NCBI GenBank assembly: GCA_044229975.1
Contig: JBGARZ010000010.1
Span: forward strand, 318,009 to 382,008
Length of the DNA stretch: 64,000 nucleotides
Reading direction: 5' to 3'
From: Polyangiales bacterium
GTDB taxonomy: Bacteria > Myxococcota_A > Polyangia > Polyangiales > Ga0077539
The position numbers and the translations under genes are program-made. This document shows, one piece after another, positions 1 through 64,000 of the stretch. Position 1 is the stretch's first letter, and each line of letters starts with the position of its first letter. The notes under the pieces were generated by a model. It worked only from the letters and a program-made list of their open reading frames with translations. It had not been told where the DNA came from and did no database searches.

Positions 1-1
1 G

Positions 2-451
2 ATGGCGGGGTCGTCGATGTACGTGAGCAGCAATGGCTTCTTGCTGGTTGCCCCCGTAGCGACCGCCAACTCGACAAGCGGGACGATTCCCGACGCGATG
101 GCTCCCAACGGGCTCATCGCCGCGCAATGGCGCGACCTCCTCACGCGAGACACGGGCGCGTGCATTGCCACCCTCGGGACCGCACCGTCCCGGCGCTGGG
201 TGGCGCAGTGGGACAACGCGTCCAACTACCCAACGGGCACGGGCTCGCTCAACTTCGAGGTGATCGTGCACGAGGGCAGCGGCATCATCGACCTCGCCTA
301 CGGGGTGATGTCGATGTCCGATACAACACGCACGACGACGGTCGGCCTGGAAAGCCCGGACGGCCTCCGGGCCGTCGGCGGGTGCACGGACGGCACCTCC
401 CTCTGCGTCTCGGCTTCCAACACCCGGGCGCGCTTCACGCCCGCTCCCTGA
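2..451 (+). CDS. C-terminal fragment of a secreted beta-rich protein (5' end outside window)
   Basis: Open from window edge; Ser/Thr/Gly-rich beta-strand sequence (IAAQWRDL...WVAQWDN...FEVIVHEGSGIIDLAYG) typical of extracellular domains. Confidence 0.65.
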   Translation: MAGSSMYVSSNGFLLVAPVATANSTSGTIPDAMAPNGLIAAQWRDLLTRDTGACIATLGTAPSRRWVAQWDNASNYPTGTGSLNFEVIVHEGSGIIDLAYGVMSMSDTTRTTTVGLESPDGLRAVGGCTDGTSLCVSASNTRARFTPAP

Positions 452-557
452 AGCCGTCTGTCCGTTGCGCACACCCGGTCAGCCGCGTGACCGGTTCAAC
501 CCGGCGGGCGCCCGTGGTACACGGCTCGTCCCCGATTCGTCGGGCGCGAGGAGTTCG

Positions 558-1622
558 ATGAGCGAGATCTATACGGTGATCATGGCGGGCGGCTCGGGCA
601 CCCGCTTCTGGCCCTCGTCGCGGCGGTCGAAGCCCAAGCAGTTTCTCCCGCTCGGCGACGGTGTCACCCCGCTGCTCACGGCCACCGTGAAGCGCGTGGC
701 CCCGCTCTCGCCGCCCGAGCGCGTGCTCATCGTCACCCGCGCCGACCTCGCCGACGCCTCCCACGAGGCGTGCCCCGAGGTGCCCGCGGCCAACATCCTG
801 CTCGAACCCGTCGGTCGCAACACCGCGCCGTGTGTCGCCTGGGCCACCTACGAGATCTTCCGGCGCTCGCCCGAGGCCGTCGTCGTGGTGCTCGCGGCCG
901 ACGCGCACATCGCCGACGAGGCCGCGTTCGTGCGCGCGCTGAAGCTCGCCGCCGACGCCGCCAACACGGGGGCCATCGTCACCCTCGGCATCACGCCCAC
1001 GCGCCCGGAGACGGGCTACGGCTACCTCGACGTGGGCGACGCGTTTCCCGGCGCGCCCGACGGGGTGAGGTCGGTGCGGGCCTTCGTCGAGAAGCCCGAC
1101 GCCGTCCGCGCCACCAAGTACGTCACCGACGGCCACCACCTCTGGAACGCCGGGATCTTCGTGTTTCGCGCCGACGTGATGATCGAGGCGGTGAAGAAGC
1201 ACCTGCCCGCGGTGGCCGACGCGCTCTTCCGCAGCGACCTCGACCAGGCCGCCGTCGACGAGCGCTACCCCGGGCTGCCCAACATCTCGCTCGACTACGG
1301 GGTGATGGAGCGCGAACACTCGGTCGCGGTGGTTCCGGTGGACTGCGGCTGGAGCGACGTGGGGAGCTGGCAGGCGGCCTGGGAGCTCGGCGCGAAGGAC
1401 GACGCGGGCAACGTGCTCGCGGGCGTCGAGGGCACCGTGGTCGACGCGGCGGGCAACGTGGTGGTCGCGCCGACGGGCAAGGTGATCGCGCTGGTCGGAG
1501 TGAGCGACCTGGTGGTGGTGGACACGGGCGACGCGCTGCTGGTGATGAGCCGCGACCGCGCGCAGGACGTGAAGAAGGCCGTGGACGCGCTCACCGCAGC
1601 GAAGCGCCACGACGTGTTGTGA
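558..1622 (+). CDS. manC: Mannose-1-phosphate guanylyltransferase
   Basis: IMAGGSGTRFWPSSR..PKQF, EPVGRNTAP, PETGYGY, FVEKP, WNAGIF, WSDVGSW motifs; GAGGAG RBS before ATG 558. Confidence 0.95.
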   Translation: MSEIYTVIMAGGSGTRFWPSSRRSKPKQFLPLGDGVTPLLTATVKRVAPLSPPERVLIVTRADLADASHEACPEVPAANILLEPVGRNTAPCVAWATYEIFRRSPEAVVVVLAADAHIADEAAFVRALKLAADAANTGAIVTLGITPTRPETGYGYLDVGDAFPGAPDGVRSVRAFVEKPDAVRATKYVTDGHHLWNAGIFVFRADVMIEAVKKHLPAVADALFRSDLDQAAVDERYPGLPNISLDYGVMEREHSVAVVPVDCGWSDVGSWQAAWELGAKDDAGNVLAGVEGTVVDAAGNVVVAPTGKVIALVGVSDLVVVDTGDALLVMSRDRAQDVKKAVDALTAAKRHDVL

Positions 1623-1639
1623 TCGGAGAGACGACAGAC

Positions 1640-2998
1640 ATGAACCCGCAGATCTTCCGTGAGTACGACGTCCGTGGAAACGCCGAGCGCGACCTGCCCG
1701 ACGAGGTCGCCCGCGACCTGGGCCGCGCGCTCGGGAGCGTGATGGCCGAGCGCGGCAAGCGCCGCATCATGGTGGGCCGCGACTGCCGGCTGTCCTCCAA
1801 GCGCCTGCGCGACGCGCTCATCGAGGGCCTGTTGGAGACCGGCCGCCACATCGTGAAGATCGAGGTCGGCCCCACGCCGCTGCTCTACTTCGCCGTGCAC
1901 CACCTCGACGCCGACGGCGGCGTGATGGTCACCGGCAGCCACAATCCCCCGGAGGACAACGGCTTCAAGATCCTCGTCGGCAAGGGGACGCTCCACGGCG
2001 AGGAGATCAAGGCGCTGCGCGAGCGCATCGAGCGGCGCGACTTCCTGCGGGCGCCGGGCGGCCACGTCGAGTCGACCGAGGTGGGTCCGCGCTACGTGGC
2101 GTGGATGAAGGGCAACATCCGGCTCGCGCGCACGGACATGAAGTTCGTGGTCGACGCGGGCAACGGCGCGGGCGGTCCGCTGGCGCTGGCGTGCATGCAC
2201 GCGCTGGGGCTCAACCCCGAGGCGTTGTACTGCGACATGGACGGGCGCTTTCCCAACCACCACCCCGATCCGACGCTGCCGGAAAACGTCGCCGAGCTCA
2301 TCGACCGGGTGAAGGCCACCGGGTCGGAGGTGGGCATCGCGTACGACGGCGACGCCGACCGACTGGGCGCCGTCGACCCGCAGGGCGAGATCATCTGGGG
2401 CGACAAGCTGATGGTGGTGTTCGGCCGGTCGGTGCTGGAGCGGCACCCGGGCGCGGCGATTCTGGGCGAGGTGAAGTGCTCGCAGACGCTCTACGACGAC
2501 GTCGCGAAGCACGGCGGCCGGCCCATCATGTGGAAGACCGGGCACTCCCTCATCAAGGCCAAGATGAAGGAGGAGAAGGCGCTGCTCGCGGGCGAGATGT
2601 CGGGGCACCTGTTCTTCGCCGACCGGTACTTCGGCTACGACGACGCCATCTACGCGTCGCTGCGGTTGCTGGAGATCGTGGCGGCCTCGAAGGGCGACCT
2701 CACCGAGATGCTCTCCGACCTGCCGAAGACCTTCGTCACGCCGGAGATCAGGGTTCCGTGCCCGGATGAGCTGAAGTTCCGCGTGGTGTCGCGGGTGCTC
2801 GAACATTACAAGTCCCTGTATGACGTGAGCGAGGTCGACGGGGCGCGCGTCAACTTCGGCGATGGGTGGGGCCTGGTGCGGGCGTCCAACACGCAGGCGG
2901 TGCTGGTGCTGCGCTTCGAGGCGGGCTCGGAAGAGCGGCGCGACGCGATGCGGGCCGAGGTCGAGGCCGTGGTGCGCGAAGCGCGCGACCGCGGGTGA
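1640..2998 (+). CDS. algC: Phosphomannomutase/phosphoglucomutase
   Basis: IFREYDVRG start, TGSHNP phosphoserine loop, DGDADR metal loop, GEMSGH sugar-binding loop, RASNTQ. Confidence 0.95.
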   Translation: MNPQIFREYDVRGNAERDLPDEVARDLGRALGSVMAERGKRRIMVGRDCRLSSKRLRDALIEGLLETGRHIVKIEVGPTPLLYFAVHHLDADGGVMVTGSHNPPEDNGFKILVGKGTLHGEEIKALRERIERRDFLRAPGGHVESTEVGPRYVAWMKGNIRLARTDMKFVVDAGNGAGGPLALACMHALGLNPEALYCDMDGRFPNHHPDPTLPENVAELIDRVKATGSEVGIAYDGDADRLGAVDPQGEIIWGDKLMVVFGRSVLERHPGAAILGEVKCSQTLYDDVAKHGGRPIMWKTGHSLIKAKMKEEKALLAGEMSGHLFFADRYFGYDDAIYASLRLLEIVAASKGDLTEMLSDLPKTFVTPEIRVPCPDELKFRVVSRVLEHYKSLYDVSEVDGARVNFGDGWGLVRASNTQAVLVLRFEAGSEERRDAMRAEVEAVVREARDRG

Positions 2999-3957
2999 CC
3001 ACGTTGACCAAGCGGGTAGTCGGCATCGACCTTGGCGGAACCGGTCTGCGCGTCGGCGTGGTGGGCGCCGACGGCACCGTGGAGGGCATGCAGTCGATGC
3101 GTCACGGGGGCTTCTCGCACCCGATGGACGCGGTCGAGCGGCTGGCCAAGGTGGTCGAAGACGCCGCGGCGGAGGGTGGTCCCGTCGACGCGGTGGGCGT
3201 GGGCGTGGCGGCCTGGGTGGAGCGCGACACGGGCTTCATCGCGAGGGCGCCCAACCTGGGGTGGATCGATGTTCCGTTTGGTGAGCTGCTGCGTCGGCGG
3301 TTGAAGCTGCCGGTGGTGGTGCACAACGACCTGAAGGCCATCGCGTGGGGCGAGTACCGCTTCGGCGCGGGCATCGGCGCGAGCACGCTGCTGGTGATCT
3401 TCGTGGGCACCGGCGTCGGCGCGGCGGTCATCGCCGAGGGCAAGCTGCTGGTTGGCGCGCGGGGCTTCGGCGGCGAGATCGGCCACATCAACGTCGGGCC
3501 CGACGACGGCCCGCTCTGCGGGTGCGGAAGGCGCGGCTGTCTCGAAGCCTACGTGGGCGGGCACGCGCTCGCGCGGAAGGCGAGGGAGCGCATCGCCGAG
3601 GGGCGCATCAGCGCGCCGCCGATGTCGCCGGACACGCGGGAGCTCACGGCGGCCGACCTGGAGATGCTGTCGCGGCGCGGCGACGGCGAGGCGCAGGCCC
3701 TGCTGGAGGGCGGCGGGAAGCAACTCGGTCGGGTGCTCGGGTCGATGGTGACCTTCCTCAACCCCGACACCGTGCTGATGGGCGGCGGGGTGTGGGACTC
3801 CAGCGAGACGCTGCAAGACGCCGTGCGGCTGGGCCTGGAGCTGACGAGCCACCCCGACCTGCGGAAGTCGGTTCGCATCGTCGAGGGTCGCCTGGGTGCG
3901 GCAGCGGGTGTCGTGGGTGCGGCTGACCTGGCGCGTCATCACGCCGGCTCTCAATGA
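2995..3957 (+). CDS. glk: ROK family sugar kinase (glucokinase-like)
   Basis: GIDLGGT, NDLKAIAWGE, GTGVG, GEIGH, CGCGRRGCLE Zn motif; GTG overlaps upstream stop (GTGA). Confidence 0.88.
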   Translation: MTTLTKRVVGIDLGGTGLRVGVVGADGTVEGMQSMRHGGFSHPMDAVERLAKVVEDAAAEGGPVDAVGVGVAAWVERDTGFIARAPNLGWIDVPFGELLRRRLKLPVVVHNDLKAIAWGEYRFGAGIGASTLLVIFVGTGVGAAVIAEGKLLVGARGFGGEIGHINVGPDDGPLCGCGRRGCLEAYVGGHALARKARERIAEGRISAPPMSPDTRELTAADLEMLSRRGDGEAQALLEGGGKQLGRVLGSMVTFLNPDTVLMGGGVWDSSETLQDAVRLGLELTSHPDLRKSVRIVEGRLGAAAGVVGAADLARHHAGSQ

Positions 3958-4135
3958 CGCAAGGCGTCTATTTCAACGCTGCAAGGTCGGCGGGGTGACG
4001 CGCCGAGCAGATGAGACAGAAGTCCGAGAAACGGACACTTCGGACGTCTGGCACGATGCGCGCAATAAGGGATTCCCGAGCGGCGGCGCCGGCGTCCCCC
4101 CCCAACGCCAACGGTGACCGCCGCTAAGTTTTCAG

Positions 4136-4169
4136 CAGGGTCGGTGCTCCAGAGTGAGCCCCGGCCCTG
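4136..4169. terminator. GC-rich hairpin between convergent genes, possible terminator
   Basis: cagggtcggtgctc / gagccccggccctg arms with 6-nt loop; only a weak U-tract. Confidence 0.3.
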
Positions 4170-4205
4170 AAGTCTTTGTGGGGGCCTTCAACGGCGTGAT
4201 GACCC

Positions 4206-5705
4206 TCAGCCCAGCGTGCGCTGCGGGTCGAGGGCGGTGCGCAGGCGGGCCATGACGGCGTCGTGGTCGTCGTCGCTCGGGGGCAGCGCGTCGAGCGGGG
4301 GAATGCCCACGCGGTAGGGCAGGTCGCCCAGTCGCTGGAGTGTCTCGGTGAGCGCGTCGTGGCAGGCGAGGGCCTCGGCGTCGCGACCGGCCACGTCGCG
4401 GTCCCACAGGATGAGCGGGGCGAGGTGCAGCGCGCGCGGCTGTTGCGCCACCGCGGCCAGCAGCGGGTCGAAGCCGCGGGACTCCAGCACCGTCGACGCG
4501 GCCTCCAGCGCAGCAAGCACCGCGTGGCCCTCGAAGGGGACGGCGGCGCAGGACCACAGCACGCCGCAGCCATCGCGGTCGGGGTCGAGGTCGCTCGCGG
4601 GCGACGACGGCCGGTGCCAGTACACGCTCCGAACGCTCTCCTCGTGTGGCATCCCCTGGAGAAACCAGAACGCCGGCTCAGCCTCCAGCAACAGCTCTTC
4701 GCCGCTGTGTGGGTCACCCACGCGCTCCTCGATGGACCACGCGTCGACGGCGGGGGCGAGCACGTCGACGAGGCGTTCGCGGTGGGCGCGGCCCTGGAGC
4801 TCGGTCATGCCCGCGAGCGCCGTCAGACCGTACCAGCGGTGGTCGAGGCCGCGCGCGGCGAGCTGCTGCGGGATGTCTCCGCGGGCTTCGAGGGTGGAGA
4901 GGACGCGGGTGTGGTTCCAGAGGCCGATGGGCCAGCGGATGGTGCCCTCGTGCATGAGCGCGCGTAGTGCGTCGATGACACCCGGGAGGCGCTCGTCGGT
5001 GGCCACCGAGAAGCGAACGGCCTGGAGCGAGCGGGGCAGCGGCGCGAGCCACAGCGTGAGCCGCGTGACCACGCCGAGCGACGACTGCGAGAAGAGCCCG
5101 TCGAGGATGGGACCCACCCCGTGGCGATGCAGCGGCGCGAGGGGTGTGGCGGCAAAACGGCCATACCCGGTGCGCAGTGTCTCACCCGTGGCCAGCACCA
5201 CCTCCAGGTTGCAGACGTGCGACCAACGGTCAGCGTTGGGGCCCGCGCCGTCTCCGCGGGCGACGGCGTTGGCCAGCACCGAGGCGTGCGGTGATCCGCC
5301 GATGCTGTTGACGAAGAGCCGCGAGCGGCGCGCGCGCAGGAAGGCGTAGAGCTGCGCGAAGGTCACGCCGGGCTCGACGGTGACCCAGCCCATGGACTCG
5401 TCGAAGTCCACGATGGCGTCCAGGCGCGACAGGTCGAGCAGCACCGCGCCGTCGTCGGGCGCGACGCGCGAGCCGAGGCCCCAGTTGCGGCCGCGCGAGA
5501 CGGAGTGGACGCGCACACCGTGACGGCCCGCGATGACGAGGCACGCACGCACCTCGTTGGCGTTGGCAGGGCGCAGCACCGCGACGGCGCGTTGGGTCGT
5601 CGCGAAGGTGGATCGGTTGACGGTGCGGAGGGTGATTGGGTCGTCGGAGACGAAGGCTACTCCCAGCGCGGCGCGCCACTCGATGAGGGCGTCGGCGAGG
5701 GACAT
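4206..5705 (-). CDS. FAD-binding oxidoreductase, VAO/p-cresol methylhydroxylase flavoprotein family
   Basis: SRGRNWGLGS, TVEPGVTF, LEVVLATGE, GPILDGLFSQSSLGVVT, C-terminal LPYR..ALDP. Confidence 0.88.
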   Translation of the reverse strand: MSLADALIEWRAALGVAFVSDDPITLRTVNRSTFATTQRAVAVLRPANANEVRACLVIAGRHGVRVHSVSRGRNWGLGSRVAPDDGAVLLDLSRLDAIVDFDESMGWVTVEPGVTFAQLYAFLRARRSRLFVNSIGGSPHASVLANAVARGDGAGPNADRWSHVCNLEVVLATGETLRTGYGRFAATPLAPLHRHGVGPILDGLFSQSSLGVVTRLTLWLAPLPRSLQAVRFSVATDERLPGVIDALRALMHEGTIRWPIGLWNHTRVLSTLEARGDIPQQLAARGLDHRWYGLTALAGMTELQGRAHRERLVDVLAPAVDAWSIEERVGDPHSGEELLLEAEPAFWFLQGMPHEESVRSVYWHRPSSPASDLDPDRDGCGVLWSCAAVPFEGHAVLAALEAASTVLESRGFDPLLAAVAQQPRALHLAPLILWDRDVAGRDAEALACHDALTETLQRLGDLPYRVGIPPLDALPPSDDDHDAVMARLRTALDPQRTLG

Positions 5706-5712
5706 CGGGGTC

Positions 5713-7287
5713 TCAGATGTCGGTGCGAACGGCCGCGTCGGTGACGACGGGCGTGCCCGCGTCGGTGGCGCCACCGCCGCCGCCCGCCGAGACGCCGCGG
5801 AGCTGGATGTACGGGCCGCCCACCTGGAAGGCGGCGGAGAAGCCGTCGGCCATGCGCGGGTCCATGGCGCAGTCGCGGCCCTCGATGCGGGTGCCGTCGC
5901 CGTCGATGCACGCCTCGATGCGCGGGGGCAGTCCGCCGCCGCCGCGGCGGGCTTCGTAGCGCTCCAGGCCGTCGCCATCGATGTCGATGTCGGGCTGCTG
6001 CGGGCCGATCTGGAAGATGAGGAGGTTTTGCCCGCCGACGAGGAGTTCGAGGAAGGTGCTGTTGTTGGCCATGCCCATGCCGCCGCCGCCGGGGATGAGA
6101 CCGGCGGGGTTGCGCACGTTGGCGAGGTCGCGGCCCGGGATGGCGCCGCACAGCACGCCGTTGCGAATCTCGGTGATGCGGGTCTCGTTGGCGACGACGG
6201 TGCCCGAGATGCGCCCGCGCTTGAGGTTGAACTCCAGCGCGCCGAGGCCGCCCATGTTGCCGAGGGGGAGGGGGATGTCCTCCGGGCCGCCCGCGAGCGC
6301 GCCCATGCGCACCACGCTCTGGAACGACGCGACCGGCAGCATGGTCATCATCTGGAGCGACCGCGCCGACACGAACTGGGGGTTGCCCGGGAAGCCGTTG
6401 TCGGTGTTGTCCATGTTGAAGTCGGCGCCGAGGGTCCAGCCGACGCGGGTGTCGGGGAGGTTCTGCCCGCGGGTGTCGGTGAGGTTCAGGAAGGAGAGCT
6501 GGAGCAGCACCTGCCCGTTGGACACGCCCGACGTGATGAACGAGTTGAGCACGCCGTACGCGGGCCCGAGCGCGTGGGTGAAGGCGTTGTCGGCGCGGCC
6601 GTCACCGGAGAAGTCGCACCCGATGGTGGGGCTCTCGGGGGCGAGCGAGAGGCGGTTGAGCACGACGGCCTGCTCCAGCCGGCAGTCGGGGCCGCAGCCG
6701 TCCCAGCGGGCGGTGTTGCTGTCGTCGCACTGCTCGCCCGGATCGACGCGACCGTTGCCGCACATCAGCACCGAGCGGCAGTCGGGGGCGCAGTTGGGCA
6801 TGCCGTCGCAGACCTCGCCGCGGGACGTGTCGACGATGCGGTTGCCGCAGGTCTCGTTGGAGAGGCAGTCGGAGCGGCAGCCGTCGCCGGAGCGGTTGTT
6901 GCCGTCGTCGCAGACCTCGCCCATGTCCATGCGCCCGTCGCCGCAGCGGGCCTCGAAGCGGCACGTCGCGCTGCACATGTCGCCGGAGGTGTTGTTGCCG
7001 TCGTCACAGCTCTCCATCGGGTCGAGGATGCCGTCGCCGCAGCGCGGGACGCGCGTGTCGGCGGGCAGCACGTCGACGAGGATGGGGCCGCCTCCATCGA
7101 TGGGCTGCCCGATCTCGGTGGGGACGCTGCCGGTGTCCGTGGGGGTGACGCCGAGGTCGGTCGGCGTGATGACCCCGATGTCGCTCTCGGGCCCGGAGTC
7201 GGCCCGGACCGAGATCACGGTGCTGCCGCAGGCGGTGGTGGCGCCGAGCGCGAAGAAGACGGCCGCGAGACGAGAGGGGCTACGCAT
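5713..7287 (-). CDS. Lipoprotein with Myxococcus cysteine-rich (DUF4215-type) repeats
   Basis: Lipobox ATTAC; repeated CGDG..D..E.CDDGN..SGDGC...C units. Confidence 0.88.
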   Translation of the reverse strand: MRSPSRLAAVFFALGATTACGSTVISVRADSGPESDIGVITPTDLGVTPTDTGSVPTEIGQPIDGGGPILVDVLPADTRVPRCGDGILDPMESCDDGNNTSGDMCSATCRFEARCGDGRMDMGEVCDDGNNRSGDGCRSDCLSNETCGNRIVDTSRGEVCDGMPNCAPDCRSVLMCGNGRVDPGEQCDDSNTARWDGCGPDCRLEQAVVLNRLSLAPESPTIGCDFSGDGRADNAFTHALGPAYGVLNSFITSGVSNGQVLLQLSFLNLTDTRGQNLPDTRVGWTLGADFNMDNTDNGFPGNPQFVSARSLQMMTMLPVASFQSVVRMGALAGGPEDIPLPLGNMGGLGALEFNLKRGRISGTVVANETRITEIRNGVLCGAIPGRDLANVRNPAGLIPGGGGMGMANNSTFLELLVGGQNLLIFQIGPQQPDIDIDGDGLERYEARRGGGGLPPRIEACIDGDGTRIEGRDCAMDPRMADGFSAAFQVGGPYIQLRGVSAGGGGGATDAGTPVVTDAAVRTDI

Positions 7288-7476
7288 GGGGGTGACTCGG
7301 CTCCAAGGAGGTACGTTGGGCGGAAGAGCGCGCGGACTCTACGATCGGGTTTGCGCAAGGCACAAGCGGCGCGCAAGACGCGGGTGATGGCCGGTGGGGA
7401 GCCGCCGGGAGGGCACTCGGCGCTTGACGCCGCGGGCGGCGGGCGCGACGCATCCCGAACCCCAACGGAGTCCCCA

Positions 7477-8529
7477 ATGAGAACATCACTGATTCACGCA
7501 GGTATCCTGGCCGCGGCGTTTGGTTGCAGTTCGACCACGCCCGCCCCGAGCTCGTCGCTCAACGCCACCGCCACCAACGACGTCGACGCCCACGTCTCGA
7601 TGCTCACCAACGAGCCCGACGCGGGCGCGGTCGCCCCGACGCCGCCGCCCGCCCCGGAGCCCGTTCGCATCACCGCAGGTGAGCGCCGCGCGGTCCCGGC
7701 CCCGTTGCCGCGGGTGACCATCACGGCGCCGCGCAACGGCGTCACGGTGCGCGAAGACCGCGTCGAGGTGCGCCTCGCCATCACCAACTGGCGTGACGTC
7801 GCCAACGCCGGCGACCACCGCCACATCCACCTCGTGCTCGACGACGAGCCCTATCGGCGCGTCGATGATCCGCGGCAGCCCGTGGTGCTCGAACACCTCT
7901 CGCCCGGCACGCACGTGCTCCGCGCCTTCCCCGGTTGGGAGACGCACGAGACCGTGAAGGAGCCCGGGGCCTTCGCGGTGGCGGTGTTTCACGTCGGCCG
8001 GGCCGCGCAGAACTTCGCGTTCAATCCGCGCTCGCCGCTGCTCACGTATTCGCGGCCGAAGGGCGAGGTCAACGGCTCCGAGGCCAACCGCATCCTGCTC
8101 GACTTCTACCTCTCCAACATCCCCGCCAACGGCATGGGGGCGCAGGGCTTCCGCGTGCGTCCCTCCATCGACGGGCACGCGATGGATGACCTGACGGCGT
8201 GGGTTCCGTACTACATCGAAAACCTCCCGGACGGACCGCACACCATCGGGTTGCAGCTCATCGGACGCGACGGCGCGCCCGTCGCCGGGCCCTTCAACAC
8301 GACCGAGCATCGCATCACGGTCAACCGCTCGGCGGCCGCGGCTCCGCACGGTCCCGCGGGCGTCGTGGTGACCCCCAACGTGACCACCCGCAATCCCGCG
8401 ACGGCGGACCCGACGGTTCCGCCCGCGACGCCGACCGCGGTGTCGGTGCCGACGGCGCTCGACCCGACGGTTGCGCCCGCGGCTGCTCCGACGGCGCCGC
8501 CCTCCGAGATGCCCCACTCGGGGCACTGA
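7477..8529 (+). CDS. Secreted lipoprotein with two Ig-like beta-sandwich domains and Pro/Thr-rich tail
   Basis: GGAG RBS, lipobox AAFGC, HIHLVLDD and LLTYSRPKG segments, host-like codon usage. Confidence 0.75.
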   Translation: MRTSLIHAGILAAAFGCSSTTPAPSSSLNATATNDVDAHVSMLTNEPDAGAVAPTPPPAPEPVRITAGERRAVPAPLPRVTITAPRNGVTVREDRVEVRLAITNWRDVANAGDHRHIHLVLDDEPYRRVDDPRQPVVLEHLSPGTHVLRAFPGWETHETVKEPGAFAVAVFHVGRAAQNFAFNPRSPLLTYSRPKGEVNGSEANRILLDFYLSNIPANGMGAQGFRVRPSIDGHAMDDLTAWVPYYIENLPDGPHTIGLQLIGRDGAPVAGPFNTTEHRITVNRSAAAAPHGPAGVVVTPNVTTRNPATADPTVPPATPTAVSVPTALDPTVAPAAAPTAPPSEMPHSGH

Positions 8530-8534
8530 CCTTC

Positions 8535-9467
8535 TCAGCGTGAAGCGCGGCGGTTGAGGAGCTGGCTCTGAAGCTCCCTCAACGCGCCGTGCGCCGCGGC
8601 CTCGATGGCCCGCAGCCGCAGCCGTGGCAGCGGGTCGGGCAGGTCGGGAATCACGGGTGGTGCTTCCTGAACGGTTCCTGACCCGGCGAGCGTGGCGGCG
8701 ATGGCGTGCGCGGGCTCGCTCAACAGCACCAGCGAGACCTCGGCGCGGACGGCGATGTTGCCGCTCTCGCGCAGCGTGGTGAGGCCGCCTTCGAGCGAGT
8801 AGCGGCGCAGGCTCCCAGAGCGCAGTCGGGCGGTCACGGACGAGGGGAGCGTGGTGCCCGGGTGGAGGGCGTAGCGCTCGTCTTCGACCATGGCCGACTG
8901 GAGTGCTTCACGCAGTCGCAGCACGTGGCCCGCGTCGAGGGTGGCGTGGTTGGCGATGGGTCCGAGCGAGATGAGCACACGAACGCGCGACCAGTTGATG
9001 CGCCGCGGGGTGGGCGTCGCGACGGGCTGGATGGTCGGCACCGCCGCGGGGTTGGCGGCGGACTGCGCCGACCAGGCGCCCGCGGTGTGCGTGGGCATGC
9101 GCGCCATGAGCGTGTGGAGGGCGTGCATGACGGCGTCGCGGGCGGCGGCGTCGTGGTCGAGGGCGTGGTGGTTGAGGGCCGTGGTGGCGGCGGGGTCACC
9201 GAGGGCTTCGAGGGCCTGGGCGGAGGCCACGCGGACGGTGGCGGCGCGGTCGCCGAGGGCGGCTTCGAGGGCGGCGCGAGCGCCCATGGGGCGGAGTCGA
9301 CCGAGGGCCTCGGCGGCGCGCGCGCGGGCGCCCGCATCGGGCGAACGACGCAGGAGGTCGATGGCCGGAGACGACTGCGCGAAGGTGTTGGGGGCGAGGA
9401 GCGAGAGGGACAGGGAGAGCGAGAGGGCGAGGGCGCGAAGCGGGGCGGCTCGATCGGCAGGGCTCAC
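8535..9467 (-). CDS. Secreted HEAT-repeat protein
   Basis: AGGAG RBS before GTG 9467; signal peptide; repeats ARARAAEALGRL / VRVASAQALEALGDP. Confidence 0.75.
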   Translation of the reverse strand: MSPADRAAPLRALALSLSLSLSLLAPNTFAQSSPAIDLLRRSPDAGARARAAEALGRLRPMGARAALEAALGDRAATVRVASAQALEALGDPAATTALNHHALDHDAAARDAVMHALHTLMARMPTHTAGAWSAQSAANPAAVPTIQPVATPTPRRINWSRVRVLISLGPIANHATLDAGHVLRLREALQSAMVEDERYALHPGTTLPSSVTARLRSGSLRRYSLEGGLTTLRESGNIAVRAEVSLVLLSEPAHAIAATLAGSGTVQEAPPVIPDLPDPLPRLRLRAIEAAAHGALRELQSQLLNRRASR

Positions 9468-9596
9468 GGGTGATCTCCTAGGAGCGATCGATGCGGGGAG
9501 GGGGCGAGACGTTCTACGCGCAGGGGGAGAGATGAGCAACGGGCGGGCGATGGCGCTGTAAGGTTCGGCGCGCTCACGGGACAGACGGGGCATCCG

Positions 9597-10154
9597 ATGG
9601 GTGACCTGTCCTTCCCCGACGCCGCTACGCTGCCCGACGTGACCGATGCCGAGCGCGCCCGAACCTTCACCGAGTGGATGAGCGCCCACGGCCCGGGGCT
9701 GCGCCGCGCCGCCGCGAGCTACGCGCACACCGCGGCCGAGCAGGACGACCTCGCGCAGCAGATCGCCCTCGCGCTGTGGCAGGCGCTGCCGTCGTTTCGC
9801 GGGGAGTGCAGCGCGCGCACGTTTGCGTTTCGGGTGGCGCACAACCAGGGGCTGCACTTCGCGACGCGCGAGCGGCTGCGACGGCCGCACCCGGACTCCG
9901 ACGCGCGCGTGGGGGCGCTCGAAGATCATCGGCCCGACCCCGAGCACACGCTCGATGCGCGCCGTCGACGCGAGCGGATGTTCGCGGCGCTGCGGGCGCT
10001 GGCGCTGCCGCACCGGCAGGTGCTGACGCTGGCGCTGGAGGGCCTCGCCCACGACGAGATCGCGGCGGTGCTCGGGATCACCGTCAACAACGTAGGCGTG
10101 CGGCTGAGCCGGGCGCGCGAGGCGCTGCGCGCGCAGATGGGAGGCGATCGATGA
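9597..10154 (+). CDS. ECF RNA polymerase sigma factor
   Basis: Region 2 DDLAQQIALALWQALPSFRG; region 4 EIAAVLGITVNNVGVRLSRAR. Confidence 0.92.
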   Translation: MGDLSFPDAATLPDVTDAERARTFTEWMSAHGPGLRRAAASYAHTAAEQDDLAQQIALALWQALPSFRGECSARTFAFRVAHNQGLHFATRERLRRPHPDSDARVGALEDHRPDPEHTLDARRRRERMFAALRALALPHRQVLTLALEGLAHDEIAAVLGITVNNVGVRLSRAREALRAQMGGDR

Positions 10155-10741
10155 ACGGAGACGACGAGTGGCTCGCGTGGGAGCGGGACTTCCAGGGCGG
10201 TGCGGAGTCGGGCGGTCCGTCGGCTGCGATGACGCTGGCGGCGGTGCGCCGGGAGACGCGGCGACAGTGGGGCGGATACGCGCTGGAGCTGTTGGCGAGC
10301 GTGGGGCTGGTGGCGTTCTACGTGCTGATGATGCGGCGGCAGCGGGAGACGTGGTTCGTGGTGATGGCGTCGGCGAATTTCGCGTTCGCGGCGCTGTGGA
10401 TGGGGTACCTGACGCACGTGCGGCGAGGGACGTGGTCGGCCGCGGGGCACGACGCGCGCACCTTCGTGGCGCTGACGCGGGCGCGGCGCGAGGCGGATCT
10501 ACGGTGGTTCCGTTTTGGGCGGGCGATCACGGCGGTGATGCTGCTCTTCGTCGCGGCGTGGGCGCCGTTCGTGCTGCGGGCGCGGTGGGAGCGCTACGCC
10601 GCCGAGCCGTGGCGCGCGGTGGTGGGCTTCGGCGGGGCGCTGCTCATCGGGGTCGGGGTGATGGTGTATCAGACGCGGCGCATCGGGCGCGCGGGACGGG
10701 AGCTGCGGGCGTTGGATGCGGCGGGGGAGGAGGCGGGTTGA
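10151..10741 (+). CDS. Four-TM membrane protein, probable anti-sigma factor
   Basis: ATGA overlap with sigma gene; four hydrophobic segments. Confidence 0.75.
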   Translation: MNGDDEWLAWERDFQGGAESGGPSAAMTLAAVRRETRRQWGGYALELLASVGLVAFYVLMMRRQRETWFVVMASANFAFAALWMGYLTHVRRGTWSAAGHDARTFVALTRARREADLRWFRFGRAITAVMLLFVAAWAPFVLRARWERYAAEPWRAVVGFGGALLIGVGVMVYQTRRIGRAGRELRALDAAGEEAG

Positions 10742-10764
10742 GGGGGCCAGGCGTCCTGCACGGG

Positions 10765-11256
10765 TTACGCGACGACGGGCGGAAGCGACTCCAGCCAAGC
10801 CTTCGCCTCGGCGAATGAGAGCAATCGCCCCTGCGCGCGGAGGGACGTCCACTCCGCTCCGGTGTCCTCCGTGACCGCGACGGCCTCGGTGGCTCCCTCG
10901 ATCATCAGGGAGATGTGCCAGTCGGTGGTCATCGACGCTCGCTGACCACCCTTCGCCCTTTGCCAGAGGTCCCTGGTCGGAAACCGATCGGCGAGGAGGT
11001 CGGCCCACCGCCGAGCACAATCGAGGTCCAGCGTGAGCGTTTCGATCTCGAGACCGCCGGGGGCGAAGACCGAGTCGAACATCACTTCGTCGAACTGCGC
11101 TCCCCGCTCCAATCGCTTGAACCGCCGGGTCTCCAGATAGACCTGAGGATGGATGACCACCGGCACGCCGCGCTGGTTTGCGAGCCGCACCAGGGGCAGG
11201 AAGCTCGCGGCGTTTCTCGTGATGTTCGTGTCGGGCCAGAGCACCCGCGTCGTCAT
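10765..11256 (-). CDS. PIN-domain (VapC-like) nuclease
   Basis: Acidic quartet in PIN spacing: VLWPDTN, QVYLE, TTDWHI, AVTED; ATGA overlap with upstream ATPase. Confidence 0.7.
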   Translation of the reverse strand: MTTRVLWPDTNITRNAASFLPLVRLANQRGVPVVIHPQVYLETRRFKRLERGAQFDEVMFDSVFAPGGLEIETLTLDLDCARRWADLLADRFPTRDLWQRAKGGQRASMTTDWHISLMIEGATEAVAVTEDTGAEWTSLRAQGRLLSFAEAKAWLESLPPVVA

Positions 11257-12509
11257 TCGTCGGTTCCGTCGACGGCCCCGTCGCCCAGCATCGACGCGAG
11301 CTGGTCCTCCCGCCACGCCTCCCACGCGCGGCTGCCCTTCACGAACCAGACGGCGCCCCCGCGCTCGATGCCCATCTCGTGGCGCATCCCATCCGGCAGC
11401 CGCGTGTAGCCCTCGCCTGTGACCCAGTGGGAGAGCGCCCCAGCCTTTCGCGCGCGATCTGCCAGCACGGGATCGCCGCGCTCCGACGGAGCCTTAGCCA
11501 CCCTCACTCCGCGCTCGTCGCGCTCGAAGCGCACCACCTCGGGACCATCGAAGGACGGGACGTGGCTCTCGATGATGATCTGGTCCTTAAAGCCGGCGTC
11601 GACCAGCTCTTCGAGCACGCGGCGAAAGATGATCTGGTTGTCGACGTCGAGGTTGAGCTCGGGTTCTTGGATGGCGAGCACCGCCGCGCGGGAGAGCATG
11701 ACGCTGGCGAGGAGCGTAACGATCTGCTGCTCGCCGGAGCTCAGCTCTTCGAGACCCAAGATGAGCCGCCCCCGCTCTTCGAAGGTGAGCTGTGGGACCG
11801 AGTTGGCGCCGATGCGGTCGATCGAGACGACCCGCCCCTTAAAGGCGTCGAAGCGGCCGAGCACTTCGGCGAAATAGCGCCACGACTCGCGGTCTCGCGG
11901 CTCTCGGGAGGTTCGAAGCGAGAAGAGCTGCTCCGCTAGTGCGCCGTGAAGCAGAACATCGGAAAACTGCGGTTGCTGCCAGGAGATCTGTCGACGACTG
12001 CTGACGATATCAAACGCATGACTGGCGTCGCCAAAGGGGGCCGAAACCCACGTGCGTAGCTCTTGCGCACGCTCTTTCGAGCCCAGGATGCGAGCCGCAG
12101 TCTCATCTCCAGAGACAACCAAGACAGGCGTATTGGGGCCGACTTCGAAAGAGAACAGAAACTCGCCCAGATCGGTGTTCTCAAGTGCCAATACCAACTT
12201 GAACGGGTGTCGCGAATCGACCGGTCTGTCTCGCGGAGCAACGCCAAACTGGGATTGTCGCTCGCCAAAACTACTCTTCCAGTCACCCGCTGGGCCGCCA
12301 CTGGCGCGCACGCTCGCAAGCAGGTGGAAGGCGATCATCAGCGCCACCTGCGCCGTCGACTTGCCCGTCCCGTTGCGCCCGTGGAAAGTCACCACCGGGT
12401 CAGCGAGCGGGATCTCAACCCGCTCGCCAAACACGCGGAAGTTCTCGATCGCGAGGGACTTCACCCGGAGGGATGGCCCGATCCGGGGCGGTAGCATTGG
12501 CACGTTCAT
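11253..12509 (-). CDS. ABC/AAA_21-type ATPase with C-terminal AbrB/MazE-like domain
   Basis: IENFRVF, Walker A GRNGTGKST, signature LSSGEQQ, Walker B LAIQEPE, switch ESH; tail VTGEGYTRLPDGMRHEMGIERGGAVWF. Confidence 0.82.
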   Translation of the reverse strand: MNVPMLPPRIGPSLRVKSLAIENFRVFGERVEIPLADPVVTFHGRNGTGKSTAQVALMIAFHLLASVRASGGPAGDWKSSFGERQSQFGVAPRDRPVDSRHPFKLVLALENTDLGEFLFSFEVGPNTPVLVVSGDETAARILGSKERAQELRTWVSAPFGDASHAFDIVSSRRQISWQQPQFSDVLLHGALAEQLFSLRTSREPRDRESWRYFAEVLGRFDAFKGRVVSIDRIGANSVPQLTFEERGRLILGLEELSSGEQQIVTLLASVMLSRAAVLAIQEPELNLDVDNQIIFRRVLEELVDAGFKDQIIIESHVPSFDGPEVVRFERDERGVRVAKAPSERGDPVLADRARKAGALSHWVTGEGYTRLPDGMRHEMGIERGGAVWFVKGSRAWEAWREDQLASMLGDGAVDGTDE

Positions 12510-12570
12510 CGCGACCAGAGCGTACCCGCCACCCACGCCGCGTGGCTACCTCAAGCTCCATCGCCCTCCC

Positions 12571-15081
12571 TCAATCCGCGTCCCCCGTAGGCCCCGCGAG
12601 CGGCCACTCCACCATCGCCATCGGAACCCCGGTGCGTGACGTCACCATCAGCATCCAGCGCAACACCGCGAGCGACTCCCGCCCGCCCAGCAGCATGTGC
12701 GTCAGCGCCTCCGTCGCGCTCGGCGCACCGTTGCCCGGCGCCTCGCTCACCAGCATCCCGATGATGGTGCGCAACAACCCGCCCGGCTCCGACGGCAGCT
12801 CCACCACCTCCGCGTCGTCGGGCAGCTGGCCCAGCGCGCGCGCCCGTCGCAGCGCCGTCAGCAAGCCACCCTCGCGGTCGACCAGCCCGAGGCTGTGCGC
12901 CCGCGACCCGAGGTACACGCGGCCCTCTCCCACCGCATCGATCTCCGCCGTCGTGCGGTGCCGCCCGCTCGCCACCCGCTGCAAGAACAGCCCGTAGAAC
13001 TCCCCGATCTTCCCCGCGAGAAACCTCCGCTCCTCCGGCGTGTACGGGCGAAACAGGCTGTCCATGTCCGCGCGCTCGCCGCGCCGCGACAGCTCCACGC
13101 CGACGTGCAGCCGCGACAGCAGACCCGCCACGTCGGCCTTGCCGTAGAAGATCCCGATGGAGCCCGTCAGCGTCGATGGGTCGGCGATGATCTCCCGTGC
13201 GCCCGCGCCGATGTAGTACCCGCCCGACGCCGCGATGCGACCAAACGATGCCACCACCGGCTTGCGTCGATTGGCCTGCGCCACCGCCCGCCACACCAGA
13301 TCGCTCGCCAGCGCGCTGCCGCCAGGGGAGTCCACCCGCAGCACGATGGCGCCCACGTTGGGCGACGCGGCCGCCGCCTCGATGGCCTCGATCAGCGTGC
13401 GCTCACCCGCCATGCGCATCCCGATGAGCGGGATCTCCGAGCTCTCGCCCTCCACGATGTCGCCGTCGACGTAGATCACCGCCACGCTCCGACCAGGGCC
13501 CCACCGCCGCGACCGCAGCGGCGCGAAGTCCTCCAGGTCGACCCGCCCCACACCCATCCCATCCGCGAAGACCCGCTCTGCCGTCGCGCGCGTCGACACC
13601 GCGTCGACCATGCGCCGCGTGCGCGCCTCCCGCGCCGTGTACGGACCGCCCACCACCAGCGCCCGCGCGTCCGTCGCCGACAGCTCGCGCGACGACGCGA
13701 TGCCGGCCACGAGCGTTCCCAGGGTGTCGTCGAGGATCTGCTCCTCCTGCTCGCGCGCCGGCTCGGTGCTCGTCGCCCGCGTGAACTGCTCGGCCGCGCT
13801 CTTCCAATCACCGATCCGAACGAAGTCCGTCCGCACCCCGATGGACCACAGCGCCGGACCCAGGAAGTACCGCATCGCGCGCAACCCCTGGAGACGCACG
13901 CCGCCCGCCGGATCCAAGCTCACCCGATCGACGCCCGCGCACGCGTACCAGGTGCTCGCCGTCGCGTCGGTGAGGTGACACGCCACCCGCTTGCCCCGCC
14001 GTCGCAGCAGCGCAAATGCCTCGCGCAGCTCCTCCGCGTGCGCGAGTCCGCCGACCTCGCCGCGCGGCGCAAACATCACGCCCCGCACCGACGGATCACG
14101 CGACAGACGCTCCATCCGCATCACCAATCGGGCGAGGGCGCGCGCGTCGGGCGACGAGTCCATGCTCACGGTCACGGCCACGCCCGGCGTCGGCAGGCCC
14201 ACCGCACCGCGATCGCCGTCCACCCCGACGCTCGCGTACCAGCCCGCCGCATCGTCGCTACGAACGAAGCCACCGCCGCCTGCGTTGTAGCGGCCCCACA
14301 CCATCTCCAACCCGACGCCCGCACGCCACGCGTCGAGGCCGAAATCCCACACGCCCTCGGCGCGCAGAAAGCCCACGTGGGGAATGGCGAGCCGCGTCCC
14401 AGCCCGCGCCTGGAGGTCACCCTGCTGCGCCCAGGCGCCGTCGATGCCGAGGGTCCACGCGTCGGTCCCGACGGGTCGAACGGCGACGCCCGCGACCACC
14501 TGGCGGTCGAGACCCAGCGCCAGGTTTTGCGGTCCTGTCACGCCGCGCATGACGACGCCGATGGCGCCGTACGCCGATGGTCGCCAGAGCGCGCCGACGT
14601 CCAAGGCCACGCGGCCGTCGACCGTCTCGCCCGCTGATCCAGCGCCCGCGCCGGTGCCCGCGAAGACGCGGGTGCGGACGCCGATGGACAGCCGTCGGTC
14701 GAGCGACCACCCGAGCCCGAGGTCGACCGAACCCCACTGCCCGAGGCTCGCGCCCGAGCCCACGGCCACTGCATCGGGGCGCGCGTAGGTCGCGCCCACC
14801 GACACACCGAACCCGAAGGGCAACGGCGTCGCCCAGCTCGCGGCGGTTGCGTTGAGGGCCGTTCCGCCGCGCGCGACCTCCTCGGTGTGCGTGAGCCGCG
14901 CCGACCAGTTGCGCCCCAGCGGAACGCCCGCTGGATTGACCCGCGCGGCTTCGGCGCCGCTCGCTGATGCGACGGTCACGCCGGGCGCCACCACCTCGTC
15001 GCCGAGTCCCTGCGCGTACGCCGCGCTTGTTGTCAGAGAGGAGAGTGCGAACCCGACCAGCCCGAAGCGCGTTGCCTTCAC
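12571..15081 (-). CDS. sppA: Signal peptide peptidase SppA (S49, two domains) with N-terminal beta-barrel-like region
   Basis: WKSAAE, LRVDSPGGSALAS, AASGGYY, TGSIG, GEGRVYLG..A...GLVD; start placed at GTG 15081 (signal peptide follows). Confidence 0.9.
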   Translation of the reverse strand: MKATRFGLVGFALSSLTTSAAYAQGLGDEVVAPGVTVASASGAEAARVNPAGVPLGRNWSARLTHTEEVARGGTALNATAASWATPLPFGFGVSVGATYARPDAVAVGSGASLGQWGSVDLGLGWSLDRRLSIGVRTRVFAGTGAGAGSAGETVDGRVALDVGALWRPSAYGAIGVVMRGVTGPQNLALGLDRQVVAGVAVRPVGTDAWTLGIDGAWAQQGDLQARAGTRLAIPHVGFLRAEGVWDFGLDAWRAGVGLEMVWGRYNAGGGGFVRSDDAAGWYASVGVDGDRGAVGLPTPGVAVTVSMDSSPDARALARLVMRMERLSRDPSVRGVMFAPRGEVGGLAHAEELREAFALLRRRGKRVACHLTDATASTWYACAGVDRVSLDPAGGVRLQGLRAMRYFLGPALWSIGVRTDFVRIGDWKSAAEQFTRATSTEPAREQEEQILDDTLGTLVAGIASSRELSATDARALVVGGPYTAREARTRRMVDAVSTRATAERVFADGMGVGRVDLEDFAPLRSRRWGPGRSVAVIYVDGDIVEGESSEIPLIGMRMAGERTLIEAIEAAAASPNVGAIVLRVDSPGGSALASDLVWRAVAQANRRKPVVASFGRIAASGGYYIGAGAREIIADPSTLTGSIGIFYGKADVAGLLSRLHVGVELSRRGERADMDSLFRPYTPEERRFLAGKIGEFYGLFLQRVASGRHRTTAEIDAVGEGRVYLGSRAHSLGLVDREGGLLTALRRARALGQLPDDAEVVELPSEPGGLLRTIIGMLVSEAPGNGAPSATEALTHMLLGGRESLAVLRWMLMVTSRTGVPMAMVEWPLAGPTGDAD

Positions 15082-15129
15082 GCGAAGACCGTACACCGCC
15101 GCCCGGTGACGGGGTTATGGTCCGTCGCG

Positions 15130-15798
15130 GTGCGACGCGTCCGCGGATCATGGCTGGCGACGATGGTGGCGGGCGCGCTGACGTCGTCGACCGCTACGGC
15201 CCAGCCGGCGCCGCAGGACGCCGCGAGCTTCGAGCCGCGCGAGGTGTCTGCTCCCGCGCGGGCGCAGTACAACGAGGCCCGCGCGGCGTACGCGGCCGGT
15301 CGCTACCGACGAGCGGCGGCGCTGCTCGAAGCGGCCATCGCGCGCGACCCGGCGGGGACCAACCTGTGGTTCAACCTGGGCGTGGTGCGCGAGCGCCTCG
15401 GGGAGATCGATCAGGCGATCATCGCGTACCAGAGCTACCTCGCGCGGGTGAGGGACCCGGAGGAGCGCGCGCGCACCAACCGCATCGTGACGCGGCTCGA
15501 AGGGGCGCGGGCCGAGCTGCTCGCGGTGGGGCTGCGGCGCGGGAGAGCGGACGGGTTGTTCTTCGTGACGACGGGCGCGGCGGTGGCGAGCACGACGCTG
15601 GGCGTGGTGTGGTTCGCGACGGAGCGGTCGTCGGGGGTGGACCCGGTGCCGGTGGTGTTCACGGCGTCGGGCATCGCGCTCGGGGTGCTGGCGACGGTGC
15701 TGTACGTGGCGCGCGAGGTGCCGCGGCCGCCGACGTACTTCGTGGGCGCGCACCCGCTGACGGGCGGCGGGGTGATGACCGTGGGGGCGATGTTCTGA
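15130..15798 (+). CDS. Secreted/membrane TPR protein
   Basis: Signal peptide; TPR helices (LWFNLGVVRERLGEIDQAIIAYQSYL); C-terminal hydrophobic segments. Confidence 0.8.
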   Translation: MRRVRGSWLATMVAGALTSSTATAQPAPQDAASFEPREVSAPARAQYNEARAAYAAGRYRRAAALLEAAIARDPAGTNLWFNLGVVRERLGEIDQAIIAYQSYLARVRDPEERARTNRIVTRLEGARAELLAVGLRRGRADGLFFVTTGAAVASTTLGVVWFATERSSGVDPVPVVFTASGIALGVLATVLYVAREVPRPPTYFVGAHPLTGGGVMTVGAMF

Positions 15799-15837
15799 CC
15801 GCGGGCGCACCCGCTGAACGTCTGTTACTTCTCCGTC

Positions 15838-16668
15838 GTGCCCCTCCCCCGACTGCTCGCCCTCGACCTCGACGGAACCCTCCTCTGCCCCGGTGACCGC
15901 CTCGCCCCCGACGACGCAGCCGCTGTCGCGCGGGCCCAGCGCGCGGGCATCACCGTCACCATCGCCACCGGCCGCATCACCAGCGGCGCGCTCCCCACCG
16001 CCATCACCCTCGGCATGCGCGGCCCCATGGTCGTCGCCGACGGCGCCGTGCTCGCCGACACCGTCACTGGCGCACCGCTCTCGCAGCACTCGCTCCACCC
16101 CACCGTCGTCACCGACCTCACACGCACCATGGGCAGCCACGCGCTCCAGCCGTTCTGGTTTCTGCACGACGAGATTCACGGCGAGCACGGCGACGATGCC
16201 GTCGTCGGCTACGTCCGAACGTGGTCACCGCGCGTCTCGCTCCACCCCGAGCTGCACACGTCGCTCGCGTGGGAGCGCCGCCACGAGGTCGCCATCGCCA
16301 TCGGCGTCGGTTCGCAGCAGGGCGTCGAGCGCACCGCCCAATGGCTCCGCGACCACCACTCGGCTGCGGTCAACCTCGCTGCCTTCCCCCTCGACCGCGC
16401 GCAACGTTGGGCCGTGCTCGTGCGCGACACGGCCTCCGACAAGGCGCAGGGCCTCGCGCGCTTGTGCGCCCGCGAGGGCATCGCCGCCTCCGAGGTCGCC
16501 GTCGTCGGCGACTGGATCAACGACGTCCCGATGTTCCAGTGGGCGGGTCGCAGCTTCGCGATGGGGCACAGCCCCGACGAGGTGTCCAAGCACGCGACGG
16601 AGAAGCTCACCGTCGGCGGACGCAACGGCGGCGGCGTCGCCGAAGCCATCGCGCGGCTGCTCGCGTAA
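15838..16668 (+). CDS. Cof-type HAD-IIB hydrolase
   Basis: DLDGTLL, IATGR, DKAQGL, VGDWINDVPMF. Confidence 0.9.
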   Translation: MPLPRLLALDLDGTLLCPGDRLAPDDAAAVARAQRAGITVTIATGRITSGALPTAITLGMRGPMVVADGAVLADTVTGAPLSQHSLHPTVVTDLTRTMGSHALQPFWFLHDEIHGEHGDDAVVGYVRTWSPRVSLHPELHTSLAWERRHEVAIAIGVGSQQGVERTAQWLRDHHSAAVNLAAFPLDRAQRWAVLVRDTASDKAQGLARLCAREGIAASEVAVVGDWINDVPMFQWAGRSFAMGHSPDEVSKHATEKLTVGGRNGGGVAEAIARLLA

Positions 16669-16747
16669 CGCACCCGCCGCTCCGGTGTAGGCGGCGCACT
16701 CGGCCCTTGCGCGGCGCGGGGTTGTTCCGTGAGAGTAAGGCACTCGC

Positions 16748-17677
16748 GTGAAGGTCTGCCCCACCTGCAAATCGAGCTACTCCGGCAAACCGCCGCGGTG
16801 TCCGTTGGACGGCGCGCTGCTCTACGACCTCGGCCCCGACCTCCTCGGCGGGCGCGTGGTCGCGCGGCACTTCCGCATGATCGAGCGCTGCGGCGCGGGC
16901 ACCACCGCGGACGTCTACCGCGCCCTCGACGTGAAGAGCGGCGCGGTCATCGCGGCGCGCGTTCCGACGGCCTACGGCAGCGACGACGCCACGCAGCGCG
17001 AGCGGCTCACCGACCAGGTGCGGGCGTTTCACAAGGCCGCGCCGCACGACATGCTGGTGCCCGTGCTCGACGTGCTCGAGCGCGCGGTCGATGGGCGCAC
17101 CGTGGTCATCACGGAGTTCGTGTCGACGCCGGCGCTGCCGCATGTGCTCGCGGCGGGGGCGGTTCCGTTGGATGCGGCGCTCACCGCGGGCGGACAAATC
17201 GCGGCGCTGCTGGAGCACCTCAACTCGCGCGGTGTGCTGGCGCGTGACCTGCGGGCGGGGGCGGTGTTTCTGTCGTCGACGGGGGCGGTGCGTACGCGGC
17301 TGTCCATCGACGCGCTCGCGACGGGTCCGACGTCGGCGCCTGATCCGTTGCCGGCCGTGCGCGCGTTGTCGCCGCACATGGCGCCGGCGTACCTGAGCCC
17401 GGAGCGCATCCGCGGCGAGGCGTGCACGGCGGCGGGCGACGTGTACGCGTTCGCGGCGCTGCTGTTCGAGATGTTCACGGGGAAGCCGGCGTTTACGGGC
17501 GACGGTCCCGCGGTGGTGCAGCAGCACCTCGAAGCGCCCGCGCCGGTGCTGCGACAGGTGGCGCCCGCGCTCCCGAAGGAGCTCGAAGGGCTGCTGGCGA
17601 GGATGTTCGCGAAGAAGGCGCAGTTCAGGCCGACGCCCACCGAGGTGCGCGCGGCGCTCGCGGCGCTCGCGGGCTGA
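16748..17677 (+). CDS. Ser/Thr kinase-like protein with degenerate catalytic motifs and N-terminal Cys cluster
   Basis: CPTC..CPLDG, GAGTTADVY, ARDLRAGAV, YLSPE, GDVYAFAALLFEMFTGKPAF. Confidence 0.8.
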   Translation: MKVCPTCKSSYSGKPPRCPLDGALLYDLGPDLLGGRVVARHFRMIERCGAGTTADVYRALDVKSGAVIAARVPTAYGSDDATQRERLTDQVRAFHKAAPHDMLVPVLDVLERAVDGRTVVITEFVSTPALPHVLAAGAVPLDAALTAGGQIAALLEHLNSRGVLARDLRAGAVFLSSTGAVRTRLSIDALATGPTSAPDPLPAVRALSPHMAPAYLSPERIRGEACTAAGDVYAFAALLFEMFTGKPAFTGDGPAVVQQHLEAPAPVLRQVAPALPKELEGLLARMFAKKAQFRPTPTEVRAALAALAG

Positions 17678-17715
17678 GCGGGGCGACCCTTCGATCTGGC
17701 TTATAGTCGCCCGCG

Positions 17716-18765
17716 ATGATCAAGCGGGTGCGGCTCCAGAACTACAAGAACCACCGCGACACGGAGGTCGAACTCCGCCCGCTGACAGTGCTGGTCGGAC
17801 CCAACGGCGCGGGCAAGACGAGCTTCTTGCAGGGGCTCCAACTCTTGCGAGGAGTGCCTGCGACCAACGTCGATCATTACTTCACCAGAGGTGGTCCCTC
17901 GATCGAGGCAGTCGTTCATCGCGGTAGCGATGCCGTCGCACTGCAAGCAGAGGGCACGGTGGTTGGAGAGCCATGGTCGGTTGCTCTCAACCTGCCGACG
18001 CGTCAGGTGGCTCATGGACGTTGGTCGATCGCCGACCAACCACCTGTCAGTTTCGGAAAGAACCTCGACTCGTCGCTCCCAGAGAACTCGCCGTTTCGTC
18101 AGCAATTGAAGGGCATCGAACTCTTCAGCTTCGACCCAAACAAGATCTCTGAGCCCGCGCAACTCAGTGAGGTAGTTCCAGCGGTCAAACCAGATGGAGC
18201 CAACACCGCTCCTACGCTCGCCACACTGAAGCTGACCGACCTCGGTGCATTTCAGCGCGTCGAAGCGGCTCTCCGGCAAGTGGTTCCAGGCGTTGAGCAC
18301 CTGCTCGTGAAGCCCGCACCCATGCCGACCGGCGGTGGCATCGGCTATCACGTCTCCTTCGACTTTCGCGGCGTGCCCGACGTGCCTGCGTTCGCTGCCA
18401 GCAGCGGGACCCTGGTGACCCTCGCACTGCTCACCGCGCTGCACGCGCCCGACGGCCCGCGCGTCGTGCTCATCGATGAGATCGACCACGCGCTCCACCC
18501 GAAGGCCCAGATGGCCCTCGTGCGACAACTGCGCGCGCTCCTCGCACTCGACCCTGAGCTCCAGATCATCGTGACGACCCACTCGCCGTACATCCTCGAC
18601 GCGGTCGACGTGGAGGACGTTCGGGTCTTCGCGACGCGCGCGGATGGATCGGTCGCGACCAGGTCGTTGGCGCAACACCCGGCCGCGGAGCGTACGAAGG
18701 GCACGCTGTCCGCTGGGCAATTGTGGAGCCTCGACGATGAGTCGACCTGGGTCGCGGAGGCGTGA
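17716..18765 (+). CDS. ABC/AAA_21-type ATPase
   Basis: LQNYKN, Walker A GPNGAGKT, signature ASSGT, Walker B LIDEID, HALHP, TTHSP. Confidence 0.9.
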   Translation: MIKRVRLQNYKNHRDTEVELRPLTVLVGPNGAGKTSFLQGLQLLRGVPATNVDHYFTRGGPSIEAVVHRGSDAVALQAEGTVVGEPWSVALNLPTRQVAHGRWSIADQPPVSFGKNLDSSLPENSPFRQQLKGIELFSFDPNKISEPAQLSEVVPAVKPDGANTAPTLATLKLTDLGAFQRVEAALRQVVPGVEHLLVKPAPMPTGGGIGYHVSFDFRGVPDVPAFAASSGTLVTLALLTALHAPDGPRVVLIDEIDHALHPKAQMALVRQLRALLALDPELQIIVTTHSPYILDAVDVEDVRVFATRADGSVATRSLAQHPAAERTKGTLSAGQLWSLDDESTWVAEA

Positions 18766-18768
18766 CGG

Positions 18769-19551
18769 GTGCCGACTTGGAGGATGTTCTGCGAGGCCGC
18801 GGCGGATCATCATACGACCGCAGGGATCGTCGATCGGGTCCTGGCTGAGCGTTGCGATGACTGGGTTCGAGATCTGCTCGAAACGTCTCCAGATGGTGTC
18901 CGCACATGGAGTCTCGACGAGCGCGGTGAACCCTGGTCTGACGTGCACTCGGTGCGAGACGTTGCTCGCTCGATGGGCCTGCGTCTCAACCACGGGCACT
19001 TCGGTGGAGAGCCCGCGGAGCCTTTCGCGCACATGGTCTTCAATGCGGTGCTCGTCGCTCGCGAGACGGCCAAGACGCTCGCCATCGACGCGCTCGTCAT
19101 CGTCGCGGACCTGGACAACCAACCCGCCGATCGTCTGAAGGGACTCGAACAGGGCCGCGTTCGAGGGCAGGCCGTTCTCGATTCCGTACCGGTGATCGTC
19201 GGTGCGCCGAACCCCAATCGAGAGGCGTGGGTGCTCGTCGGCTTCGATCCGCTCGACGCCGCGGAGCAGGCGAAGCTCGACGCTGAGCGCCGGACATTGG
19301 GCTTCTATCCCAACGAGTCCCCAGAGCGACTGGTGGCTGTCGACGAGCGTGCGCAAAACCACACCAAGAGGGTTCTCGACGTGTTGACCGGCGGCGACGA
19401 CGAGCGTGAGGCCCGGTGTTGGAGCGAATCTCGAATTGAGTCGTTGCAAGCGCGAGGTGTCGGCTGCGGCCTGACGCACTTCATGACCGAGGTGGAGCAG
19501 AAGCTCTGCCCGCAGATCGACAACCGCAGCAGGCCACCAACTGATCGCTGA
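18769..19551 (+). CDS. TOPRIM-like (DUF4276/RloB-type) partner of the ATPase
   Basis: N-terminal FCE..AD, central VADLD (DxD), EAWVL motif; 3 nt after ATPase stop. Confidence 0.65.
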   Translation: MPTWRMFCEAAADHHTTAGIVDRVLAERCDDWVRDLLETSPDGVRTWSLDERGEPWSDVHSVRDVARSMGLRLNHGHFGGEPAEPFAHMVFNAVLVARETAKTLAIDALVIVADLDNQPADRLKGLEQGRVRGQAVLDSVPVIVGAPNPNREAWVLVGFDPLDAAEQAKLDAERRTLGFYPNESPERLVAVDERAQNHTKRVLDVLTGGDDEREARCWSESRIESLQARGVGCGLTHFMTEVEQKLCPQIDNRSRPPTDR

Positions 19552-19558
19552 CGAGGCG

Positions 19559-20428
19559 CTACGGCGCCGGGCGCCCCGAGCAGAACGGCTGGCACCGGCC
19601 CTGAGCACAATGGTCGCTGCGACAGTCCGCGTTGTCGGTGCAGGCCGCGCCGTCGGCCGCGAACGCCCGGCGCACGCAGAAGTGCGCGTCGCTGCAACGG
19701 GCCGAGCGCGCGCAGTCCGTCGGTAGCTCGCAGCTCGCGCCGAGCCCCAGCCGCGCGCCGCAGTGGCCGCGCACGCACTCGTCGCCCAACTGGCACGAAT
19801 CGGTCGTCACCTGGCAGGCGGCGCTGCGCTCGATGCGCGGGACGCAACGACCCGCGATGCGCGGGTTCGGGCGCAGGCAGTAGGCCGTCGGGACGCAGTC
19901 GTCGCTGTACCCGCAGCGCGCACCCACGGCGGCGGTGCCGACGTAGACGCTACGGCACGACGGAATGGCGTCCTCCAACACCTCGCGGATGCTGAACGGG
20001 TCGGGGCCCATGCACGTCGTCGGAGCCGGGCCGCGAGACCGTCGCAACGCCGCGATGCACGCCGCCGCCTCCGCGCCATCAAAGCGTCGCCCGTCCGCCG
20101 GGCCTCCGTCACCGGTCTCCTGCGCAGCGAGCGCGATGAAGATCGCCCGGTCGGCGGCGGAGCGCGGGCGGTCGGCAGGGTTGGCACTGCGCTCGGCGGG
20201 AGTACAGCAGCGCGCGAAGTAGGCGTCGTGGCCCTCGTCGAGCTCCAGGCGCTGCCTCGCGAACTCCTCGCGCGTGAGCGTCGCGGGCGGTGGTGGCGGC
20301 GTGGGAGGCACCACCGTCGCGGCGGCGTCCATCGCTCGCGCAGGCGTCCGCGGCGGATCGGGCGGCGAGCGCCCGCACGCGGACAGCGCGAACAGCGAGG
20401 CGACGACGACGGATCGGTGGACGTTCAT
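19559..20428 (-). CDS. Cysteine-rich lipoprotein (Dickkopf-like Cys repeats)
   Basis: Lipobox LSAC, Pro-rich linker, repeated GA.C....DC.....C units. Confidence 0.75.
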   Translation of the reverse strand: MNVHRSVVVASLFALSACGRSPPDPPRTPARAMDAAATVVPPTPPPPPATLTREEFARQRLELDEGHDAYFARCCTPAERSANPADRPRSAADRAIFIALAAQETGDGGPADGRRFDGAEAAACIAALRRSRGPAPTTCMGPDPFSIREVLEDAIPSCRSVYVGTAAVGARCGYSDDCVPTAYCLRPNPRIAGRCVPRIERSAACQVTTDSCQLGDECVRGHCGARLGLGASCELPTDCARSARCSDAHFCVRRAFAADGAACTDNADCRSDHCAQGRCQPFCSGRPAP

Positions 20429-20657
20429 GGGACGCGTCGTGCCTACCGACTGCGCGTCGCTTCCGTCAAGGCGAGGCCGCTGTCGAGGGCGCGGTCGCTC
20501 TCGTTCGAACGGGATCTCCCACGCCACGAAGTCACGGCTCCGCGCAAGCGAAAGAGCCGCCACACGGACGATTTGTCTTCAAGCACAGTCTTCGCTCAAT
20601 CGTTCCAAAAGTTGCGGCAGAGGTACGGCAAGTGGTAATCGCGTGCGAGCCTCAATT

Positions 20658-21635
20658 ATGACGGGACCATACGAACGCCTCGTGTCGAACCAAGATCTTC
20701 CTGACTCCTTGTGGAGTTCATCTGATCGGCACCTAATAATACCTCCAACGCTCGTTCGTGCGTATGCGAAAGCAATCGTTGCACATAATCTAGAGAGTCT
20801 GAGCCAAAAAGGGGGGGCAGGAAGCGGGCCGGTCGGGGGACTGACGAAAGAAGCGTCCGACCAGCATTTTGCTCAGTCTTTCTCAGGTTCGGTGGCGCGA
20901 ATGCAACTCGCGGCGCTAGACCCTGACTGTCGTGCGGAACACGTGGCCGACGCCTTCGTGAAAATGCTGGCTGGAGGCAAAGTACTAATCATTGACGTGC
21001 CGTCAGGCTCGGGGGCTGCCTCGCTAGCGTTGTTGTGTACGATATGTGAGCTAAGGGCGAAGAGCATCCTTCCGCGAATTCCATTGGATGTAGTGTTGAT
21101 CGGTGGCGAAATATCACCTCATGCGAGAGCATACTCGCAGTATTTGTTGGCGGAAGTGCGAGGTGATTTGTGCGATCAGGCGATCAATGTCGAGTCGCGA
21201 TTCGTGCATTGGGATGCGTGTGACCGAGCCTCAACTACCTTGCTAATAAAGCAAGTTGTTCGATCTATTGAGGGATGTGCTGGGGCGCTGATGGTTGTCG
21301 CGAATTTTAATGGCTTTCTCCATCAGTCGGGCAAGCAGAAGGAGGTGAGGCCGCAGTTGGAAGATTTGTTCCGCTATGCTGCTAGTTCAAACACCACAGC
21401 GATATGGATTGAACCTCAGAACAACGGAGCAGTGGCGCAGGGTGGACTGTTTCCCTGGCTCCGAAAGCTTTTTAAGGACACTTTCTTGCAAAAGCTTGTT
21501 GAGATGATTCCTTCCGGGTCGACCGATGATTTTGTCACGATGACGACCTCAAGATTTCGACATCCAATCCGTACGACGGACGTGTATGATGTGCGGCTTG
21601 CCGTCGTGCGATTTAGCCTTCGAGAAGAGCCATGA
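20658..21635 (+). CDS. Class I SAM-dependent methyltransferase-fold protein
   Basis: Motif I VLIIDVPSGSGAAS, motif II IGGEIS, motif III VHWD, WIEP; low-GC codon usage. Confidence 0.7.
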   Translation: MTGPYERLVSNQDLPDSLWSSSDRHLIIPPTLVRAYAKAIVAHNLESLSQKGGAGSGPVGGLTKEASDQHFAQSFSGSVARMQLAALDPDCRAEHVADAFVKMLAGGKVLIIDVPSGSGAASLALLCTICELRAKSILPRIPLDVVLIGGEISPHARAYSQYLLAEVRGDLCDQAINVESRFVHWDACDRASTTLLIKQVVRSIEGCAGALMVVANFNGFLHQSGKQKEVRPQLEDLFRYAASSNTTAIWIEPQNNGAVAQGGLFPWLRKLFKDTFLQKLVEMIPSGSTDDFVTMTTSRFRHPIRTTDVYDVRLAVVRFSLREEP

Positions 21636-23371
21636 TTCCCCCTCCTCCATCGTTGGTGTCCGTACGCGCAATCAATCAATATCGGAGGCGTGATGTATTT
21701 ACGTATCTAGCGTTGCGCTACTATCTTTCCACCAGTTCCGCGCGCCGTGACTCGTGGTGTTCCGACGTCGCACCGGCAGTCGTTCTGGGGCGAACCGCGC
21801 CTGGATACTTTCGCGCGGCACACTTCAAGGAGATCGTTGGAGATGAGCGACGAGTTGAACATAGACATATTTACCTCCCCGGAGCGAACGAGGCGCTCGC
21901 GGAATCATGGTTGCTGCGAGAGTGTTCGTTGCACGCATACTTTGCCAACCCTCCTTGTGTCTTTAGCTACGAGCTTGCACATCATGAAGCGAAGAATGGA
22001 ATGTTCTGCAATTATATGGATGGGTTGCGAAAGAGACACGGCGCTGTTGCGCTAGCCTGCCTTGAGTTTCCAGCAGGTATCGTCCAGTACACTGATATTC
22101 GACGTTTTTACCCTTCGATCCCCCACGCTGTTGCGCGGGAAGCTTGGCGGAAAGCTGTAGGATCGACTGGATTGGAGCGTCGCGCCGCGAATCTTGGCGA
22201 AAAACTATTGGATGACTATGCTGCGACGGGAGATTCCGAAGGTGCTTCCGTCATCGTCGGGCCGATGTTCAGTCATCTTATTGCGAATTTAGTTCTTCGT
22301 GACATTGACAGACTTTTGTCGTCGCGGCCTGGTGTGAGGTATTTTCGTTATGTTGATGATATGATTTTTGTCGGCAATCCGGAGGTTGTTCGCGAAGCGC
22401 TTGGAGAGGCATCTGATGCACTGGCCATGCTGGGGCTTGAGATGCACGATCGAGAATCTAGCAAATCTTTGGTCGTTGCGTGCTCGACTTGGCTTGTCGG
22501 ATCAGCCGATTATCAAGAGCAGCATCGGGGCATTTCATGGATGACGCTTATTGGCGATCTGAAACGCTTTCTCCTGCTCCATCCAGAAAGGAGAGAGGAA
22601 CTCGCCTCCGCAGCAATTCGAAAAGGCTTGCGTCTGCCGGTCGTGAACTATGGCGATGCAGTGCGTGAAAGATCTTTTTTGGCACGGTTTCGTGACCTCA
22701 TATCGTTTGATTGGTTGCGCACTAAAGCGAAGAAAATTTCAGTCGACTCAATCTTACAGCAGGCGGATCATCTTCGAGGCTCCTATGGCACAGAACTCCA
22801 GCAGCTGATGGTGCGCATCGATGAGTTGGATGCGTATGAACTCAAACGTCGATTGCCAAAAATCCGCTATCGTGCCGGTCGGCTGGTTTATATTGGACAA
22901 GAAAATGCTCTGCTGGAGTTGGGTGAATCGATGGAGACAATTCCAGCGCTTGCTTTCCATGCCGCCGTGATGAAGGCCGTCGCGACTGGTAATGTTACCA
23001 ATCTCTTAGCATTCGGTGGCAACGCCACTCAAGCCGCCGCGCAACCTTTGCGCGCCGCGCAACGGAGTGCCGTGATCGATCGTTTGCCTTCTAGTTCGGT
23101 GGAATGGCAGGGTCTATCGGTCTTCGGTATATACGGAGTGCCCGTGGTAGGGGCCCACGACATGTCGACGGCGGACGAGATTTGTCGGCTGGCGTTCTTC
23201 GCTGGAAGTGACCGTAGTCTGATGTCTAGCCAGAATAGTTTCATTCGTGAAGCCGCATGCTTGCATGGGATTGGTTTGGTTCGTCACTCGGAGATGATGG
23301 GTAGTGCATTCGACAAGGACGAGGAACTGGCGATGGACGCCGTTGATCAGTTTCATCTTTCGGTTTCGTAG
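21632..23371 (+). CDS. Reverse transcriptase (unknown-group/defence-type) with long helical C-terminal domain
   Basis: YTDIRRFYPSI, GPMFSHLIANL, YFRYVDDMIF catalytic motif; ATGA overlap with methyltransferase. Confidence 0.92.
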   Translation: MIPPPPSLVSVRAINQYRRRDVFTYLALRYYLSTSSARRDSWCSDVAPAVVLGRTAPGYFRAAHFKEIVGDERRVEHRHIYLPGANEALAESWLLRECSLHAYFANPPCVFSYELAHHEAKNGMFCNYMDGLRKRHGAVALACLEFPAGIVQYTDIRRFYPSIPHAVAREAWRKAVGSTGLERRAANLGEKLLDDYAATGDSEGASVIVGPMFSHLIANLVLRDIDRLLSSRPGVRYFRYVDDMIFVGNPEVVREALGEASDALAMLGLEMHDRESSKSLVVACSTWLVGSADYQEQHRGISWMTLIGDLKRFLLLHPERREELASAAIRKGLRLPVVNYGDAVRERSFLARFRDLISFDWLRTKAKKISVDSILQQADHLRGSYGTELQQLMVRIDELDAYELKRRLPKIRYRAGRLVYIGQENALLELGESMETIPALAFHAAVMKAVATGNVTNLLAFGGNATQAAAQPLRAAQRSAVIDRLPSSSVEWQGLSVFGIYGVPVVGAHDMSTADEICRLAFFAGSDRSLMSSQNSFIREAACLHGIGLVRHSEMMGSAFDKDEELAMDAVDQFHLSVS

Positions 23372-23387
23372 TCGTCAAAAAAGTTGG

Positions 23388-23665
23388 TCGGCGCGAATCA
23401 TGCCGAGTGCGCGATCGCGGGAGCATGCAGTTAGTTTCATGGGAGAGGCGGCGTGCGAGGCGTTCGGGATGTCGAATCGGGTCGCCGTTGAGTTGGACGC
23501 CCAAGGAGCGCTTGGCAATTGGCCCTCGGTGGACGAATGGGCGATCTGTAGACTCCAAAGGGCACCGAAACGAGCGTGCTTCGTTGGGCCCCCTCGCGTT
23601 CACTCTGCCCTTTTACGTCTCATGTGTCGCTTCACTGCCCTCTGTCGGCACCGCTTTGCCGCCTC
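23388..23665 (+). ncRNA. Candidate structured RNA downstream of the RT
   Basis: Non-coding spacer with mutually compatible nested stems found by eye; not folded computationally. Confidence 0.3.
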
Positions 23666-23710
23666 GTTGATCCACCGGAGGCACTGCACTCGCTGGTATG
23701 GTCCGCGCCC

Positions 23711-25408
23711 ATGCGACCCACCGCCCTCGCGCTCACCCTCTTCGCGCTCGGTTGCTCGTCCACCCGCGCGCCGACGCCCACGACGCCCACCCCGCAGCCG
23801 CCGCGCACCGCGCCGCTCGTGGTGACCGTCGTCGTCGATCAGTTCGCCGCCTGGATCGCCGAGGAGCGCCTCCCACTTCTCCCCGACACCGGCGGCTTCG
23901 CCCGCCTCCGCCGCGAAGGAACCTGGTACCGCCACGTCCGCTACGGCCACGCCGCCACCGACACCGCGCCCGGTCACTCGTCCCTCTACACGGGCCGCGC
24001 GCCGCGCGAAAACGGCATCCTGGCCAACGAGGTTCCCAACCCGCGCGGTGAGCGCGTGTCCATCCTGCGCGACGAGGCCACGCGCGTCGTCACCGCCGAT
24101 GGGCCCATCGAGGCACCGGGCAGCTCCATCGCGCGCCTCCGCGTCGACACCCTCGCCGACGGCCTGCGCGAACACGTCCCCAACGCCGTCATCGTCAGCG
24201 TCTCCCTCAAGGACCGCGGCGCCATCTTCGGCGGTGGTCGTCACCCCACCGCGACCCTCTGGTTCGACGCGGGCCGCGACCGCTTCGTCACCTCCACCGC
24301 CTTCGGTCAGACGCTCCCCGCGTGGGCCTCGCCCCACGGCCTCCCGCCCGCCGTGCAGGCGCTGCGCGCATCACCCTGGACGCTCTCCGACGAGCCGTGG
24401 GTGCGCTCGCACGCCGCGTCGCCCGACGCGCAGCCCGGCGAAGGGGACATGGAGGGCTGGGGAACCACCTTCCCGCACGACTTCACCCGCGCCCGTCGCC
24501 CCGCCAGCGCGCTGCGAGCCTCACCGATGGGCGACCTCGCGGTGCTGCAACTCGCCGAGGACGCGCTTGCCGCGCGCGACCCGCAGGCCCCGATGCTGCT
24601 CGCGATCTCGCTCTCGTCCAACGACTACGTCGGGCACCTCTTTGGTCCCGACTCGTGGGAGGCGTGGGACCAGCTCCGTCGCCTCGACGCCTCGCTCGCG
24701 CGCTTCTTCGAGCGCCTCGACGCGGTCGCCGGGAGTGATGGCTGGTCGCTCGTTCTCTCAGCCGATCATGGCGTCATCGGGCTCCCCGAGACGGCCAACG
24801 TCCCCGCGGCGCGGCGCTGGTGTGACGGCGCCACGGCGCGCGGCACCGACCCCTACGAGCGCCCCTGCGGAGCGACGGGACGGCTCGACCCCGACGCCAT
24901 CGCGAGGGAGTTGCAGGCCGCCGCGGTGGTCGCGCTCGGGCCCGGTGAGTGGGTGCTCGGCGTGGCCGATCCGTACGTCTACCTGACGCCCGCGGGCGAA
25001 GCGCTGGAGGGCGCGCGGCGGACGCAGCTCATCACGGCGATGACCGCGCGGCTGCGACAACACACGGAGGTCGATCGGGTGCTCGACGTGCGCGAGGTGG
25101 CGCCGTCGTGCGCGGCGGGCGAGTCGGTTGACGCGCTGCTCTGTCACGCGATCCCCGCGCGCAACGGCGCGGCGGTGTACGTGCTGTTGAAGTCGGGGTC
25201 GTTCTTCGACTCGGGCTACGCGCTCGGCTTCGGGACGAGCCACGGGTCGCCGTACCTCTTCGATCGCACGGTGCCGCTCATGGTGCGCGCGCCGGGTCGC
25301 GAGCCCGCGGGGCGCGTGGTGGACGAGCCCGCGTCGTTCACGGAGTTCAGGCGGCAGGCTGAGCGGCTGCTGGGCCTGCCCGAGCGGGCGCCCGCGACGA
25401 CGCCGTAG
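23711..25408 (+). CDS. Alkaline phosphatase family lipoprotein (PafA/nucleotide pyrophosphatase type)
   Basis: VVVDQF, TDTAPGH, SLKDRGAI, DYVGHLFGPDS.E, SADHG, GTSHGSPY. Confidence 0.9.
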   Translation: MRPTALALTLFALGCSSTRAPTPTTPTPQPPRTAPLVVTVVVDQFAAWIAEERLPLLPDTGGFARLRREGTWYRHVRYGHAATDTAPGHSSLYTGRAPRENGILANEVPNPRGERVSILRDEATRVVTADGPIEAPGSSIARLRVDTLADGLREHVPNAVIVSVSLKDRGAIFGGGRHPTATLWFDAGRDRFVTSTAFGQTLPAWASPHGLPPAVQALRASPWTLSDEPWVRSHAASPDAQPGEGDMEGWGTTFPHDFTRARRPASALRASPMGDLAVLQLAEDALAARDPQAPMLLAISLSSNDYVGHLFGPDSWEAWDQLRRLDASLARFFERLDAVAGSDGWSLVLSADHGVIGLPETANVPAARRWCDGATARGTDPYERPCGATGRLDPDAIARELQAAAVVALGPGEWVLGVADPYVYLTPAGEALEGARRTQLITAMTARLRQHTEVDRVLDVREVAPSCAAGESVDALLCHAIPARNGAAVYVLLKSGSFFDSGYALGFGTSHGSPYLFDRTVPLMVRAPGREPAGRVVDEPASFTEFRRQAERLLGLPERAPATTP

Positions 25409-25415
25409 GAGGGCG

Positions 25416-27344
25416 TCAGAGCGTTTCGAGGTACGCGACGAGGTCGCTGATCTGCTCGGCCAGGAGGTGCGAGGTGTGGCCGTGCCGGTCGCCGCCGCCA
25501 CACGCACCGAAGCGGTCGCGCAGCGTCGCGGCGCAGCCGTTGTGCAGCAGCGGGGTGCGCCACGCGACGCCGCGCAGCGACGGAACCTGAAACGCCCCGC
25601 CCGTTCCGACATCCACCGTGACGTTGTTGGTGAGGTGCTCGCCGGCGTGGCACGTCGCGCAGCCGACGGTGGGCTCCTCGAAGACGGCCCGGCCGCGCGC
25701 GACGGCGTCCATGTCCTGCGGCGCGGCGGTCGGAATCGCGGGCTGCGTGGTGCTCCAGCGCTCCAGGGCGTCGACCTGATCGGGCCGCAGCCGGCCGCCG
25801 CTCATGCGCTGCGCGAACACCTCGGCCGCGAGGCGCTCGAAGGTCGGCATGTCGCCGTCCCAGTGGAAGGGCGCCGTGCCCACGAGGCCGCCGTGGAGGT
25901 TCTGCGTGCGGCGGGCGCCGATGGGGGAGAAGTTCCAGACGTGGGCGTCGTCGCCGCCTTCGGGGTGGCACGACGCGCAGGCCACGAAGGCGCCCGCGTT
26001 GGAGTGGAAGAGGCGGTGTCCCGTGTCCTCGCGGCCCTCGCCGCCGAACTGGATGGTCACGCCGTTTTCGACGACGAGGGTCGAGGGCTCGCGCGTCTGC
26101 ACCACCGCCCGGTTGTCGGGCGTCATCGCGACCGCCACGGCCTGCCCGCTGCGCAGCGGTAGATCCGTCCCGATGGCGCAGCGACCCGCCGAGGTCTGCG
26201 CCATCGCCTCGGGCGTGAAGCTCAGCACCTGCGACGCTCCCGCCAGCAGCGAGTTGCCCGGGATCACCACCACCGCGCGCGCGCCGTCGGACGAGAGCGC
26301 CACGTCGACCGCGAGCGCCACGCCCGACAGCGTCGGCGTCGCGACGGGCGTCCCGCTGCCGATCGCCGAGAGGGCGCCCTGCACCACGCCGGTCTGACAC
26401 GTCGGTTCGCCGCCGCCGTAGCCGCCGGGGCCGATGGCGACGCTCGTGCTGAGGGCGCGCTGGTGCAACACGACCACCCCGCCCGGTGCGGCGATGGTGC
26501 GCCACGCGACGCCCGTCTGGCCGCCGATCGCGACGCTGCGCCGGACCATCGCCTCGGCGACGTTGGCGGGACGCACGCGGCGCGTGATGGTTCCGGCGGC
26601 GTTGAGGGTGAGCAGGTCTGCGCTGCGGAAGCGAGACACCACGAGGCCGTCGCCCTGCACGACGACGTCGCGCAGGTCGCGGTCGACGTACACCCGGCGC
26701 GTCTCCGCGCCCCCGTCGGCGGGCAGGCTGACGAGCTCCCCGCCCGCGCAGGCGACGTGCAGGAGTCGGGTCGCCGGGTCGTACGCGACGCCCCGCGGGG
26801 CCGGGCACACCGCGCGCCGCGAGACGATCGCGCGCGTCGCGAGGTCGAGAGAGACCACCGCGCCGCCACGGCGCAGCGCGACGTGGACGCGACGCGCGCC
26901 GTCTTCGACGATGCGGCCGGGCTCGTCGCCCGCTTCGAGGGCCACACAGCCGAGCGGGATGGTCGAGGTGAGGTCGCCGAAGCACACGCGGTCGCGGTCG
27001 GGGTCGGACGCCACGGCGATGCGCCCGTCGCGGGCGACGAGGAGGGTCCCGCCGCTGATGGCGGGCGGCGTCACCGCGGGGGTCTGCGTCGCGGGAACCC
27101 TCAGGCTGAAGGCGCCGACGGGGGGAGGGGCGTCCGTGGGTGGTGCCTGCTGCACGTCGCGGGTGAAGCCCGCATCGGTGCCTGCGTCGGCGCGCCGACG
27201 CGGCTCGACGCTCCCGGCGTCGGGCAACGGGAACACGATCGGGTCGTAGGGCATCAGCACGGGCGGCGGCTCGAACCAACAGCCCGCCGACAGCCCACCG
27301 AGCAACAACAGACCGCCTGCGCTGAGTTTCGACGACGGTCCCAT
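25416..27344 (-). CDS. Lipoprotein: beta-propeller fused to di-heme cytochrome c (peroxidase/MauG-like)
   Basis: Lipobox LSAGC; propeller repeats; CASCH and CATCH; APFHWDG and VPSLRGV...PLLHNG. Confidence 0.85.
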   Translation of the reverse strand: MGPSSKLSAGGLLLLGGLSAGCWFEPPPVLMPYDPIVFPLPDAGSVEPRRRADAGTDAGFTRDVQQAPPTDAPPPVGAFSLRVPATQTPAVTPPAISGGTLLVARDGRIAVASDPDRDRVCFGDLTSTIPLGCVALEAGDEPGRIVEDGARRVHVALRRGGAVVSLDLATRAIVSRRAVCPAPRGVAYDPATRLLHVACAGGELVSLPADGGAETRRVYVDRDLRDVVVQGDGLVVSRFRSADLLTLNAAGTITRRVRPANVAEAMVRRSVAIGGQTGVAWRTIAAPGGVVVLHQRALSTSVAIGPGGYGGGEPTCQTGVVQGALSAIGSGTPVATPTLSGVALAVDVALSSDGARAVVVIPGNSLLAGASQVLSFTPEAMAQTSAGRCAIGTDLPLRSGQAVAVAMTPDNRAVVQTREPSTLVVENGVTIQFGGEGREDTGHRLFHSNAGAFVACASCHPEGGDDAHVWNFSPIGARRTQNLHGGLVGTAPFHWDGDMPTFERLAAEVFAQRMSGGRLRPDQVDALERWSTTQPAIPTAAPQDMDAVARGRAVFEEPTVGCATCHAGEHLTNNVTVDVGTGGAFQVPSLRGVAWRTPLLHNGCAATLRDRFGACGGGDRHGHTSHLLAEQISDLVAYLETL

Positions 27345-27508
27345 GGCGTGCCCCTCTCCGGTGAATCGGTCGAGAGTAGGCACACTCTTGAACGCCTGTC
27401 TCCACAGGGTCTCGGCGCCGCTGGTGCCGCGTTGGGCCACACGGTGATCACGCCATCGGGACGCCATCGCATTCGATCGGGAGGGTGTGCAACAATCCAG
27501 GCTTCGCG

Positions 27509-29482
27509 ATGGGTGAAGGTGCTGGTACCGCGAGCAGGGCATCGCCTGGGGGACTCCTCACGAGCTTGCGCGCGCAGGGGCTCGCCGACGCTCCCTTCGA
27601 CGCCCACACCGCGACGCGGCGGCTGCATCCGCCCGACGATCCGGCGACGCTACCGCGCGACCCGACGCTGCCAGCGCAGTCGCTGCTGAGCCCGCTCCCG
27701 CGCATCTCGATGACCGTCGGGAAGGACTTCTCGTCGGACCTCCCGGGCATGGAGACCGACGCGCCCGACCTCAACATCGTCGGGGTGCTGGGCGAAGGAG
27801 GCATGGGGACGATCCACCTCGCGCGGCAGCGTTCGTTGCAGCGAGAGGTCGCCGTGAAGGTGATCCACCGCGAGGCCGGGGTCGCCACCGCATCGGCCGC
27901 GCTCATGGGCGAGGCGGTGCTGATGGGCTCGCTCGAACACCCCAACATCGTGCCCGTGCACGCGCTCGGTGCGGGCGACGACGGGTTACCGGTGCTCGTA
28001 ATGAAGCGGATCAGCGGGGTCGCCTGGTACGAGCTGGTGCGCGACGCGTCGCACCCGTACTGGGGTCGCCTCGGGACCTTCTCCGACGACCGCCTGGTCG
28101 CGCACCTGGAGATATTGATCCAGGTCTGCAACGGCGTTCATTTCGCGCACAGCCACGGGGTGCTGCACCGGGACATCAAGCCCGAAAACGTGATGATCGG
28201 TGAGTACGGCGAGGTCTACCTCGTCGACTGGGGCATCGCGCTGCGCCTCAACTCCGACGGCGTCGCGCACTCCGTGGGTGCGACGGTCGCGGGCACCCCG
28301 GGCTACCTCGCTCCCGAGATGATCGGCGAGGGCGACGACCCGATGGACACGCGCACGGACGTTTACCTGCTCGGCGCGACGCTCCACTGCGCGCTGACGA
28401 AGCTCCCGCGGCACAGCGGCTCGACGCTCTCGCAGGTGGTCGTGGCCGCGCTGCGATCTGATCCGTACGCGTACGGCGACGAGGTGCCCGCGGAGCTCGC
28501 GGCGATCTGCAACCGGGCGACGAGCGCGCGGCCCGCGGAGCGCTTCCCGACGGTGCTGGCCTTTCGTCAGGCGGTGTCCGACTACCTCCGGCACCGCGCC
28601 TCGGTGGCGTTGAGCGCGTCGGCCGCGGCCCGGCTCGCGGAGGTGCGCAGCTCGCCTCTCGATACCGCGACGACCGACGACCGGCGACGCCTGCACATGC
28701 TGCTCGCCGAGTGCCGCTTCGGCTTCGCGCAGGCGCTGCGCGAGTGGCCCGAGAGCCCCGGCGCACGAGCGGGTCTGGCCGAGTGCCTGGAGCGCATGTT
28801 TGAGGTCGAGGTGCAGGGCGAAAACGAGGACGCCGCGCGGGCACTGCTCGCGGAGATCGGTGCCCGCGACGACCTCGCCGAGAAGTTGCGCGCGCTCGGT
28901 GCCCGACTCGACCAGCGGCGCTCGGCCGAGGGGCGTCTGCGGAAGCTGGAGCACGACCGCGACCTGACCGTGGGCGCGGGCGAGCGGCGGGTGTTCTTCG
29001 CGGTGGTGCTGGCGTTTGGCCTGGTGCTGGTGGCCGTTCCGCATTTCCAGCCCGGCGGCCCGAAGCAGCTCGGGCACGACGACATCATCCTCTTCGACGG
29101 CGTGGTGCTGTCCGTGCTCACGGCGATGATCCTCATCGCGCGCCGGCGGCTCCTCCAGAACGCCATCGGCTACCAGGTGGTGGGCACCTTCGTCGCCATC
29201 GCCGTCGCGTCGCTGGTCAATCGCCTCTTCGGCGCGCGCTTCGGCACGCCCATCCCCGCGGTGCTGGTGAGCGACATGCTCCTCATCGCGGTGTCGTCGG
29301 CGGTGGGCGGGATGATGTTCCACCGCGGGATGCTCTGGTGGGTGGGCTTGAGCCTGCTGGGCGCCGCGCTGGCCGCCGTGTACCCCGACGCCGCGAGCGA
29401 CTTCCACGGCGGGCTCATGGTGCTGATCCTCGCGCTCGCGATGGGCCTGCGGAAGACCCGCGCGCCGACCGCTACTGGCTGA
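27509..29482 (+). CDS. Membrane-bound Ser/Thr protein kinase
   Basis: GEGGMG, VAVK, HRDIKPEN, DWG, GTPGYLAPE; about six C-terminal TM helices; start uncertain. Confidence 0.92.
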   Translation: MGEGAGTASRASPGGLLTSLRAQGLADAPFDAHTATRRLHPPDDPATLPRDPTLPAQSLLSPLPRISMTVGKDFSSDLPGMETDAPDLNIVGVLGEGGMGTIHLARQRSLQREVAVKVIHREAGVATASAALMGEAVLMGSLEHPNIVPVHALGAGDDGLPVLVMKRISGVAWYELVRDASHPYWGRLGTFSDDRLVAHLEILIQVCNGVHFAHSHGVLHRDIKPENVMIGEYGEVYLVDWGIALRLNSDGVAHSVGATVAGTPGYLAPEMIGEGDDPMDTRTDVYLLGATLHCALTKLPRHSGSTLSQVVVAALRSDPYAYGDEVPAELAAICNRATSARPAERFPTVLAFRQAVSDYLRHRASVALSASAAARLAEVRSSPLDTATTDDRRRLHMLLAECRFGFAQALREWPESPGARAGLAECLERMFEVEVQGENEDAARALLAEIGARDDLAEKLRALGARLDQRRSAEGRLRKLEHDRDLTVGAGERRVFFAVVLAFGLVLVAVPHFQPGGPKQLGHDDIILFDGVVLSVLTAMILIARRRLLQNAIGYQVVGTFVAIAVASLVNRLFGARFGTPIPAVLVSDMLLIAVSSAVGGMMFHRGMLWWVGLSLLGAALAAVYPDAASDFHGGLMVLILALAMGLRKTRAPTATG

Positions 29483-29563
29483 GGACAACCGCACGAAGAC
29501 GTCCGATGACGCATCGCGGCGCTGGCCCTCGGACCCCGGTCGCACCTATCATCCGCGCCCTCC

Positions 29564-30766
29564 ATGGCCACCAAACTCGCTGACCGCCTGTCCGTCGTCG
29601 TCCCCTCTGCGACCCTCGCCATCAACGCCCGCGCGCAAGAACTCCGTGCTCGCGGCGTCGACGTCATCTCCTTCGGCGCCGGCGAGCCCGACTTCGACAC
29701 GCCCACCAACATCCGCGCGGCAGGCATTGCGGCCATCGAGGCGGGCAAGACCCGCTACACCGCCGTGTCGGGCATCGCCGACCTGCGCGCCGCCATCGCC
29801 GAGCGCTCCACCAACGAGCGCGGCGTCCCCGCGACGGCCGCCAACGTGGTCGTCACGGTGGGCGCCAAGGGCGCGCTCTTCAACCTCGCGCTCAGCCTCT
29901 TCGAGCCCGGCGACGAGGTCATCATCCCGGCCCCGTACTGGGTCAGCTACCCCGAGCAGGTGCGCCTCGTCGGGGCGACGCCGGTGTTCATCCCGAGCAC
30001 CCTCGAAGCGGGGTGGAAGCTCGACCCCGCCGACCTCACGCGCGCCCTCACGCCGAAGACCAAGGCCGTCATTCTCTGTACCCCGAGCAACCCGACGGGC
30101 GCCGCGTACTCGCCCGCCGAGCTCGAAGCCATCGCCGCCGCCCTGCGCCCCCACGACTGCTGGATCGTCCTCGACGAGATCTACGGCTCCCTCGTGTACG
30201 ACGGCTTCGAGCAGCGCTCGCTCGTCACCGTGGCGCCCGACCTCGCGCCCCGCGTCGTCATCATCGACGGCGTCAGCAAGACCTTCGCGATGACCGGCTG
30301 GCGCGTCGGCTGGAGCATCGCTCCGGTCGCGCTGTCGAAGGCCATGGACATGGTGCAGTCGCAGGGCGCGACGAGCACCGCGACGCCCGCGCAGTGGGCC
30401 GCGCTCGAAGCGCTGCGCTCGCCTGCGTTGGAGTTCGAGCAGATGCGCTCGCTCTTCCAGCTCCGTCGCGATCGCCTCGTACACGGGCTGCGCGAGATTC
30501 CGGGCGTGCGGTGCGGGATGCCCGAGGGGGCGTTCTACGCGTTCTGTGACGTGAGCGGGTGGCTGGGTCGGCGGACCCCAGAGGGCGTGGTGCTCACCGA
30601 CGACAACGCCGTCGCCGCGTGGCTGCTCGACAAGGCCCACGTCGCGGTGGTTCCGGGCACGGCCTTCGGCGCGCCCGGCCACATGCGTTTGTCCTACGCC
30701 GTCTCGGTCGAGAACATCGACAAGGCCCTCGCGCGCATCCGCGACGCCGTGGCAGCGCTGGAATGA
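29564..30766 (+). CDS. aspC: PLP-dependent aspartate aminotransferase (class I)
   Basis: GAGEPDF, PYWVSYP, PSNPTG, DEIY, SKTFAMTGWRVG. Confidence 0.93.
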   Translation: MATKLADRLSVVVPSATLAINARAQELRARGVDVISFGAGEPDFDTPTNIRAAGIAAIEAGKTRYTAVSGIADLRAAIAERSTNERGVPATAANVVVTVGAKGALFNLALSLFEPGDEVIIPAPYWVSYPEQVRLVGATPVFIPSTLEAGWKLDPADLTRALTPKTKAVILCTPSNPTGAAYSPAELEAIAAALRPHDCWIVLDEIYGSLVYDGFEQRSLVTVAPDLAPRVVIIDGVSKTFAMTGWRVGWSIAPVALSKAMDMVQSQGATSTATPAQWAALEALRSPALEFEQMRSLFQLRRDRLVHGLREIPGVRCGMPEGAFYAFCDVSGWLGRRTPEGVVLTDDNAVAAWLLDKAHVAVVPGTAFGAPGHMRLSYAVSVENIDKALARIRDAVAALE

Positions 30767-31626
30767 CCCCGCGCCCGCTCGTCGCCGCGCTCGCCCTCTC
30801 GCTCGTCGCGTGCCGTCGCGCGCCCACGCCGCCCGCACCTCCAGCGCCCCCATCCGCGCCCGCGGTCCGCGCTCCGGGCGCTACGCCCGAAGCGCCCATC
30901 TACCGCGTCGACCCCTCCGTCCTCGACCACCCCGGCCTCCTCCAGGGCACCGTCCGCTGGAACGGTCCGCCCCCCGTCGTCGCCCCCACGCCCGTCGCCG
31001 CGAGCGGCAACCCCGACCACTGCGGCGCCACCCAGATCGACCCCACCCTGGTGGTCGGCGCCGACCGTGGTGTGGCCAACGCCGTCGTGTGGCTCGCCGA
31101 CATCGCGCGCGGCGGTGCGCCCGATCTCTCTCCGGTCTCCATCGATCAGCGCGACTGTCGCTACGACCCGCACGTCCTCGCGCTCCCCATCGGCGCCGAG
31201 CTGCGCTTCGGCAACAGCGACCATGGGCTGCTGCACAACGTTCACGCCTATTACGGGTATGACGACGACGACAACTGGTTCAACCAGGCGTCGCCGCATG
31301 GGATGTCCGTCGCGCGACGGGTGCTGCGCTCGGGCGTCGCGCGCATCATCTGCGACGCCGGCCACACCTGGATGCTGGCCTACGTCCACGCCTTCACGCA
31401 CCCGTACTTCGCCGTCACCGACCAAGCGGGGCACTACACCCTGAGGGCCGTTCCGCCGGGGCACTACACCCTGCGCTTCTGGCACGAGGGATGGACCCAC
31501 CGCGCCATGGAGGGGACGCGCCCCCGCTTCTCTCCGCCCGTCGAGACGTCGCGTGCCGTCGACGTCGCGGCAGGCGCGGCCGTCACCGCGGACTTCACCC
31601 TCGGCCCCAACGCTGAAGTGCGCTGA
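30763..31626 (+). CDS. Lipoprotein with cupredoxin-like and carboxypeptidase-regulatory-like domains
   Basis: Lipobox LVAC; HNVH and CDAGHTWM possible type 1 copper ligands; VPPGHYTL..WHE. Confidence 0.8.
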   Translation: MTPRPLVAALALSLVACRRAPTPPAPPAPPSAPAVRAPGATPEAPIYRVDPSVLDHPGLLQGTVRWNGPPPVVAPTPVAASGNPDHCGATQIDPTLVVGADRGVANAVVWLADIARGGAPDLSPVSIDQRDCRYDPHVLALPIGAELRFGNSDHGLLHNVHAYYGYDDDDNWFNQASPHGMSVARRVLRSGVARIICDAGHTWMLAYVHAFTHPYFAVTDQAGHYTLRAVPPGHYTLRFWHEGWTHRAMEGTRPRFSPPVETSRAVDVAAGAAVTADFTLGPNAEVR

Positions 31627-31632
31627 CGCGAC

Positions 31633-33801
31633 TCACATCGCGCTGGTGCGCGTGATGTCCGAGGCGCCGCTCGGGCCGTTGGGCGCGCCGTTGCCACCCA
31701 ATCCACCGGGGCCGCCGCCCGCGCGCATGCAGCTGATCGGCCCCACCGTCGCGGCCGTGCCCACCGAGTAGACGCACACCGCCGGGCCGCCCGCGCCGCC
31801 GCCGCCGCCGCCGCCGTTGCCGCCGTTGCCGCCCCGCGCGCCCGCCGCGCCGTTGCCCGCCGTGCGCGTTCGGAAGCCACCCGGACCGCCCGCGCCGCCC
31901 GGACCGCCCGTGCCGCCCGCGCCGCCTGAGCCGCCCGCGCCGCCGCGACCGGTGATCAACACGCTCTCGTCGATGCGCACCGTCGACGCGATGCTCAGCA
32001 CCGCGATGCTCGCGCCGCCCGAACCACCGCCGGTGCCGCCGGTGCCGCTGCACCCGCCGCCGCCGCCGCCGCCGCCCGCGCCGCTCCGCCCGTCGCTGCA
32101 ACCCGCGATGCAGATGCCGCCGGACTCGTCGCCGCCGCCGCTGCCGCCGCCGCCGCCGCCACCGCCACCGCCGCTGCCGTCCATGCCCGCGCCCGCCGTC
32201 GCAGGGACGTAGGTGCCGTCGTCGGTGCGGAACGTTCCGATCATCGCGGCGGGCATCCCGTGCGCTCCGACGGCGCCGGCCGTCCCCTCGCGCGCGTCAG
32301 GCGGCGCGTTGCGCCCTTCGGTCGACGAGCAGCACCCTCCGCCGCGCGCGCCCAGGCTCCCGCCCGTCCCGAATCCTCCGGTGGCGTTCTGCCCATCGCT
32401 GCCGCGGATGCCGTCGCGTCGACCGACCACCCCGGGACCACCGCCGCCGCCCGCGCCGCCGCACATCGACGCGCCCGGCGCGCCCGGCGTGGTGCCCGAC
32501 GCGCCGCCGCCCACACCGCCGGGCATCCCCTCGACGCCCGACGTCCCGGCGCTGCCGTTGCCGCCGTTGCCCACGGTGATCGCGCAGCGGTTGAGCCGCA
32601 CCTGACCCGACGAGCCGAGCACCCGCACCCCGAACGAACTATCCCCCGGGCGCATCGCCGCCGCGGAGCGGATGAGCACCATCTGGAGTTCCATGTTGGA
32701 GGTCACGCCGCGCACCACGAGGCCCGTGGACTCGGTGTCGAGCACCGTCGCGCTGTCCCGCGTCCGGGTCCAGCCGCGCGCGTCGTCGAAGCCGCCGTAC
32801 ACGCTCACCGCCGTGGTGATCACCACCGTCTCGGCGTACACCCCCACCGCCGCGTAGACCGACTTCGCCGGCGTCGCCGCCGCCGCTGCCGCCACGGCCG
32901 CGCCGAGCGTGCGCAGCGGTCGCGCCATGGTCCCGTCGCCCATGTCCGACCCGCGCGGCGACACGAACACCGCCCGCGCCGCGTCACCGTCCACCCCGTC
33001 GCAGTTGGTGTCCTCGAACATCACGTCGGGGAAGTCGAGCACCGTCGGGCTGCACTCACACCCCGTCGCCGGTGACCCGTCGACGTCGACGAAGCCCGCC
33101 TCGCAGGTGTACCCGCACGTCCCGCTCGAACACGTCGCCGTCTGGTGCGGCCCGCGCGCGCAGGGCATCCCGCACGTCCCGCAGTTGTTGGGGTCGCTGC
33201 TGAGGTCAGCCGGGCCGTGCGCGCACGTCGGCATCGTCCCGCTCGTGGCGCAGGTGTCGACGGTGCATGGGTCGACGTCGTCGCAGTCGAAGGGCCGCGC
33301 CCGCGCGCATCGCATCTGCGCCGTGTCGCAGGTCCACGTCCCGGTGCACGCGTCGCCCGTCAGCGCCGCGCACTCCGCGTCCATCGTGCACGGCACGATG
33401 TCGACGCATCCGCCCGCCCCCGAGCAGTACCGCCCCGCCCCGCAGCGCCCGTCGTCGGCCGTGTGCGTACAACGGCCTCCCTCCGCGTCGCAGGTGTCGT
33501 TGGTGCAGTCGACGCCGTCGTCACAGCCGGCCGCGCCGCCCACCACGACGCAGCGGTTGGCTCGGCACGCCTGCGCGTTGGTGCAGAGGTCGGGCCCCGT
33601 GCAGTCGTCGAGCGTGCGGCACACCCGCGCCTGCATGCCCGCGTCGGGGTCGGTGCTCGCGTCGGGGTCGGTGGCCGCGTCCTTCTTCTTGAAGATCCCG
33701 CCGTCGCCCGACCCGTTGGGGTCGATCACGTCCGATCCCGTCGCGCAGGCCGTCGCCAACACACAGAGGCCAAGCCACCAACGCGCCGTCCGGATCCGCA
33801 T
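31633..33801 (-). CDS. Cys-rich and Gly-rich (PGRS-like) surface lipoprotein
   Basis: Lipobox LATAC; CDDGVDCTND.C repeats; DTNCDGVDGD; VFVS..G.D...GT...P..T; long GGxGG tracts. Confidence 0.85.
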   Translation of the reverse strand: MRIRTARWWLGLCVLATACATGSDVIDPNGSGDGGIFKKKDAATDPDASTDPDAGMQARVCRTLDDCTGPDLCTNAQACRANRCVVVGGAAGCDDGVDCTNDTCDAEGGRCTHTADDGRCGAGRYCSGAGGCVDIVPCTMDAECAALTGDACTGTWTCDTAQMRCARARPFDCDDVDPCTVDTCATSGTMPTCAHGPADLSSDPNNCGTCGMPCARGPHQTATCSSGTCGYTCEAGFVDVDGSPATGCECSPTVLDFPDVMFEDTNCDGVDGDAARAVFVSPRGSDMGDGTMARPLRTLGAAVAAAAAATPAKSVYAAVGVYAETVVITTAVSVYGGFDDARGWTRTRDSATVLDTESTGLVVRGVTSNMELQMVLIRSAAAMRPGDSSFGVRVLGSSGQVRLNRCAITVGNGGNGSAGTSGVEGMPGGVGGGASGTTPGAPGASMCGGAGGGGGPGVVGRRDGIRGSDGQNATGGFGTGGSLGARGGGCCSSTEGRNAPPDAREGTAGAVGAHGMPAAMIGTFRTDDGTYVPATAGAGMDGSGGGGGGGGGGSGGGDESGGICIAGCSDGRSGAGGGGGGGGCSGTGGTGGGSGGASIAVLSIASTVRIDESVLITGRGGAGGSGGAGGTGGPGGAGGPGGFRTRTAGNGAAGARGGNGGNGGGGGGGAGGPAVCVYSVGTAATVGPISCMRAGGGPGGLGGNGAPNGPSGASDITRTSAM

Positions 33802-33861
33802 GGCGCGAGGGTGCCCTTGCGTCGCCGCGCAGATCAAGACCCGTGACACACCGTCCGCGCT

Positions 33862-35100
33862 TCAGGTCTGCGGTTCGGCCGCGCCGCGGACGGGCGCCTT
33901 CGGCGGGCGAACCCGCGACCCGTCGAGCACGAAGAGGTCGCGGGCGTCGTCGTAGAAGTCGCGCCGGGCCACCGTCGACTCGCGCCCGGTGCGGAAGCGC
34001 CGCTGCGCCGCCACCACCTGCCGCACCCGGTCGAAGAGCCGCCTTGGCATCGGCAGCAGCTCTTGCAGGTCTTGATAGAAGTCCGACGCGCCGAGGAGGG
34101 CGTCCTTGACGCCGGTCATCGCCTCCAGCGCCGGGTCGAGCGTCAGCGCCGAGAACAGCGTCGTGTCCGACGGGAGGTCACCCGCCTTGGTGCGCGCGTC
34201 GATGGCCGCCAGCCGCGTCCACAGACGCGACGAGGCGTCGGGGTGGTCGTCGATCCACGCGGACACCTCGGGCAGCACCGTGGCCAGCACGCCGGTCTCC
34301 CACGCGAGCCAGATCGAGCGCCGCGCCGCCGCGTGCCGCATCAGCCGCAGCACCTCTTCCAGCAACCGCGGTCGGGCCGCGCGCAGGAGGTCTTCCCGGT
34401 GGGCCACCATGGCGTCGTACACCTGCGGCTCGATGCCCAGGTCGAGGCGCGCCGCGAACTTGATCGCCCTCAAGATGCGCACCGGGTCTTCGCGAAACCG
34501 GACGTCCGCGTCGCCGATGGTGCGGATGACCCGGTGCTCGATGTCTGCGAGGCCGCCCACGTAGTCGACCACCTCACGGCGTTCGAGGTCGTAGAAGAGG
34601 GCGTTCATGGTGAAGTCGCGGCGGACGGCGTCTTCTTGCGGGTTGCCGAAGACGTTGTCGTGGCGGATGAGCAGGTCTTGATCTTCGGTGGGGCGGGCGC
34701 GTCGCGGGGCGTCGGCGCCGGACTCGTCGGCGGGCTCCCACTCGTCTTCGCCGCCTTCGGCGCCGTAGGGCGTCGGGTCTTTGCGGAAGGTCGCGACCTC
34801 GATGATCTTGCCGTGGGCGCAGAGGATGTGCGCCAGCAGGAAGCGTCGGCCGATGATGCGGCAGTTGCGGAAGAGGGCGCGCACCTGCTTGGGGCTCGCC
34901 GAGGTGGCGACGTCGAAGTCCTTGGGGGACTTGTCGAGCAGCAGGTCGCGGACGCAGCCCCCCACCAGGTAGGCCTTGTAGCCGGCCTGGGTCAGCCGGC
35001 GGACCACCTTGGCGGCGTCGGCGTCCATGCGCTGGGGCGCAACGGGGAAGTGGAGGGTGCGGGGTTCGTCGAGGAGGCGGTCGGAGGTGCGCGGGTTCAT
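33862..35100 (-). CDS. pcnB: Poly(A) polymerase I
   Basis: LVGGCVRD..L...PKDFD, PAP-specific IIGRRF..AH, RRDFTMNAL, EDPVRILR. Confidence 0.92.
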   Translation of the reverse strand: MNPRTSDRLLDEPRTLHFPVAPQRMDADAAKVVRRLTQAGYKAYLVGGCVRDLLLDKSPKDFDVATSASPKQVRALFRNCRIIGRRFLLAHILCAHGKIIEVATFRKDPTPYGAEGGEDEWEPADESGADAPRRARPTEDQDLLIRHDNVFGNPQEDAVRRDFTMNALFYDLERREVVDYVGGLADIEHRVIRTIGDADVRFREDPVRILRAIKFAARLDLGIEPQVYDAMVAHREDLLRAARPRLLEEVLRLMRHAAARRSIWLAWETGVLATVLPEVSAWIDDHPDASSRLWTRLAAIDARTKAGDLPSDTTLFSALTLDPALEAMTGVKDALLGASDFYQDLQELLPMPRRLFDRVRQVVAAQRRFRTGRESTVARRDFYDDARDLFVLDGSRVRPPKAPVRGAAEPQT

Positions 35101-35163
35101 CGAAGGGGCTTGTTGGGGGGGCGGCGGAAGCTACCACACCCGACGGGGCCGATGACTACCCGG

Positions 35164-35679
35164 TCAAGAAACCTCCCCGATGGGGGCCCGCTGCTCGGCC
35201 AATTCTGCCTGGGCCATGACCAATTCCTCCTCGGAGGCCGGGTGAACGTCGAGCACCCGCACCTGGTAGTTGAGGGTCAACCCGGCCAGGGGGTGGTTGG
35301 CGTCGACCTTCACGTGGTCGTCGTGAACCTCCAGGATCTGCATGGTGAGGGAGCTCCCGTCCTCGCCCTCGGCGGTGTACTCGCCGCCCACCTCGACGGC
35401 GTCGGGGTCGGGAAACTCGGTGCGGTCGACGTCGAACACGTCGGCTTCGTCGCGGGTCCCGTAGCCGTCCTCGGGCTCGACGGTGAGGTTGACGACGTCC
35501 CCGGCGTGGGAGCCTTCGAGGCCACGCTCCAGGCCGGGCAGCACCATGGACAGCCCGTAGATGAACCTCACCGGCCCGTCGCCGTCCTCGGCCGCGGTGT
35601 CTTCGAGGAGGTTTCCGCGCCCGTCCCGGAGCTTGTAGTGAACCGCCACCTGCATGTTGGGACCGACTTCGTACGCCAT
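35164..35679 (-). CDS. slyD: FKBP-type peptidyl-prolyl isomerase SlyD (no His-rich tail)
   Basis: LPGLERGL.G, PEDGYG, VDANHPLAGLTL, ASEEEL. Confidence 0.92.
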   Translation of the reverse strand: MAYEVGPNMQVAVHYKLRDGRGNLLEDTAAEDGDGPVRFIYGLSMVLPGLERGLEGSHAGDVVNLTVEPEDGYGTRDEADVFDVDRTEFPDPDAVEVGGEYTAEGEDGSSLTMQILEVHDDHVKVDANHPLAGLTLNYQVRVLDVHPASEEELVMAQAELAEQRAPIGEVS

Positions 35680-35735
35680 CGCCGGTCGAGCCTAGTGCGG
35701 GGGGCGGCCGGACGTCGAACTTCCGGCCGAAGCCA

Positions 35736-37382
<1,647 letters not shown>

Positions 37383-37427
37383 CGGCGTAGCACGATCGCG
37401 GCGCCGACCGTGATACACCGATGAACG

Positions 37428-38960
37428 ATGGACATCCCGCTGTACCTCATGACCGTGGGCGGGGCGCTCGGCCTCGTCACCCTCCTCGGGCTGCGCGACC
37501 GCCGCCAGCGCACGCACGCCATCGTCAGCAACTTCCCCATCGTCGGGCGCTTCCGGTACTTCGCCGAAGAGCTGGGCGGCCCGCTGCGGCAGTACATCGT
37601 CACCGGCAACGACGAGGAGCGGCCCTTCTCCCGCGACCAGCGCCGCTGGATCTACGCGTCATCCAAGAAGGAGAACAACTACTTCGGCTTCGGCACGGAC
37701 AACGACCTCGAACAGACGCCCGGGTACATCATCATCCGGCACAGCGCGTTTCCCGTGGCAGGCGGATACGACCACGACTACTCGTGCCCCGCGGCCAAGG
37801 TGCTCGGCGGTTACCGCGGTCGCAAGCACGCCTTCCGCCCGACCTCCATCGTCAACACGTCGGCCATGAGCTACGGCTCGCTCAGCCGCAAGGCGGTGGA
37901 GTCCATCAACCGCGGCGTGGCCCTCGCGGGCGCCTGGCAGAACACCGGCGAAGGCGGCATCAGCGACCACCACCGCCACGGCGGCGACCTGATGTGGCAG
38001 ATCGGGACGGGCTACTTCGGCTGCCGCGATGCGAAGGGGGCGTTCTCCATGGAGCGCTTCATGGAGAGCGTCGCGTCGGCGAAGGTGCGGGCCATCGAGA
38101 TCAAGCTGTCGCAAGGCGCGAAGCCCGGCCTCGGTGGTGTGTTGCCGAAGGAGAAGGTGACGCCGGAGATCGCGAAGATTCGATTGATCCCGCTGGGGCA
38201 GGACTGCATCTCGCCGTCGGCGCACTCGGCCTTCTCGGACGTGGACTCGATGCTCGACTTCATCGAGCGCCTCGCCGATGCCACGGGGCTGCCGGTGGGC
38301 ATCAAGAGCGCGGTGGGTGATCTGGGGTTCTGGCGCGAGCTCGCGCAGAAGATGGACACCACGAAGCGGGCGCCGGACTTCATCACCATCGACGGCGGCG
38401 AAGGCGGGACGGGCGCGGCGCCATTGGCCTTCAGCGACCACGTGTCGATGCCCTTCAAGCTGGGGTTTGCGTCGGTCTACAAGGCCTTCGCCGAGCGCGG
38501 GATGAACGAGAAGGTGGTGTTCATCGGGTCGGGGAAGCTGGGCTTTCCGGAGCAGGGGATGCTGGCGCTGGCGATGGGGTGCGACCTCATCAACGTGGCG
38601 CGCGAGGCGATGCTCTCCATCGGGTGCATCCAGGCGCAGCAGTGTCACACCGGCAACTGCCCGACGGGCGTCGCGACGCAGAGCGAGTGGCTGATGGGCG
38701 GACTCGATCCGACGCTGAAGTCCGCGCGGCTGGCCAACTACCTGATGACGCTGCGCAAGGAGCTGCTGGCCTTGGCGCACGCGTGCGGCGAGTGGCACCC
38801 GGCGTCGGTGGCGCTCGACCGCTTCGAGCTGGTGGACGGGTTCACGTCGGTGAGCGCGCGGGAGACCTTCGGCTACGAAGCGGGCTGGGGGCTGCCGACA
38901 GAGGAAGAGCGCGCCGAGTCGCGGGCGCTGATGATGAAGCTGGCGGGCGCGTCGTCGTAG
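37428..38960 (+). CDS. FMN-binding glutamate synthase family protein (stand-alone)
   Basis: SAMSYGSLS, NTGEGG, EIKLSQGAKPG.GG, DGGEGGTGAAP, CIQAQQCHTGNCPTG Fe-S motif. Confidence 0.92.
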   Translation: MDIPLYLMTVGGALGLVTLLGLRDRRQRTHAIVSNFPIVGRFRYFAEELGGPLRQYIVTGNDEERPFSRDQRRWIYASSKKENNYFGFGTDNDLEQTPGYIIIRHSAFPVAGGYDHDYSCPAAKVLGGYRGRKHAFRPTSIVNTSAMSYGSLSRKAVESINRGVALAGAWQNTGEGGISDHHRHGGDLMWQIGTGYFGCRDAKGAFSMERFMESVASAKVRAIEIKLSQGAKPGLGGVLPKEKVTPEIAKIRLIPLGQDCISPSAHSAFSDVDSMLDFIERLADATGLPVGIKSAVGDLGFWRELAQKMDTTKRAPDFITIDGGEGGTGAAPLAFSDHVSMPFKLGFASVYKAFAERGMNEKVVFIGSGKLGFPEQGMLALAMGCDLINVAREAMLSIGCIQAQQCHTGNCPTGVATQSEWLMGGLDPTLKSARLANYLMTLRKELLALAHACGEWHPASVALDRFELVDGFTSVSARETFGYEAGWGLPTEEERAESRALMMKLAGASS

Positions 38961-38984
38961 GGGGCGGGTTGCGCATCTCGTCGG

Positions 38985-39545
38985 TCAGAGGTGGAAGAAG
39001 TGGATGCTCGTGGCGCCGAGGGTGATCGCGAGGCCGCCGACGATCGAGGCGGAGTTCTCGTCGGCGGGTGAGGCGGCGACGCCGAGCGTGGCCTCGATGC
39101 CGAGGGTGAGCAGCGCTTCGTTGGCGTGGCGGTCGCGCAGCCGAAACACCGGGCCTCCACGGACGACCGCGAGGATCTCGCCCACCGGCACACCGGGGTT
39201 GCGCCAGCGGTAGCCCGCGTCGAGGCCGAGGCGATAACCCCAGCGACGAGACGCGTTCTCGGAGAGGCTGAACCACTCCAGGCCACCCGCGGCGGACACG
39301 GCGTAGCCGCCCTGTCGCGCGTCGCCGCCGACGCCGAGGGTGAGCGTCTCGACGATGGCAGAGTTGTGCCCGTCGCGGGAGGTCGATCCGAAGCCGCCGA
39401 CGCCCGTGACGGTGGCCTGCGTGACGACCGGACCGCCCGTGTAGACGAGGGTCTCGGCGCCGCCGCGAACACCATAGACGCAGCCGCCGAAGAGCCACGC
39501 GCCGAGCGCACAGATGACCCATCGGGTTGGCGAGGTGAGGGTCAT
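38985..39545 (-). CDS. Hypothetical exported beta-strand protein
   Basis: Lipobox-like FGGC, amphipathic beta strands; fills the gap between genes. Confidence 0.55.
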   Translation of the reverse strand: MTLTSPTRWVICALGAWLFGGCVYGVRGGAETLVYTGGPVVTQATVTGVGGFGSTSRDGHNSAIVETLTLGVGGDARQGGYAVSAAGGLEWFSLSENASRRWGYRLGLDAGYRWRNPGVPVGEILAVVRGGPVFRLRDRHANEALLTLGIEATLGVAASPADENSASIVGGLAITLGATSIHFFHL

Positions 39546-39597
39546 GCGCGTTGGAGGGGATGGTACGTCAGCGCGGCGGGCGGGTACGATCGCGCCG

Positions 39598-40605
39598 ATG
39601 CTGGCGCTTCTCCTCGACGGAACTCCTCGGCTCGTCACCGACCATCCCATCCCCGCGCGACGGGCCGGCGAGGCGCTCGTCGCGGTGCGCGTCGCGGGCG
39701 TCTGCGACACCGACCTCGGCCTCGTGCGCGGCTACATGAACTACCGCGGCGTGCTGGGTCACGAGTTCGTGGGGACCGTCACCGCCTGCGACGACCCCGC
39801 GTGGGTGGGCCGCCGCGTGGTGGGCGACATCAACGCCGGCTGCGGCGCGTGCGAGGAGTGCAAGCTGCGCGGCGGACACCACTGCGCACGGCGCACCGTG
39901 CTCGGCATCGCGGGCCGCGACGGGGCGCTCGCCGAGGCGCTGGCGCTGCCCACGCGGGGGTTGTGCGAGGTTCCCGATGTGGTGAGCGACGACGCGGCGG
40001 TGTTCGCCGAGCCGCTCGCTGCGGCGCTGCACGTCGCCGAGGAGTTCACCGGGGCGCGAGCGCGAACGGGTGGTGCGCGCGGCGTGGTGGTGCTCGGTGA
40101 CGGCAAGCTCGGGCTGCTCATCGCCCTCGCGCTGAAGGCGCTCGGGGAGGACGTGACCCTGGTGGGGCGCCACGAGGCGAAGCTCGCCATTGCGCGGGCG
40201 AAGGGCGTGCACGCGCTGCTCGAAGCCGATGCGGTGGAGCTCGATCGGGCGCCCGTGGTGGTCGAAGCGACGGGCACGGCAGGGGGATTGGGGAGGGCGC
40301 TCGCGCTGACGGCGCCGCGCGGAACGCTGGTGCTGAAGACGACGGTGCCGGAGCCGCCGACGATCGACACGTCGCGCATCGTGGTCGAAGAGATTCGCGT
40401 GGTGGGGTCGCGCTGCGGCGACATGGCGCGGGCCATCGAGGCGCTCGCGCGAGGCGAGGTGGACCCGCGGCCGTTGATCGCCGCGCGCTACCCGCTGGTG
40501 GAGGCGGAGAAGGCGCTGGAGCACGCGGGGAGGAAGGGCGTGCTGAAGGTGCTGGTGGACGTGGGCGGCGCGTGGAGGGACCGGCCGCCGAGCTTGCGGC
40601 CGTAG
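39598..40605 (+). CDS. Zinc-dependent alcohol dehydrogenase (MDR family)
   Basis: GVCDTD, GHEFVG, CGACEEC...C, GDGKLG. Confidence 0.92.
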   Translation: MLALLLDGTPRLVTDHPIPARRAGEALVAVRVAGVCDTDLGLVRGYMNYRGVLGHEFVGTVTACDDPAWVGRRVVGDINAGCGACEECKLRGGHHCARRTVLGIAGRDGALAEALALPTRGLCEVPDVVSDDAAVFAEPLAAALHVAEEFTGARARTGGARGVVVLGDGKLGLLIALALKALGEDVTLVGRHEAKLAIARAKGVHALLEADAVELDRAPVVVEATGTAGGLGRALALTAPRGTLVLKTTVPEPPTIDTSRIVVEEIRVVGSRCGDMARAIEALARGEVDPRPLIAARYPLVEAEKALEHAGRKGVLKVLVDVGGAWRDRPPSLRP

Positions 40606-40609
40606 ACGA

Positions 40610-42520
40610 GTGGGCCCGCGCGCGCGCTCGTCGCTCGTCCTCGAACGCACCCTCGGCGACGGCGCGTGGCGGCTCCCTTCCGGGACGACCCACCTGCTGA
40701 CGACGCACGATGAGCGGTGGCTCCGGGTCGTCTCCCAACGGGACGGTGCCAGCGAGGTGGCGCTCGTGGATGTGCACACCGGGTGCGAGCTCGTGAGTCG
40801 CACCTTCACGACACCGAGAGTGAGCAGCGTCGCCGTGTCCCGCGACGGGAGCGTGTTTGCTCTCGCCCACAACCAGGGGACCGTGAGCCTGCGGGAGGGA
40901 CGGAGCGACGCCCTGATCCGCGAGGTGGAGGGCGTCGAGAACCCGAGCGTCGTCCCGTCGCTCGCGCTCGACGGCAGCGGGTCTCGGCTGCTCATCTGGA
41001 ACACCAGCCGCGAGCCGGAGCGGAGCGGTGTGTTCGTCTTCGACGTGGCGACGGGCGAGCGCCTGCTGCGGGCGCCGGTTCCGGCTCACGCGGCGCTCTC
41101 GCTCGACGGGATGACCCTCGTTGGCAGCCTCGAAGACCCGCGCCGCGTGGCCTCCTGGGATCTGTCGGGCGCGGAGCCTCGTGCGCTGTGCTCGGTGACG
41201 ACGCGCGGCTGGGCGTGGCAGTACGCGCTCGCGCCCGACGGCGACGTGGTGTTTGGAACCTCGGAGGGCGAGGTGCGGCGGTGGTCTCCGCGCGAGGGCA
41301 TCACCCGCTGGGTGCGCGACGACATCCAGCGCGGCGTTCAAGGGCTGTGCATGAGCACGGACGGCGCGAGGGTCGTCCTGGCGACGGGCTACGGTCCGCC
41401 GGACGACGTCTGCGTGCTCGATGGGCGCACCGGCGAGACCCTGCTCACGCGTACCATCAACGGTGGCAGCAGGCTCGCCCTGGCGGCGGATGGGAGCTGG
41501 TTTGCCTCCATCGAGTCGGGCCTGCTCGCGGTGACGGCGCTGCCCGGCGGCGAGCGGATCGACCGTCCGTCGGGGCACGTCGGGCCCGTGCAAGCGCTGA
41601 CGTTCACGCCCGACGGGCGCGGCGTGGTGAGCGCCGCGAGCGACGGCGTCCGCGTCTGGGACCTCGACGCCGGCGACACCCGCTGGACCCTCGAACCGCC
41701 GGCTCCGGTCGAGTCCCTGGTGGTGACGCCCGACGGCCGGACGCTCGTCGCGCTCTGCCTTGGGTCGAGCGTCCTCGCGTGGGACCTCGCGACCGGCGCT
41801 GAGCGCTCGCGCTCGCGCACGCCGATCTACTCGGAGTGCACCCCGATCACGGTGAGCCCGGACGCGCGCTACGTGCTCTGGGCCACGCCGCGGCTCCTCT
41901 TTGCGTGGGATGACGGCCGGCGCGACGCGACGCTCTGGGCCTGGGACCTGTCGTCACGCGACCCCGTGGAGGTGCTCGGTCGCTCCATCGCGAGGGGCGG
42001 CGCGCTGCACGTCGGCGTGACGCGCGATGGCAGCCACGCCGTGCTGTTCACGGGCGCGAGGCCGTGGAAGGTCGACCTGAGCAAGCTGCGACGGGTGGGG
42101 CGGGGGCGTGTTCCGGGGCGCGGTCGGCTCGTCGGGGCGGACCTCGATGGCGACGTGGCCGTGGGGCTCTGGGCGCTCGGGAATGCGGGGGAGGCGTACG
42201 AGCGGACGGTGTACGAGCTCAACGTCTGGGATGTGGACGCCGGGTCGACGCTCGGGAGGCCGATGCGCGTGGAGAACGCCCGGTTGATCCCGGCGTGTCA
42301 TGGCGGGCCGGTGGTGATCGCCGTGGGACGCGCCGACGGTTGCGATGGGGTCGAGCTCATCGAGGCGCGGACGCGCGACGTGGTGGGTGTCGTCGACCTG
42401 GGTCCGATGAACGATCGGGCGACGCAGGTGGTGGTCGCGCCCGATGGAGGAAGGGTCGCGGTGGGCTCGGACCGCGGCGTGGTCAGGGTGTTTCGACGAG
42501 TGTGGGGCGACGGGGGGTGA
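40610..42520 (+). CDS. WD40-repeat protein
   Basis: GHVGPVQALTFTPDG...VRVWD and related SPDG/WD repeats. Confidence 0.82.
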   Translation: MGPRARSSLVLERTLGDGAWRLPSGTTHLLTTHDERWLRVVSQRDGASEVALVDVHTGCELVSRTFTTPRVSSVAVSRDGSVFALAHNQGTVSLREGRSDALIREVEGVENPSVVPSLALDGSGSRLLIWNTSREPERSGVFVFDVATGERLLRAPVPAHAALSLDGMTLVGSLEDPRRVASWDLSGAEPRALCSVTTRGWAWQYALAPDGDVVFGTSEGEVRRWSPREGITRWVRDDIQRGVQGLCMSTDGARVVLATGYGPPDDVCVLDGRTGETLLTRTINGGSRLALAADGSWFASIESGLLAVTALPGGERIDRPSGHVGPVQALTFTPDGRGVVSAASDGVRVWDLDAGDTRWTLEPPAPVESLVVTPDGRTLVALCLGSSVLAWDLATGAERSRSRTPIYSECTPITVSPDARYVLWATPRLLFAWDDGRRDATLWAWDLSSRDPVEVLGRSIARGGALHVGVTRDGSHAVLFTGARPWKVDLSKLRRVGRGRVPGRGRLVGADLDGDVAVGLWALGNAGEAYERTVYELNVWDVDAGSTLGRPMRVENARLIPACHGGPVVIAVGRADGCDGVELIEARTRDVVGVVDLGPMNDRATQVVVAPDGGRVAVGSDRGVVRVFRRVWGDGG

Positions 42521-42563
42521 GGGCGCATTGGGTCAACGTCCGTGGAGCTGGTCGCTGCCCCGC

Positions 42564-44084
42564 TCAGCCCGGGCTGAACGGGTCCACGTCCGGCAATCCC
42601 TCGCCCGCGAACGTCGCGCTCTCCACGCCGCTCACCTGGGCGTCCTGGTAGCCGCGGTCGTCCATGTCCATCGCGAGGTTTTCGAACTTCGTCAGCTCGC
42701 GCACGAAGCGCAGCCGCACCGTGTCCGTCGGGCCGTTTCGCTGCTTGGCCACGATCACCTCCGCGATCCCGCGGTCCTCCGTGTCGCGGTTGTAGACCTC
42801 GTCGCGGTAGATGAACATCACCACGTCGGCGTCCTGCTCGATGGCGCCCGACTCGCGCAGGTCAGCCAGCATCGGGCGCTTCTCCTTGCCCGGTCGCGTC
42901 TCCGCCGCGCGGTTCAGCTGCGACAGCGCGATGATGGGCACCCCCAGCTCCTTCGCCAGCGCCTTCAACCCGCGGCTGATCTCCGAGATCTCCCGCTCGC
43001 GCGAGTCCATCTTCTCGCGGCTCGCCTTCATGAGCTGCAGGTAGTCGATGCAGATGAGCGACAGGTCGCGCTCGGCCTTCATCTTCCGCGCCTTCGAGCG
43101 CAGCTCCAGCAACGTGAGGTCACCCGAGTCGTCGATGTAGATCGGCAGCGAGTGCAGCCGGTTGGCCGCCGCCGTCAGCGACGTGAGGTCGTCCTGCGTC
43201 AGCAGGCTCGTGCGCAGCTTCGACTGGTCGACCCGTGCCTCCGAGCACATCAGACGATTGGCCAGCTCGATGCGCGGCATCTCCAGCGAGAAGAAGAGCA
43301 CCGGCTTGCCCGACGCCGCCGCCGCGTTTGCGACGATGCACATCACCAGCGACGTCTTCCCCATCGCGGGACGCGCCGCGATGATGATGAGCTGCCCCGC
43401 GTGCATGCCCGCCGTGATGCGATCGAGGTCGCGGAAGCCCGTCTCCGTCCCGCTGATGGCGGCGCCGCGCTCCAGCACCTGCTCGATGCGCTCGAAGGCT
43501 TCGAGGATCGCCTGCTCCAGCGGGATGAGCGTCGTCTTCGCCCGCTTCTGCGCCACCTCGAAGACCTTCGCCGCCGCGAAGTCGAGGAAGGCCTCGGCGT
43601 TGCCGCGCTCGCCGTAGCCGCGCGCCACGATCTCGTGCGCCACCTCGATCATGCGCCGAACGCCCGCCAGGTCGGCCACGATGCGCGCGTGCGACTCGAC
43701 GTGCGCCGTCGTCACGATCGCGTCGGTGAGCTCGCCCAGGTACTGCGCGCCGCCCACCGTGTTGATGCGCTCGCGAGCCCGTAGCTCCGCGGCCAGCGTC
43801 ACGACGTCGACGGGCTCCTTGCGCGACGCGAGCGCTTGAATCGACTCGTACAGGACCCCGTGCGCGGGGTGGTAGAAGTCCGACGGCGACACCACCGACT
43901 CGACGTTGGAGAGCGCCGCGTTGTCCAGCAGGATGGTTCCCAGCACCGCCCGCTCGGCGTCGAGGTCGTGCGGCGGAACCCTTCCCTGCGCCGCCGCCGC
44001 GGCCGACAACTGCGCCGCCGCGTGAACCAGCGCCTCCTTGGCCTCCCGCGCCTCGCCGCGCTTCTCCCGATCTGCGTATCCCAT
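42564..44084 (-). CDS. dnaB: Replicative DNA helicase
   Basis: PPHDLDAE.AVLG, ARPAMGKT, FSLEM, IDYLQL, LSQLNR, DLRESGAIEQDAD, KQRNGP. Confidence 0.97.
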   Translation of the reverse strand: MGYADREKRGEAREAKEALVHAAAQLSAAAAAQGRVPPHDLDAERAVLGTILLDNAALSNVESVVSPSDFYHPAHGVLYESIQALASRKEPVDVVTLAAELRARERINTVGGAQYLGELTDAIVTTAHVESHARIVADLAGVRRMIEVAHEIVARGYGERGNAEAFLDFAAAKVFEVAQKRAKTTLIPLEQAILEAFERIEQVLERGAAISGTETGFRDLDRITAGMHAGQLIIIAARPAMGKTSLVMCIVANAAAASGKPVLFFSLEMPRIELANRLMCSEARVDQSKLRTSLLTQDDLTSLTAAANRLHSLPIYIDDSGDLTLLELRSKARKMKAERDLSLICIDYLQLMKASREKMDSREREISEISRGLKALAKELGVPIIALSQLNRAAETRPGKEKRPMLADLRESGAIEQDADVVMFIYRDEVYNRDTEDRGIAEVIVAKQRNGPTDTVRLRFVRELTKFENLAMDMDDRGYQDAQVSGVESATFAGEGLPDVDPFSPG

Positions 44085-44164
44085 GGGTGTTCCCCACGGG
44101 CCTTAGCCCACCCGCGGGGCGGCCGAGGAGTTCTCGGCAACGGGTTGCCGGTCGGAGGGGGGCA

Positions 44165-44290
44165 GGGACGGTTTCAGCTTTTCAAGTTGTTACGAGTGGG
44201 AGCGATCGTAACAACTTGAAAAGCTGAAACCGTCCCCGCCCCGATGGACCGATGCGGACAAACCCTTGAAAACTTGAAACCGTCCCCACC
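44165..44290. repeat. Perfect 31-bp inverted repeat (44165-44195 / 44206-44236) plus a third direct copy (44265-44290)
   Basis: gggacggtttcagcttttcaagttgttacga is the exact reverse complement of tcgtaacaacttgaaaagctgaaaccgtccc; 10-nt loop. Confidence 0.92.
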
Positions 44291-44299
44291 CATCACCCG

Positions 44300-47020
44300 A
44301 TGCGCCCCACCCTGCTCCTCGCCCTCACCCTCGCGGCCTGCTCCGCTTCCCCTCCACCGCGCGGCAGCGTCCCTCCAACGCAGCCCGTGTCGGTGCCCGC
44401 CCCGGTCGCCCGCCTGCCTGCCACCGAACTGCCGCCGCCCCGCGACGACGGCCGCCTCCCGACGCTCGCCCGCCCCACCCGCTACGACCTCGACCTCACC
44501 GTCGACCCCAGCCTCCCCACCTTCGAAGGAACCGCCTCCTTCGAGCTCACCCTCCCCGAACCCACCGCCCACGTGGTGCTCCACGCCCGCGACCTCACCG
44601 TCGTCGAGGCCACGCTCACCCAGAACGGCGAGACCCACCCCGCTACCACCGCCGTCCGCCGGGCCCACGGCGCGCGCGAGGCCTCCGAAGAGCTGGTGGT
44701 CTCGCTCCCCGACTCCCTCTCGGCCGGCACGGCGCGGCTGGTGATTCGCTATCGCGGTGAGTTCAGCACCGAGCTCAGCGGGCTCTACCGGGTGCAGGTC
44801 GACGGTCGCTGGTACGCCTTCTCGGACTTCGAACCCGCCGACGCGCGCCGCGCCTTCCCCTGCTTCGACGAGCCGTCGGTGAAGGTTCCGGTGCGGGTGC
44901 GGCTGACCGTTCCGCAAGACGTTGGTGCCTTCGCCAACATGCCCGAGACCGCGCGCGAAGACGTCGCCAACACCTCGCGCCGCGTCGTCACCTTCGCCGA
45001 GACGCCGCCGCTCCCGAGCTACCTCGTGGCCTTCACCGTCGGGCCCTTCGACGTCCTCGAAGGCCCCACCTCTCCGGTCCCCATCCGCGTGCTCGCGCCC
45101 CGCGGCCGCTCCGCCCTCGGCGCCTTCGGGGCCCGCGTCGCGGGCGAACACCTCAGCATCCTCGCGCGCTACTTCGACCGGCCGTACCCCTTTCCCAAGC
45201 TCGACCTCGTCGCGGTCCCCGACTTCCAGTCGGGCGCGATGGAGAACCCCGGGCTCATCACCTTCCGCGACACCGCGCTGCTCATGGACGAGCCCCGCGC
45301 CTCGGCGCGCGTGCGCTACTACACCGCGTCGATCATCGCGCACGAGCTCGCGCACCAGTGGTTTGGCAACCTCGTCACCATGGCCTGGTGGGACGACCTC
45401 TGGCTCAACGAGGGCTTCGCCACCTGGATGGCCACCCGCGTGATGGACTCGTGGCAGCCCGCCCTCGGCGCCCGCCTCGAAGCGCTCGACAGCTCCGCCT
45501 GGGCGCGCCACACCGACGCGCTGCCCACGGCGCACGCCATCCGCCAGCGCGTGACCAGCACCGGCGACGCCATGGCCAGCTTCGACGCCACCACGTACAG
45601 CAAGGGCGCCGCCGTCATCGACATGATCGAGTCGTGGATCGGCGAGACCCCCTTCCGCGACGCCATCCGCTCGTACCTCGCGGGCCACGCGGGCGGCAAC
45701 GCCACCGCCGCCGACCTCCTCGGCGCCCTCTCCGCGAGCGCCGGTCAGGACGTCGCCCCCGTTGCCGAGAGCTTCCTCGATCAGGTGGGCGTCCCGTTGG
45801 TGCGGGCGTCGCTCGACTGCACCGCCGGGCACCCGCCGCGGGTCGCGCTCACACAGTCACGCTTCATGTTTCGCCCGCCCGCGCAGCCCGACACGACGCG
45901 GTGGCGCATCCCGGTGTGCGTGCGCTTCGACGCCACGCCGCAGCCGCGGACGCAGTGCGTGGTGCTCTCCGAGGCGAGCGCGACGGTGGCCCTCGAAGGC
46001 GCCACGCGCTGCCCCCACTGGATCGACCCCAACGCCGGCTCGCACGGTTACTACGTCGGCGCGACGGGCCCGCTCAATACGCGCGCCCTCATGCGAACGG
46101 CCGGAGCCTTGGACACCGGCGCGCGGCTCGACCTGCTGTCCAACCTGGAGGCGCAGGTCATCGCGGGGGTGTTGCCCATCACGGTGTGGCTGGAGGCGCT
46201 CACGTACCTCTCGCGCGACCCCGACGCGCACCTGCACGAGCGCGTCGCCAACAGCATGGTGACGGTGCGGCGCTGGGTGGTCGACGCGGAGAACCAGGCC
46301 GGCTTCGCGCGCTGGGTGGCGTCGGTGCTGCGCCCGCTCGCGCAGCAGCTCGGGTGGCGAACGCACCCGGGCGACTTCGACGTGCGGCGCAACGCGCGGC
46401 GGGCGGTGCTCACGTCGCTGGGGATGCTGACCGAGGACGTGGTGGCGCGGCGCTCGGCCGAGGCGCTGGCGGCGGAGTACCTGCGGGCGCCCGCGTCGGT
46501 CGAAGCGGAGATGGCGGCGGTCGCGCTGCCGGTGGCGTCGCGGCACCTGGGTGAGCAGCGCTTCGCGGCGTTGCAGGCGGCGCTACCGTCGGCGGCCACG
46601 CCGCAGGATCGCTCGCTGCTGCTGGGGTCGATGGTGAGCTTCGACGACGCGGCGCTGGTGCGTCGGGCGTGGGCGCTGAGCCTGGGCGATGGGATCCGGG
46701 TGGTGGACTTCCGCGCGCTCTTCGGTCGCTCGGACAGCAACGTGCGTCACCCGGGGATGCTGGCGGGCTGGGCGCAGGAGAACTGGGCGGCGTTTGAGCA
46801 GAGGCACGGCCGCAACGTGCGCCACCTGCTGGGGAGCGTCGGTGGGTTGTGCGAAGCGGGGGCGATCGATCGGGCGGTGGCGTTCTTCGGGCCGAGGGCG
46901 GAGGCCTTCGACGGGGGCGCGCGAAACTTCGCGCTGACGGTGGAGGGCGCGCGGCAGTGCGCGGCGGTGCGGGTGCGGTCGCGCGCGGCGGCCACGGCGT
47001 GGTTCAACGGGCGACGTTGA
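44300..47020 (+). CDS. M1 family aminopeptidase lipoprotein with ERAP1-like C-terminal domain
   Basis: Lipobox LAAC; ARRAFPCFDEP, GAMEN, HELAHQWFGN...WLNEGFA, YSKG. Confidence 0.94.
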   Translation: MRPTLLLALTLAACSASPPPRGSVPPTQPVSVPAPVARLPATELPPPRDDGRLPTLARPTRYDLDLTVDPSLPTFEGTASFELTLPEPTAHVVLHARDLTVVEATLTQNGETHPATTAVRRAHGAREASEELVVSLPDSLSAGTARLVIRYRGEFSTELSGLYRVQVDGRWYAFSDFEPADARRAFPCFDEPSVKVPVRVRLTVPQDVGAFANMPETAREDVANTSRRVVTFAETPPLPSYLVAFTVGPFDVLEGPTSPVPIRVLAPRGRSALGAFGARVAGEHLSILARYFDRPYPFPKLDLVAVPDFQSGAMENPGLITFRDTALLMDEPRASARVRYYTASIIAHELAHQWFGNLVTMAWWDDLWLNEGFATWMATRVMDSWQPALGARLEALDSSAWARHTDALPTAHAIRQRVTSTGDAMASFDATTYSKGAAVIDMIESWIGETPFRDAIRSYLAGHAGGNATAADLLGALSASAGQDVAPVAESFLDQVGVPLVRASLDCTAGHPPRVALTQSRFMFRPPAQPDTTRWRIPVCVRFDATPQPRTQCVVLSEASATVALEGATRCPHWIDPNAGSHGYYVGATGPLNTRALMRTAGALDTGARLDLLSNLEAQVIAGVLPITVWLEALTYLSRDPDAHLHERVANSMVTVRRWVVDAENQAGFARWVASVLRPLAQQLGWRTHPGDFDVRRNARRAVLTSLGMLTEDVVARRSAEALAAEYLRAPASVEAEMAAVALPVASRHLGEQRFAALQAALPSAATPQDRSLLLGSMVSFDDAALVRRAWALSLGDGIRVVDFRALFGRSDSNVRHPGMLAGWAQENWAAFEQRHGRNVRHLLGSVGGLCEAGAIDRAVAFFGPRAEAFDGGARNFALTVEGARQCAAVRVRSRAAATAWFNGRR

Positions 47021-49652
47021 TCCAGACGGAGAAGTAGCCGGCGCGCGGCCCGGCGGGCCGGTGGCTGACCACCAGGTCGCGCAGGCCGTCGCCGTCCATG
47101 TCGGCGACGGCGACGTGCGCGACGGCAAAGGCGGGGAGCTGCGCGTGGGGCGCGAGGCCGCCGCCGCAGTTGCTCGGGTGGACGTCGATGCGCGCGCCGC
47201 CGGCGTGCCAGGTCACGAGGTCGTTGCAGCCGTCGTTGGTCACCCGTCCGCCGATGATGCCCGCGAGGGTCGAGCCGATGGTGTCCGTGTTGCCCGTCGC
47301 CGTCAGCGTCGTGCCCATCAGTCGGTACACGACCGCGTCGTTGCCCGCGCGATAGGCCACCACGAGGTCGTTGGCGGCGCTGTGGGTCATCGGGAGCGCC
47401 AGCATCCGCTGCGCGCCGCGGGCGACCGGGTACGACGAGCCGATGGGGTCGATGGCGCCCGTGGCGGTGGCGGTGACCGAGAGCACCAGGTTGGCGGTGG
47501 TGTCGAGCGTGAGCACCTCGCTGCGCGCGTCGCCGCTGAAGTCGACGACCTGGACGTCGGTGAGCGTGGTTCCGGGGAAGGGGAGGGTCGCTGACACGTC
47601 GAACACGTCGCCGTTGCTCACGAGCTGCGTGAGGGTGTTGTTGTTGACGACGGCGAGGTCGGCGTAGGGGCGGCTGTCGAGCGCGCCCGCGGCGACGAGC
47701 TGGCCGGTGGGGAAGTAGGGGACGGGCGTGAGCGAGCCTTCGCGGGCGACCAGGAGCTGCGAGCGCAGGGAGGTGCGGCTGGAGACCACGAGGTCGTCGA
47801 CGTCGTCGTTGGCGAAGTTCGCGGCGAGGAGCGAGTCGGCGCTGCTGAGGCCGAGCGAGACGGTGACCGGCGGGATGGCGGTGGCGAGGGTGCGGTCGAG
47901 GCTGTGCACGTTGAGCGCCCCGCCGCAGTTGACGACGACGGTGCTGACCATCGCGCCGGAGAGGTTGCGGATCACGGCGACGTCGTCCGCGGAGGCGCAG
48001 GTGAGGATGGCCCGCGGCGCGGAGAGCAGTCCGGTGCGGTTGCCCGCGAGGAGGTGGAGGCCGTCGGCGTAGACGAGCAGGTCGTCGAAGGTGTCGCGGT
48101 TGAAGTCCCCGGCGGCCGACGCGACGACGTCACCGGGGACGGCGAAGGAGATGGGGGCAGGGGTCCCGATGAAGGGGCTGCGGAAGAGGTGCACGAGGCC
48201 GTCGCTGTCGCCCTGGATGGCGACGTCGGCGCTGGTGTCGCCGTTGAAGAGCCCCGCCGAGCCGCCGCGCACCGGGGCGCCGATCACGACGCGGCCATAG
48301 GAGATGAGGGGGGAGCGGGTGCCGGGGTTTTCGGTGAAGGTGACGCCGCCGTTGTCGACGATGAGCACGTCGCGGTCGCCGTCGCCGTTGTAGTCGCCGA
48401 CGACGAGCGCGCGCGGGACGACCCCGTCGGCCGTCGCCGCCGACGGGGTGAACGCGTACTGCCCGGCGGCGAGCGGACCGTTGATGCTGCCCTGCATCAC
48501 GCCGACCCAGTGGCCGGTGCCGGAGGCGTTGAGGGCCACGATCTCGGCGAAGCCGTCGCGGTCGAGGTCGACGGTCTCCAGGATGTCGGGGCGCACGGGC
48601 GCCGTGACCGAGAGCATGGAGTTGCCCGCGGAGCTGAAGGGGCCCGGGATCACGGTGATGTTGCTGGAGGTCGGCGCGCTGAGGACGACGTCGAGGGCGG
48701 CGGAGCCGTAGACCTGCGCGACGCGGAGGGTGGAGGCGCCGGAGACGGTTCCGAGGGGGATGGGGGGGCCGAAGCCGACCGTGCTGGAGGTGGCGGCGAA
48801 GAGGGTGACGGTGTTGCCGAGGGTGACGAGGTCGGCGCGGCCGTCGCCGTTGACGTCGGCGAGAGCGAGGGCGCGGACGGCGGCCGAGACGACCGGCGTG
48901 GCCGGGGCGAAGGTTCCGTTGCCGACGTTGCGGTAGACGTCGACGCGGCCGGTCGAGAGCGCGAGCGCGACGTCGGGAGCGCCGTCGGCGTCGATGTCGC
49001 CCGTGGCCATGGCGAGCACGCGGCTGTCGCTGCCGGGCGAGGTGACGGGCCGTCGGAAGGCGACGGTGGTGGAGGTGACCGGAACATCGACGGGAACATC
49101 GACCGGCACATCGACGCGGACATCGGCGCCAGCGTCGGTGCGGACATCGGGCGGAACATCGATGGGCGCAGGCACGTCCATCGGGCGCGGGACATCAGCG
49201 GCATCGAGCGCAGGAACATCGGCGCCCGCATCGACCAGCACATCGGGGACATCGGTCGCATCGACGATGGGGACATCGATGGTGGGGACGTCGACGATGG
49301 GGACATCGGTCTCGGAGACGACGTCGACGATGGGGACATCGGTCTCGGAGACGACGTCGGTGGCGGGTGTGTCGGTCACGTCGACGACGTCGGTGGTCGG
49401 TGCATCGGTCACGTCGACGACGTCGGTGGCGGCGTCGGTGCTGCCGACGACGACGCAGGCGCCGGGGTTGAGCGCGGTGCTGGCGTACCGCAGCCCCGAG
49501 ACGCACTCGGGCCCCGGCAGCGCGCAGTAGCCGTTGGCGCAGACGCCCGGCGGGTCGCACGAGGCGCCCTCGCGGTCGCAGCGAAACGGGGTCGGCGCGG
49601 CGCAGCTCGCGAGCGAGAGCAGGGCGGCGAGGAGGAGTGACGGTCGAAGCAC
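47004..49652 (-). CDS. FG-GAP/VCBS-repeat lipoprotein with Asp/Val/Pro/Thr-rich linker
   Basis: Lipobox LASC; many GD.NGDG..D Ca-binding loops; 3' end overlaps the convergent aminopeptidase by 17 nt. Confidence 0.88.
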   Translation of the reverse strand: MLRPSLLLAALLSLASCAAPTPFRCDREGASCDPPGVCANGYCALPGPECVSGLRYASTALNPGACVVVGSTDAATDVVDVTDAPTTDVVDVTDTPATDVVSETDVPIVDVVSETDVPIVDVPTIDVPIVDATDVPDVLVDAGADVPALDAADVPRPMDVPAPIDVPPDVRTDAGADVRVDVPVDVPVDVPVTSTTVAFRRPVTSPGSDSRVLAMATGDIDADGAPDVALALSTGRVDVYRNVGNGTFAPATPVVSAAVRALALADVNGDGRADLVTLGNTVTLFAATSSTVGFGPPIPLGTVSGASTLRVAQVYGSAALDVVLSAPTSSNITVIPGPFSSAGNSMLSVTAPVRPDILETVDLDRDGFAEIVALNASGTGHWVGVMQGSINGPLAAGQYAFTPSAATADGVVPRALVVGDYNGDGDRDVLIVDNGGVTFTENPGTRSPLISYGRVVIGAPVRGGSAGLFNGDTSADVAIQGDSDGLVHLFRSPFIGTPAPISFAVPGDVVASAAGDFNRDTFDDLLVYADGLHLLAGNRTGLLSAPRAILTCASADDVAVIRNLSGAMVSTVVVNCGGALNVHSLDRTLATAIPPVTVSLGLSSADSLLAANFANDDVDDLVVSSRTSLRSQLLVAREGSLTPVPYFPTGQLVAAGALDSRPYADLAVVNNNTLTQLVSNGDVFDVSATLPFPGTTLTDVQVVDFSGDARSEVLTLDTTANLVLSVTATATGAIDPIGSSYPVARGAQRMLALPMTHSAANDLVVAYRAGNDAVVYRLMGTTLTATGNTDTIGSTLAGIIGGRVTNDGCNDLVTWHAGGARIDVHPSNCGGGLAPHAQLPAFAVAHVAVADMDGDGLRDLVVSHRPAGPRAGYFSVWINVAR
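49262..49430. repeat. Coding 33-bp tandem repeats (DVVSETDVPIV / TDVVDVTDAPT units)
   Basis: tcgacgatggggacatcggtctcggagacgacg at 49291 and 49324, plus degenerate copies. Confidence 0.8.
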
Positions 49653-49699
49653 GGGCGCAGTCTACGACCAAGTGCGCTGTGGCATCATCGGGGCGGTCG

Positions 49700-50446
49700 A
49701 TGCGAAGCGCGGTCGTAGTGTTGGGTGTGATGCTGGTCGGGTCGTCGTCGGCGGCGCAGGGGGTGTCGCCGCGGGAGGCCTTCGATCAGGGGCTCGCGGC
49801 GTTTCAGGCGCGCGACTATGCGACGGCGCTGCAGCGCTTCGAGCGGGCGTACGCGCTCTCGCACAGCCCGGAGTTTCTCTTCAACATCGGGCTGACGCTG
49901 GAGCGCCTCGAACGCCGCGCCGACGCCATCACCGCCCTCCAGCAGTACCTGACGCTCCGGCCGTCGTCCCCGCAGCGCGCGGTCGTGGAGCGCCACATCG
50001 CCGACCTCCGCGCCGCCCTCGCAGCCGCCACGCCCGCGCCCGTGGTCGCGCCGCCTCCGCCGCCGCTGCCCGTGGTCACGCCTCCGCCGCCGTCGCCGTC
50101 GCTGCCACCGCCGCCACCACCGTCCGTCTCGCGCCCGGTGTGGCCGTGGGTGGTGCTCGGCGTGGGCGTCGCGTCGGGCGCGACAGGCGCGGTGCTGCTG
50201 GCCACCGCGACCGACCCGGGGGGCGACCCCGACGTGCGCACGGAGTCGCAGTACGTCGACGCGACGGGTGCGCTGGAGACGCGTCGCATCGTGGCGGGCG
50301 TGCTGCTGGGCGTCGGCGGCGCGGCGACGGTCGCGGGCCTGGTGGGCGCGCTCGTGGGGAGAGCCTCGCGCGAGTCGGCGGCGCCACGGGCGTTCGTGTG
50401 GCCGACGGCGGGCGGCGGGGTCGTCGGGGTGTCGGGGCGGTTCTAG
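49700..50446 (+). CDS. Secreted TPR protein with Pro-rich linker and C-terminal membrane segments
   Basis: FDQGLAAFQARDYATAL..FERAY, LFNIGLTLERL; WPWVVLGVG. Confidence 0.82.
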   Translation: MRSAVVVLGVMLVGSSSAAQGVSPREAFDQGLAAFQARDYATALQRFERAYALSHSPEFLFNIGLTLERLERRADAITALQQYLTLRPSSPQRAVVERHIADLRAALAAATPAPVVAPPPPPLPVVTPPPPSPSLPPPPPPSVSRPVWPWVVLGVGVASGATGAVLLATATDPGGDPDVRTESQYVDATGALETRRIVAGVLLGVGGAATVAGLVGALVGRASRESAAPRAFVWPTAGGGVVGVSGRF

Positions 50447-50450
50447 CGAG

Positions 50451-51098
50451 ATGACCGCACCGCGAACGGCCCGCGCGGTCATGGTCGCGCTCCTCGTGTG
50501 CCCCGCGATCGCTGGCGCGCAGCCGCTGACGGACGTGAACATCCCCGCGCTGCGGGCGGACGTCGCCGCGGAGTGCGTGGCGCGCGCGCGGACGCTGGAG
50601 GCCGCGGGACGGGCCCTCGACGCCGAGGCCAGCTACCGCGACGCGATGACGGCCGACCCGTCGCGGCTCGACGCCTTCCTCGGGTACGCACGGCTGCTTC
50701 GGCAGCGGGGACGGGGCGACGAGGCGGCGGCCGCGCTGCGGGCGGTGTCGCCGCGGGCGCTCGCCGACGACGCCGCGCTCACGACGCTGACCGACGCGTG
50801 GCTGGCGCTGGGGCGGGCCGACGAGGCGGCGCTGCTGCTGCGGGCCCACGGGCGCGGGCCGACGGCGTGGCGGGCGCTGGCGACGCTGGCGACGCGGCAG
50901 GGGTCCTTCGCGGAGGCGCTCGCGGCGTCGAGGCGGGTGCTCGACGCGGGCGACGGGAGCCGTGCGGCGGGGCTCACGGTGCGGGCGCTCGCGCAGTTGA
51001 GCGCGGAGGTGGACGTGGTGCGGCGGCCACCCGCGGGGACGACGTCGGCGCTGCGGCGCTGGCTGGCGGGCGATCGGGCCGAGCCGACGGGCTGGTAG
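50451..51098 (+). CDS. Secreted TPR-like protein
   Basis: Signal peptide; helical repeats AEASYRDAMTADP..LDAFLGYARL. Confidence 0.7.
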   Translation: MTAPRTARAVMVALLVCPAIAGAQPLTDVNIPALRADVAAECVARARTLEAAGRALDAEASYRDAMTADPSRLDAFLGYARLLRQRGRGDEAAAALRAVSPRALADDAALTTLTDAWLALGRADEAALLLRAHGRGPTAWRALATLATRQGSFAEALAASRRVLDAGDGSRAAGLTVRALAQLSAEVDVVRRPPAGTTSALRRWLAGDRAEPTGW

Positions 51099-51099
51099 C

Positions 51100-51154
51100 G
51101 AAACCGTCCCCGATCTCGACCGCAACAACTTGAAAACTTGAAACCGTCCCCACC
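51100..51154. repeat. Two further copies of the GAAACCGTCCCC repeat family
   Basis: gaaaccgtcccc at 51100 and aacaacttgaaaacttgaaaccgtccccacc at 51124-51154, matching 44265-44290. Confidence 0.88.
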
Positions 51155-51174
51155 TCTGGCGTCCCCTCCGCGCC

Positions 51175-52383
51175 ATGAACCCCGTCGCCACCCCCGATCA
51201 CCTCGCCCGCGTCCGCTACGAGATCCGCGGTCCGCTCGCGCGGCGCGCCCATGAGATCGAGCGCCAGGGTCACTCGGTCATCAAGCTCAACATCGGCAAC
51301 CCGGCGCTCTTCGGCTTCCGCATGCCCGACGCGCTGCGCGACGCCGTCGCCGAGAACCTCACGCAGGCCGACGGCTACTGTCACCAGAAGGGCATCCTCC
51401 CCGCGCGCGAGGCCGTCGCTTCTGCCGCCACTGCGCGCGGCGTGGAGGGCGTCGACGCCGAGGACGTCTTCATGGGCAACGGCGTCTCCGAGCTCATCTT
51501 GATGACCCTCGAAGCGCTGCTCCGTCCTGGCGACGAGGTGCTGCTCCCCGCGCCCGACTACCCCCTGTGGACGGCGGCCGTCGCCCTCACCGGCGCGACG
51601 CCCGTCTACTACGCGTGCACCGAGGAGCGCGGCTACGTCCCCGACCCCGACGAGATCGACCGCCTCGTCTCCCCGCGCTGCCGCGCCGTCGTGCTCATCA
51701 ACCCCAACAACCCCACTGGCGCCGTGTATCCGGAGGCCGTGGTGCGCGCGATCGTTCGCGTCGCCGAACGCCACGGCGTGGTGCTCTTCTCCGACGAGAT
51801 CTACGACCACATCCTCTACGACGGCGCCGAGCACGTCCCCGCCGCGCTGCACTGCAAGGAGACCCTGTGCGCCACCTTCGGCGGGCTCTCCAAGGTCTAT
51901 CGGGCGTGCGGGCTGCGAACGGGGTGGGTGACGTTCAGCGGGCGGCGCGACCACGCGGCGCAATACCTCCAGGCGGTGGAGCTGCTCGCGTCGCTGCGGC
52001 TGTGCTCCAACGTTCCCGGGCAGTGGGCCGTCGCGCCGGCGCTCGCGAGCGGCCACGGCATCGTGGAGCTCACCTCGCCCGTCGGTCGCCTGGGCCGTCA
52101 GCGGGCCGCGGTGCTGGAGGGTGTCGCTCGCTCCAAGCACCTGCACGTCGCGGCGCCGCGCGGGGCGCTGTATGCGTTCGTGGGGGCGCGCACGCCGGGC
52201 TTCGACGACGCGCGCTTCGCGATGGCGCTGTTGGAGAAAGAGCACGTGCTGGTGGTGCCCGGGTCGAGCTTCAACATCGACGATCGAACGCACTTCCGGG
52301 TGACGCTCCTGCCCGACACCGACACGATGGCGGAGGTGTTTCGCCGCATCGAGCGGCTGCTCGACGGCCGAGCGTCGGAGTAG
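51175..52383 (+). CDS. alaA: Alanine transaminase (AlaA/AlaT type)
   Basis: VRYEIRGP, KLNIGNPA.FGF, GNGVSELI, PDYPLWTAA, NPNNPTGAVY, GLSKVYR.CG.R.GW. Confidence 0.92.
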   Translation: MNPVATPDHLARVRYEIRGPLARRAHEIERQGHSVIKLNIGNPALFGFRMPDALRDAVAENLTQADGYCHQKGILPAREAVASAATARGVEGVDAEDVFMGNGVSELILMTLEALLRPGDEVLLPAPDYPLWTAAVALTGATPVYYACTEERGYVPDPDEIDRLVSPRCRAVVLINPNNPTGAVYPEAVVRAIVRVAERHGVVLFSDEIYDHILYDGAEHVPAALHCKETLCATFGGLSKVYRACGLRTGWVTFSGRRDHAAQYLQAVELLASLRLCSNVPGQWAVAPALASGHGIVELTSPVGRLGRQRAAVLEGVARSKHLHVAAPRGALYAFVGARTPGFDDARFAMALLEKEHVLVVPGSSFNIDDRTHFRVTLLPDTDTMAEVFRRIERLLDGRASE

Positions 52384-52394
52384 AAGCGTCGGCC

Positions 52395-52853
52395 ATGCAG
52401 CGCGCCATCACCGGTTTCCGTTGGGACGAGGCGGGCGACCCTGTCGCCGAGCTCGCGTGCGGGCACGGGCAGCACGTGCGCCATCAGCCGCCGATGATGT
52501 CGCGGCCGTGGGTGCTCACCGAGGAGGGGCGCGCGTCGCGGCTCGGGGTGCCGCTGGAGTGTGTTCGGTGCGACCGCTTCGAGCGCCCCGACGGCCTCGT
52601 GGCCTACCAGCGAACGGCGGAGTTCACCGAGGCGACGATGCCCGCGGGCCTGCGCCGCGACCACACGACGAAGGCCGGCGTGTGGGCGGAGATCAGGGTG
52701 CTGGAGGGCAGGCTGCGCTACCGGGTCGAGTCGCTGGGCCGGGAGTTTGCGCTCGACGCGGCGACGCCGGGGGTGGTGCTGCCGGAGGTGGCGCACCACG
52801 TCGAGCCCGACGGGGCCGTGCGCTTCTACGTGGAGTTTTCGCGGCGGGGATAG
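52395..52853 (+). CDS. DUF3565 + DUF1971 (TehB/YeaR-type cupin) fusion protein
   Basis: LACGHGQHVRHQPP...RPWV..EEGR..C..C followed by YQRTAEF...P.GL...HTTKAGVW...VLEGRL. Confidence 0.8.
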   Translation: MQRAITGFRWDEAGDPVAELACGHGQHVRHQPPMMSRPWVLTEEGRASRLGVPLECVRCDRFERPDGLVAYQRTAEFTEATMPAGLRRDHTTKAGVWAEIRVLEGRLRYRVESLGREFALDAATPGVVLPEVAHHVEPDGAVRFYVEFSRRG

Positions 52854-52870
52854 AGCGGGATGGGCCGCGC

Positions 52871-53737
52871 TCAGCGAACGGCGGGCATGCAGGTGCCGCG
52901 CTGCGCGGGGTTGCCGGTGTCGAAGTCGCCCGTGAGTACGTGGATCTGCCCCGACGAGGGGCAGTCGACGTAGGCCGACGGGCAGGAGCTGCACTGGTCG
53001 TCGAAGCTCCCCGATCGGGCCGGCAGGGCCATCGCGGCGGTGCACGGCGCGGTGCCCGCGCACACGCGAATCACCGGGTCGCCGACGCACGAACCGTAGG
53101 ACGGCTGGCAGAGCGATCCGACGCCTGAGCCGTCGGTGCAGCCGACCATGGCGATGCGCCCCGGGGTGCACGCGAAGGTCATGCCCGTGCGCCAGCCGCA
53201 GTCGCGGTTGGGCCCCTGCGTCACGCCCGCGCCGCACGGATTGGTGACCGGTCCGGTGCTCATGCAGGCGCCGCAATCGCCCGGGCACGACCCGCAGGTC
53301 TCGGCGCCGTTGCAGGTTCCGTCGCCGCAGCGGATGGTGGGGACGTCGGGCGGCGGCGGGCACTCCGACGCGCAGTCGGAGCGGCAGCTCTCGCAGGACT
53401 CCGAGTCGGCGCAGACACCGTCCCCGCAGCGCACGACGGGCACGTCGCGAGCGACGCCGACGTCGACGGGCGTGGTGCCGACGTCGACGGGCGTGGTGCC
53501 GACGTCGACGGGGGCGGTGCCCGCATCGACGGGCGTGGTGCCCTCATCGGTCGAGACAGTGCCTGCGTCGGTGATCGCGGTGCCCGCATCGGTGGGAGTG
53601 ACCGCGACGTCGGACGTGGCGGCGACGTCGGAGGTGGCGCCGGCGTCGGGGTCGAGCGATCCGCTGCTGCCGCGGGGTGAGCCGCAGGCCCCGAGGGTGA
53701 GGAGCGCGACGATGCTGAGGGTGCGGGGTGAAGGCAT
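52871..53737 (-). CDS. Cysteine-rich lipoprotein with repetitive acidic linker
   Basis: Lipobox LGAC; PVDVGTT repeats; CGDG.C...E.C.SC..DC units. Confidence 0.8.
   Translation of the reverse strand: MPSPRTLSIVALLTLGACGSPRGSSGSLDPDAGATSDVAATSDVAVTPTDAGTAITDAGTVSTDEGTTPVDAGTAPVDVGTTPVDVGTTPVDVGVARDVPVVRCGDGVCADSESCESCRSDCASECPPPPDVPTIRCGDGTCNGAETCGSCPGDCGACMSTGPVTNPCGAGVTQGPNRDCGWRTGMTFACTPGRIAMVGCTDGSGVGSLCQPSYGSCVGDPVIRVCAGTAPCTAAMALPARSGSFDDQCSSCPSAYVDCPSSGQIHVLTGDFDTGNPAQRGTCMPAVR
53461..53544. repeat. Coding 21-bp tandem repeat, four copies
   Basis: cgtcgacgggcgtggtgccga twice exact, then two degenerate copies. Confidence 0.85.
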
Positions 53738-53863
53738 TGGGTCCTTTGATGGGGCTTGAGGCGTCACGACCGAGACGCGGCCGGATCTATACGCCTCGAC
53801 CCGACGATGGGAGATGGCATCTCTGCGAACGTGGTTCGCACATCTGCAACGATAAAGAGTTGG

Positions 53864-53977
53864 GCCGCCAGGGCGCCAGGGTCGCAAGGGTCAGAAGTGA
53901 GAGGCTGGATGATCGTGCGACAGACCCATTCCTTCATCTCTCATGTCTGACCCTTGCGACCCTGGCGCCCTGGCGGC
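53864..53977. repeat. Perfect 32-bp inverted repeat (REP/MITE-like)
   Basis: gccgccagggcgccagggtcgcaagggtcaga (53864-53895) is the exact reverse complement of 53946-53977. Confidence 0.92.
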
Positions 53978-54055
53978 TTTCCGCCCGCTTCAACTCCTCC
54001 GAGGAGCGACGCTGTCACACGCCGATCGACATCGCCCGATGCTACCGTCGCCCGC

Positions 54056-55018
54056 GTGAACGGTGCCCGCCTCGCCTGCCTCTTCGCGGTCGCATGTCTC
54101 GCGTGTGGCGCGCGCACTCCCTTGTCCTCCGACCCGCTCGTCGGCTCCGACGCGGGCGCGTCGTCGGACGCCTCCCAGGTCGGTGCAACGCTCTCCATCC
54201 CCCTCGGGACCTACACGGACTGTCGGTCCTCCACCGTGACCACGCGGCCCAACCTCGTCGGCGGCACCGGCGGGGAAGGCTCCATCACGCTCACCCGCGA
54301 AGGCGACGCCGTCGTCGCCGCGCTCGCGTTTCCCAGATACGCGAGCGGTCGCACGATGTTGGTCCCGACGAGCGCGACCTCCGCTGCCTTCCGCGCGCCC
54401 CAGACCTTCGACATCCAGACCACCAACCCGGGCTTCCGCGTGGTCACCCTCACCGCGACCACCGGCGCGCTCTCCCTCGTCGGGCAGACGCTCTTCCTCT
54501 CGACCCATGGCAGCGTCAGCGAGGACGACGTCAGCACCTTCTTCCACTGTCGTGTGCCCGCGGGAGCGCCGCCGACGAGCATCGTCACCAACGCTCCGCC
54601 GCCGGGTCGTCCGGGGCCCGGCGTCTATCGCTCGTGCGTCGCTGCGTCGAGCACGGAGGGGCCCATCCGCGCCGGCGCGGCGGGCGCTCTCGGCGCCATC
54701 ACCGTCACCGAGCGCGACGGCACCCTCCACCTCACCCTGAACGACTGGCTGCTCTCGGCGCTGAGCTGCGGCGGCTTCGACTTCGGCGCCGCCCCGGTCA
54801 CGGCCGCGCTGACCGCGGGGCAGACCTGCGACCTCCAGCAACCGTGCGGACCGCCGCCGACCCTCGGCGCCTCGCCGTATCCATCCGTGGCGACGCTGAC
54901 GGACCTGCGCGGCGCGATGCGGGTCAACGGCACCGCGCTCTTCGTGGACGTCCTCGGCGACGCGAGCGAGCGGGCGTGCGGCGTTCACGACGTGTCGATC
55001 GTCTGCGCGAACCCGTAG
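54056..55018 (+). CDS. Hypothetical lipoprotein with an apparent internal two-fold duplication
   Basis: Lipobox CLAC-GART; similar halves (GTYTDC..ITLTREGD vs GVYRSC..ITVTERDG). Confidence 0.7.
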   Translation: MNGARLACLFAVACLACGARTPLSSDPLVGSDAGASSDASQVGATLSIPLGTYTDCRSSTVTTRPNLVGGTGGEGSITLTREGDAVVAALAFPRYASGRTMLVPTSATSAAFRAPQTFDIQTTNPGFRVVTLTATTGALSLVGQTLFLSTHGSVSEDDVSTFFHCRVPAGAPPTSIVTNAPPPGRPGPGVYRSCVAASSTEGPIRAGAAGALGAITVTERDGTLHLTLNDWLLSALSCGGFDFGAAPVTAALTAGQTCDLQQPCGPPPTLGASPYPSVATLTDLRGAMRVNGTALFVDVLGDASERACGVHDVSIVCANP

Positions 55019-55031
55019 CGCCCTCGGACGC

Positions 55032-55811
55032 TCACGACCGGCCGATCACCTCCATCGGGGCGGTCGGGAAGACGTGCGCGCGGGCCGCGTCGAAGCGCAC
55101 GCGGACGACGTTGCCCGCATCGAGCTTCGACAACGACGACGCCTTGATGAGGAGGTTCTCCTGGTCGACGAACGTGGCGCTGCCGTCGTCGGGCGTGACC
55201 TCGAACATCACCGCGAGCAGGTAGCTGTCGTTGGCCTTCATCTCGCGCAGCACCGAGCGACGCATCACGCGGCCACGGCCGAGCGCGCCGAAGGAGTGCA
55301 CGAGCGTCGACCGGAGGTGCCTCGCGCAGTTCACGGCGCGCGTCACCGCGAACAAGATGCCCGCAACCGTGGCGACGAACCACGCGGGCGACTCCGACAG
55401 GCCCTTCATCGCGGACCACCATGCGAGCCCGAGGCCCGCGGCGATGAACACCGCGTAGGCCACGAATCCGATGGCGTTCATCGGGAGCGCGCGGGTGAGC
55501 GCGAAGTACGACGACACGACCACCGCATCGAGCGCCTCCTCGGCGTCCTTGTGCGTGACCGACGCGAGCTGGGCGTAGAGCGCGACGGCCTGTTCGCGAC
55601 GACCATCGACGAGGAGCTGCTTCACGCGCTCGATGTCCTCCTTCGACACCGGTTGCGCGCTCACGGGTGCGGCGTTGGTCGCGGTGCTGGTCGTGGTCCC
55701 GACGAGCAGGCTCGTGTTGCAGTAGATGCAGACGACGACGCGCCGGTCGGGCGCCAGCGAGTGCGGCGCGCCGCAGTTGGGGCAGGTGATCATCGACAGC
55801 GAGGAGGTCAT
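55032..55811 (-). CDS. Zn-ribbon membrane protein
   Basis: CPNC..CIYC, short helical domain, two TM helices, C-terminal beta domain. Confidence 0.75.
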   Translation of the reverse strand: MTSSLSMITCPNCGAPHSLAPDRRVVVCIYCNTSLLVGTTTSTATNAAPVSAQPVSKEDIERVKQLLVDGRREQAVALYAQLASVTHKDAEEALDAVVVSSYFALTRALPMNAIGFVAYAVFIAAGLGLAWWSAMKGLSESPAWFVATVAGILFAVTRAVNCARHLRSTLVHSFGALGRGRVMRRSVLREMKANDSYLLAVMFEVTPDDGSATFVDQENLLIKASSLSKLDAGNVVRVRFDAARAHVFPTAPMEVIGRS

Positions 55812-55840
55812 CGTGGGGCGATGGTACTCCGCCGCGGGGC

Positions 55841-57136
55841 TCAGCTCGCGACCGCGCCGCCCACCCGACGACTCAAGCGCACGCCGTCGGCGGTGCGCGT
55901 GAGAAACGCCTGCATCCCGCGGTGGTAGCGCGTCGGTCGCAGCGTCGCGTCGGCGCACACACGCTCGCCCGTCGCCACGTCCCACACCGTCGTCCCGGCC
56001 TCGTCGTGGATGGCGAAGAGGTACCCATCGAACACCAGCGAGTCGGCCAGCACCCGCGGCGGCCACGCCCTCGGCGGTCGCACCCGCGGCCCCGCGAACC
56101 ATCGCAGCAGTCTTCCCTCTCGCGCATCGATCAGTAGCGCCGACGGCACCAACCACTCGTCGTCGTCGCCGTAGCCCCACAGCGCCACCGTGCGCTTGTC
56201 GACCCAGCACGCGGGGCCGTCCCAGTAGTAGTCGCGGGTTGCCAGCCCACGCAGCGTCGGGCCGTCCTCCGACTCCCAGACGTTGCCCTGCCACGCGTCG
56301 AGGCTCCACGCGCGCACCACGCCGACGGGGTGCCAGATCCAACCGCTGTCGATGATCCACGCGCCGTCGGGCGAGACCGCGAGGCTGCCGTGGAAGTAGT
56401 CGAGGTAGTGCTCGGGCGGGGGGCCACCGCTCTCCCGCGGGGCGAAGGTGCGCTCGCTCAACACCCGATCGGCGGCGACGTCGATGAGGTCGAGGCGGTT
56501 CCATTCGGAGCCGGTGACGAGCAGCGTGCGGTCGTCGCGACGCGCAAACGCCACGGGAAAGAAGCTGTTCTGGGGGCGGTACGATCCGCGATGGAGGCGG
56601 CGCACCACGCGACCGTCGCGCAGGTCGACCACCACGCCGAGCGAGCCCGACACCTCGAAGATCGCGGCGTAGTCACCGACGGGCGAGAGGCGCAGCCCGC
56701 ACCCGGCGCCCAACGCGAAGCCGAGCTCCTTCGGGCGACGCACGCGGGTGACCCCACCGCTCGCAAGGTCGACGCGCAGCAGCCATCCATCGCTCAGCAG
56801 AAACCAGCACCCCGCGGCGTCGTCCGAGCACGGTTGGAAGTCGACGACCTCGGCGTCGAAGGAGAGCGCGACGTCGGTGCGCACGAAGGCGAGGTCGGTC
56901 TCGCGGGTGAGCGCCTCGGGCTGCCCGACGGCGCCGCCGCAGTACGCGTCGTCGGCGTGCTTCGTCCACCAGGCGTCGTCAACGGCGCACCACGCGGGCG
57001 CCTCGGGGTGAGTCTTGGCGCAGTCGACGCAGGCCCAGTTGCGAGCGAGGCCGCGACCGGTGAACCACAAGCGGAGGTCCGACGGGTTGAGAAGGACGTG
57101 CTCGCAAACAAGATCGGGGCGCTCGTCGGTGACCAT
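55841..57136 (-). CDS. Hypothetical protein, beta-propeller-like with N-terminal Cys/His cluster
   Basis: CEH..CVDC; LSPVGD/VSPDG and TTVWD repeats; host-like codon usage. Confidence 0.7.
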   Translation of the reverse strand: MVTDERPDLVCEHVLLNPSDLRLWFTGRGLARNWACVDCAKTHPEAPAWCAVDDAWWTKHADDAYCGGAVGQPEALTRETDLAFVRTDVALSFDAEVVDFQPCSDDAAGCWFLLSDGWLLRVDLASGGVTRVRRPKELGFALGAGCGLRLSPVGDYAAIFEVSGSLGVVVDLRDGRVVRRLHRGSYRPQNSFFPVAFARRDDRTLLVTGSEWNRLDLIDVAADRVLSERTFAPRESGGPPPEHYLDYFHGSLAVSPDGAWIIDSGWIWHPVGVVRAWSLDAWQGNVWESEDGPTLRGLATRDYYWDGPACWVDKRTVALWGYGDDDEWLVPSALLIDAREGRLLRWFAGPRVRPPRAWPPRVLADSLVFDGYLFAIHDEAGTTVWDVATGERVCADATLRPTRYHRGMQAFLTRTADGVRLSRRVGGAVAS

Positions 57137-57225
57137 CGTGGGAGCCTAACCTCCGTCAGCGCCCAACGACGCCCTGCGGCACCACCCTCTTGCGCGGCCG
57201 TGACGTGTTACCCATCGGGGACACG

Positions 57226-58848
57226 ATGAAGCTCACGCGGCGGATGTTCATCAAGCTTGCGGGCGCGGCCGGTGTTGCTGGTTGCGGCGAAGACGGCGCG
57301 TCGGAGGTCGATCCCACCGAGGAGTTCGACTCGCCGCCCGACGAGGTGCTCGACGCTGGCGCCGAAGACCTCGACGCCGCGGTCGAGCCCGAGGACGCCG
57401 GCGCCGACCTCGACAGCGGAACCACTCCTACCCTCGACGCCGCTGCGACCGACGTCCCGGTCATCGGTCCGCGCGACGCTGGTGTCGTGGTGCCTCCGCG
57501 TGATGTGCCCGTGAGTGTCCCGCGTGACGTACCAGTGCTCCCACCTGTGAGGGACGCGGGCACGACGCTCCCCCTCCGCGACGCCGACTTCCGCGACCTC
57601 CCCGAGCGACGAACGCAGTTTCCGCTCGGCGTGATGGCGGGCGACGCGACCGATACGTCGGTGATGTTCTGGACCAAGTACGCGGGCAAGGCGTCGGTGG
57701 TGCTGCGCGTGCTGGAGATGGACGGCAACCGCATCGCCGCGGTGCGCTTCAACGACCGCGTGACTCCCTCGTCTGCGGGCTTCGTGCGCGCGATCGTGAC
57801 GGGCCTGCGCCCCAACCGGAAGCACCTCTACGCCTTCCTCCTCGGCGGCGCGACCTCGCCCTCGGGGCGCAGCCTCACGGGCCGCGTGCAGACCGCCCTC
57901 GGCGCCGACTCGCTCGCCCCCATCGTCTTCGGTGGGACGTCTTGCAGCAGCCCGCGCGCGCATCCCTTCCCGGTGCTCCAGAACGCGGGCTCGCGCGACG
58001 ACCTCGACTTCTTCATCCACGCGGGCGACCACATCTACGCGGACTTCGCGCCCACCGCCGCGACGATCTCGCAGTACCGCGGGAAGTACAGCGAGAGCTG
58101 GGCGTCGGCGGGGATGCGTTCGCTGCACGGCTCGACGGGCCAGTACCTCACCTGGGACGACCACGAGGTCTTCAACGACTGGAACCCCGAGAGCATCGCG
58201 CCGGCCCGCCTCGCCGCCGCGCGCCAGGCCTTCTTCGAGCACCGCGCCACGCGGCGCAACGCCGACGACCGCGACCGCATCTGGCGCAGCTTCCGCTGGG
58301 GTCGCACGGCGGAGATCTTCATCCTCGACTGCCGCGCCGAGCGTCGCCCGTCCACCCGCTCGACCGACCCGTCGCGCGGATCGACGTACCTCTCCCGTCG
58401 ACAGATGGACTGGTTGAAAGCGGGGCTTCGTACCTCGCCGTGCGTGTTCAAGTTCATCGTCAACTCGGTGCCCATCGTCGACCGCGCGGGCGCCGACGGC
58501 GACAACTGGAACGGCTATGCCTCACAGCGCCGCGAGATCCTCAACCACATCGACAACAACAACCTCCGCGGCGTGGTGTGGCTCTCCGGCGATGTTCACT
58601 TCGGCGGCGTGTGCCGCGTTGAGGCGTCAGGGCCCTGGAGCAACATCTGGGAGGTGGTGATGGGCCCGTCGGGGTCCAACCGCGACGGTCGCCCTCCGCT
58701 GCGCGAGGGGCAGTGGCCCGTGACCGTCCACGACGTGCACAACTACGTGGTCGTGCGCGCCGACCCCGCCGATCGCAGCGTCGTGGTCGACTTCATCAAC
58801 GAGGACGGCGGCCGCATCCCCAACAGCCGTTGGACGCACACGTTTTGA
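57226..58848 (+). CDS. phoD: Alkaline phosphatase D, Tat-exported lipoprotein
   Basis: KLTRRMFIK Tat motif, FPLGVMAGD, HAGDHIYAD, WDDHEV.ND, DNWNGY..QR, LSGDVH. Confidence 0.92.
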   Translation: MKLTRRMFIKLAGAAGVAGCGEDGASEVDPTEEFDSPPDEVLDAGAEDLDAAVEPEDAGADLDSGTTPTLDAAATDVPVIGPRDAGVVVPPRDVPVSVPRDVPVLPPVRDAGTTLPLRDADFRDLPERRTQFPLGVMAGDATDTSVMFWTKYAGKASVVLRVLEMDGNRIAAVRFNDRVTPSSAGFVRAIVTGLRPNRKHLYAFLLGGATSPSGRSLTGRVQTALGADSLAPIVFGGTSCSSPRAHPFPVLQNAGSRDDLDFFIHAGDHIYADFAPTAATISQYRGKYSESWASAGMRSLHGSTGQYLTWDDHEVFNDWNPESIAPARLAAARQAFFEHRATRRNADDRDRIWRSFRWGRTAEIFILDCRAERRPSTRSTDPSRGSTYLSRRQMDWLKAGLRTSPCVFKFIVNSVPIVDRAGADGDNWNGYASQRREILNHIDNNNLRGVVWLSGDVHFGGVCRVEASGPWSNIWEVVMGPSGSNRDGRPPLREGQWPVTVHDVHNYVVVRADPADRSVVVDFINEDGGRIPNSRWTHTF

Positions 58849-58883
58849 TCCGGGCGGGAGGTGAGTGTCCGCGTGGTCGCCCT

Positions 58884-60239
58884 TCACCGCCCCGCGAGCC
58901 GCACCCGCAGCCCGTCGCCCGCCTGTCGCAGCGTCACCGATGGCTTGAACGCCAGCTTCTGCCCCGGCAGCAGATCGAGCCGCCAGCGCCCGACGATCAC
59001 CGCCAGCATCAGCGTCGCTTCGAGCGTCGCGAAGTGGTTGCCGATGCACACCCGCGGGCCGCCGCCGAAGGGGAAGTACGCGTACCGCGGAATCTCCTTC
59101 CCGCGCTCGCCCGCCCACCGATCGGGGTCGAAGCCCTCCGGGTTGGGAAACCACCGCGGGTCGTGGTGCACCACCCACTGGCTCGTCAGGATCTGCGCGC
59201 CCTTCGGGATGCGATACCCACCAACATCCACGTCCTCGGCGGCCTCACGCCCCGTCGTCCAAGCGGGCGGATACAAGCGCATCGACTCCCTGATGACGCG
59301 CTCGGCGTAGGGCAGCGAGCGCACATCATCGGCCGTCGGCAGTCGGTCGCCGACCACCGCGGCGAGCTCGGCGTGCAGGCGTCGCTCGACCTCGGGGTGC
59401 GTGCTCAGGAGGTACAGCGTGTGGGCCAGCGTGAGCGCGGTGGTCTCGTGCCCCGCGAGGAAGAGCGTCATCGCCTCGTCGCGGAGCTGGCGGTCGCTCA
59501 TGCGCGCGCCGTCGTCGTCCTGCGCCGCGAGCAGCGTGCCTAGCAGGTCTTCGCGGGCCTCCCCCGCGCGACGCTTCGCGATGATGCGGTAGATGAGCTC
59601 GTCGAGGCGCTCGACCGCGGCCGTCACGCGGCGGTTGCGCGGCGTCGGAACCCACGCGGGCAGCAGAACGATCGCCTCGGGGCTGTTGGCGAAGAACTCG
59701 TTCACGATCTCCATGGACTCGCGCACCTGCTCGATGTCGGCGTGCGTGAGGCCCGACCCGAAGAGCACGTCGGCCACGACCTCCATGGTGAGCCGCGACA
59801 TCTCCTGGTGGAGGTTGATCACCGCACGGTCGCGCCACGGCGCGAGACCCGCGTCGGTCACGCGCGCCATCGCTGCCCCGTACGACTGGATGCGCCGCGG
59901 AACAAACGCCTGCGACATCAGCTTGCGCTGGCTCTTCCAGAGGTCGCCGTCGCTGGTGAGGAGCCCTTTGCCGATGGCGCGTTCGAGCACGACCGAGTGG
60001 CGGTCGCGCAGCATGATGCGCGCGTGCTTCACGAGCACCGCCTCGACGTCGTCGGGGTGCGACACGAGGAAGTACGTCTGGCCGAGGAGCTCGATGCGCG
60101 CCACGTCGCCGTACTCGTCGGCGATGGCGCGCAGCAGCCCGAGCTGGTCGCGCGCGAAGCCCGCGAGGTTGCGCAGACCAAAGGTGCCCGGAGGACCGGG
60201 CGCGCGGCGCGAGGAGGCGGAAGGGGCGGGGGCGTTCAT
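58884..60239 (-). CDS. Cytochrome P450
   Basis: AGHETT I-helix, ESMRLYPP (ExxR), FDPDRW, FGGGPRVCIG heme ligand. Confidence 0.95.
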   Translation of the reverse strand: MNAPAPSASSRRAPGPPGTFGLRNLAGFARDQLGLLRAIADEYGDVARIELLGQTYFLVSHPDDVEAVLVKHARIMLRDRHSVVLERAIGKGLLTSDGDLWKSQRKLMSQAFVPRRIQSYGAAMARVTDAGLAPWRDRAVINLHQEMSRLTMEVVADVLFGSGLTHADIEQVRESMEIVNEFFANSPEAIVLLPAWVPTPRNRRVTAAVERLDELIYRIIAKRRAGEAREDLLGTLLAAQDDDGARMSDRQLRDEAMTLFLAGHETTALTLAHTLYLLSTHPEVERRLHAELAAVVGDRLPTADDVRSLPYAERVIRESMRLYPPAWTTGREAAEDVDVGGYRIPKGAQILTSQWVVHHDPRWFPNPEGFDPDRWAGERGKEIPRYAYFPFGGGPRVCIGNHFATLEATLMLAVIVGRWRLDLLPGQKLAFKPSVTLRQAGDGLRVRLAGR

Positions 60240-60310
60240 GGAGCCGTGAGGGTCTACCGTGCGGGGGCGGACCGCCAGATGGTCTTGAGCCCGCGCCGCG
60301 GGTGACGCCC

Positions 60311-61384
60311 CTACGCCCGCTGGCGCTCCCACTGCGCGAGCGCCTCGGCGGCGAGCGTGCGCGTGAGCTCGCCCGCGGGAAGCTCCCGCCCGAGCCGCGC
60401 GGCCTGACCCGACCACAGCGGCGAGAAGTCCCCCGACCCCGCTGCCTCCGACGTCGCCCGCAGGGGAGTCACGGCGCCGCCCGCGAGCGGAAACTCCGGC
60501 GCCAGCTCCGACATGGGACCGACCTCCCGCATCAGCCGATTGACGATGCCCCGCGCGGGCCTCCCGCTGAACACGTTGGTGAGCGCGGTGTGGTCGTCGT
60601 GAGCGTCACGCAGCGCCCGTCGGTGCGTCGCCGAGGCCGTCGACTCCGGGCAGCGCAGGAACGCCGTCCCGAGCTGCACCCCGGCCGCGCCCAGCGCGAA
60701 GGCCGCCACGATGCCGCGCGCGTCGCCGATGCCACCCGCGGCGATGACCGGCACCTTCACCGCGTCCACCACCTGCGGAACCAACGCCATCGTTCCTACC
60801 TGCCGCGTGATGTCATCGCTCAAGAACATCCCGCGGTGCCCACCGGCTTCGGCGCCCTGCGCGATGATGGCGTCGCAGCCGTGGTCTGCGAGCCAGCGGG
60901 CCTCGTCGACGGTGGTGGCCGACGAGATCACCTTCGCCCCAGTGGCGTGCACGCGGGCCACGAGCGCGTCGTCGGGCAGGCCGAAGTGGAAGCTCACCAC
61001 CTCGGTCTCGAACTCCTCGACCAGCGCACACGCCGCCTCGTCGAAGGCCGCGCGACCCGACGAGGTCGCTCGTGACGGGTCGACGCCGAGCTCGGCGTAG
61101 TAGGGCGCGAGACGGGCGCGCCAACGCTCTTCGCGCTCGGGGGAGGGCGAGGGTGATCGGTGGCAGAAGAAGTTGACGTTGAGGGGGCGCGACGTCGCCG
61201 CGCGGATGGCCTGGAGCTGGGCGCGGAGCTGATCGGGTGCGAGGAGCGCGCAGGGGAGAGAGCCGAGGCCGCCTGCGGCGGAGACGGCGATGGCCATGTC
61301 GGCGAGGGTCGACCCCGCCATCGGCGCCTGGAGGATGGGGAGCTCGATGCCGAAGAGATCGAGGAGGCGACGATCGGGCCACAT
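60311..61384 (-). CDS. Nitronate monooxygenase family flavoprotein
   Basis: PILQAPMAG, VSFHFGLP, QGAEAGGHRG, AAGGIGD, GVQLGTAFL, LWSGQ. Confidence 0.92.
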   Translation of the reverse strand: MWPDRRLLDLFGIELPILQAPMAGSTLADMAIAVSAAGGLGSLPCALLAPDQLRAQLQAIRAATSRPLNVNFFCHRSPSPSPEREERWRARLAPYYAELGVDPSRATSSGRAAFDEAACALVEEFETEVVSFHFGLPDDALVARVHATGAKVISSATTVDEARWLADHGCDAIIAQGAEAGGHRGMFLSDDITRQVGTMALVPQVVDAVKVPVIAAGGIGDARGIVAAFALGAAGVQLGTAFLRCPESTASATHRRALRDAHDDHTALTNVFSGRPARGIVNRLMREVGPMSELAPEFPLAGGAVTPLRATSEAAGSGDFSPLWSGQAARLGRELPAGELTRTLAAEALAQWERQRA

Positions 61385-61490
61385 GGGGTCAACGGCCTAC
61401 CACCGGCGTATGGCTGGAAGTAGTGGGGCCGCAGGAAACTGGAGCCGCCCCGCGTACCGGCGCTCTACTTGCGACAGAGGAGCAGCGCGC

Positions 61491-61958
61491 ATGGAACTGG
61501 AGAACCTTGAGCTGAGCAGGGAGATCGCGGCGTCGCCGGACGACGTCTACGCGGCGTGGATGGACGGAAAGAAGCACACGGCGTTCACGGGGGCGGAGGC
61601 CACGGTGGTCGCCCGCGTCGGCACCCGTCACACCGCCTGGGACGGGTACATCCACGGCTGGGTGTTGAAGGTTGGGCCCGGTCGGCGGGCGGTGCTCTCG
61701 TGGCGCACGTCGGACTTCGCGCCGACGGACATGGACTCCGTCGTCGAGCTCTCGGTCGAGCGCGCGAAGGGAGGCGCGCGGGTGAAGATCGTCCATTGGG
61801 AGATCCCCGAGGGGCAGGGCGCGCGCTACGCGAAGGGGTGGGAGGAGTTCTATTTCGCGCCGCTGGAGCGCTACTTCGCCGGACGCCCGACGAAGAAGGC
61901 ACCCACGAAGAAGAAGGCGCCCGCGAAGAAGAAGGCGCCCGCGAAGAAGAAGGCTTGA
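61491..61958 (+). CDS. SRPBCC/AHSA1 domain protein with Lys-rich tail
   Basis: GAGGAG RBS; VYAAWMD..H..FTG, AWDGYI.G, WRTSDF, GWEEFYF; KKAPAKKK repeats. Confidence 0.85.
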   Translation: MELENLELSREIAASPDDVYAAWMDGKKHTAFTGAEATVVARVGTRHTAWDGYIHGWVLKVGPGRRAVLSWRTSDFAPTDMDSVVELSVERAKGGARVKIVHWEIPEGQGARYAKGWEEFYFAPLERYFAGRPTKKAPTKKKAPAKKKAPAKKKA

Positions 61959-61965
61959 GCTCAGC

Positions 61966-63717
61966 TCACCGGCAGGTGAACGCCGGCGCGCGCCCGCTCG
62001 GCACGTCGTCGGTGTTGCCGCGCGCCATGCACGGCTCGTCCTCGCTCCACATGCGCCAGTCCATCGCGCGGCCCATGGTCGCCGCGTGCGCCCGCCACCG
62101 GGCGTACCCGTCGCTCGTCGCGGTCGCGCCCTCCGCGCGAAACACCGTCGGCGCCGCGCACATCCCCGCCGCCGTGTTGCGCCGCTGCTCGCCCGCGGCG
62201 TAGTCGAGCACCACGTCGGCCATCGCCGCGGTGGAGCTGTTCCAGCAGCAGGTGCGCGAGCGGTCGTAGGTCAGCTCGGAGAACACCCAGTCTTCCAACA
62301 GCCGGTGCGTGCCGTCGGTCTGCGCGCGCGTTCGTCCGGCCTCTTCCTCGATGCGGTAGAGGTCCTCGAAGGCGTCTTCGCGGCGGGCGCGCGCCGAGCA
62401 GCTCGCGGGGTACATCCGCAGGTGCATGCGCGCGGCGGTGATCTGCCCGAGCGCCGCGGCGCGACGGTCTTCGAGGCTCGGCACCACCAGGATCTCCCCG
62501 AAGCGCGCGGGTCGCGCCGCGATGGCGGTGAGGTCGGCCTCGTCGATGGTCTCCTCGCGGTCGCGCGTGGACACCTCGTTCATCCACTGGCCGTCGCGCA
62601 GGGCCGCGGTGCGCCAACGACGCAGTCCGCCGCCGAGCGACGCGTACGCCGCGCCGTCGGAGGTCTGTCCCTCGCCGCCCGTGTACTGGAGCGTGAAGTA
62701 CCGCCGCGCGCTCGCGGGCTCGTCCCACACCGGCTGCCGCCGCGGCATCGACCCGGAGATCACGTCCACCGCGAAGCGTCCTGGCATCGGCTCGCCCACC
62801 CGAACCACCGGGATGGTGTGACCGATGCCGTTGCGCTGCCAGCGCTCCAAGAGCACGTCGCCGGGCGAGACCGCCTCCGGGCGCACATGGAACATGTTGG
62901 CCGCGTCGGCGAGGTTGGCGCTCCCGAAGTACAGCAGCACCAGGCGCATGAAGTACCCGACGCGCTTGTTGAGGAACATCTCGTCGAAGTACGCGCCCGC
63001 CCCCGGCGCGCGCCCGCCCGTCGCCGGGAGCCACGGCACGGTGTCGTCGTCGCCGAGGTGGTAGCTGCGCAGCGTCGCGTCCTTCGGCCACGCCATGCCC
63101 GCGCGCCAGGAGCTCTCATGGTCGCGGTACGCCGTGCGGAAGAGGGGAAAGCGGGCGACGCGCTGGCCGGTGCGGTTCACGAAGCCGAAGTGACCGGCGT
63201 AGAGCACCTGCCGCCCCTGCGAGTCCCAGCCCTGGAGGAAGAACGGCAGGTGGTAGAAGCTCGCGAAGGCCACGCGCAGAAACACCGCCGTCTCCGCGCA
63301 CTCCAGCGTCGGCGCGCCGATGACGCGGTCGCCGTTGGGCGTCGGGATCTGGATGGTGTTGCCGTACCCACCGTCGCGCGGCACGCGGCGGAAGGAGTTG
63401 AGCCAGCGCTCGTACTTCTGCTCCCAGTCCAGCCCGGAGCCCGCGGGCCACGCGATGCCCGCGGCGCGCGCGGCGGCGGTGTCCGTGTCGCTCCAGCGGT
63501 TGGTGACCGACCACACCTCGGTCGATGCGCCCGCGGCGACACGGGGTCCGCCCTGCTGGATGCGCACCTCGTCGGGCAGCACCGTGGTCACGCCGTCGAG
63601 GCCCGTCTCCGCGGCCGCCTCGTCGAAGGCCGACGGCGGTTCGGCCGCGCAGCCCCCGACGATGGAGAACGCTACCGCTGCCGCCCAGACCCTGAAGTGG
63701 TGGTTGGTGTGACCCAT
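61966..63717 (-). CDS. Hypothetical lipoprotein, possible papain/NlpC-like Cys-His enzyme
   Basis: Lipobox VGGC; LECAETA and PGDVLL...GHTIPV motifs. Confidence 0.7.
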   Translation of the reverse strand: MGHTNHHFRVWAAAVAFSIVGGCAAEPPSAFDEAAAETGLDGVTTVLPDEVRIQQGGPRVAAGASTEVWSVTNRWSDTDTAAARAAGIAWPAGSGLDWEQKYERWLNSFRRVPRDGGYGNTIQIPTPNGDRVIGAPTLECAETAVFLRVAFASFYHLPFFLQGWDSQGRQVLYAGHFGFVNRTGQRVARFPLFRTAYRDHESSWRAGMAWPKDATLRSYHLGDDDTVPWLPATGGRAPGAGAYFDEMFLNKRVGYFMRLVLLYFGSANLADAANMFHVRPEAVSPGDVLLERWQRNGIGHTIPVVRVGEPMPGRFAVDVISGSMPRRQPVWDEPASARRYFTLQYTGGEGQTSDGAAYASLGGGLRRWRTAALRDGQWMNEVSTRDREETIDEADLTAIAARPARFGEILVVPSLEDRRAAALGQITAARMHLRMYPASCSARARREDAFEDLYRIEEEAGRTRAQTDGTHRLLEDWVFSELTYDRSRTCCWNSSTAAMADVVLDYAAGEQRRNTAAGMCAAPTVFRAEGATATSDGYARWRAHAATMGRAMDWRMWSEDEPCMARGNTDDVPSGRAPAFTCR

Positions 63718-63769
63718 GACGCCGACCGTATCGCATCGGTCCGCGCCGGCATCAACAGGGGGTCAAATC

Positions 63770-64000
63770 AGGGCCCACTCCGTAGCGCCAGCAACGCGCG
63801 CTACGGTCAGGCCCGCGGTCACCGGGGCCCACGCCGCGACGTCAGCGCGGCACGCCACCGTCAGGCCCGCAGTCACCAGGGCCCACGCCGCAGCGTCAGC
63901 GCGGCGCGCTACGGTCAGGCCCGCAGTCACCGCCGGAACGACTCATCGGGTCTCGTGGGGCTACGGGACTCGACTGCGGGCCTGAGCGGTGCGCGCCGCG
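63770..64000. repeat. 54-bp tandem repeat (about three copies) followed by an inverted copy
   Basis: ctacggtcaggcccgc-like unit at 63801, 63855, 63909; 63972-64000 is a reverse-complement copy of 63900-63928. Confidence 0.85.

Follow-up and report, generated by a model that had tools for sequence, protein, structure and literature searches.

A conserved two-gene cassette of an ABC ATPase with a predicted AbrB-type C-terminal domain and a VapC-like PIN protein in myxobacteria

Introduction

In ABC-ATPase defence systems a single kind of sensor is found with many different effectors, and the literature covered here does not establish how an effector new to the sensor gets coupled to it. HEC-03 consists of an ABC ATPase and a VapC-like PIN protein and has been validated against coliphages, where both genes are required; its ATPase is reported, in the part of the preprint available to us, to be unrelated to VapB (bioRxiv 10.1101/2024.01.29.577857). 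In PARIS, as far as the accessible text describes it, AriA sequesters and then releases AriB, which binds above the AriA dimer interface (PMC11464382). For the validated NetFlax D29 pairs the accessible sections report that AAA ATPases neutralise toxins without any AbrB part (PMC10440598). In R. felis VapBC2, a toxin-antitoxin pair of the AbrB type, the b3/b4 hairpin and helix a1 (Trp46) of VapB2 dock on VapC, residues 59-78 block the VapC active site in the solved complex, and the DNA contacts are made by Asn9, Gln11, Arg16, Lys19 and Arg22, according to the excerpts at hand (PMC3326315).

Here we describe a cassette from a Polyangiales bacterium in which both types of organization meet. It lies in a stretch of 64,000 nucleotides, referred to as the window. 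An initial annotation of this DNA had read the cassette as a vapBC pair whose antitoxin is grafted onto a sensor ATPase.

Results

Organization of the cassette

The two genes lie on the minus strand of the window and show the following features:

11253..12509, minus strand: ABC ATPase gene (AAA_15/AAA_21, SMC-head-like) with C-terminal AbrB-type domain, 418 aa, from the ORF call
12354..12380, minus strand: Walker A GRNGTGKST, residues 44-52; G44, N46, G49 and K50 invariant in 48/48
11724..11744, minus strand: ABC signature LSSGEQQ, residues 256-262; L256, S257, G259, E260 and Q262 invariant in 48/48
11658..11672, minus strand: Walker B/D-loop IQEPE, residues 280-284; E282, P283 and E284 invariant, 281 variable
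11562..11570, minus strand: H-loop ESH, residues 314-316, invariant in 48/48
11286..11426, minus strand: AbrB/SpoVT/MazE-type swapped-hairpin half-barrel plus one helix, residues 362-408, from structure and profile searches
11256..11285, minus strand: short acidic end, residues 409-418, poorly conserved, no conserved column after 409
11253..11256, minus strand: ATGA overlap of the ATPase stop with the PIN start
10765..11256, minus strand: PIN-domain (VapC-like) gene, 163 aa, predicted catalytic residues D9, E42, D112 and D131, from homologues and structure searches

The ATPase motifs and the tail quoted in the initial annotation are present in the 418-aa ORF (12509..11253, minus strand), and so is the ATGA overlap with the 163-aa ORF at 11256-11253. 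This overlap suggests translational coupling of the two genes; in relatives the offset at the ATPase/PIN junction mostly lies between -14 and +4. The earlier remark that the codon usage is more AT-rich than that of the flanks holds as a modest shift, with GC3 values of 0.785 (ATPase gene) and 0.84 (PIN gene) against 0.89-0.92 in five flanking genes. The source genome carries a single copy of the cassette, which is flanked by a convergent ECF sigma/anti-sigma pair on one side and a peptidase S49 gene on the other, where the labels anti-sigma and sppA are putative.

In the window no promoter or terminator consensus was found by scanning. A query with a Sorangium copy listed no RNA holder, which says nothing either way. 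Upstream of the ATPase gene of the Sorangium, Polyangium and Chondromyces loci L004-L010, L012, L013, L015 and L020 there is a TTGACC box (at about 12519-12524 in the window) with a conserved stretch whose end lies right before the start codon, and in several other loci a TANNNT hexamer lies 5-9 bases 5' of the start. Both elements may belong to leaderless transcripts.

The ATPase is a non-transporter ABC ATPase

Walker A, signature, Walker B and H-loop together with the SMC-head fold, and the lack of a permease partner, place the protein in the AAA15/21 group of non-transporter ABC ATPases, which is in use by many defence systems. The Walker B motif had been regarded as atypical. Position 281 varies across the 48 ATPases (E in 32, Q in 11, A in 4 and T in 1), and the catalytic E282 is invariant among them, which makes the deviation a family trait. 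In Foldseek and VIA searches with the whole protein the matches listed were taken up by the ATPase part.

The fusion is conserved and followed by a PIN gene

The initial annotation had proposed a search for the same architecture in other genomes, and it was found in two clades. Among 7997 scored candidates the protein search yielded 47 other full-length homologues with 36-48% identity and 93-100% coverage, and all 47 carry the tail in frame. The fusion is therefore no artefact of a frameshift or of the assembly. A genome scan gave 47 loci, 20 of them full-length (L001-L020), in Sorangium, Polyangium, Chondromyces, Archangium, Myxococcaceae and deltaproteobacterial records. All 20 have a PIN homologue directly downstream, which is intact in 18. 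The remaining 27 loci (L021-L047) gave weak ATPase matches; they encode unrelated ATPases that lack both tail and PIN, and no pair count includes them. When metagenome loci were seeded with the PIN protein, the tail stood immediately upstream in 25/25, some of these being near-duplicates. Clade B, with 21-29% PIN identity, has the same layout, and ten further PIN loci (two identical) comprise nine with the ATPase upstream and one, L056, with only a remnant of the tail.

As judged from dN/dS in 11 close pairs, the ATPase core (0.18-0.35), the tail (0.06-0.26) and the PIN protein (0.12-0.43) are all under purifying selection. Mean identity over 28 loci is highest for the tail (41%), the other two parts reaching 35% and 37%. 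The distribution is patchy and insertion-like: the ATPase turned up in 3 of 41 relatives, and 10 of 401 genomes of the phylum have the PIN protein, the source genome being counted. One genome assembly contains the same clade-B locus twice (L055 and L061), beside a Uma2-like (PDC-S03) gene.

The tail has a predicted AbrB-type fold

The secondary structure of the tail is helix, two strands, helix. In the search with the tail the top five rows are all AbrB-fold, and among the VIA matches MraZ ranks first, aligned over 63 residues that take in the last helix. Profiles from clade A only found no significant match in the PDB. PF04014 does not match the tail from the window and matches 2 of 20 clade-A tails below the cut-off, and one of ten clade-B tails scores above the curated cut-off (25.4 vs 24.7 bits). 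Weaker matches of the tail profile in 401 genomes were free-standing PF04014 proteins in 12 of 15 cases, with a full PF01850 PIN protein after nine of these 12. The nearest free-standing relatives of the tail are thus AbrB antitoxins of ordinary vapBC-type pairs, which supports a graft from such a pair. Three matches among 3600 candidates had come up as short free proteins close to the tail; all were read as C-terminal pieces of clade-B ATPases and rejected.

From the monomer fold of hairpin, helix and hairpin and the homology to members of the AbrB/MazE/SpoVT family, the tail is almost certainly an AbrB-type domain, in agreement with the initial annotation. For the opposite reading, in which the tail is not AbrB-like or the fusion is a one-off event, speak the results with the window proteins taken alone, where Pfam matched neither AbrB nor PIN so that both assignments are based on homologues and structure searches. 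The Atlas search with the tail, too, gave no usable match. Against the in-frame tail in all homologues of two clades, the homologous tail that passes PF04014 and the 12 free AbrB antitoxins retrieved by the profile, this reading is hardly credible.

In L119 (1471-1605, plus strand) a weak PF04014 match (E 4.4e-4) was seen at the very end of a 370-codon frame, which is followed by a kinase-like gene and not by a PIN gene; this is possibly another AbrB fusion.

The fused tail differs from free antitoxins

The fused tails end early. After the G384 column 32-43 residues follow (median 34, n=48; 28-30 in three clade-B tails), compared with 52-89 in free AbrB antitoxins (median 55, n=9), so that about 20 residues are missing from the C-terminus of the fused tail. 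In clade A W396 and W399 are invariant and L404 and L408 conserved, then about ten unconserved, mostly acidic residues follow, and the net charge beyond residue 400 is negative in 45 of 48 tails. By its length and by the lack of conservation after 409, the extension with which antitoxins block VapC is absent from the fused tails. Two further positions have changed: 366 (E366) is D/E in 48/48 fused tails vs K in 7 of 9 free proteins, and a lysine at 373 (D373) is present in only 2 of 48 fused vs 6 of 9 free proteins. No shared operator palindrome was detected in 20 regions upstream of ATPase genes.

The residues of the tail were mapped to VapB2 by motif position and not by direct alignment, and the DNA-contact mapping is predicted likewise. 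With about 20 C-terminal residues and the lysines at two predicted DNA-facing positions lost, the tail is probably neither a complete antitoxin nor an autorepressor. It appears to have kept docking and dimerisation and to have lost blocking and DNA binding, and it is more likely to dock the PIN protein on the ATPase dimer than to silence it alone. Of the proposed graft of a vapBC antitoxin, the conserved fusion and the vapBC-type descent stand and the complete antitoxin probably does not. Judged from sequence, tail and PIN protein very likely descend from a vapBC-type pair.

The PIN partner retains all four acidic residues

D9, E42, D112 and D131 are invariant in 28/28 PIN sequences, and all four acids are present in 127 of the 131 representatives that cover those positions (149 examined). 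Their order is that of the PIN/VapC family, and in the Atlas the protein is grouped with PIN clusters (0.92-0.93), which bears out the PIN quartet seen at first in the 163-aa ORF. PF01850 matches six of ten clade-B PIN proteins weakly and one further homologue above the cut-off (23.8 vs 23.6 bits). Against the PDB the PIN profile gave VapC2 as the top row (3zvk, E 0.11) and three more VapC chains, all of them weak matches (E 0.11-1.6). The members of this PIN family fall into 304 clusters at 50% identity; the PADLOC library misses the family, and Pfam barely recognises it. The protein is very probably an active RNase.

A 243-aa database protein (P0184) joins the N-terminus of the ATPase to a PIN domain without the first acidic motif, and is a deletion product or an assembly chimera.

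Natural losses

In three loci the PIN gene is broken or absent and the tail intact: L010 has a stop, L093 a frameshift and L102 no PIN gene. Tail and PIN are both damaged in L014, L050 and L098, where in L014 a single deletion takes out the barrel and the N-terminal half of the PIN protein. L056 has lost the ATPase and kept an intact PIN gene, preceded by no more of the tail than its final 47 codons (L056:1974-2114, minus strand). Among the 35 PIN-seeded loci none had an intact PIN gene without tail or remnant upstream. Although the cases are few, this pattern would fit a toxic PIN protein that is checked by the upstream product. Where the ATPase would be, L056 has an ORF and a following gene; the ORF carries what we take to be an Rhs-like core motif.

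These losses also bear on the question of what the tail is for. It could be a dimerisation clamp for the ATPase heads only, a VapB relic kept for structure in a HEC-03-like system, with the PIN protein bound to the ATPase body as AriB is to AriA, or activated by the ATPase, as is possible for HEC-03. In favour of such a clamp, the blocking coil and the basic residues that free antitoxins have are missing from the tail, and its top VIA match, MraZ, extends over the last helix; moreover, the accessible parts of the literature describe AAA ATPases that themselves neutralise toxins in validated pairs (PMC10440598) and AriB sitting above the AriA dimer interface (PMC11464382). On the other hand, the retained part matches, by motif position, the VapC-docking site of VapB2 as the excerpt describes it (PMC3326315). 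The invariant W396/W399 of clade A, the intact PIN gene of L056 with just the tail remnant upstream and the want of any tail-less intact PIN gene in the 35 loci argue in the same direction. We therefore consider a pure clamp, the main rival reading, unlikely, and a docking role of the tail remains the preferred reading.

Genomic neighbourhood

The gene at 8557-9518 of the window directly abuts sppA in 3 of 7 congeneric sppA loci, which makes both the ECF pair and the cassette look like insertions in the window. The site varies among congeners; in one, a type I methyltransferase gene (L064:2834-3151, plus strand) occupies the spot of the cassette at the 3' end of sppA. A defence search with 112 neighbours of 13 loci gave generic matches only, and Pfam assigned 95 neighbour proteins mostly to housekeeping genes. 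Among 44 more neighbour proteins a type IIG R-M gene was found directly upstream in L084, and Cmr6 in L052. Linkage to defence islands is thus weak. In a scan of viral contigs 23 stretches matched, none of them a relative, and a plasmid search gave no match.

Two other gene groups were noticed in the window. A second ABC ATPase cassette (17716-19551, plus strand) with lower GC3 (0.74-0.76) encodes an AAA_21 protein of 349 aa, best matched in PADLOC by HEC-01A (E 6.6e-43), and a 260-aa partner without family match. At 20661-23371 (plus strand) lies a low-GC (~53%) pair, in which one gene, of 324 aa, weakly resembles the N-terminal part of RT_UG35 (E 1.8e-6) and overlaps a 579-aa gene for a reverse transcriptase matching RT_UG36 (E 2.5e-170); it is a candidate defence-associated RT system with a partner gene.

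That most loci are solitary amid housekeeping genes would suit a classical type II module similar to vapBC, in which the short acidic tail fully neutralises the PIN protein. The ATPase would then adjust it to a signal other than phage (nucleotide level, stress, other mobile elements) or would aid the persistence of a selfish cassette. Gene order and overlap are as in vapBC; some loci with an intact tail have lost the PIN gene, and none with an intact PIN gene was seen to have lost the tail. Such a module does not account well for a tail that is shorter and acidic, for the lack of a common operator palindrome in the 20 upstream regions, or for an ATPase of a group common to many defence systems that keeps all catalytic motifs under purifying selection. 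We regard it as quite improbable, less so than the artefact and more so than the clamp.

Discussion

The preferred reading is that of a toxin gated by ATP. The PIN protein would sit inactive on the ATPase dimer until a trigger, probably a phage product, appears. An AbrB-type vapB would have become the new 3' end of a defence-type ABC ATPase gene, ahead of its vapC. Two tails might pair as one swapped-hairpin barrel and so clamp two ATPase heads, and the retained hairpin and helix (W399, L404, L408) would dock the PIN protein like site 1 of VapB2. Because the coil that blocks the active site is gone, we propose that the ATPase silences the PIN protein by sequestering it, in the manner of PARIS. 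A bound trigger together with the ATP cycle would then release it, and the freed PIN protein could cut tRNA or another RNA, upon which translation would stop. DNA binding and autorepression by the tail are predicted to be lost. That ATPase and PIN protein form a complex is predicted with good confidence. Contact through the tail is predicted with less, being rather likely, and the anti-phage role is putative, though we lean towards it to a similar degree. The full mechanism has about an even chance of being correct.

More tentatively, and with somewhat less than even confidence, the cassette may be an intermediate frozen on the way to ATPase-nuclease immunity. A whole vapBC pair would have been captured by an ABC-ATPase sensor, the antitoxin trimmed from a DNA-binding repressor and active-site plug to a docking clamp, and a tRNase once controlled by antitoxin proteolysis placed under the ATP cycle of a sensor for phage proteins. 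The device that couples sensor and effector appears to be readable in the sequence, as the effector's own former antitoxin fused to the sensor. With K50, E282, the tail helix and D9 as clear targets for mutants, this small system of two proteins may thereby show how a type II toxin-antitoxin pair turns into a sensor-gated immune module.

Septu PtuAB, Menshen NsnB/NsnC and NetFlax D29 share a related ABC ATPase fold coupled to nuclease effectors, but according to the available text these are of the HNH, TOPRIM or BECR types, and the PIN-like module of Menshen is described as inactive, whereas the PIN protein of the cassette keeps all four acids. The word AbrB does not occur in the accessible portions of the two papers covering this group, nor is AbrB mentioned in those of PMC8297831, PMC13092281 and PMC10853773. 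PARIS differs in that AriB is a TOPRIM nuclease and the partner here a PIN protein, which sets the cassette apart from it; the part of the PARIS paper at hand describes no AbrB domain (PMC11464382), and the match is limited to generic ATPase motifs. No AbrB-fused ABC ATPase with a PIN partner was found in the titles, abstracts and full texts searched. The main ABC-ATPase classification, which may list this architecture, lies outside that scope, and the novelty of the fusion is therefore provisional.

With AbrB-type VapBC the cassette shares a swapped-hairpin antitoxin gene directly before a PIN gene and, as far as the excerpt on R. felis VapBC2 goes, the hairpin-plus-helix docking segment in the fused tail (PMC3326315). 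VapBC of Shigella, Salmonella and the F plasmid also appear as PDB rows. Unlike these pairs, the antitoxin of the cassette is fused behind an ATPase of about 350 aa, ends about 20 residues earlier and has the lysines at two predicted DNA-facing positions replaced, and its PIN protein is longer and divergent (163-210 aa vs ~130).

The closest known system is HEC-03, likewise two genes for an ABC ATPase and a PIN protein. At E<=0.01 none of 20 PIN proteins matched a HEC model, the models seen in the library being HEC-01A and HEC-02A, and HEC-03A was absent from the best 25 matches of four ATPases, with the same two HEC models seen in the library. As no HEC-03 model was matched, the cassette is called HEC-03-like in layout and membership is not claimed. 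The initial annotation had recognised no named system; an ABC ATPase with a VapC-like PIN protein already had a name in HEC-03, and the part of that assessment that stands is the grafted domain. The ATPase of the cassette bears a VapB-related domain which that of HEC-03, as described in the available part of the preprint, does not, and this grafted AbrB domain is the new element.

Follow-up and report, generated by a model that had tools for sequence, protein, structure and literature searches.

The window analysed here, a 64,000-nt stretch of DNA from a Polyangiales bacterium (GenBank assembly GCA_044229975.1, contig JBGARZ010000010.1), carries a two-gene module in which a gene for a protein with a SAM-methyltransferase fold (ORF1, hereafter the partner) overlaps by ATGA the gene for an intact reverse transcriptase (RT; Table 1). 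Both genes, a 325-aa frame and a 579-aa YVDD RT, had been described in a sequence-only reading of this DNA and were re-found at the same coordinates, together with the motifs listed there: DVPSGSG (residue 113), GGEIS (149) and ANF (215) in ORF1, and YTDIRRFYPSI (153), GPMFSHLIANL (210) and YVDD (240) in the RT. Upstream of 20658 the ORF1 frame stays open, giving 453 aa from a GTG at 20274, and the protein database call is 402 aa long; since its homologues begin at the ATG at 20658, one of them being 325 aa long and 88 % identical, this position was taken as the start.

The module lies in a low-GC islet of foreign origin. The sharp drop in GC reported previously was reproduced, beginning at about 20550 and returning to the host level at about 23700. 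GC content is 0.527 in both genes compared with 0.713 for the genome, the third-codon-position GC is 0.53 and 0.52 compared with 0.91 in the next host gene, and none of 3691 non-overlapping 2.7-kb genome windows reaches the low GC of the module. The partner was not found in the 30 related genomes searched, nor the RT in the 400 genomes of the phylum searched. The 61-bp host remnant at the left edge shares 82 % identity, in the same reading frame, with the C-terminus of two C1 copies, and the host gene behind it is whole at G000:C1:17787-19277. When an empty insertion site was sought in the downstream-phosphodiesterase loci of 11 relatives, the phosphodiesterase alone was common with the window. 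No convincing flanking repeats were found, and the promoter and terminator scan of the locus stayed at chance level. No RNA sequencing run was listed as containing the locus, and one DNA run gave short pieces only. The direct neighbours of the module are a predicted lipoprotein and the phosphodiesterase.

Table 1. Features of the islet, in window positions
Feature	Position	Strand	Remarks
Remnant of host gene 3' end, 61 bp	20488..20548	-	host DNA stops here; left edge of islet
Low-GC acquired islet	20550..23690	.	from GC profile; edges approximate
SAM-methyltransferase-fold partner (ORF1)	20658..21635	+	ATG to TGA, 325 aa
Glycine-rich SAM-binding motif I (predicted), D113-x-P-x-G-x-G	20994..21014	+	each residue kept in 120-128 of 128 homologues
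ANF, end of strand 4	21300..21308	+	N216 118/128, F217 117/128; strand ends at 215
WIEP motif	21405..21416	+	W250 124/128, E252 128/128, P253 122/128
UG36 reverse transcriptase, intact	21632..23371	+	ATG to TAG, 579 aa
Y25, candidate priming residue (inferred)	21704..21706	+	Y in 106/108 aligned RTs
YVDD catalytic motif	22349..22360	+	invariant, 108/108 aligned RTs
Helical C-terminal domain, residues 296-579	22517..23368	+	likely equivalent of Class 1 UG/Abi alphaRep

The reverse transcriptase and its partner

The RT matches the PADLOC model RT_UG36 over its full length (E 2.5e-170, 566 bits; its residues 7-576 cover model positions 3-554 out of 557), far ahead of the next model (3e-15, 54 bits), while the match to RT_UG35 is weak (E 9e-11). 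RT_UG36 is also the best-scoring model at the distant loci L073, L080, L082 and L154, and membership of UG36, an assignment that rests on profile scores, is practically certain. The PADLOC check proposed in the sequence-only reading has thus given a name to what was presented there as a candidate uncharacterised system. In the accessible text of Mestre et al. 2022 (PMC9226505), UG36 is listed as a predicted defence system that comes with a methylase partner, and it is left unclassified; the earlier remark that the pairing might already be listed in surveys was therefore correct. Its statement that no functional characterization was known also agrees with the literature searched, which held no published phenotype or experiment on UG36.

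The attribution to UG/Abi-type RTs with a helical C-terminus was likewise borne out, as was the exclusion of a retron, an intron maturase and a DGR. The retron motifs NAxxH and VTG are absent from the RT and retron models score far below their cut-off; the intron maturase model TIGR04416 reaches 29 bits against a cut-off of 300, with no Rfam match; and only short, chance-like repeats, rather than those of a DGR, occur within 19400-24200. UG35 identity was rejected, as the methyltransferase and RT form two ORFs here and not one. Judged by sequence, the catalytic motifs of the RT are intact: K66, R78 and D155 are invariant among the 108 aligned RTs, as is YVDD, and motif B reads GPxxSH, like that of DRT6, with PQG absent.

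In the AlphaFold model of the RT (pTM 0.90), the C-terminal ~280 aa are nearly all helical. An unbiased wide structure search, which covered the RT only, aligned AbiA, AbiK, Abi-P2, DRT4 and DRT6 over 370-415 residues (rmsd 5.0-7.1), whereas the other 45 rows listed aligned over at most 264; among the matches listed, only Class 1 structures (5/5) extend into the C-terminus. The best TM-score of the model was 0.45, with DRT6. The RT profile aligned by hhalign to fused UG35 proteins across residues 75-452, and the C-terminal domain alone gave 49 % (E 1.7e-4), a modest match given E 0.12 for L179 alone and 0.008 for the tail of an unrelated RT. The fit of the C-terminus to Class 1 structures is loose (rmsd 5-7, Z 11.9-14.6), and the RT core scores higher against those of G2L4, DGR and group II introns (Z 16.5-19.4). 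These models suggest that the domain is likely the equivalent of the Class 1 alphaRep. No tyrosine outside the polymerase motifs is better conserved than Y25, which belongs with R18 and R29 to a conserved basic, aromatic N-terminal helix; further candidate primers among the 108 aligned RTs are Y113 (105), S112 (107) and Y128 (97, with F in 11). By analogy with the Class 1 enzymes, DNA synthesis by this RT without a template and from a protein primer seems probable.

The partner model (pTM 0.94) adopts a class I Rossmann methyltransferase fold throughout its 325 aa, in agreement with the fold proposed earlier from the letters. Among the matches listed, ranked by Z-scores that re-rank 1000 Foldseek hits, its closest solved fold is METTL17/Rsm22 (best Z 18.3, 258 residues aligned, rmsd 3.8), which fills the top eight rows (Z 16.4-18.3, 254-267 aligned), the next family reaching 14.5. 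No sequence-profile link accompanies this likeness: PF09243 matched 0 of 128 partner-family members at E 0.05, hhalign to eight bacterial Rsm22-family proteins gave 0.9 %, a PDB sequence search with the partner profile returned nothing below E 0.49, and Pfam, NCBIfam and PADLOC contained no methyltransferase match. The catalytic motifs [DNS]PP[YFW] and PC are absent, so the previous judgement that this is not a classic restriction-modification methylase holds. The Atlas clusters nearest the partner are unnamed; one carries Methyltransf_34 on 14 % of its members, which is a lead only.

The stretch D113-x-P-x-G-x-G, which we take to be motif I of class I methyltransferases, is kept among the 128 homologues at D113 (127), P115 (123), G117 (128) and G119 (120). 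The partner thus retains SAM-binding motifs, and SAM binding itself is predicted. Conservation outside the SAM pocket comprises G60, H70, S78, R81 and E252, the last being a candidate catalytic or substrate-binding residue. The protein is not basic (33 K+R vs 34 D+E). It shares homology with the N-terminal domain that fused UG35 RTs carry, matching RT_UG35 positions 81-163 (E 1.8e-6) and aligning to fused UG35 proteins by hhalign at 95 % (E 2.9e-8).

Pairing, flanks and genomic neighbourhood

The pairing is near-obligate and translationally coupled. Of 80 genome loci, 75 have the partner directly upstream of the RT, as do 43 of the 48 metagenome loci, and the two genes share an NTGA overlap in 55/75 and 30/43 of these pairs, respectively; pairwise identities of the partner and of the RT go together (matrix correlation r 0.91, 65 pairs). 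Retention of the upstream methyltransferase by homologues and the notion of a coupled two-gene unit, both raised by the sequence-only reading, are thereby supported. UG36 pairs are patchily distributed across many phyla, with broken copies at L009, L027, L029, L053, L061 and L068. Apparent fusions were rejected, the 902-aa ORF of L017 reflecting a likely frameshift near the end of the partner and P0194 and P0227 being internal-deletion chimeras. Viral contigs yielded three unrelated RT cores and nothing else; phage records gave no partner match and plasmids one weak match.

A comparison of flanks across loci revealed no conserved non-coding RNA (ncRNA) beside the pair, a result that concerns flanks as distinct from RNA inside genes or acting in trans. 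The largest shared-flank cluster (5/104) is the 3' end of a neighbouring gene, and Rfam gave no match at the locus. At L026, L051 and L075, annotated genes lie within 6 nt on both sides, and 9 of 64 loci have at most 60 nt free on both sides; some UG36 loci have no room for a flanking ncRNA. The flanks do not fit an ncRNA-dependent type such as DRT2, 3, 9 or 10, as no conserved intergenic structured RNA was found by the RT. Given this lack of a conserved ncRNA in the flanks, the earlier suggestion that the methyltransferase modifies the RT template loses weight.

A PADLOC scan of up to two neighbours per side (209 of 214 selected ORFs, in two batches with cut-offs of 1e-30 and 1e-40) found a match at 31 of 72 loci and none at 41, the kinase match at L015 and the generic ATPase match at L033 being left out of the defence count. 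Defence neighbours are thus frequent, as the defence context suspected at the outset would have it. A DEDDh-type exonuclease gene directly follows the RT in five loci, and UvrD and DUF1848 genes lie behind the pair at L051. The nearest neighbour is the same in only 26 of 65 pairs, and no mobility genes were seen travelling with the pair. An anti-phage role for the UG36 pair is likely. The alternative that it is a selfish or stress-related module hitch-hiking in variable regions is very improbable: the literature searched holds no phenotype, 41/72 loci have no PADLOC neighbour and copies are broken at six loci, but patchy spread, foreign GC and turnover are typical of defence genes too, mobility genes do not accompany the pair, and defence is predicted for UG36 in the accessible part of Mestre et al. 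2022 (PMC9226505).

Possible modes of action

The best model, which is held tentatively and rests on analogy with AbiK, DRT4, DRT6 and DRT1, is that protein-primed, template-free ssDNA gates a SAM-binding, Rsm22-like effector in abortive infection. The RT would oligomerise via its helical C-terminus and would constitutively make protein-linked ssDNA, with Y25 as the first candidate primer; 3'-5' exonucleases would keep this DNA short. Its state would then change, owing to rising dNTPs or to an ssDNA-binding protein of the phage, whereupon the partner would be released or activated and would methylate or clamp translation RNA (tRNA or small-subunit rRNA), leading to cell arrest. As far as the available portions of the respective papers go, DRT4 shows Y125 priming and exonuclease turnover (PMC12783706), DNA adducts of DRT1 regulate its nitrilase effector (PMC13275509), and yeast Rsm22 methylates tRNAs in vitro, with RNA binding proposed via a separate OB domain (PMC8171064). 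An effector role for the partner has about an even chance; it need not be the effector, because DRT4 and RTs of the AbiK type give defence on their own. That its target is RNA is doubtful. A broader proposal makes UG36 the two-gene version of a methylase-RT lineage that also contains UG35 and UG25; its polymerase, working without a template, would control an enzyme of the Rsm22/METTL17 type, and this enzyme would stop infected cells by methylating or clamping tRNA or rRNA. This must be considered unlikely; if true, RNA methylation would be the means by which an immune effector acts, and a fold known from mitoribosome assembly factors would have a branch in bacterial defence.

The strongest alternative, itself rather unlikely, reverses these roles, with the RT as the toxic unit and the partner as a SAM-dependent brake or sensor that frees the RT once phages deplete SAM or inhibit defences based on methylation; the pair would then guard R-M, DISARM or BREX. 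Type I, IIG/DISARM, type III, type II methyltransferase or BREX genes adjoin 23 of 72 scanned loci, an uncontrolled raw count, and such neighbours are often coupled (L017, L026, L032, L051, L063, L074 and L075). However, no R-M, DISARM or BREX neighbour is present at the other 49 loci or in this window. Defence cargo of unrelated kinds is known to settle in R-M operons. Residues of the SAM pocket rank among the best conserved of the partner, although invariant E252 and conserved H70, S78 and R81 suggest a second ligand site. In the accessible text of the sources, METTL17 is described with an architectural role (PMC9892005), and the phage T3 SAMase cleaves SAM and so defeats type I R-M and BREX (10.1101/2023.02.27.530186).

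It is improbable that the partner methylates the DNA product of the RT, its nucleotides or the RT protein and thereby marks, stabilises or licenses this product, an idea that the sequence-only reading had raised for the product or a protein. Tight coupling, like fusion in UG35, would place the two active sites side by side, and at what is presumably the NPPY position of amino-DNA methyltransferases the partner has ANF, with N216 kept in 118/128; nevertheless, it has no DNA-methyltransferase catalytic motif, no DNA methyltransferase appears in the 50 structural rows listed (re-ranked Foldseek hits), and hhalign to neighbouring HsdM, IIG, type II and C5 methyltransferases gave at most 2.3 %. Slightly less likely still is RNA-templated synthesis, in which the Rsm22-like partner would bind or mark host, phage or intra-operon RNA and pass it to the RT. 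The RT core is nearest to RTs that depend on a template (G2L4, DGR and group II intron), the nearest fold of the partner binds rRNA, the N-terminal RT helix around Y25 is basic and aromatic, and DRT3 is a Class 1 RT able to work with an ncRNA, but flanking RNA is not conserved and the full-length RT architecture fits template-free enzymes.

Comparison with known systems

The module shows no architectural difference from UG36 (PADLOC PDLC03775), with which it shares the full-length profile match and, as given in the accessible text of PMC9226505, a separate upstream methylase-domain gene and a predicted defence role. The pairing of UG36 with a methylase is already known, and the window locus, being a further intact example of a module already in the catalogue, is not a discovery in itself. 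The authors saw no sign that UG36 has an alphaRep domain, whereas the structural comparison favours one, and their accessible text assigns the partner no fold family, whereas its closest solved fold here is METTL17/Rsm22. UG35 and UG25 are methylase-RT fusions of Class 1; the UG35 proteins L157 and L179 align to both partner and RT, but UG35 is one protein of ~1000 aa where two ORFs are present here. The UvrD and DUF1848 genes at L051 are the companions given for UG35 and UG25 in the same text (PMC9226505).

DRT4 (UG15), DRT6 (UG12), AbiK, AbiA and Abi-P2 share with the window RT a helical lobe that replaces the thumb after the RT core and a lack of flanking ncRNA, and DRT6 also shares the GPxxSH motif B. 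These enzymes have only 9-14 % structural identity to the window RT, are single genes shown to perform protein-primed, template-free synthesis and, unlike UG36, have no methyltransferase partner. DRT1 (RT-nitrilase) and DRT10 (RT, ncRNA, SLATT), as described in the available parts of their reports, share the proposed logic by which RT-made DNA regulates a distinct effector, and in DRT10 exonucleases turn the DNA over; they are other RT classes with other effectors, and DRT10 requires an ncRNA. METTL17/Rsm22 is the best structural match along the whole partner among the matches listed, but identity is only 11-13 %, sequence profiles do not link the two, the partner has no OB domain and the genomic context differs; the common fold shows no function.

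Beyond the accessible text of PMC9226505, the analysis adds a Class 1-like C-terminus, the alignment of both proteins to fused UG35, the lack of a conserved flanking ncRNA and a SAM-motif partner with a METTL17/Rsm22 fold. UG36 is among the UG/Abi groups for which no experiment was found, while each tested DRT showed a different DNA chemistry. The targets are now narrowed to a likely Class 1 architecture that needs no flanking RNA and a partner with an RNA-directed fold, and YVDD and Y25 in the RT and D113/G117 and E252 in the partner are named for mutation. Should the partner prove to be an effector that methylates or a sensor of SAM, it would in either case constitute a new mode of phage defence.

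The acquired islet and its UG36 genes

The module is real and intact, and is a new member of the catalogued, untested UG36 family. Its two genes, joined by an ATGA overlap, have the positions and sizes given by the sequence-only reading (table). The PADLOC RT_UG36 model covers residues 7–576 of the reverse transcriptase (RT; E 2.5e-170) and the second-best model only its core (E 3.4e-15), while the NCBIfam models for retrons, group II introns and DRT2/3/4 score far under cut-off, in agreement with the lack of retron motifs and of an intron maturase domain noted from the sequence. The assignment to UG36 also means that the module is already catalogued, and not the unknown system proposed. The pairing was suspected to be present in RT surveys, and the text on UG36 in Mestre et al. 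2022 (PMC9226505) indeed associates methylase-domain genes with this group, likens it to the fused UG25 and UG35, sees no sign of an alphaRep domain in it, predicts a defence role from individual loci and places it outside the groups assayed. This was the sole relevant paper in a full-text search for UG36 and reverse transcriptase; like the earlier reading, our literature search, with subscription papers outside its coverage, found no functional study of UG36. The DRT1–9 systems, as far as listed in a 2026 overview (PMC13213688), include no methyltransferase system.

The sharp GC drop noticed in the sequence is substantiated by values of 52.7 % in both genes versus 71.3 % in the genome, with third-position GC near 0.52, and none of 3691 non-overlapping 2.7-kb genome windows is as low. 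The partner has no match in 30 related genomes (8 of the same genus and 64–100 % complete), nor does the RT in 400 genomes sampled from the phylum, and the left edge carries the 3′ terminal part of a host gene, intact elsewhere in the genome, which looks like a glycoside hydrolase. Low GC, the lack of matches in relatives and this tail identify the islet as a horizontal acquisition with approximate boundaries. Since a partner copy (protein entry P0123, on a 2-kb contig) is 88 % identical, a close relative of the islet exists elsewhere. The direct neighbours of the module are host genes; 1.1 kb upstream of the islet, an AAA_21 ATPase and a 260-aa protein without Pfam, NCBIfam or PADLOC match show intermediate GC (0.64; third-position 0.75 versus 0.91 in a host gene) and are possibly a second acquired ATPase–nuclease defence pair.

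Upstream retention of the methyltransferase holds across homologues: the partner directly precedes the RT in 75 of the best 80 genome loci and in 43 of 48 metagenome UG36-type loci, some of which duplicate genome loci. Three genome exceptions and all five metagenome exceptions are contig edges, and the other two have a broken (L053) or shortened (L077) RT. Among 35 other RT loci, 33 lack a partner match, many on short contigs, and two, both UG35, have it fused to the RT. In 55/75 genome and 30/43 metagenome loci the two genes overlap by NTGA. Across 65 pairs, identities between RTs track those between partners (r 0.91), although both proteins have the same nearest neighbour in only 26. Representatives come from Proteobacteria, Cyanobacteria, Bacteroidota, Verrucomicrobiota, Acidobacteriota and further groups.

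Coordinates of the module and of related features (window positions unless a contig or homologous RT locus, L, is named)
Feature	Position	Strand	Remarks
Partner ORF	20658-21635	+	325 aa
RT ORF	21632-23371	+	579 aa
Host-gene 3′ tail	20488-20548	-	left edge of islet
Parent host gene, whole	G000:C1:17787-19277		source-genome contig C1
Parent host gene, partial	G000:C1:56299-56904		
AAA_21 ATPase, then after 3 nt 260-aa protein	17716-19551	+	best PADLOC model HEC-01A, E 6.6e-43
UG35 methylase–RT fusion	L157:359-3436		full-length, metagenome
UG35 methylase–RT fusion	L179:35-3064		full-length, metagenome
DEDDh exonuclease behind RT	L033:7767-8477		Pfam-confirmed
DEDDh exonuclease behind RT	L079:3107-3697		Pfam-confirmed
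DEDDh exonuclease behind RT	L036, L039, L047		
DinG-type helicase	L005:3015-5042		PADLOC type IV CRISPR-associated model; 4-nt overlap with partner start
Type III MTase, UG36 pair, UvrD helicase, DUF1848 gene	L051:1833-10770		tight run

Polymerase class of the reverse transcriptase

The RT model is confident (pLDDT 90, pTM 0.90), and the polymerase site is intact, as its motifs had suggested, because K66, R78, D155 and YVDD are invariant in 108/108 sequences. For the core, the best superpositions are with RTs of G2L4, DGR and group II intron type (Z 16.5–19.4). Among the matches listed from 48,161 chains searched, only AbiA, AbiK, Abi-P2, DRT4 and DRT6 align over 370–415 residues into the C-terminal lobe, loosely (rmsd 5.0–7.1), and the remaining 45 align over at most 264; motif B, GPxxSH, is common to UG36 and DRT6. 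The UG36 profile aligns over residues 75–452 with UG35, which the survey's text places in Class 1, the type of these five enzymes (PMC9226505). The C-terminal part alone gave 49 % (E 1.7e-4) against two UG35 tails jointly; singly, L157 was top of 33 RT tails (E 7e-4) and L179 reached E 0.12, with 0.008 for an unrelated RT tail and 0.03 for the best of 20 shuffles. These comparisons lend moderate support to a Class 1 alphaRep-type domain. In parts of two reports, Class 1 enzymes are described as priming from a tyrosine of variable position and producing random ssDNA (PMC12783706; bioRxiv 2026.10.27.754916); by analogy, Y25, kept in 106/108 RTs, is the first candidate priming residue.

Fold of the partner

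The partner matches no named family in Pfam, NCBIfam or PDB sequences, and its model (pLDDT 96, pTM 0.94) has the class I Rossmann methyltransferase fold recognized from its sequence. On re-alignment of the best 1000 Foldseek hits, human METTL17 and yeast Rsm22 fill the top eight rows (Z 16.4–18.3, ~258 residues) and small-molecule methyltransferases follow (Z 14.5); among these hits the former are the closest fold, over the whole partner length, but no sequence link to PF09243 was found. Conserved positions include motif I, W185-D186, N216-F217 and W250-x-E252-P253; E252, G117 and G60 occur in 128/128 homologues and H70, S78 and R81 in at least 122, a pattern consistent with a second site in addition to a SAM pocket. 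According to passages in the respective papers, Rsm22 methylates tRNAs in vitro with no preference (PMC8171064) and METTL17 sequesters rRNA helix 31 in a role described as architectural (PMC9892005), so that a protein of this fold could be an enzyme or a clamp with SAM bound. Together with the missing PF09243 link, the neutral charge and lack of an extra OB domain disfavour RNA as the target. An RNA-methylating effector is unlikely.

Proposed mechanism and genomic neighbourhoods

By analogy with DRT4 (PMC12783706), DRT1 (PMC13275509) and DRT10 (bioRxiv 2026.04.29.721553), as described in parts of these reports, we infer that the RT would make ssDNA, template-free and protein-primed, that phage DNA-binding proteins or dNTP changes would be sensed, and that the partner would be an effector controlled by the RT system. 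The main rival assigns toxicity to the RT and makes the partner a SAM-dependent brake that would guard defences based on methylation. In a PADLOC scan of 209 of 214 selected neighbouring ORFs from 72 loci (at most two per side, at least 180 aa, within 2.5 kb), 23 loci have a methylation-based neighbour (type I R-M, IIG/DISARM, type III, type II MTase or BREX), often translationally coupled. The brake fits this association, which is, however, uncontrolled and absent at the window's own locus. The anticipated defence-island setting applies to part of the family, with a defence match in 31 of the 72 loci and none in 41. The commonest neighbour family occurs in at most seven loci; the unit is therefore two genes. 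The pair lies within or directly behind DISARM-like/type IIG methylase genes at six loci (L065, L067, L070, L017, L109 and L144); at L065 a leftover 3′ end of such a gene sits immediately upstream.

Methylation of the RT's DNA product by the partner is less likely, as is RNA-templated synthesis: in searches covering sequence beside the genes, as distinct from RNA inside genes or in trans, there is no template RNA. When 104 flanks from each side of the module were compared by BLAST, those of the window stayed unclustered and no cluster exceeded five members, the largest being 3′ ends of adjoining genes; Rfam has no match in 17000–26000. By our own ORF calls, 9/64 loci have at most 60 nt on both sides of the module, and annotated genes lie within 6 nt on both sides at L026, L051 and L075.

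Besides the proposed template-free RT and its effector, some loci carry a DEDDh 3′–5′ exonuclease gene directly behind the RT (gap 11–26 nt, or overlap). Four cyanobacterial loci, related to one another, and a single locus from Eubacteriaceae have it, but none from metagenomes, and it is possibly part of a three-gene variant in two phyla. At L051, UvrD and DUF1848 genes follow the UG36 pair, bringing together companions that the literature gives for UG35 and UG25 individually.
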